Source of the DNA: a virus
Taxonomy: Duplodnaviria; Heunggongvirae; Uroviricota; Caudoviricetes
Length of the DNA: 7,343 nucleotides
Direction: 5' to 3' (one strand)
Virus record (IMG/VR): IMGVR_UViG_2737471865_000005
Location: 1 to 7,343 of that record
Shown: positions 1 through 7,343 of the stretch, in pieces
Layout of the letters: the number at the start of each line of letters is the position of its first letter
Numbering within the stretch: position 1 is the first letter of the stretch
Notes under the pieces: model-generated
The model's input: only the letters and a program-made list of their open reading frames with translations
Database searches by the model: none
What the model was told of the DNA's origin: nothing
Translations under genes and position numbers: made by a program

Positions 1-137
1 CTTATTCGCACCTTCCCTAAGGGATGGGACGTTTTTACGGGGAGAGCAGGTTAAAGAGACGATACGAAAAAATGTATCTCCTCTTGAACGTTACCGTAAG
101 AACAAAGAACGATAGTTGCGTTTTGGGAATATGAATT

Positions 138-479
138 ATGGCAATTAATGGCGCTGCAGCAACTGTTCCATTAAGCCCCGGTGAACGCCTGAATGGACTT
201 AATCATATTGCGGAGTTAAGGGCGAAAGTTTTTGGCCTGAATATTGAGTCAGAGCTTGAGCGGTTTATTAAAGATATGCGTGATCCACGGGATATCAATA
301 GCGAACAAAATAAACGGGCACTGGCTGCCATATTCTTTATGGCAAAAATTCCAGCTGAACGTCACAGCATCAGCATTAATGAGCTGACCACTGACGAAAA
401 GCGGGAGTTGATTAAAGCAATGAATCATTTTCGTGCAGTAGTGAGCTTATTCCCCAGACGACTAACCATGCCGAATTAA
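138..479 (+). CDS. Hypothetical phage early-region protein (113 aa)
   Basis: Intact ORF starting at an ATG, codon usage similar to neighbouring phage genes, same strand as and immediately upstream of the replication operon. A weak GGGAA Shine-Dalgarno-like sequence lies upstream. I do not recognise a family. Confidence 0.65.
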   Translation: MAINGAAATVPLSPGERLNGLNHIAELRAKVFGLNIESELERFIKDMRDPRDINSEQNKRALAAIFFMAKIPAERHSISINELTTDEKRELIKAMNHFRAVVSLFPRRLTMPN

Positions 480-546
480 CAAACTAATGAACTTCATGGC
501 GTAAACACGCCGGGTATCCCTTTACCTAAATTCAGGAGAATTGATT

Positions 547-780
547 ATGCGTAATATTGAAACCCTCACGACTAAAACCGGACCGGATGATGCAGGGCTT
601 AATATTTTACTGACAGAGGCTCGTCTGGAAGAACGCCGGGCAAGAGCTGAAGCAATGGCAGCTCGCCTTGATAGCCTTGCGTGCCATATCACATCCCGCC
701 AGCTAAACCACGTTGAAGCGGCTGAACTGCTGCGTGTGGCAGCTGAAGCAATCCAGAACGAAGCGCAGGAGATCCACTAA
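547..780 (+). CDS. Hypothetical small phage early protein (about 78 aa from the ATG at 547; the track ORF begins at a TTG at 541)
   Basis: AGGAGA Shine-Dalgarno about 8 nt upstream of the ATG at 547. The TAA stop overlaps the ATG of the next gene (TAATG at about 778-782), suggesting translational coupling. Alanine/arginine-rich, probably helical; function not recognised. Confidence 0.7.
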   Translation: MRNIETLTTKTGPDDAGLNILLTEARLEERRARAEAMAARLDSLACHITSRQLNHVEAAELLRVAAEAIQNEAQEIH

Positions 781-1007
781 TGGCTGATGCAATGGATCTC
801 GTACAGCAGCGCGTTGAAGAAGAACGCCAGCGTCATATCCGTACTGCCCGTGCCAAAACGCCGGGCGTGTCCCGCGTGCTTTGCATTGAGTGTGAAGCGC
901 CAATTCCGCCAGCACGCCGCCGTGCCATTCCGGGTGTGCAGCTTTGCATTACCTGTCAGGAAATCGCAGAGCTGAAAGGCAAACATTACAACGGAGGTGC
1001 TGTATGA
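780..1007 (+). CDS. TraR/DksA-family C4-type zinc-finger protein (75 aa)
   Basis: Two Cys pairs with sequence context typical of DksA/TraR-type zinc fingers (CIECEAPIPPARRRAIPGVQLCITCQ), of a size typical for phage TraR-like proteins. The stop overlaps the start of the next gene (ATGA at 1004-1007). Confidence 0.8.
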   Translation: MADAMDLVQQRVEEERQRHIRTARAKTPGVSRVLCIECEAPIPPARRRAIPGVQLCITCQEIAELKGKHYNGGAV

Positions 1008-1861
1008 GCACCATCCTGAAATGGGCGGGAAATAAAACCGCCATTATGTCCGAACTGAAAAAGCATCTTCCTGCTGGCCCGCGACTGGTTGAACCTTTCG
1101 CGGGTTCCTGTGCAGTGATGATGGAGACGGAGTACCCCAGCTATCTTGTTGCGGATATTAATCCTGATTTAATCAACCTCTATAAAAAGGTTGCTGCTGA
1201 TTGTGAATCATTTATATCTCGCGCCAGAGTTTTATTTGAGATCGCAAACAGGGAGGTAGCTTATTACAACATAAGGCAGGAGTTTAATTACTCAACTGAG
1301 ATTACTGATTTCATGAAAGCGGTATATTTCCTGTATCTCAATCGTCACGGTTACCGTGGTTTATGTCGCTATAACAAGAGCGGGCATTTCAACATTCCCT
1401 ACGGTAATTATAAAAATCCGTATTTCCCTGAAAAAGAAATTCGCGCATTTGCAGAAAAAGCCCAGCGAGCAACGTTTATCTGCGCCAGCTTTGATGAAAC
1501 GCTGGCGATGTTGAAGGCGGGGGATGTGGTGTATTGCGATCCGCCGTATGACGGTACGTTTTCCGGCTATCACACTGATGGTTTCACTGAAGATGACCAG
1601 TATCACCTGGCATCCGTTCTTGAACATCGGTCATCAGAAGGACATCCGGTCATTGTTTCTAACAGTGACACATCCCTGATCCGTTCGCTGTATCGCAATT
1701 TTACTCACCACTATATCAAGGTAAAACGCAGCATCGGTGTGGCAGCTGGCGAGGGTAAATCAGCAACAGAAATCATTGCTGTTTCCGGGCCGCGCTGCTG
1801 GTTGGGATTTGATTATTCGCGTGGCGTGGATAGTTCTGCCGTGTACGGAGTGCGTGCATGA
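1004..1861 (+). CDS. dam: DNA N6-adenine methyltransferase, Dam-like (about 285 aa from the ATG at 1004; the track ORF extends upstream to 944)
   Basis: N-terminal motif I region ([11 protein letters not shown]) followed later by the catalytic DPPY motif ([12 protein letters not shown]), the order seen in Dam-type (alpha-class) adenine methyltransferases. GGAGGTG Shine-Dalgarno at about 994-1000 precedes the ATG at 1004. The stop overlaps the GpA start (ATGA at 1858-1861). Confidence 0.9.
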
Positions 1862-4245
1862 GCCATGCTGATATGAACAACTGCAGCGGCTTTAACGAGG
1901 CCGCCGCAGCATTCTCATGGAACAGCCCGAAAAAGGCTATTAACCCTTATCTGGACCCGGCGGAAGTTGCGCCGGTTTCTGCGCTTTCAAACCTGATCAC
2001 TCTGTACGCTGCCGATAACGAGCAGGAACAACTGCGCCGCGAGGCACTGAGTGATCAGGTCTGGGAGCGTTATTTCTTTAATGAATCCCGTGATCCTGTC
2101 CAACGCGAAATGGAGCAGGATAAGCTCATTAGCCGGGCAAAGCTGGCGCATGAGCAGCAGCGTTTTAATCCGGACATGGTCATACTGGCGGACGTTAAAG
2201 CCCAGCCCTCCCATATCAGCAAGCCGCTGATGCAACGTATTGAATACTTCAGCAGCCTGGGCAGGCCAAAGGCTTATTCCCGCTATTTGCGTGAGACGAT
2301 TAAGCCATGTCTGGAACGACTGGAGCATGTACGCGACAGTCAGCTATCCACTTCTTTTCGCTTTATGGCAAGCCATGAAGGGCTGGACGGCCTGCTGATC
2401 CTGCCTGAAATGAGTCAGGATCAGGTGAAACGCCTGTCTACTCTTGTCGCTGCGCATATGAGCATGTGTCTTGATGCCGCTTGTGGTGATTTGTACGCCA
2501 CCGATGATGTTAAGCCAGAAGAAATCCGCAAGACATGGGAAAAGGTGGCAGCAGAAACCCTGCGACTGGATGTCATACCGCCTGCGTTTGAGCAACTCCG
2601 CCGGAAAAGAAACCGCCGTAAACCCGTACCCTATGAACTCATTCCGGGTTCGCTGGCGCGTATGTTGTGCGCCGACTGGTGGTATCGGAAATTATGGAAG
2701 ATGCGTTGCGAATGGCGGGAAGAGCAGTTGCGTGCTGTTTGCCTGGTCAGCAAAAAAGCATCTCCCTATGTCAGCTATGAAGCCGTGATGCATAAACGTG
2801 AGCAGCGCCGTAAGTCGCTGGAGTTTTTCCGTTCTCATGAACTGGTGAACGAAGACGGCGACACGCTGGATATGGAGGACGTGGTAAACGCCAGTAGTAG
2901 CAACCCGGCGCATCGCCGCAATGAGATGATGGCATGTGTTAAAGGTCTGGAGCTTATCGCGGAAATGCGCGGTGACTGCGCCGTTTTCTACACCATCACC
3001 TGTCCGTCACGTTTCCATTCCACGCTAAATAACGGCAGGCCCAACCCAACCTGGACAAATGCGACGGTAAGACAAAGCAGTGATTATCTGGTCGGCATGT
3101 TTGCTGCATTTCGTAAGGCGATGTACAAAGCCGGATTGCGCTGGTATGGCGTGCGGGTGGCTGAGCCGCATCATGACGGTACAGTTCACTGGCACCTGTT
3201 GTGTTTTATGCGCAAAAAAGATCGCCGCGCCATTACTGCTTTGTTGCGTAAGTTTGCCATCAGTGAAGACCGCGAGGAGCTGGGTAATAACACAGGACCA
3301 CGCTTTAAGTCTGAGCTGATAAACCCGCGCAAAGGTACGCCAACAAGCTACATCGCGAAATACATCAGTAAGAACATTGACGGGCGTGGTCTGGCTGGCG
3401 AGATCAGCAAGGAAACGGGTAAATCCCTGCGTGATAACGCTGAATACGTTAATGCCTGGGCGTCTCTTCATCGTGTTCAGCAATTCCGCTTCTTTGGCAT
3501 TCCGGGGCGTCAGGCTTACCGTGAACTGCGATTGCTGGCTGGTCAGGCGGCAAGGCAACAGGGGGACAAAAAAGCAGGTGCGGCGGTACTGGATAACCCA
3601 CGCCTTGATGCCATCCTGGCTGCTGCTGATGCTGGTTGTTTTGCCACCTACATCATGAAGCAGGGCGGCGTACTGGTTCCCCGCAAATATCACCTCATCA
3701 GAACCGCTTATGAAATCAACGAAGAGCCGACCGCCTATGGCGATCACGGCATTCGTATTTATGGCATCTGGTCACCCATTGCAGAGGGCAAGATCTGCAC
3801 TCATGCAGTGAAGTGGAAAATGGTTCGTAAGGCCGTTGACGTTCAGGAGGCTGCAGCCGACCAGGGCGCTTGCGCCCCTTGGACTCGTGGCAATAACTGT
3901 CCCCCTGTTGAAATTTTGAACCAATCAGGGGGCGAATTACCAGAAACCGAAGAAACTGACGCGCTGCCGGACCTTCACGATCTGAGTGCGAAGGAACGGC
4001 GGGAGCTGACAGCCAGGCTGAGGCTGGTAAAACCGAAACGGCGGAAAGGGTACAAACAGGAAGTTAACGAGCAGCAGCGCCAGCAGCTCGACGCTGAGTT
4101 GAGGTCCAGAGGGTTTGAAGCGAGTGAAACAGAGGTGGATCTGCTTTTACGTGGCGGCAGCATTCCGTCCGGGGCCGGGCTGCGCATTTTCTACCGCAAC
4201 CAGCGGCTACAGGAAGATGATAAATGGCGGCAGTGGTATTCGTGA
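1858..4245 (+). CDS. A: Rolling-circle replication initiation endonuclease, P2 GpA-like (795 aa)
   Basis: Size close to P2 gpA. Contains an HUH-type metal-binding motif (TVHWHLLCF) and a downstream Tyr-x3-Tyr pair (YIAKYISK), as expected for the HUH nickase superfamily. Follows Dam as in 186-like phages. In P2 the origin lies inside the A coding region, so an ori probably lies within this CDS, but I cannot position it. Confidence 0.92.
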
Positions 4246-4334
4246 GTATCGTCTGAATATTCCTGTTTGGTGATCCCATCAGAGGTATCTGATTGAAATT
4301 GAAAAAAGGGTTTTACAAATAGAAATCTCTTCTA

Positions 4335-4354
4335 TACTGTATATATAAACAGTG
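4335..4354 (+). promoter_or_regulatory. LexA operator (SOS box) within a putative SOS-regulated promoter
   Basis: TACTGTATATATAAACAGTG matches the E. coli LexA consensus TACTGTATATATATACAGTA at 18 of 20 positions, including the CTGT-N8-ACAG core. It sits in an AT-rich intergenic region about 50-65 nt upstream of the next + strand ORF, overlapping candidate -10 hexamers (TATACT/TATATA), with TTGAAA/TTTACA-like -35 candidates upstream. Confidence 0.75.
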
Positions 4355-4401
4355 GATATACATACAGTTATGTTTGTCCAGTAGTAGTGATAGGAGGGAA
4401 A

Positions 4402-4590
4402 ATGCAGGATTACCTTTTGGAGTCTTTGAAGCTCCAGCGCATTGATTTTTTTATCAAGCTTGTAGCGGCTAGCGAGTGTGATGATGCAGAAAAGCAGCTG
4501 GCTCTTCAGTGGGCTTCTGAGTTGACCGATGAGCTGATGGCGAAAATTCGTAGCCATGAATACAGCCGATCAATGGATATTTCCAGTTAG
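4402..4590 (+). CDS. Small SOS-module protein (62 aa from the ATG at 4402), possibly the N-terminal portion of a Tum-like antirepressor
   Basis: AGGAGG Shine-Dalgarno at about 4392-4397 with the ATG at 4402. First gene after the LexA box, at the position tum occupies in phage 186. Followed 8 nt later, in another frame, by a DinI-like ORF; the two together total about 140 aa, close to the roughly 146 aa I recall for 186 Tum. Confidence 0.55.
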   Translation: MQDYLLESLKLQRIDFFIKLVAASECDDAEKQLALQWASELTDELMAKIRSHEYSRSMDISS

Positions 4591-4598
4591 GGGTCCCT

Positions 4599-4832
4599 AT
4601 GCGAATTGAGATAATGATCGATAAAGAGCAAAAGATTAGCCAGGTAACCTTGGACGCTCTGGAGTCCGAGCTTTACCGCAACCTGCAGCCCATCTATCCA
4701 AAGACAGCTATTCGCATCCGTAAAGGGTCGGCAAACGGCGTTGAGCTGAGTGGCTTAAAGCTTGATGAAGACAAAAAGCGGGTAATGGAAATTATGCAGC
4801 AGGTTTGGGAAGACGACAGCTGGCTGCACTGA
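4599..4832 (+). CDS. DinI-family protein (77 aa); may correspond to the DinI-like C-terminal half of a Tum-type antirepressor
   Basis: Aligns by eye with E. coli DinI along its whole length (MRIE start, DAL..EL segment, K-E/D-D-K-K/Q-R, EI(L/M)QxxWE near the C-terminus). Lies in the LexA-controlled module. Confidence 0.85.
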   Translation: MRIEIMIDKEQKISQVTLDALESELYRNLQPIYPKTAIRIRKGSANGVELSGLKLDEDKKRVMEIMQQVWEDDSWLH

Positions 4833-4936
4833 GGAACGTTGCTGGCGGCAGGACTTGATACTGACGCCAGCAAGGTTGAACAACGAGCGGGGCGAGGCGT
4901 TAGCCCATCATTGGTACTTTATAATGGTTTTGTTAT

Positions 4937-5923
4937 CTATAATTGCAGAATGTTTTTAATTCTCACAATCGATTCATCAAAAGTATCAGCTATGTGGTAA
5001 ATGTTCTTTTTGCTCAAGCTATTAACCCAGGTGATAGTAGATTCTTTATCCTTGTCTACTATGTAGACGTCGGCTGAAGTTTTTTCAATTTCAGACCAAA
5101 TATGCTCATCATTTGGATTTATTTTAAGTCCAATAATGAATATCTTGGATGAACGTTCAACCTCAGAACGAAACTCTTCCTGCTGATACTTAACAAATGA
5201 GGGGCAGTGCAATACGCTTTTTTTGGGATGATATAATGCAACTGCGGGTGAGAGGGCAGAATCACTTTCGCAGTATGCAATCACGTCTTGCTCATCGTTG
5301 TAAATATCAATTGAACCATCGAATATTGCAGAGTTCTCGCAATCAGGTAATTCGAAATCGATATTAACGATATTTGCAACTGGTATGAAGTTTACTGAGC
5401 CATGTATTTTTAATACCGGTATGTTATTTCTATTGCGCTTCGATGAGTGATATTGAACAAGACAGCCAACAGAGCATATAGCTTGTTCAATTAATAGGTC
5501 GTAATTAGTTGTTGCCATACATATGTTTTTTCTTTTTTTTAATAGGTTAAACAGTTTTATGTAGGTGTTTCCTTTCTCGACCCGAAATTGTGCAAGATAG
5601 GCGCACATCTGCTTTAGGAGGTGAGTTGTCTCGCAATTTCGTTCATTGAAAAAATTAATCATTCCTTGTTCAGGATCTGCAATGAAACTCTCCAATAGAG
5701 CGCCATCAATAGTTGAAGCAACTCCACCTTTTTCACGCATGCGGATAAGCAGATCTTTACCAAGAGGTGGATTGGATGGACTACATGGACCGCTGCCAAA
5801 ACTCGCACCTGCGCCAAATAAAAATAGAACTGCCATATATCCTCCGAAATATGAGTATTTATGAATCATTTTCCTCAATTTCTGCCACAAAGGATATAGT
5901 GGGGCAAAGGAATTGTGCTGCAT
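4937..5923 (-). CDS. SIR2 (sirtuin)-like family protein, candidate NAD+-consuming anti-phage defence protein (328 aa as the longest ORF; alternative starts give 310 or 299 aa)
   Basis: Glycine-rich NAD-binding motif FLFGAGASFGSG (GAGxS type), a TTNYD motif resembling sirtuin TQNID, and KIHGS about 34 residues later, where defence-type SIR2 domains carry the catalytic His. The gene is markedly AT-rich (about 30-37% GC in the 60-nt lines I counted, against about 50% in the flanking phage genes). Start is ambiguous: the ATG near 5836 is preceded by GGAGGA, the ATG near 5869 by GAGGA, and the first ATG (5923) has no obvious Shine-Dalgarno. Confidence 0.8.
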   Translation of the reverse strand: MQHNSFAPLYPLWQKLRKMIHKYSYFGGYMAVLFLFGAGASFGSGPCSPSNPPLGKDLLIRMREKGGVASTIDGALLESFIADPEQGMINFFNERNCETTHLLKQMCAYLAQFRVEKGNTYIKLFNLLKKRKNICMATTNYDLLIEQAICSVGCLVQYHSSKRNRNNIPVLKIHGSVNFIPVANIVNIDFELPDCENSAIFDGSIDIYNDEQDVIAYCESDSALSPAVALYHPKKSVLHCPSFVKYQQEEFRSEVERSSKIFIIGLKINPNDEHIWSEIEKTSADVYIVDKDKESTITWVNSLSKKNIYHIADTFDESIVRIKNILQL

Positions 5924-5973
5924 GACTATGCCGCATGAATCCGCATGATCGTTTGAGGATCGTTTTAGCTGAG

Positions 5974-6000
5974 GCCCGCCAGGAATGGCGGGCTTTTGCT
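5974..6000 (+). terminator. Putative rho-independent terminator, + strand orientation
   Basis: Perfect 8-bp GC-rich inverted repeat GCCCGCCA / TGGCGGGC around a GGAA tetraloop, followed directly by TTTTGCTT. The T-run is only on the + strand side. Confidence 0.5.
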
Positions 6001-6043
6001 TATGTCATGCAGGCGCATGAAAACCACTACATAAAGCGGGCAG

Positions 6044-6062
6044 GCGTGGCGGGGATACGAGC
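6044..6062. other. Candidate cos site (cohesive-end region) of a P2/186-like phage
   Basis: GGCGTGGCGGGGATACGAG shares its first 13 nt with the 186 cohesive end as I recall it (GGCGTGGCGGGGAAAGCAT) and is close to the P2 version (GGCGAGGCGGGGAAAGCAC). It lies between the SOS/cargo region and the portal gene, where cos is expected. Relies on recalled sequences. Confidence 0.5.
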
Positions 6063-6150
6063 GCGCGCAATGGGGTAAAATGGCCAAAATCCGGAGCAGC
6101 CTCTGGCCCGCTGGCGGCCTCATTTTGTGTAGGAGGGAAAATGTCAGGAC

Positions 6151-6183
6151 AAAAAAACGCCCCGCAGAATGCTGCTGGGGCGT
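6151..6183 (-). terminator. Putative rho-independent terminator of the late packaging (P-Q) transcript
   Basis: On the - strand, about 40 nt downstream of the portal stop codon: GC-rich hairpin (ACGCCCCGCAG / CTGCTGGGGCGT with one bulge) followed by a run of seven U (A7 on the + strand at about 6151-6157). Confidence 0.6.
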
Positions 6184-6219
6184 TGTGAGAATTGGTCAGT
6201 TATTGATGTTGTGAGTATG

Positions 6220-7269
6220 TCAGCCTCGTTTGCTCTTAAGTCCTAAGTCATAGGCTTCAAAACGGATCACCTCTTCACCAAGCCAGTTGTTAAGCTCCTG
6301 CAGTCGCTTTTGCAGTGGCATCAGTTCATTGCGGACGAAAACACGGCTCGCCTTTTCCACATCACCGAAGCCGCCAGTGTTGTTGGGAATGATACCCATC
6401 ATTTGCGGCGGTACGCGGTGTGCCGCCATCATGTCGTCCCGACTCACGTTCTTGATGTTCAGAAATTCATCTTTCGCTGCGACTTCTGACAACGGGATGA
6501 TCTGAAGCCCGTCCTTTTTGCCGTTAGGCGAGTACATAAACAGGTTACGGAAGTTACCAGGACCTTTGGCACTTTTCATCGCGTTGCGGAGATTGTTCAC
6601 ATCCTCCTGATTCTGCGCTGCATCGGTCATGTACATGATGAAGCCAGCATGACTGCCGTTAATGTAATACTTTCGACGGAACAGCGTGGCGGACTCGTTG
6701 AGCAGGGCGGATGGAATGGCAGAAAGGTAACCTGGCAGACCATAAATCTCCTGGTTGATATCCGGCTCCATCAGGTGGAAGACGTTACCTTTTGTGAACT
6801 GATACGGCTGTGTCGTCAGGCTGTATTGCACAAACCAGTATGTTTCAAGGTCAAGCCCGCGCCGGGTGTATTTTGCCAGTGCAGGCTCCAGCGAAATAAC
6901 TTCACCGAACCGGTTCGTGCGCTTCTCCAGGTAGCCGTTACCAAAAACCAGATAGTCCTGCACAAAACGGGTAAATGCCTGCTGACTGAGAAGACGATGC
7001 GGAATATAGGTACTGCTGATAATGTCACGCTTAACACTGATGGGGGAGCTGTGATGCACGGCGGCGCGGAAGGTTCGCGCCAGGCCGTCAAAACTCACTG
7101 GCGGCTCATACCAGCGATCTGTCTGTACGCATTCCACATAGTCCAGCAGTTCGCGGCGGTCCAGAACAGGAACAGGATCGCCAAAGCTGAAAGCCTCTGC
7201 TGTTGGGCCATTGCCTGGTTTTGAATTGTGATCAGTTGTTGCTCGCTTATTATTTCTACGTTTGCTCAT
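6220..7269 (-). CDS. Q: Phage portal protein, P2 gpQ-like (349 aa)
   Basis: Full-length ORF of the size of P2 portal protein (about 344 aa), with N-terminal region resembling gpQ as I recall it (basic N-terminus, then AEAFSFGDP.PVLDR...RWYEPPVSF.GLARTFRAAVHHSS). Positioned next to cos and transcribed towards it, as in P2/186. Confidence 0.92.
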   Translation of the reverse strand: MSKRRNNKRATTDHNSKPGNGPTAEAFSFGDPVPVLDRRELLDYVECVQTDRWYEPPVSFDGLARTFRAAVHHSSPISVKRDIISSTYIPHRLLSQQAFTRFVQDYLVFGNGYLEKRTNRFGEVISLEPALAKYTRRGLDLETYWFVQYSLTTQPYQFTKGNVFHLMEPDINQEIYGLPGYLSAIPSALLNESATLFRRKYYINGSHAGFIMYMTDAAQNQEDVNNLRNAMKSAKGPGNFRNLFMYSPNGKKDGLQIIPLSEVAAKDEFLNIKNVSRDDMMAAHRVPPQMMGIIPNNTGGFGDVEKASRVFVRNELMPLQKRLQELNNWLGEEVIRFEAYDLGLKSKRG

Positions 7270-7343
7270 TCTGCCAGCTCCTCGTTAGCGAGAGGCCATT
7301 CGCACATAAACAGCATTTTCCAGTCCTCTGCTGATAATTCTTT
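7266..7343 (-). CDS. P: 3' end of the large terminase subunit gene (P2 gpP-like), partial, continuing beyond the window
   Basis: A - strand frame is open from the window edge and ends in a TGA that overlaps the portal ATG (ATGA), the classic coupled P-Q junction. Deduced C-terminus is ...EDWKMLFMCEWPLANEELAE. Only about 25 codons are visible, so the identity rests on synteny. Confidence 0.5.
   Translation of the reverse strand, partial: KELSAEDWKMLFMCEWPLANEELAE

Follow-up and report, generated by a model that had tools for sequence, protein, structure and literature searches.

A probable two-cistron SOS operon encoding a predicted CI antirepressor and a free DinI-like protein in a Fels-2-type, P2/186-like prophage

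In phage 186, Tum is a single protein of 146 aa with a DinI-like C-terminal half, just as an earlier note on this DNA had stated, and the question raised by the locus considered here is whether a prophage that presents an N-terminal and a DinI-like part in separate reading frames carries a broken tum gene or a pair of genuine ones. The window (the whole 7.3-kb stretch of 7,343 nucleotides that was analysed) contains an ORF of 62 aa that ends at a TAG codon and is followed after 8 nt by a DinI-like ORF of 77 aa in another frame, an arrangement that the note had described correctly and for which it had offered two readings. Either a small N-terminal protein is encoded next to a free DinI-like protein, or a tum gene has been interrupted by a 1-nt deletion or a sequencing error, leaving a prophage that may have lost its inducibility. 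The reading favored here, with a probability of roughly 0.92, is that positions 4312-4877 comprise an intact two-cistron SOS operon of a Fels-2-type, P2/186-like (Peduoviridae) prophage, from which a LexA-controlled CI antirepressor and a free DinI-like protein would be produced.

The window corresponds to the right-hand early region of a P2/186-like (Peduoviridae) prophage and, apart from the operon itself, bears the following genes:

within the window, small early genes
1004-1861, Dam-type methylase
1858-4245, homologue of the replication endonuclease gpA (Pfam Phage_GPA, 1e-126)
4937-5923, minus strand, 328-aa gene with a weak SIR2 signature, convergent to the operon
6220-7269, minus strand, portal gene

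The SOS operon directly follows the gpA homologue, which is the genomic position of a Tum/TumA-type antirepressor, and the gene order is that found in 186, PSP3, Fels-2 and Cartapus. A closely related prophage in the complete genome of E. coli 22AR0750 shares 97% identity with the window over 7185 bases and 99.8% identity over 4250-4900, and both genes of the operon are annotated there. This prophage appears complete across the ~21 kb examined, from the integrase to the tail-fibre genes, and includes integrase, CI, apl-like, cII, fil, replication, portal, terminase, capsid, lysis and tail genes. The cI gene lies outside the window, and the cognate repressor is known from this 97%-identical prophage alone, where CI (WP_021543552) is 91% identical to that of Fels-2.

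The elements of the operon are arranged as follows:

4312-4340, plus strand, putative p95-like SOS promoter (-35 TTTACA at 4312-4317, 17-nt spacer, -10 TACTGT at 4335-4340)
4335-4354, plus strand, LexA (SOS) box TACTGTATATATAAACAGTG, 18/20 consensus positions matched
4350-4369, plus strand, second, weaker LexA-like box CAGTGGATATACATACAGTT, 15/20 consensus positions matched, overlapping the first box by 5 nt
4402-4590, plus strand, tumA-like gene for a 62-aa predicted antirepressor (PHROG 698), ATG at 4402 and TAG at 4588-4590
4589-4598, plus strand, intercistronic junction, TAG stop and 8-nt spacer with an AGGGG Shine-Dalgarno-like run
4599-4832, plus strand, tumB/dinI-like gene for a 77-aa DinI family protein, ATG at 4599 and TGA at 4830-4832
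4835-4877, plus strand, GC-rich hairpin after the operon, possible partial terminator (RNA fold -36.5 kcal/mol, z = -2.3)

Control by LexA, implied in the title of the earlier note, is supported by the near-consensus box at 4335-4354 upstream of the first ORF; its core motif CTGT-N8-ACAG occurs once in the window (4337-4352), against 0.06 occurrences expected by chance. A LexA box stands at the equivalent place in Fels-2, Cartapus, SopEPhi, Klebsiella ST13phi12.1, Yersinia MLG42, PSP3, 186 and phages of the ESSI-2 type, and the box, which where it overlaps the promoter is a mark of Tum/TumA-type antirepressors, is conserved in all relatives examined. The promoter is putatively assigned by analogy with the annotated p95 of 186 (TTCACA-N18-TACTGT), in which the LexA site begins with the 6 nt of the -10 element, and the putative -10 of the window likewise overlaps the LexA box. 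A generic scan for sigma-70 promoters and intrinsic terminators returned no calls in 4200-5000. The second LexA-like box has counterparts that match 15-16 of the 20 consensus positions at the equivalent site of Fels-2, SopEPhi, Klebsiella ST13phi12.1 and Yersinia MLG42; speculatively, it might also tune the threshold of induction.

Each cistron is preceded by its own candidate signal for translation. An AGGAGG ribosome-binding site at 4392-4397 lies 5' of the first ATG, and the 8-nt spacer at 4591-4598, GGGTCCCT, combines with the AG of the TAG stop to form the AGGGG run, 5 nt 5' of the second ATG. The 77-aa ORF is in the +2 frame relative to the 62-aa ORF, and the single ORF that typifies the fused Tum of 186 is replaced here by two, the first closed by the TAG at 4588-4590 and the second opened by an ATG in another frame. 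The hairpin that follows the operon has no T run on its 3' side and was not called in the terminator scan; it is a possible partial terminator by comparison with t95a of 186, which lies at the equivalent place.

The 77-aa protein belongs to the DinI family. It matches Pfam PF06183 with 84 bits (cut-off 24.2) over residues 15-76 of 77, and E. coli DinI (1GHH) with an E-value of 5e-9 over residues 1-75, including the EI(L/M)Q..WE..D.W pattern at the C-terminus, and the profile match extends over the full domain with its acidic C-terminal helix. The protein also matches phrog_189 (positions 71-148) and is 92% identical to TumB of PSP3, and its alignment to 186 Tum starts exactly at the internal GTG that is annotated in the 186 record as the start of a free, truncated, DinI-like Tum. 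On the basis of family membership, a probable role for the 77-aa protein is to bind RecA filaments, modulating RecA co-protease activity and the SOS signal. Action on RecA filaments is likewise the annotated role of the truncated Tum of 186.

The 62-aa protein was related to Tum by profile methods alone. BLASTP produced no alignment of this protein with either 186 Tum or PSP3 TumA, nor of PSP3 TumA with 186 Tum, and on its own would suggest an absence of similarity to Tum, a conclusion that was overturned by the profile comparisons. The alignment of the upstream ORF with the N-terminal half of Tum proposed in the earlier note thus failed with BLASTP and succeeded with profiles, over residues 5-43. 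With its close family members alone (Neff about 1.5), hhalign gave a weak match to Tum (P = 0.002, probability 14%). Among 1.84 billion representative proteins, a profile search recovered 86 relatives with identities down to about 30%, of which 85 are short, the exception being a 1205-aa repeat protein, and none is fused to DinI. The diverse relatives share the motif L(Q/E)RI(D/E)L(I/V)(A/T)RLV...C...(D/E)KELA(L/I).W(I/V)AEL. A broadened family profile built from 47 members, none of them Tum, aligned colinearly with residues 5-43 of 186 Tum at 32.9 bits (E-value 2.4e-12 as a single comparison, Z=1), whereas 5000 shuffled versions of Tum residues 1-70 scored at most 8.6 bits. The direct match of this profile to PSP3 TumA is marginal (3.7 bits), and the link between the two therefore runs via 186 Tum and the PHROG profiles, which were matched as follows:

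62-aa protein of the window: phrog_698 (5e-34), phrog_8554 (1e-8), phrog_1993 (0.005)
PSP3 TumA: phrog_1993 (3e-32)
186 Tum, residues 1-70: phrog_1993 (1.5e-23), phrog_8554 (3.4e-12), phrog_698 (5.9e-6)

By these profiles, the antirepressor part of Tum, the portion outside the DinI domain, has a diverged homologue in the 62-aa protein, which belongs to a branch other than that of PSP3 TumA. The AlphaFold model of the protein is a helical hairpin formed by helices 2-23 and 28-61 (pLDDT 92), with the invariant Cys26 placed in the predicted turn. A Foldseek comparison of this model with the PDB found generic helical hairpins only (best E-value 0.97), and searches of Pfam, PADLOC and the sequences of the PDB gave no match. 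PHROG 698 carries the label ‘unknown function’, and annotation pipelines call the gene a ‘hypothetical protein’ or, in some records, a ‘levan regulatory protein’.

The two-gene arrangement is already known: it is common, under selection, named since the record of PSP3 and functional in a close relative. The GenBank record of PSP3 (AY135486) describes tumA as ‘similar to 5' end 186 tum; UV induction of prophage’ and tumB as ‘similar to dinI and 3' end of 186 tum’. That tum is split by a stop codon in both Fels-2 and PSP3 was stated by Lemire et al. (2011), whose statement draws on a personal communication from G. E. Christie and on Bunny et al. (2002; PMC151935), the original report for Fels-2, as cited there. 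The induction of SopEPhi in the inflamed gut has been attributed to SOS-driven expression of Tum (reviewed in PMC9827884). Functional evidence comes from DuoHS, a P2-like prophage of E. coli HS, in which mitomycin C causes no lysis of either a Δtum or a lexA(Ind-) strain, while the SOS reporter still fires in the Δtum strain (Phollow, PMC12055606). The supplementary primers used to construct this deletion fuse ...ATAGGAGGAAAG-ATG to TGA-GGTGACTTTT-ATGCGCATTG (PMC12055606), and when mapped they coincide exactly with the ATG and the TGA of the Fels-2 and Cartapus versions of the 62-aa ORF. The deletion removes 183 nt and leaves the spacer and the dinI-like cistron intact, and the gene required for induction of DuoHS is therefore the upstream 62-aa ORF of a split arrangement. 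For close homologues, then, the literature has demonstrated both the LexA control of the upstream gene and its requirement for induction by mitomycin C, and by analogy the window copy would have a working promoter, a product that binds CI, a companion that binds RecA and the capacity to be induced.

The same layout is widespread. A DNA search of phage genomes located the module in 67 records, and a protein search with the 62-aa ORF retrieved 66, nearly always with exactly 62 codons followed by a DinI gene of 77 codons. The pair is carried by isolated or inducible phages, namely Fels-2, SopEPhi, RE2010, SEN8, Cartapus, Yersinia phage MLG42 and many Klebsiella phages; the record of MLG42 gives Yersinia pestis EV76-CN as the host and a dog anal swab as the source. 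Escherichia phage 500465-1 was left out of the comparisons, its record showing local frame disturbances in both ORFs and being judged of low quality. The module is also present in 1060 of 5426 complete E. coli genomes, and among the 30 E. coli matches listed, the first gene is annotated as a hypothetical protein in all 30 and a DinI-family gene is annotated in the 28 that reach the second gene. Nucleotide identities indicate that the two cistrons recombine independently and have had different histories: the window and Cartapus are 95% identical in the dinI-like gene and 82% in the 62-aa ORF, and the order is reversed between Cartapus and Fels-2, which are 98.9% identical in the 62-aa ORF and 82% in the dinI-like gene. 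In phages of the ESSI-2 type, a TumA-like gene (about 45% identical) lies behind a LexA box and dinI is absent, so the upstream gene can be regarded as an autonomous unit.

These comparisons bear directly on the two explanations that treat the ORFs as parts of one Tum, in the one as remains of a broken gene and in the other as pieces joined in translation. The former holds that a 1-nt indel or a sequencing error near 4560-4590 has interrupted a 186-type tum, with an SOS-non-inducible, domesticated carrier of the neighbouring cargo gene as the result, and it draws on the combined length of the ORFs (62 and 77 aa, near the 146 aa of 186 Tum), on their separation by 8 nt and on the difference in frame. 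The latter holds that the ORFs are joined by programmed frameshifting or stop-codon readthrough into a Tum-like fusion of ~140 aa beside the short products, and it is prompted by the very short gap and by the example of 186, where fused and free DinI-like forms are made from one gene. Across relatives the first ORF ends in TAG, TGA or TAA, the spacer measures 8, 10, 11, 12 or 13 nt, or as little as 3 nt in PSP3, and the second ORF is shifted in frame by 0, +1 or +2 relative to the first, with both ORFs of MLG42 and PSP3 in one frame and parted by just a stop codon and a short spacer. A junction that varies in stop, spacer and frame is unlike the product of a recent frameshift or a shared lesion. 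It is equally at odds with a conserved recoding signal, which would have to direct a shift of +2 here, +1 in Fels-2 and Cartapus and 0 in MLG42 and PSP3, and neither a slippery sequence nor the spacer is conserved among the relatives; programmed recoding was rejected on the ground that the relative frame is not conserved. A purine-rich Shine-Dalgarno-like run is instead present in the spacer of every relative, where the dinI-like cistron has its own ATG, and the ESSI-2-type phages make do without dinI altogether. Strong purifying selection acts on both ORFs, with dN/dS values, estimated at dS of about 0.5-2 for most pairs, far below 1. For the 62-aa ORF they span 0.03-0.25 (0.06-0.14 when one member of the pair is the window copy) and for the DinI-like ORF 0.02-0.10. 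An identical 62-aa protein is encoded on 132 contigs, and the 22AR0750 prophage, an independent sequence, agrees with the window almost completely across the module, which makes a sequencing error unlikely. The recurrence of this split across many phages and over 1000 E. coli genomes, the start codon and Shine-Dalgarno-like run provided for each cistron, the lack of any fusion to DinI among the 86 profile relatives and the function of the split version in E. coli HS all count against a broken gene, which is a vanishingly unlikely explanation; the joining of the ORFs in translation is very improbable as well. The two ORFs are, on this comparative evidence, two independent cistrons and not a frameshifted 186-type tum. 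Of the alternatives put forward in the earlier note, the genuine two-gene arrangement is therefore the one upheld, by the conserved layout, the variable junction and the selection on both ORFs. Related functional phages do share the two-ORF organisation that a broken tum would not lead one to expect, and the proposal of a non-inducible, domesticated prophage finds no support in the sequence, the 22AR0750 prophage appearing complete and the HS homologue being functional.

A different kind of objection accepts the two genes and disputes the role of the first, taking the 62-aa protein to be an SOS-induced accessory protein unrelated to CI, with induction dependent on something else. The failure to match Pfam, PADLOC or PDB sequences, the ‘unknown function’ of PHROG 698 and the generic helical hairpin fold, with its want of a significant structural match, would all be consistent with such a role. 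So would the contrast in conservation between the 62-aa protein, at 82-98% identity, and the CI repressors of the same phages, at only 36-91% overall. The conserved part of CI is its N-terminal DNA-binding domain, however, and identity of the 62-aa protein tracks identity of this domain (Spearman rho 0.72) more closely than that of the rest of CI (rho 0.33), a comparison of 21 non-independent pairs from 7 phages that is a lead rather than a result. An accessory role is further opposed by the homology that the profiles show with the antirepressor portion of 186 Tum, which involves the same residues, the same position and the same type of LexA-controlled promoter, and by the fact that deletion of the 84%-identical gene of E. 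coli HS abolishes mitomycin C-induced lytic growth and leaves the SOS reporter unaffected. A role unconnected to CI is highly unlikely in light of this evidence. The correlation also suggests that the N-terminal domain of CI may be the contact surface of the 62-aa protein. A bolder proposal, tentative and on balance doubtful, is that the conservation of the antirepressor across diverging repressors reflects a broad-specificity inducer that acts in trans. If the protein recognised a conserved surface of the N-terminal domain of CI, a single TumA-like protein made in the SOS response could relieve repression in several heteroimmune P2-like prophages, or satellites, that share a cell, a cross-talk like that shown for the antirepressors of Gifsy and Fels-1.

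The operon would be expected to work as follows. In the lysogen, host LexA would occupy the box at 4335-4354 over the -10 of the promoter and keep the operon off. Upon DNA damage, activated RecA would promote the self-cleavage of LexA and the operon would be transcribed. The first cistron would yield the 62-aa helical-hairpin protein, a stand-alone equivalent of the N-terminal antirepressor of 186 Tum that corresponds to PSP3 TumA and to the ‘Tum’ of DuoHS. This protein would bind the CI immunity repressor non-covalently and keep it off its operators, much as 186 Tum is known to bind CI (Shearwin 1998, as cited in PMC3121763), whereupon the early lytic promoter would fire and the prophage would be induced. 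The second cistron, translated from its own ribosome-binding site, would supply the free DinI-like protein to act on RecA filaments.

The distinction between a broken gene and an operon has consequences for how such prophages are read. A reader acquainted with 186 alone could take the common split arrangement for a pseudogene, and the prophage that bears it for a non-inducible or domesticated one. The presence of a complete, selected SOS-induction module beside the SIR2-like cargo gene implies that this cargo is probably mobile. Moreover, the label of TumA-type antirepressor could be given to PHROG 698 and to the corresponding ‘hypothetical protein’ entries of RefSeq, which occur in roughly one in five complete E. 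coli genomes.

Among known systems, the closest parallels are tumA/tumB of PSP3 and STM2728/STM2726.1 of Fels-2, which, like the pair in the window, follow the replication gene A behind a LexA box and consist of an upstream ORF of 60-62 aa, a stop codon, a short spacer and a DinI-like ORF of 77 aa. The window proteins are 82% (62-aa) and about 84% (DinI-like) identical to those of Fels-2, and the upstream protein belongs to the Fels-2 branch (PHROG 698), whereas PSP3 TumA represents that of PHROG 1993. The junctions differ, with a spacer of 8 nt and a +2 shift in the window, 10 nt and +1 in Fels-2, and 3 nt with both ORFs in frame in PSP3. The tum gene of DuoHS (ECHS_RS04495) is of the same family and is likewise the upstream 62-aa cistron of a split operon; it is LexA-controlled, needed for induction by mitomycin C and matches the Fels-2/Cartapus ORF exactly at its ends. 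At about 84% identity to the window protein it is another allele. The Tum of 186 is expressed from a LexA-repressed promoter with a -10 that overlaps the box, as is putatively the case in the window, and homology links its residues 5-43 to the 62-aa protein and its C-terminal half to the 77-aa protein, but in 186 both parts reside in one polypeptide and the N-terminal identity to the 62-aa protein is about 20-24%. The 186 operon also continues into orf97, whereas the window lacks orf97 and its operon is followed by the convergent SIR2-like cargo gene. The dinI-gfoA/gftA operons of the Gifsy prophages are more distant, with dinI placed first, antirepressors and repressors of other families, and lambdoid rather than P2-like phages as their carriers, and yet they share the same logic, in which a LexA box governs a DinI homologue and a small antirepressor that binds and inactivates a non-cleavable repressor (PMC3121763).

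The tum operon of the window, of Cartapus (L004) and of Fels-2 (L002) is, judged from pairwise nucleotide identity, internally mosaic. Across window 4402-4832, the dinI-like gene of the window shares 95% identity with that of Cartapus, whereas the upstream 62-aa open reading frame, which encodes the TumA-like predicted antirepressor, shares only 82%. Between Cartapus and Fels-2 the pattern is the opposite, with 98.9% identity in the 62-aa reading frame and 82% in dinI, and this reversal implies recombination at or near the junction of the two cistrons.

The antirepressor was also compared with CI, the immunity repressor and its presumed target. The CI comparison took as its reference the cI gene of the 97%-identical prophage of E. 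coli 22AR0750, set against CI of Fels-2, Cartapus, SopEPhi and Klebsiella ST13phi12.1:

L005 (prophage of E. coli 22AR0750), 7934-8566: cI

Across the same phages, antirepressor identity is 82-98% compared to 36-91% for CI. The conserved portion of CI is its N-terminal domain, typified by the motif S(K/Q)STMANR..RD.FPA.W.I.C.LETG, and it is with this domain that antirepressor identity correlates (Spearman rho 0.72, versus 0.33 for the remaining CI; 21 non-independent pairs from 7 phages).

A TumA-like gene preceded by a LexA box is also found in two phages of the ESSI-2 type:

L011 (Cronobacter phage ESSI-2), 861-1068: LexA box with TumA-like gene downstream
L012 (ESSI2_ev015), 858-1113: LexA box with TumA-like gene downstream

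The encoded proteins of about 70 aa display 40-48% identity to the Fels-2-type proteins compared. A DinI-like gene is absent from both phages, and convergent genes and the portal gene come directly after the TumA-like gene, which bears no annotation of any kind in the ESSI-2 record.

Upstream of the tum operon, a second LexA-like box, weaker than the main box and sharing 5 nt with it, is discernible in the window:

Window 4350-4369: putative second LexA-like box, CAGTGGATATACATACAGTT, 15/20 against the consensus, GTG-N10-CAG

The equivalent site scores 15-16/20 in Fels-2, SopEPhi, Klebsiella ST13phi12.1 and Yersinia MLG42; in 186, PSP3, Cartapus and the ESSI-2 type, scored likewise, no second box attained this range.

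PHROG 698, 8554 and 1993 each carry the label "unknown function", despite which PSP3 tumA and the tum deletion of DuoHS, the P2-like prophage of E. coli HS, identify the function behind them. Members of the 62-aa family are labelled "levan regulatory protein" in several source records (P0032, P0111 and Klebsiella phage ST340-VIM1phi10.2). In region 701-1160 of the record for Escherichia phage 500465-1 (L010; CP025900), which is unannotated, local frame disturbances occur in the 62-aa reading frame (...EERGWLCSGVSELT...) and also in the dinI-like one, and these look like sequencing or assembly errors rather than biology.

Beyond the tum operon lies a convergent cargo gene:

Window 4937-5923, minus strand: cargo gene, 328 aa, weak SIR2 signature

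Its matches comprise Pfam SIR2_2 (6e-5, under the cut-off), PADLOC SIR2 (1.3e-5) and PDC-S25 (4e-5), and it is a candidate defence gene; a 299-aa version in E. coli 22AR0750 is labelled "hypothetical protein" in RefSeq. The gene is placed between the tum operon and cos because the linear genome record of Cartapus aligns, at its right (cos) end, with the window as far as 6010 (region about 5919-6010). This position is the variable slot occupied by old/tin in P2, and the same slot, from tum operon to cos, holds different genes in each of Fels-2, Cartapus, SopEPhi, PSP3 and 186.

Follow-up and report, generated by a model that had tools for sequence, protein, structure and literature searches.

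The low-GC island in the stretch of DNA analysed here (7,343 nucleotides, hereafter called the window) is very probably a horizontally exchanged cassette of about 1.0 kb (4904-5918), which occupies the first of two cargo slots flanking cos in the gpA-gpQ hotspot. This degree of confidence applies to the full explanation, inferred steps included. The window represents the right-hand end of an E. coli prophage of the P2-like kind (Fels-2/PsP3-type, Peduoviridae). The prophages of E. coli A38 and 22AR0750 are 99.9% identical to the locus, and their genes are arranged in the order CI/CII/Fil/Dam/gpA/orf/DinI/hypothetical/portal/terminase. To the right of the replication endonuclease gene gpA (1858-4245), the locus comprises a LexA-controlled SOS operon with a small orf and a DinI-like gene, a conserved RNA hairpin, the cargo slot, the cos packaging module and the portal protein gene (6220-7269, minus strand), a gpQ homologue annotated by PGAP as phage portal protein. 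The flanks were found in 1267 of 5426 complete E. coli genomes, the SIR2-like cargo in only 4. Published accounts describe the cos-adjacent gpA-gpQ hotspot of P2-like phages as encoding anti-phage systems (PMC9122126, PMC9519451, PMC13586616).

When the base composition was measured quantitatively, a uniform composition was excluded. The segment from 4904 to 5918 (1015 bp) has a GC content of 37.4%, compared with 50.6% in the remaining window, and no 1015-bp stretch outside the island fell below 47.3%. The GC3 value of the SIR2-like gene is 0.34, that of gpA and the portal gene 0.58. By both GC and GC3, the segment thus has the foreign composition of a hotspot cargo, and the sharp drop over the SIR2-like gene noted in a preliminary description of this DNA is real. 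The recovery of the GC content was also found where it had been placed (approximately 5900-5925), but the fall does not directly follow the stop codon of the DinI-like gene (4832): positions 4833-4903 have 58-62% GC, and the fall occurs at about 4904. Comparison with the empty sites of relatives indicated that the low-GC stretch is inserted cargo, as had been suggested, and gave its exact junctions, for which at least ten unrelated cargos were used as well. They lie between 4903 and 4904 (after GAGGCGTTAG, which ends at 4903) and between 5918 and 5919 (before TGCATGAC, which starts at 5919), and replace the limits of 4875 and 5970 originally proposed for the insertion.

The occupancy of this slot (slot 1) was determined in 84 related phage and prophage loci in which both slot anchors were present. 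It is empty in 49 of them, where only a 16-nt linker is found; the cargos of the remainder measure about 280 to 2877 bp and have a GC content of 0.34-0.46. Every cargo starts directly after GAGGCGTTAG and stops directly before TGCATG(A/T)C, and at least ten mutually unrelated cargos, inserted in either orientation, have these two junctions in common. At the empty sites (Yersinia phage MLG42 and 48 other loci), the DinI stop codon is followed by the hairpin, GAGGCGTTAG, the 16-nt linker, the repeats and the terminator. As in a hotspot, variable content and empty sites alternate between conserved flanks, at a position beside cos, with the gene for the replication endonuclease on one side and that for the portal protein on the other.

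The left flank of slot 1 is formed by the SOS operon. A LexA box (TACTGTATATATAAACAGTG, 4335-4354, plus strand, with CTGT-N8-ACAG at 4337-4352) was read from the sequence in the operon's promoter region, which corresponds to p95 of 186; in the 186 record, the p95 promoter and a LexA site are annotated upstream of tum. The first gene (4402-4590, plus strand; a 189-nt CDS in PGAP) encodes a 62-aa protein of unknown function (orf62; phrog_698, E = 5e-34), and the second (4599-4832, plus strand) a DinI-like (TumB-like) protein of 77 aa (Pfam DinI, E = 9e-24; phrog_189). A similarity to TumB of PsP3 is noted in the Fels-2 record. Downstream lies a conserved RNA hairpin without a U tract (4835-4877, plus strand), which holds a 9-bp inverted repeat (4839-4873) with the arms TTGCTGGCG (4839-4847) and CGCCAGCAA (4865-4873) and folds with -26.4 kcal/mol (z = -3.1). 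Its 18-bp helix is 93.9% paired in 21 distinct sequences, and 11 pairs are changed on both sides. The covariation score was 0.394, compared with 0.215 for shuffled sequences (none of 500 reached 0.394) and at most 0.118 for slid controls. Where G.U pairs occur, the plus strand RNA folds much better than the minus strand RNA. The inverted repeat therefore has the sequence and position reported before, but it does not mark the edge of the island; it forms part of the covarying RNA hairpin, an element of the operon backbone.

The boundary itself is the motif GGTTGAACAACGAG-N6-GAGGCGTTAG (4874-4903, plus strand), which is nearly invariant in 45 distinct sequences, 186 included. The GAGG of this motif is a Shine-Dalgarno-like element for cargo genes on the plus strand, the ATG of which is located 2-3 nt past GAGGCGTTAG. 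Since such genes leave no space between the hairpin and their start for a promoter of their own, and since the hairpin lacks a U tract, the latter is probably not a full terminator. A boundary motif shared with P4 was considered and rejected: CCTTGAACAACG is found in a P4-like flank (Rousset Table S2), but is absent from the first 2.6 kb of the P4 reference. A search of positions 4200-6300 against Rfam (E <= 1) gave no match, so that neither this hairpin nor the terminator to the right of the cassette belongs to a described RNA family.

On the right, slot 1 ends at three tandem (T/C)GCATGA repeats (5919-5948), spaced by about 10-13 nt, with which the cos module begins. The triple repeat aligns with 186, P2 and P4. 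One locus (L067) has four copies of the 10-nt repeat unit, and four of the seven GCATGA copies of the window lie within 5920-6020. The sequence CCGCATGA is present twice (5931-5938 and 5941-5948), and the direct repeat GATCGTTT (5947-5965; copies at 5947-5954 and 5958-5965) provides two Dam sites (GATC-N7-GATC). This GATC pair is kept in 84 of 85 compared sequences and is not found in 186, P2 or P4; a phage Dam methylase is encoded by all 74 loci with enough upstream sequence. The presence and positions of these repeats agree with the preliminary description, but their assignment to the SIR2 promoter did not hold: they are also found at empty sites and are part of the conserved cos module that P2, 186 and P4 have as well, and hence are not SIR2-specific promoter elements. 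The cohesive-end sequence GGCGTGGCGGGGATACGAG (6043-6061), followed by CGCGCGC (6062-6068), can be aligned with cosR of P2 and with cos of 186 as annotated in their records; the boxes on either side of it, GCAT-AAAACC and AAGCGGGC, align with P2, 186 and P4 alike.

Between the repeats and cos, an intrinsic terminator for plus strand transcripts is predicted (5974-6001), which is at the same time a position-conserved palindrome of the cos region. An 8-bp GC-rich stem (GCCCGCCA, 5974-5981, and TGGCGGGC, 5986-5993) encloses a GGAA loop and is followed by TTTTGCTT. The structure folds with -25.2 kcal/mol (z = -3.9; none of 200 shuffles was as good), seven of the eight pairs are G-C, and the tail UUUUGCUU supplies the U tract expected of an intrinsic terminator, although this tract is short (four U, then GC, then UU). 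The strong terminator described earlier at about 5974-6000 was thus recovered. On the minus strand, the hairpin is followed by CTCAGCTAAAAC without a U tract, so that the terminator is specific for the plus strand. The promoter and terminator consensus scan missed it, probably because an extension of the stem by G-T and A-T pairs consumes the T tract; the evidence for it consists of folding and of relatives. All 79 related loci with locatable terminator and cos anchors retain it, irrespective of their cargo, and a loss from relatives lacking the SIR2-like gene, which would have spoken against its origin in the operon, was not seen. The spacing from TTTTGC to cos is always 43 nt in the related loci with locatable anchors. 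Within the lineage, the T tract reads TTTTGC, TTTTAC or TTTTTC, and TTTCGC in one locus. The commonest stem substitutions are C-to-T and keep G.U pairing on the plus strand; disruptive changes are present in three loci.

As noted previously, no credible plus strand gene lies directly upstream of this terminator in the window. The 47-aa ORF at 5935-6078, annotated in one phage record, was dismissed as a gene, since it covers both the terminator and cos, and virion DNA would contain it in two pieces. Where relatives have the slot empty, the terminator starts about 135 nt after the DinI stop codon and has a co-oriented unit upstream. Indeed, it directly follows the SOS operon in the 49 cargo-less loci, in agreement with the earlier idea that it is the terminator of this operon, cut off by the cargo. 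The 186 record annotates t95b, the terminator of the p95 (SOS) transcript, in the same interval before cos. Homology between the two was rejected, as t95b (AAGACCGGTACTATTAAAGCCGGTTTTTTT) lies 22 nt past the motif and is unrelated in sequence; they are functional analogues only. At the position that corresponds to our terminator, 186 has a palindrome that lacks a T tract.

The second cargo slot (6068-6148) lies on the other side of cos and is empty in the window, where cos and the portal-side terminator are separated by 96 nt (96-100 nt in other empty loci). The loci L002, L003 and LF82 diverge directly after CGCGCGC and carry cargo in slot 2, and the gop-beta-cII cargo of P4 begins at the same point as the slot 2 cargos. 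The slot is followed by the intrinsic terminator of the portal/terminase operon (6149-6184, minus strand; -20 kcal/mol, z = -4.5, then U7). It is the equivalent of tW, which is annotated after the portal gene in the 186 record.

The cassette contains a single gene (4937-5836, minus strand; PGAP: WP_140442209), which encodes a solitary SIR2-fold protein of 299 aa, a candidate NADase defence effector. Its start was assigned to the ATG at 5836, which has a GGAGGA Shine-Dalgarno sequence, and PGAP gives the same 299-aa product; the mechanical ORF (328 aa) extends to 5923. With this start, the promoter should fall mostly inside the cargo (5837-5918). The consensus scan detected no sigma-70 promoter for the gene. 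Inspection by eye gave weak candidates alone, e.g., TATATC (5897-5892), and none is claimed.

Pfam SIR2_2 (PF13289) matched residues 136-178 of the 328-aa ORF with 23.6 bits, which is under the gathering cutoff of 24.5; many close homologues have a precomputed PF13289 match. In an AlphaFold2 model (pLDDT 94.4, pTM 0.91), all 299 aa form the SIR2 core. The best Foldseek matches were SIR2 of SIR2-HerA (E = 8e-10), sirtuins and ThsA (probability 1.00, TM approximately 0.5-0.6), at an identity of 13-18% to the solved SIR2 structures. Residues G8, G10, A11, S12, N111, Y112, H145, G146 and S147 are invariant in 43 homologues (down to 30% identity). The motifs GAGAS, TTNYD and KIHGS are likewise invariant and contain the NAD-binding and catalytic signatures of SIR2 proteins (GxGxS, the Asn of TTNYD and the His of HG). 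According to this model, the protein has a SIR2 fold. The PADLOC SIR2 models gave weak, partial matches (best E = 1e-5 over about 35 residues), NCBIfam no family match, and PHROGs a weak partial match at most; the protein was therefore assigned to no named defence system. A tblastn search of 50,697 phage records gave no homologue. The genes of distant homologues also stand alone, at accessory or moron positions in a P4-like satellite and in prophages. Neither a sensor domain nor a partner gene was detected, the neighbours of the gene being DinI and cos/portal, and the known multi-part SIR2 systems (SIR2-HerA, Thoeris, DSR, pAgo-SIR2 and Avs5) were rejected for this reason. Judging by fold and context, the protein most likely depletes NAD+ and thereby aborts infection by competing phages.

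An alternative is that the gene is not anti-phage and acts in protein deacylation or ADP-ribosylation, in anti-defence, or in lysogenic conversion for the prophage or host. The solitary architecture and the absence of a significant match to a validated defence family are consistent with such a role, and partition systems and toxins are also reported from the hotspot in Rousset 2022 (PMC9122126). However, the NADase SIR2 of SIR2-HerA outranks the deacetylase sirtuins structurally, the three motifs are invariant, stand-alone homologues are found repeatedly at accessory or moron sites in satellites and prophages, and the slot corresponds to that of old and tin in P2. We therefore consider a role outside defence unlikely. 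The arrival of the cassette can also be read in two ways. At least six unrelated left and at least ten unrelated right junctions coincide to within 1 nt, which would fit a site-specific or transposon-like insertion. This is nevertheless very unlikely, as no target-site duplication and no terminal direct or inverted repeats were found at 4904 or 5918 and no recombinase is present in the cassette; on these grounds, a mobile element (IS, transposon or integrase cassette) was rejected as the source of the insertion. Transposable elements are almost absent from these hotspots in a 2026 survey (PMC13586616). Moreover, only about 8 nt between the functionally constrained flanks are permissive, and selection alone could thus account for the precision of the junctions. 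Exchange of the cassette was probably brought about by recombination in the conserved flanks.

For the palindrome at 5974-5993, a role mainly as a packaging signal of cos at the DNA level (a site for terminase or a host factor), with termination incidental or absent, is possible but doubtful. Its fixed distance of 43 nt from cos and its nearly invariant sequence in all locatable loci point in this direction. Palindromes with other stems are present upstream of cos, at a comparable distance, in 186 (CGCCAG/CTGGCG) and P4 (CCGCGCC/GGCGCGG), both without a T tract, and conservation could thus owe more to packaging than to termination. In P2, however, there is no palindrome at that position, so that it cannot be a universal packaging requirement. 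The T tract is conserved in the lineage, and the commonest stem changes keep G.U pairs only in the plus strand RNA. In addition, other plus strand terminators are located upstream of cos in 186 (t95b) and P4 (a TGCAT-repeat hairpin followed by T's), which argues that termination before cos is the selected function. The packaging and termination roles are not mutually exclusive. As further possibilities, it had been proposed that the terminator ends a small RNA or insulates the SIR2 promoter; neither proposal gained support, and we regard a function of this kind, instead of one for the SOS operon, as extremely unlikely. The terminator is indeed located on the strand opposite to the SIR2 gene, 138 nt upstream of its start, and the conserved repeats and GATC pair between 5919 and 5973 could in principle be regulatory. 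Yet the module is nearly unchanged in the 49 cargo-less loci and beside cargos of either orientation, its repeats align with the cos regions of P2, 186 and P4, the consensus scan found no promoter-like site on either strand, and Rfam gave no match at the above cutoff.

If the terminator serves the SOS operon, its hairpin and T tract would stop rightward SOS transcription (and any early transcription) 43-49 nt before cos. Such a stop would spare cos and prevent antisense entry into the portal gene, and the convergent terminator of the portal operon would do the same job from the other side. The SIR2-like gene would be transcribed leftward from its own promoter at about 5837-5920, in the geometry of old and tin in P2. 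SOS transcripts may read through the left hairpin and would then end at 5994-6001. Since the cassette lies between the SOS operon and the terminator, SOS-induced transcripts would have to cross the SIR2 gene in antisense. One could imagine a convergent switch, in which SOS transcripts pass the U-less hairpin and run for about 1 kb antisense through SIR2 to 5974-6001, and in which interference or antisense RNA lowers a potentially suicidal NADase during phage replication. We consider such a switch speculative and quite unlikely.

The slot resembles the tin/old region of P2 and the gpA-gpQ hotspot in its position between the replication gene region and cos/portal, and in being variable among otherwise similar phages. 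In P2, old and tin are on the minus strand, and their mRNA starts about 150 bp left of cos; the cargo described here is likewise read leftward from a start near cos. As in the hotspot, it belongs to a defence-associated domain family. In contrast to P2, the cargo is an uncharacterised 299-aa SIR2-fold protein, neither Old nor Tin, and the slot lies downstream of a 186/PsP3-type SOS operon, which P2 does not have. Two slots around the cos module with nucleotide-precise boundaries are not described in the available parts of the published hotspot accounts (PMC9122126, PMC9519451, PMC13586616). With the SOS operon of 186 (p95, tum, t95a, orf97, t95b), the locus shares the LexA-controlled promoter and the DinI-domain gene, an accessory gene between tum and the final plus strand terminator upstream of cos, and a common hairpin followed by GGTTGAACAACGAG..GAGGCGTTAG. 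In 186, however, orf97 is oriented on the plus strand, lies upstream of the hairpin and motif, and is preceded by the 186-specific partial terminator t95a. With the SIR2-based anti-phage NADases (SIR2-HerA, Thoeris ThsA, DSR1/DSR2, SIR2-APAZ/pAgo and Avs5), the cargo protein shares the Rossmann fold of SIR2, the glycine-rich motif for NAD and the conserved motifs with Asn and His, but it lacks a neighbouring HerA, any SLOG, STAND or APAZ domain, and a large sensor at the C-terminus.

Taken as a whole, the cassette is an ordinary case of an already known kind, a low-GC cargo, probably for defence, in the hotspot that P2-like prophages have beside cos. It draws attention to an uncharacterised, unusually small (299 aa) and solitary SIR2-fold family that travels in accessory slots of phages and satellites. 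The hotspot can now be mapped at the nucleotide level as a 150-bp cos module with a slot on either side, where each slot faces a terminator directed towards cos, and this arrangement accounts for the sharp boundaries of the cargos. The locus also offers a simple test of SOS read-through as a regulator of cargos in the opposite orientation. Should the switch exist, slot 1 would be an expression slot, in which cargo on the plus strand would be induced by SOS and cargo on the minus strand silenced by it.

The 7.3-kb window covers the right-hand end of an E. coli prophage of the P2-like type (Peduoviridae). Its 4800-6100 interval is 99.9% identical to the chromosome of E. coli A38 and 99.8% to 22AR0750. 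In RefSeq, the A38 locus encodes, in order, CI, CII, Fil, DUF5347, DUF2732, TraR/DksA, Dam methylase and replication endonuclease (gpA), followed by a 62-aa hypothetical protein, a DinI-like protein, a 299-aa hypothetical protein on the opposite strand, portal and terminase. The corresponding genes of the window are gpA (1858-4245), orf62 (62 aa, 4402-4590), the DinI-like gene (4599-4832; Pfam DinI, E 9e-24), the SIR2-like gene on the opposite strand (4937-5836) and the portal gene (6220-7269). Since a canonical LexA box (TACTGTATATATAAACAGTG, 4335-4354) lies upstream of orf62, orf62 and the DinI-like gene form an SOS operon, which resembles the annotated p95-tum operon of phage 186.

We compared the region with relatives drawn from GenBank phages, E. 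coli genomes, and 80 IMG/VR loci encoding a DinI-like protein, using GAGGCGTTAG and TATGCCGCATGA as anchors for the cargo position between the SOS operon and the cos module (slot 1). Slot 1 is empty in 49 of the 84 related loci, among them that of Yersinia phage MLG42, and only a 16-nt linker joins the anchors, indicating that the low-GC stretch is indeed inserted cargo. Occupied slots hold cargos of about 280, 967, 973, 1023-1056, 1230, 1277, 1315, 1855, 1986, and 2877 bp, and all slot 1 cargos of relatives have a GC content of 0.34-0.46. Every cargo begins directly after GAGGCGTTAG (window position 4903) and ends directly before (G/T)TGCATG(A/T)C (5919); judged by unrelated adjoining sequence, at least six left and at least ten right junctions are independent. 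As these edges are common to all cargos, the empty sites and other cargos place the insertion at 4904-5918, and not at 4875-5970 as proposed in the preliminary description. Neither a target duplication nor terminal repeats were found at this insertion. The slot flanks are present in 1267 of 5426 complete E. coli genomes, and the cargo in four of the 5426, two of which carry an allele of approximately 75% identity. Two related loci (L008, 1641-2567; L066, ~6373-7271) carry further SIR2-like alleles of approximately 72% nucleotide identity in this slot, oriented as in the window and with diverged non-coding cassette ends. This suggests that the gene has either resided here for long or been acquired more than once.

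The GC content is 37.4% in 4904-5918 and 50.6% in the rest of the window, where no 1015-bp segment falls below 47.3%; GC3 is 0.34 in the cargo gene compared to 0.58 in gpA/portal. The sharp drop described earlier is thus real, but it sets in at ~4904 and not at the DinI stop, as the intervening 71 nt have 58-62% GC. Further low-GC stretches were observed in the intergenic SOS promoter region (4246-4400, 37.5%), in the interior of the Dam methylase gene (1100-1500, ~40%), and, at the left end, around DUF5347 (1-600, 42-44%), so the SIR2 island is not the sole compositional dip.

Relatives also diverge directly after CGCGCGC (~6068), right of cos, where a second cargo is found in two related loci (L002 and L003) and in LF82. 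In P4, the gop-beta-cII cargo begins at the equivalent point. In the window, this slot 2 (6068-6148) holds no cargo, and the gap from cos to the portal-operon terminator (6149-6184) is 96 nt. The 150-bp cos module is thus bracketed by two slots and two convergent terminators. Slot 2 cargos (Hypoth_Ymh, DUF4145, and others) occur in many relatives, including L002 (2258 onward), L003 (2260 onward), and L009 (2713-3523).

Between the slots, 5921-6067 (repeats, terminator, and cos) is 84-100% identical in every DinI-containing locus spanning the region. An alignment of the window with 186, P2, and P4 over the 125 nt to the left of cos revealed three shared tandem (T/C)GCAT repeats, corresponding to the CCGCATGA repeats and the TGCATGA at 5919, as well as a shared GCAT-AAAACC...AAGCGGGC box. 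The annotated 186 cos and P2 cosR line up with the window's cohesive-end sequence GGCGTGGCGGGGATACGAG (6043-6061), and P2 and P4 are known to have a packaging region in common (PMC9122126). The CCGCATGA and GATCGTTT repeats lie exactly where they were first reported. Since the CCGCATGA repeats align within the cos regions of 186, P2, and P4, they are parts of the packaging region and not of a SIR2 promoter, as had been tentatively suggested. We infer that this promoter lies within ~5837-5920. A related locus (L067, ~8292-8340) has four tandem copies of the 10-nt unit ATCCGCATGA compared to two in the window (5927-5948), so the repeat copy number left of cos varies. Left of cos, 84 of the 85 compared sequences retain two Dam sites (GATC-N7-GATC, 5947-5961), also when the intervening 7 nt differ, and the phage Dam methylase (window 1004-1861) is encoded by all relatives whose sequence extends far enough upstream. 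The pair is absent from the aligned regions of 186, P2, and P4. It could serve methylation-sensitive packaging or be a SeqA-type site.

The + strand intrinsic terminator was found where the preliminary description had placed it (stem 5974-5981/5986-5993, loop GGAA, tail TTTTGCTT). Its fold (-25.2 kcal/mol, z = -3.9) was matched by none of 200 shuffles, and the U tract is on the + strand only. A pattern scanner missed it, probably because a G-T/A-T stem extension consumes the T tract. The hairpin is present in every related locus with locatable anchors, including those lacking the SIR2-like gene, and the spacing from TTTTGC to cos is always 43 nt. With the commonest stem substitutions (GCCCGCTAG, TGGTGGGC, and GTCCGCC), G.U pairing is preserved solely in the + strand RNA; disruptive changes were seen in three loci. 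In empty-slot relatives, the operon leads directly to the terminator, which supports the earlier proposal that this is the SOS operon's own terminator. Palindromes are similarly spaced upstream of cos in 186 and P4, but their stems differ and they lack a T tract; P2 has none at this position. The window's hairpin may thus be an ancient element of the cos region and serve as a terminator in this lineage. The terminator of 186, t95b, lies 22 nt past the GGTTGAACAACGAG-N6-GAGGCGTTAG motif that 186 shares with the window; being distinct in site and sequence, it makes the window terminator a functional analogue, not a sequence homologue. A 47-aa ORF (5935-6078, +), a hypothetical protein in MLG42 (PP599993), spans terminator and cos and is probably spurious.

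On the left flank, the 9-bp inverted repeat (4839-4847 and 4865-4873), correctly located before, lies at the core of a hairpin of 18 bp (4835-4877). Among 21 distinct sequences, including that of phage 186, the structure is kept and the sequence is not: pairing holds in 93.9% of cells, and 11 pairs are changed on both sides. The covariation score was 0.394, whereas shuffles gave 0.215 (0 of 500 reached 0.394) and slid controls no more than 0.118. In sequences whose G.U pairs create a difference between the strands, the fold of the + strand RNA is much more stable (e.g., -23.5 vs. -11.0 kcal/mol), indicating that the hairpin is read within the SOS transcript. No U tract follows it on either strand, and Rfam gave no match (4200-6300, E ≤ 1). 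It may act in RNA processing, stability, or partial attenuation, and would not terminate transcription completely. 3' of the hairpin lies a nearly invariant GGTTGAACAACGAG-N6-GAGGCGTTAG motif. In + oriented cargos, the first ORF encodes an 85-86-aa MGxKD..YQ(I/V)VY protein and starts 2-3 nt past the motif, which puts GAGG at Shine-Dalgarno distance. Examples are found in L005 (2100-2360) and, directly after GAGGCGTTAG, in L048, L060, L068, and L070. The SOS operon may thus have this ORF as a third, semi-conserved gene. Slot 1 is presumably an expression slot of the operon by default.

The mechanical ORF of the SIR2-like gene extends to 5923, but its first ATG is part of the TGCATGA repeat of the backbone; the actual start codon is the ATG at 5836, preceded by GGAGGA, and PGAP annotates a 299-aa hypothetical protein. 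Pfam SIR2_2 scored 23.6 bits, just under the 24.5 threshold, PADLOC gave weak partial matches, PHROGs one weak match, and NCBIfam none. A database search revealed a family of ~300-aa homologues in Enterobacteriaceae, Pseudomonas, and Vibrio, in which G8, G10, A11, S12, N111, Y112, H145, G146, and S147 (motifs GAGAS, TTNYD, and KIHGS) are invariant across 43 members with identities as low as 30%. AlphaFold2 gave a high-confidence model (pLDDT 94.4), whose best PDB match is SIR2 from the SIR2-HerA defence complex (E 8e-10), followed by sirtuins, ThsA, and Avs5 (TM ~0.5-0.6, identity 13-18%). The protein has no extra domain and no partner gene, and distant homologues are likewise solitary: one lies between integrase and AlpA in a P4-like element of Pseudomonas, a second adjoins the integrase in a 186-like prophage of Vibrio, and a third is near a DinI gene in Pantoea. 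No homologue was found by tblastn in 50,697 sequenced phage records. Fold, motifs, and context suggest that the protein is most likely a single-protein NAD+-depleting effector of abortive infection or exclusion.

In empty-slot relatives, SOS transcription would run from the LexA-controlled promoter via orf62 and DinI, past hairpin and motif, and stop 43-49 nt short of cos, where the palindrome is followed by its T tract. Termination there would spare cos and the antisense strand of the portal gene from induced transcription. Here, a leftward cassette lies between operon and terminator, like P2 old/tin, whose mRNA starts ~150 bp left of cos. SOS transcripts would thus be expected to run through the SIR2 gene in antisense before they end. 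That such transcripts reduce SIR2 expression during induction seems rather unlikely.

The classic case of cargo in the hotspot between gpA and the portal gene (gpQ) is P2 tin/old, and the cassette of the window belongs to these known hotspot cargos. The cos-adjacent gpA-gpQ region of P2-like phages is an established hotspot of anti-phage systems and further accessory genes (PMC9122126, PMC9519451, and PMC13586616). The central interpretation of the preliminary description was right, with its junctions corrected and its repeats given a different meaning. Our analysis adds to this hotspot a nucleotide-level anatomy, in which two slots, a left boundary resembling a Shine-Dalgarno sequence, a right boundary at the cos repeats, and a covarying hairpin are resolved, as well as an uncharacterised minimal SIR2 family.

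What the first reader, a model, noticed from the sequence alone, without database searches (positions are those of the whole stretch)
4937..5923. Standalone SIR2-like gene in the P2-type defence hotspot between the SOS module and cos
The only - strand gene between the replication/SOS region and cos encodes a roughly 300-328 aa protein with the three hallmark sirtuin-fold motifs (GAGAS glycine loop, TTNYD, and a His-Gly about 34 residues further on). The Asn-to-His spacing resembles defence-associated SIR2 NADases (ThsA, DSR-type) more than housekeeping deacetylases, and no zinc-ribbon Cys cluster is apparent. The gene is strongly AT-rich against a roughly 50% GC phage backbone, pointing to horizontal acquisition. 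It occupies the locus where P2 carries old/tin and where P2-like prophages are known to swap anti-phage systems. Known SIR2 defence proteins are usually either much larger (DSR1/DSR2) or paired with a partner (ThsB, HerA, pAgo/APAZ). A compact single-gene SIR2 with a roughly 130-150 aa C-terminal extension of unknown fold and no visible partner may be a minimal or previously undescribed NAD-depletion abortive-infection module. Its C-terminal region is a candidate phage sensor.
Basis: partly seen in the sequence, partly recalled or inferred. Interest (0 to 1): 0.85.

Follow-up and report, generated by a model that had tools for sequence, protein, structure and literature searches.

The report
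Bare SIR2-domain gene in P2 defence slot
A P2-like prophage carries, exactly where phage P2 keeps its old/tin anti-phage genes, a single 299-residue gene that is one immune-type SIR2 (NAD-cleaving) domain with no partner; it is a plausible but untested anti-phage gene of a kind already known from AbiH and similar proteins.

Summary

The gene is a clean 1,014-bp, AT-rich (37.8% vs 50.3% GC) cassette. It sits in the same position and orientation as P2 old. Only 4 of 108 E. coli genomes sharing the flank carry it. No partner gene recurs in 43 loci, and dN/dS is 0.11-0.14.

The family is large (632 clusters at E<=1e-30), uncharacterised and missed by PADLOC. The concept is not new: AbiH and "sole-Sir2" are single-gene SIR2-fold defences. 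Most likely it is a NAD+-depleting abortive-infection or exclusion protein, but this is untested. It is a new member of a known kind, of moderate interest.

The parts
4937..5836 (-). CDS of the 299-aa single-domain SIR2 (SIRim-type) protein; the stop codon is 4937-4939.
5837..5923 (-). 5' region that the mechanical ORF reads as 29 extra codons; probably untranslated leader or promoter. The Shine-Dalgarno GGAGG is at 5841-5845.
   Evidence: Sequence read. Family members lack this extension. No consensus sigma-70 promoter was found.
5801..5815 (-). Codons for G8-A-G-A-S12, the NAD-binding glycine loop after beta-1.
   Evidence: G8, G10, A11 and S12 are invariant in 32 family members.
5498..5512 (-). 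Codons for T109-T-N111-Y-D113, the nicotinamide/ribose pocket motif (sirtuin 'QNxD' equivalent).
   Evidence: N111 and Y112 are invariant and D113 is at least 90% conserved. This motif aligns to TTNYD of solved SIR2-HerA SIR2 chains.
5396..5404 (-). Codons for H145-G-S147, the catalytic histidine motif.
   Evidence: K143, H145, G146 and S147 are invariant. It aligns to KIHGS of 8yhx_G.
5294..5389 (-). Codons for residues 150-181: a variable, indel-prone insert at the place of the sirtuin zinc ribbon. This is the candidate specificity surface (inference).
   Evidence: Highest column entropy (2.09 family-wide; 1.42 in enterobacterial alleles against 0.43-0.93 elsewhere), indels after residues 153 and 168, and a local pLDDT dip to 79. 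pN is about twice that of the rest of the gene.
4940..5203 (-). Codons for residues 212-299: three beta-alpha units completing the Rossmann sheet, with invariant G236, D243, H245, I246, W247, W270 and F286.
   Evidence: Secondary structure of the model, conservation, and whole-chain structural alignments.
4905..5918 (.). The 1,014-bp cargo cassette: the SIR2 gene plus 32 bp on its 3' side and 82 bp on its 5' side. It is absent as a clean indel from Escherichia phage vB_EcoM-813R9.
   Evidence: blastn breakpoints at window 4904/5919 correspond to L003 5411/5419. 108 E. coli genomes share the right flank but only 4 hold the gene.
5919..6070 (.). Conserved backbone block between the cassette and the Q-side slot. 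It contains cos, a GC hairpin (5967-6000) and two tandem 11-nt GATC-containing repeats (5947-5968).
   Evidence: 86-92% identical in phages that lack the gene; repeats.
6043..6061 (+). cos cohesive-end equivalent (GGCGTGGCGGGGATACGAG).
   Evidence: Aligns column for column with the annotated P2 cosR 33575-33593.
6151..6182 (-). Hairpin plus T7 run after the portal stop codon, equivalent to P2 terminator tQ. It insulates the SIR2 gene from late PQ transcription (inferred).
   Evidence: Sequence read; P2 tQ is annotated at the same relative place.
4599..4832 (+). DinI-like gene, the left neighbour, convergent with the SIR2 gene. It is followed by a 17-nt-arm hairpin at 4835-4877.
   Evidence: PGAP annotation of the matching E. 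coli A38 prophage region (100% identical over window 4880-6000); inverted repeat I1.
6220..7269 (-). Portal gene (gpQ), the right boundary of the hotspot.
   Evidence: ORF list; annotations.
1858..4245 (+). Replication endonuclease gpA, the left boundary of the hotspot as defined by Rousset et al. 2022.
   Evidence: ORF list; annotations; PMC9122126.

Best explanation
The gene encodes a 299-residue protein that is nothing but one immune-type SIR2 ('SIRim') domain. It is carried as a self-contained, horizontally acquired cassette in the old/tin position of a P2/186-like prophage.

Most likely the lysogen expresses it from its own upstream region. The protein would stay catalytically silent until a superinfecting phage triggers it. 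It would then cleave NAD+ to ADP-ribose and nicotinamide, using Asn111/Asp113 and His145, so that the infected cell stops supporting phage growth (abortive infection or superinfection exclusion).

Shown: the fold, the intact catalytic motifs, the single-gene status, the cargo-slot position, the variable occupancy of the slot and purifying selection.

Inferred: NADase chemistry, a defence role, and the mode of activation. There is no sensor domain or partner, so I infer that sensing is done by the SIR2 domain itself. The likely route is the variable insert at residues 150-181 and/or a change in oligomeric state, as in the filament- or ring-forming SIR2 enzymes ThsA, KomC, Avs5 and FAM118B.
For: Fold and motifs:
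- AF2 model pLDDT 94.1, pTM 0.91.
- Foldseek top hits are E. coli SIR2-HerA SIR2 chains.
- GAGAS, N111, Y112, H145-G-S are invariant and D113 is at least 90% conserved.
- There is no Zn ribbon. Published defence SIR2 proteins also lack the zinc finger (PMC11472057).

Family:
- 29 of 32 members hit Pfam SIR2_2.
- 632 50%-identity clusters at E<=1e-30, almost all 290-330 aa and matched end to end.

Single gene:
- No neighbour cluster is shared beyond closely related phage backbones in 43 loci.
- No family occurs in more than 2 of 148 chromosomal neighbours.
- No RNA family or tandem repeat lies in the cassette.

Location:
- The cassette is a clean 1,014-bp indel.
- It has the same strand as P2 old, and its ATG is 207 bp from cos against 195 bp for old.
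- gpA-gpQ is an experimentally established defence hotspot (PMC9122126; PMC13586616).
- Related phages carry Hypoth_Ymh or RT cargo instead.
- Only 4 of 108 flank-bearing E. coli genomes hold the gene.
- Alleles at 99, 71, 71 and 51% aa identity sit in the same slot.
- A second, unrelated prophage type carries the family in its moron region beside umuDC-like genes and tail-fibre genes.
- Two Flavobacteriales genomes have it directly after a Type III restriction enzyme.

Selection: dN/dS is 0.11-0.14 among hotspot alleles.

Precedents for single-gene SIR2-fold defence: AbiH and sole-Sir2.
Against: - No experiment exists for any member of this family that I could find.
- PADLOC does not recognise it; the best hits are E about 1e-5 for the window protein and 1.7e-9 family-wide. 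NCBIfam has no model.
- Chromosomal neighbourhoods outside phages are mostly housekeeping genes, with only occasional defence genes. The defence-island signal therefore rests mainly on prophage slots.
- No homolog occurs in 50,697 deposited phage genomes.
- No consensus promoter was detected upstream.
- The closest solved relative has only minimal NADase activity without its HerA partner (PMC11472057). A partner-less version therefore needs an activation mechanism for which I have no direct evidence.
- The same catalytic residues would also serve ADP-ribosyl transfer or deacylation.
Confidence: 0.55

Rival explanations
1. It is a NAD+-dependent protein modifier rather than a bulk NADase. It would act as an ADP-ribosyltransferase or deacylase on a specific phage or host protein, either to block infection or for lysogenic conversion.
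Against: The zinc ribbon is absent; the zinc finger has been suggested to be essential for sirtuin deacetylase activity (PMC11472057). The best structural matches are NADase-type defence SIR2 proteins. The usual SirTM operon partners (macrodomain, GcvH-L, as I recall them) are absent from the cassette.
Confidence: 0.12
2. It is a prophage moron unrelated to phage defence, for example one that tunes host NAD metabolism or stress physiology for the lysogen.
For: Many chromosomal homologs sit among housekeeping genes with no defence genes nearby. No known defence model recognises the protein. Function is untested.
Against: It occupies exactly the old position of an experimentally validated defence hotspot. 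It shows presence/absence polymorphism and the gene is far more diverged than the backbone (72% vs 88-91% nt). Its fold belongs to the SIR2 branch that holds all known antiphage SIR2 proteins.
Confidence: 0.13
3. It is an effector that needs a partner encoded elsewhere, such as a host or prophage HerA-like ATPase or a signal-producing enzyme, or it is an orphaned remnant of SIR2-HerA.
For: The closest structures are SIR2 subunits of SIR2-HerA. These are nearly inactive alone. SIR2_2 + DUF87 (SIR2-HerA) cassettes are known cargo of the same P2 hotspot (Rousset Table).
Against: There are 632 clusters of intact, full-length, single-domain proteins under purifying selection. No HerA-like or other neighbour recurs in 43 loci from many phyla. 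The protein has no N-terminal extension before beta-1. There is no ligand-binding SLOG or Macro domain.
Confidence: 0.12
4. It is a counter-defence gene: a phage enzyme that destroys NAD-derived immune signals or otherwise protects the P2-like phage from host immunity.
For: It is phage-borne, and NAD-related chemistry sits at the centre of several defence and counter-defence pairs (general knowledge).
Against: The gene is oriented and placed like old/tin, which are expressed in the lysogen. The family also occurs in non-phage chromosomal contexts, including directly downstream of a Type III restriction enzyme. It is absent from all 50,697 deposited phage genomes.
Confidence: 0.04

Closest known systems
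AbiH (lactococcal/streptococcal abortive-infection protein; Pfam PF14253)
   Same: It is a single gene and essentially a single SIR2-like ('sirim') domain. It is carried on mobile elements and is a validated phage defence with unknown mechanism, for which NAD depletion has been proposed (PMC13064643, PMC12322248, preprint 10.1101/2024.09.18.613514). A family member (P0060) aligns collinearly with most of the AbiH profile.
   Different: The window protein does not hit the AbiH model at E<=1. Only 1 of 32 members hits at E<=1e-3, and the best score is 21.8 bits against a cutoff of 30.9. No PADLOC AbiH model matches. The hosts differ (Proteobacteria and others rather than Firmicutes). No profile-profile or tree test could be run because I held no AbiH sequences.
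SIR2 subunit of SIR2-HerA / Nezha (PDB 8w9l, 8yhx, 8sub, 8j4u)
   Different: There is no HerA/DUF87 gene in the window or as a recurring neighbour. The protein is shorter (299 vs 360-430 aa) and has no N-terminal extension. Sequence identity is only 14-18%. The Asn-His spacing is 34, against 49 (PsSIR2 N163/H212) and 61 (8yhx).
sole-Sir2 (CRISPR-supervised single-gene system; bioRxiv 10.1101/2024.12.27.630466)
   Same: It is a small single-gene SIR2 defence candidate. The protein converts NAD+ to ADPR in vitro, and a homolog protects E. coli from T2 and T4.
   Different: It is about 440 aa, with an extra N-terminal module proposed as the sensor and a C-terminal DSR2-like SIR2 domain. Here the SIR2 fold starts at residue 3 and fills the whole chain. 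Sequence relationship was not tested because no sequence was held.
ThsA (Thoeris), KomC (Kongming), DSR1/DSR2, SIR2-STAND (Avs5), SIR2-APAZ/pAgo
   Different: All have a fused sensor or regulatory domain (SLOG/Macro, a large C-terminal domain, STAND) or obligate partner genes (ThsB, KomAB, pAgo). None of these is present here.
P2 Old and Tin (lysogenic-conversion exclusion genes)
   Same: Same slot, same strand and nearly the same distance from cos (ATG 207 vs 195 bp). All are non-essential cargo next to gpA and its downstream small gene (DinI-like here, orf91 in P2).
   Different: The proteins and mechanisms are unrelated: Old is annotated as an exonuclease that blocks lambda growth, and Tin blocks T-even phages. 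The promoter region sequence is not conserved (about 50% identity).
Classical sirtuin deacylases (CobB, Sir2Af, SIRT1-7)
   Different: There is no Cys4 zinc ribbon. There is no hit to the classical SIR2 Pfam model at E<=1. The Asn-His spacing is 34, against about 17 in classical sirtuins (from memory, not tested here).

Membership tests
SIR2 superfamily (sirtuin fold) | Rossmann fold with a six-stranded parallel sheet and a helical insertion after beta-1 | tested here: met
SIR2 superfamily (sirtuin fold) | NAD-binding glycine loop (GAGxS) and the catalytic Asn/Asp ... His-Gly set | tested here: met
   G8, G10, A11, S12, N111, Y112, H145, G146 and S147 are invariant and D113 is at least 90% conserved in 32 members. 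They align to TTNYD/KIHGS of solved SIR2 chains.
Classical sirtuin deacylases (CobB/Sir2/SIRT) | Cys4 zinc-ribbon module in the small domain | tested here: not met
   There is no CxxC motif. Nine Cys residues are present and only C18 and C189 are conserved.
Classical sirtuin deacylases (CobB/Sir2/SIRT) | Match to the classical SIR2 Pfam model | tested here: not met
   Only SIR2_2 appears among Pfam hits at E<=1.
Pfam SIR2_2 (PF13289) / 'SIRim' immune-type SIR2 | Score above Pfam's gathering threshold | tested here: inconclusive
   The window protein scores 23.6-23.8 bits against a cutoff of 24.5, matching only residues 107-149. 29 of 32 family members match at E<=1e-3, with a best E of 7e-7. 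Many homologs carry a precomputed PF13289 hit. Structural ranking places it with immune-type SIR2 proteins.
SIR2-HerA (Nezha / Gao_19) | Adjacent HerA (DUF87) ATPase gene in the same operon | tested here: not met
   The cassette 4905-5918 holds one gene. No recurring neighbour was found in 43 loci. PADLOC SIR2 models hit only at E about 1e-5 over about 35 residues.
Thoeris ThsA | SIR2 fused to a SLOG or Macro ligand-binding domain, with a TIR-domain ThsB gene | tested here: not met
   The protein is a single domain of 299 aa. The ThsA model hits at E = 0.0068 only. No TIR gene lies in the window.
DSR1/DSR2 | Large (about 1,000 aa) protein with a C-terminal sensor domain after the SIR2 domain | tested here: not met
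   The protein is 299 aa and the SIR2 fold occupies the whole chain. Family members are 290-330 aa.
AbiH (PF14253) | Match to the AbiH profile above its threshold | tested here: not met
   The window protein has no hit at E<=1. 1 of 32 members hits at 2.3e-4. The best score is 21.8 bits against a cutoff of 30.9. No PADLOC AbiH hit was found.
AbiH (PF14253) | Single-gene, single SIR2-like domain architecture on a mobile element | tested here: met
   the description of AbiH comes.
sole-Sir2 | About 440 aa with an N-terminal non-SIR2 module followed by a DSR2-like SIR2 domain | tested here: not met
   Beta-1 of the SIR2 fold starts at residue 3 and there is no N-terminal module. Sequence similarity was not tested.
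P2 gpA-gpQ defence-hotspot cargo | Located between gpA and gpQ of a P2-like phage, with variable occupancy among relatives | tested here: met
   Gene order, clean indel, 4 of 108 genomes with the flank carry it, same position as P2 old, and the hotspot defined in PMC9122126.
Abortive-infection NADase defence systems | Phage protection and NAD+ depletion that depend on the catalytic Asn/His | not testable with these tools
   This needs cloning, phage challenge and NAD+ measurement.

The most novel reading that the evidence does not exclude
A bare SIR2 domain acts as a complete one-domain immune system. It would detect a phage component directly, through the hypervariable insert that replaces the sirtuin zinc ribbon (residues 150-181). 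It would then switch itself on by a change in oligomeric state, with no sensor domain, partner protein or second messenger. This would also suggest how the long-unexplained AbiH works.
Probability: 0.3. Interest if true: 0.6.

Novelty: new member of a known kind. Interest (0 to 1): 0.4.

Why it matters
If it protects against phage, this would add a widespread family to the defence catalogue. The family has about 630 clusters at 50% identity across many phyla, and current tools (PADLOC, NCBIfam) miss it.

It would also be the smallest kind of SIR2 immune protein, a catalytic domain with nothing attached. That makes it a convenient model for how SIR2 NADases are held off and switched on. The same question is unanswered for AbiH, which has been known since 1996.

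The natural series of alleles in one phage slot (99, 71, 71 and 51% identity), differing most in one insert, gives a ready-made specificity-swap experiment.

If it does not protect, it is an ordinary prophage moron.

Tried and rejected
- NCBIfam gave no hit. PHROGs gave only a weak match to an unknown-function family (phrog_2695, E 4e-5).
- The sigma-70 promoter scan of 4550-6300 found none. I could not assign a promoter by eye either.
- A search for cos using the phage 186 cos sequence I recalled from memory found no match within 3 mismatches. cos was then located with a 12-mer and by alignment to the annotated P2 cos.
- The accessions WP_140442209 and WP_059342955 were not found in the Rousset 2022 supplements. 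Those files are truncated in the library, so this says nothing. Their cloned P4 'SIR2' (pFR88) is a different protein.
- Searches for PDC-S21/S25 literature, for 'SIR2-only' or standalone SIR2 and for DefensePredictor + SIR2 found no description of this family.
- PADLOC on 19 selected neighbours gave only a Type III REase and one weak DrmA-like hit.
The BFVD viral library gave only distant sirtuins.
- tblastn against 50,697 phage genomes gave no match.
- Rfam and tandem-repeat scans for an RNA antitoxin or repeat array in the cassette found nothing.
- I considered a degenerate SIR2-HerA remnant and rejected it, because the family is large, intact, constrained and never next to HerA.
- I considered the C-terminal third as a sensor domain and rejected it from the structure.
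- I could not run hhalign against AbiH, sole-Sir2 or PD-T7-2 because I held no sequences of them.
Full report
**1. The observation**

A minus-strand ORF runs from 5923 to 4937 (328 aa). It is the only gene between the DinI-like gene (4599-4832, +) and the portal gene (6220-7269, -).

The translated product is almost certainly shorter than 328 aa:
- A canonical GGAGG lies 4 nt upstream of the ATG at 5836.
- All close and distant homologs begin at that methionine with M-x-x-L-F-L-F-G-A-G-A-S.
- PGAP annotates a 299-aa product (WP_140442209.1, 'hypothetical protein') in E. coli A38, which is 100% identical to the window over 4880-6000.

I therefore take the CDS as 4937-5836 (-), 299 aa.

In an alignment of 32 family members (35-71% identical to the window protein), G8, G10, A11, S12, N111, Y112, K143, H145, G146 and S147 are invariant and D113 is at least 90% conserved. 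N111 to H145 is 34 residues. There is no CxxC motif, and only two of nine cysteines are conserved.

The CDS is 37.8% GC (GC3 34%), against 50.3% for the rest of the window (GC3 57.5% in gpA, 58.3% in portal).

**2. What the protein is**

Sequence profiles alone are weak:
- Pfam SIR2_2 scores 23.6 bits, just under the 24.5 cutoff, and covers only the NYD-to-HGS stretch.
- PADLOC gives only marginal hits to 'SIR2', PDC-S25 and PDC-S21 models (E 1e-5 to 3e-4).
- NCBIfam gives nothing.

Structure settles the question. An AlphaFold2 model built on the family alignment has mean pLDDT 94.1 and pTM 0.91.
- Foldseek against the PDB puts the SIR2 subunits of E. coli SIR2-HerA first (E 1e-9), followed by classical sirtuins. 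The alignments exceed 300 columns.

The secondary-structure order is as follows:
- beta-1 at 3-7, helices at 26-99, then strands at 105-109 and 138-143;
- a mixed insert at 150-211;
- three beta-alpha units at 212-299.

This is a complete sirtuin-type Rossmann fold with a helical insertion. The whole chain is one SIR2 domain.

It carries invariant G236 and D243-x-H245-I-W247. It is not a separate domain, and nothing marks it as a sensor.

The least conserved part is residues 150-181, where classical sirtuins have the zinc ribbon:
- Mean column entropy is 2.09 family-wide.
- Among enterobacterial alleles it is 1.42, against 0.43-0.93 for the other regions.
- Indels fall after residues 153 and 168, and local pLDDT dips to 79.

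**3. The family**

An exhaustive profile search of 1.84 billion representatives found 2,760 hits at E<=1e-3, 1,108 at E<=1e-10 and 632 at E<=1e-30. The best 150 are nearly all 290-330 aa and match end to end. This is a sizeable, coherent family with a fixed single-domain architecture. It occurs in Gamma- and Betaproteobacteria, Acidobacteriota, Bacteroidota, Verrucomicrobiota and others.

Public names are 'hypothetical protein', 'SIR2-like domain protein' or 'SIR2 family protein'. The exact window protein is on 77 contigs and a near-identical one on 131. A few strains carry split fragments.

29 of 32 members hit SIR2_2 weakly, and no PADLOC model does better than E = 1.7e-9.

**4. Partner genes**

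I took 43 loci with full-length homologs (29 from genomes, 14 from viral contigs). I extracted flanking ORFs within 4 kb and clustered them.
- The only cluster present everywhere is the SIR2 family itself.
- The next clusters occur in at most 5 loci and are phage backbone genes.
- Among 148 chromosomal neighbours, no Pfam or PADLOC family occurs more than twice, and many are housekeeping genes.
- Rfam and tandem-repeat scans find no RNA element in the cassette.

The gene is therefore genuinely standalone. Outside phages the defence-island signal is modest. The clearest case is a Type III restriction enzyme ending 1-2 nt before the homolog in two Flavobacteriales genomes.

**5. Genomic setting**

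The window is a 186/P2-like (Peduoviridae) prophage. The gene order is CI, CII, Fil, gpB-like, Dam, gpA, a 62-aa ORF, DinI-like, [SIR2, -], cos, gpQ, gpP.

Compared with Escherichia phage vB_EcoM-813R9, homology runs to window 4904 and resumes at 5919, only 8 bp further on in that phage. The SIR2 gene is therefore a clean 1,014-bp cassette at 4905-5918.

The next 152 bp (5919-6070) are conserved backbone and contain cos. Window 6043-6061 aligns column for column with the annotated P2 cosR.

In P2 itself the order is A(+), orf91(+), tin(-), old(-), with the old-tin transcript starts about 150 bp inside cosR. The old ATG and the SIR2 ATG fall within 3 alignment columns of each other, 195 and 207 bp from cos, on the same strand. 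The gene therefore sits exactly where old sits. The promoter sequence itself is not conserved (about 50% identity).

A hairpin plus T7 run at 6151-6182 corresponds to P2's tQ terminator.

The slot is variable:
- 108 complete E. coli genomes share the 82-bp right flank, but only 4 carry the gene: two at about 100% and two at 72% nt identity.
- Related phages carry a Hypoth_Ymh protein or a reverse-transcriptase pair instead.
- Alleles at 99, 71, 71 and 51% aa identity occupy the same slot in P2-like viral contigs.
- In E. coli 2017-02-1CC the backbone is about 88% identical but the gene only 72%.

The gpA-gpQ interval is an experimentally established defence hotspot (Rousset et al. 2022, PMC9122126). 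[quoted passage not shown]

A second, unrelated prophage type (L052-L059) carries the family in its moron region, beside UmuC/UmuD-like genes and after tail-fibre genes. No deposited phage genome (50,697 records) encodes a detectable homolog.

**6. Selection**

Among hotspot alleles where dS is not saturated, dN/dS is 0.11-0.14, so the gene is functional. Non-synonymous divergence in the 150-181 insert is about twice that of the rest (0.19-0.20 vs 0.08-0.10). It stays below pS, so there is faster change but no proof of positive selection.

**7. How it most likely works**

Shown: an intact immune-type SIR2 fold with all NAD-pocket residues, no zinc module, a single gene, an old-equivalent cargo position, and purifying selection.

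Inferred: the lysogen expresses the protein. It is kept inactive, and a superinfecting phage activates it to hydrolyse NAD+, giving abortive infection or exclusion.

There is no sensor domain, partner or ligand-binding module, so sensing must reside in the SIR2 domain. The variable insert is the best candidate surface. A change in oligomeric state is the best-precedented switch: ThsA, KomC, Avs5 and FAM118B structures are helical or filament assemblies, and SIR2-HerA SIR2 forms rings.

One caution applies. The closest solved relative is autoinhibited and nearly inactive without HerA (PMC11472057), so how a partner-less version is activated remains unexplained. I put 0.55 on the defence-NADase reading.

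The rivals are a protein-modifying sirtuin (0.12), a non-defence moron (0.13), a trans-partner or orphan effector (0.12), and counter-defence (0.04).

**8. Comparison with what is known**

The idea of a compact, partner-less SIR2-fold defence gene is not new.
- AbiH is a single-gene lactococcal Abi cloned in 1996 and validated again in S. thermophilus. It is predicted to have a sirtuin-like fold and is listed among the 'sirims' with ThsA, Dsr2, PD-T7-2 and pAgo-associated SIR2. Its mechanism is unknown.
- 'sole-Sir2' is a single protein of about 440 aa with NADase activity, and a homolog protects against T2 and T4.

The present family is neither. The AbiH profile does not detect the window protein, and reaches only 21.8 bits against a cutoff of 30.9 in the most similar member. 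sole-Sir2 has an extra N-terminal module that this protein lacks. The family fails the defining features of SIR2-HerA, Thoeris, DSR and pAgo systems, which are partner genes or fused domains.

I therefore file it as a new, uncharacterised family within a known kind (single-gene immune-type SIR2 proteins), not as a member of any named system.

**9. Verdict**

- Novelty: new member of a known kind.
- Interest: moderate (0.4). It is a good, cheap experimental candidate, and a minimal model for how a bare SIR2 domain is switched on. A specialist would not find it very surprising.

Noticed in passing
window 4905-5918 vs 6071-6219; L003 5570-6929; L004 5341-6184 and 6332-8493: The gpA-gpQ 'hotspot' is two sub-slots on either side of cos. 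SIR2 sits on the gpA side, like old/tin. The Hypoth_Ymh gene of vB_EcoM-813R9 and the hypothetical + reverse-transcriptase pair of Klebsiella phage 4LV2017 sit between cos and gpQ. In the window that Q-side slot is empty and holds only the tQ-like terminator. 4LV2017 also has about 840 bp of unrelated DNA in the SIR2 slot.
   Followed up: partly
window 5947-5968 (+): Two tandem 11-nt direct repeats, each starting with a GATC Dam site (GATCGTTTGAG / GATCGTTTTAG). They lie in the conserved cos-proximal block just upstream of the cassette. This phage encodes its own Dam methylase. They could be a terminase or regulatory site.
   Followed up: no
window 5967-6000 and 4835-4877: Two GC-rich hairpins. 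One lies in the conserved block and is followed by TTTTGCTT on the + strand, so it is terminator-like for rightward transcription. The other has 17-nt arms and lies right after the DinI-like stop codon. Neither is part of the cassette.
   Followed up: no
L052-L059 (viral contigs), e.g. L054 5317-6824 and 8943-14157: A second, non-P2 prophage type carries the same SIR2 family. It lies next to UmuC (IMS family) and UmuD-like genes, just beyond tail-spike and tip-attachment-J genes, which is a typical moron region.
   Followed up: partly
L019 4946-7987 and L020 4946-7984: In two Flavobacteriales MAGs a Type III restriction enzyme (PADLOC REase_III, E 4e-302) ends 1-2 nt before the SIR2 homolog. 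This suggests co-transcription within a defence island.
   Followed up: partly
L048 6342-7762 (-): One P2-like contig with a 71% allele has two extra ORFs (360 aa, and 112 aa with a weak DrmA-like PADLOC hit at 3e-7) between the portal gene and the SIR2 gene. This may be stacked cargo in the Q-side slot.
   Followed up: partly
cluster of the window protein: P0269/P0270, P0272/P0275: Some strains carry the gene split into 193-aa and 114-aa pieces on the same contig. These are occasional pseudogenised copies among more than 200 contigs with intact ones.
   Followed up: no
L035-L038, L040, L041, L043/L045, L042/L044: There are several other families of short (268-401 aa) standalone SIR2-like proteins sharing the G-A-G / NYD.LIE / HGS motifs. 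One (L038, 370 aa) hits both SIR2_2 and AbiH over its full length but below threshold. Short single-domain immune-type SIR2 proteins seem to be a broad, poorly charted group.
   Followed up: partly
L001 11388-12095 (E. coli A38 prophage, outside the window): PGAP annotates an extra 'terminase large subunit domain-containing protein' (235 aa) between the portal gene and the terminase ATPase gene. It is absent at that place in the other P2-like loci examined.
   Followed up: no
window 4200-4500: A second GC dip (about 40%) lies just after gpA. Here a 92-aa minus-strand ORF (4279-4557) overlaps the annotated 62-aa plus-strand ORF (about 4400-4588). Only the plus-strand gene is annotated in relatives.
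   Followed up: no
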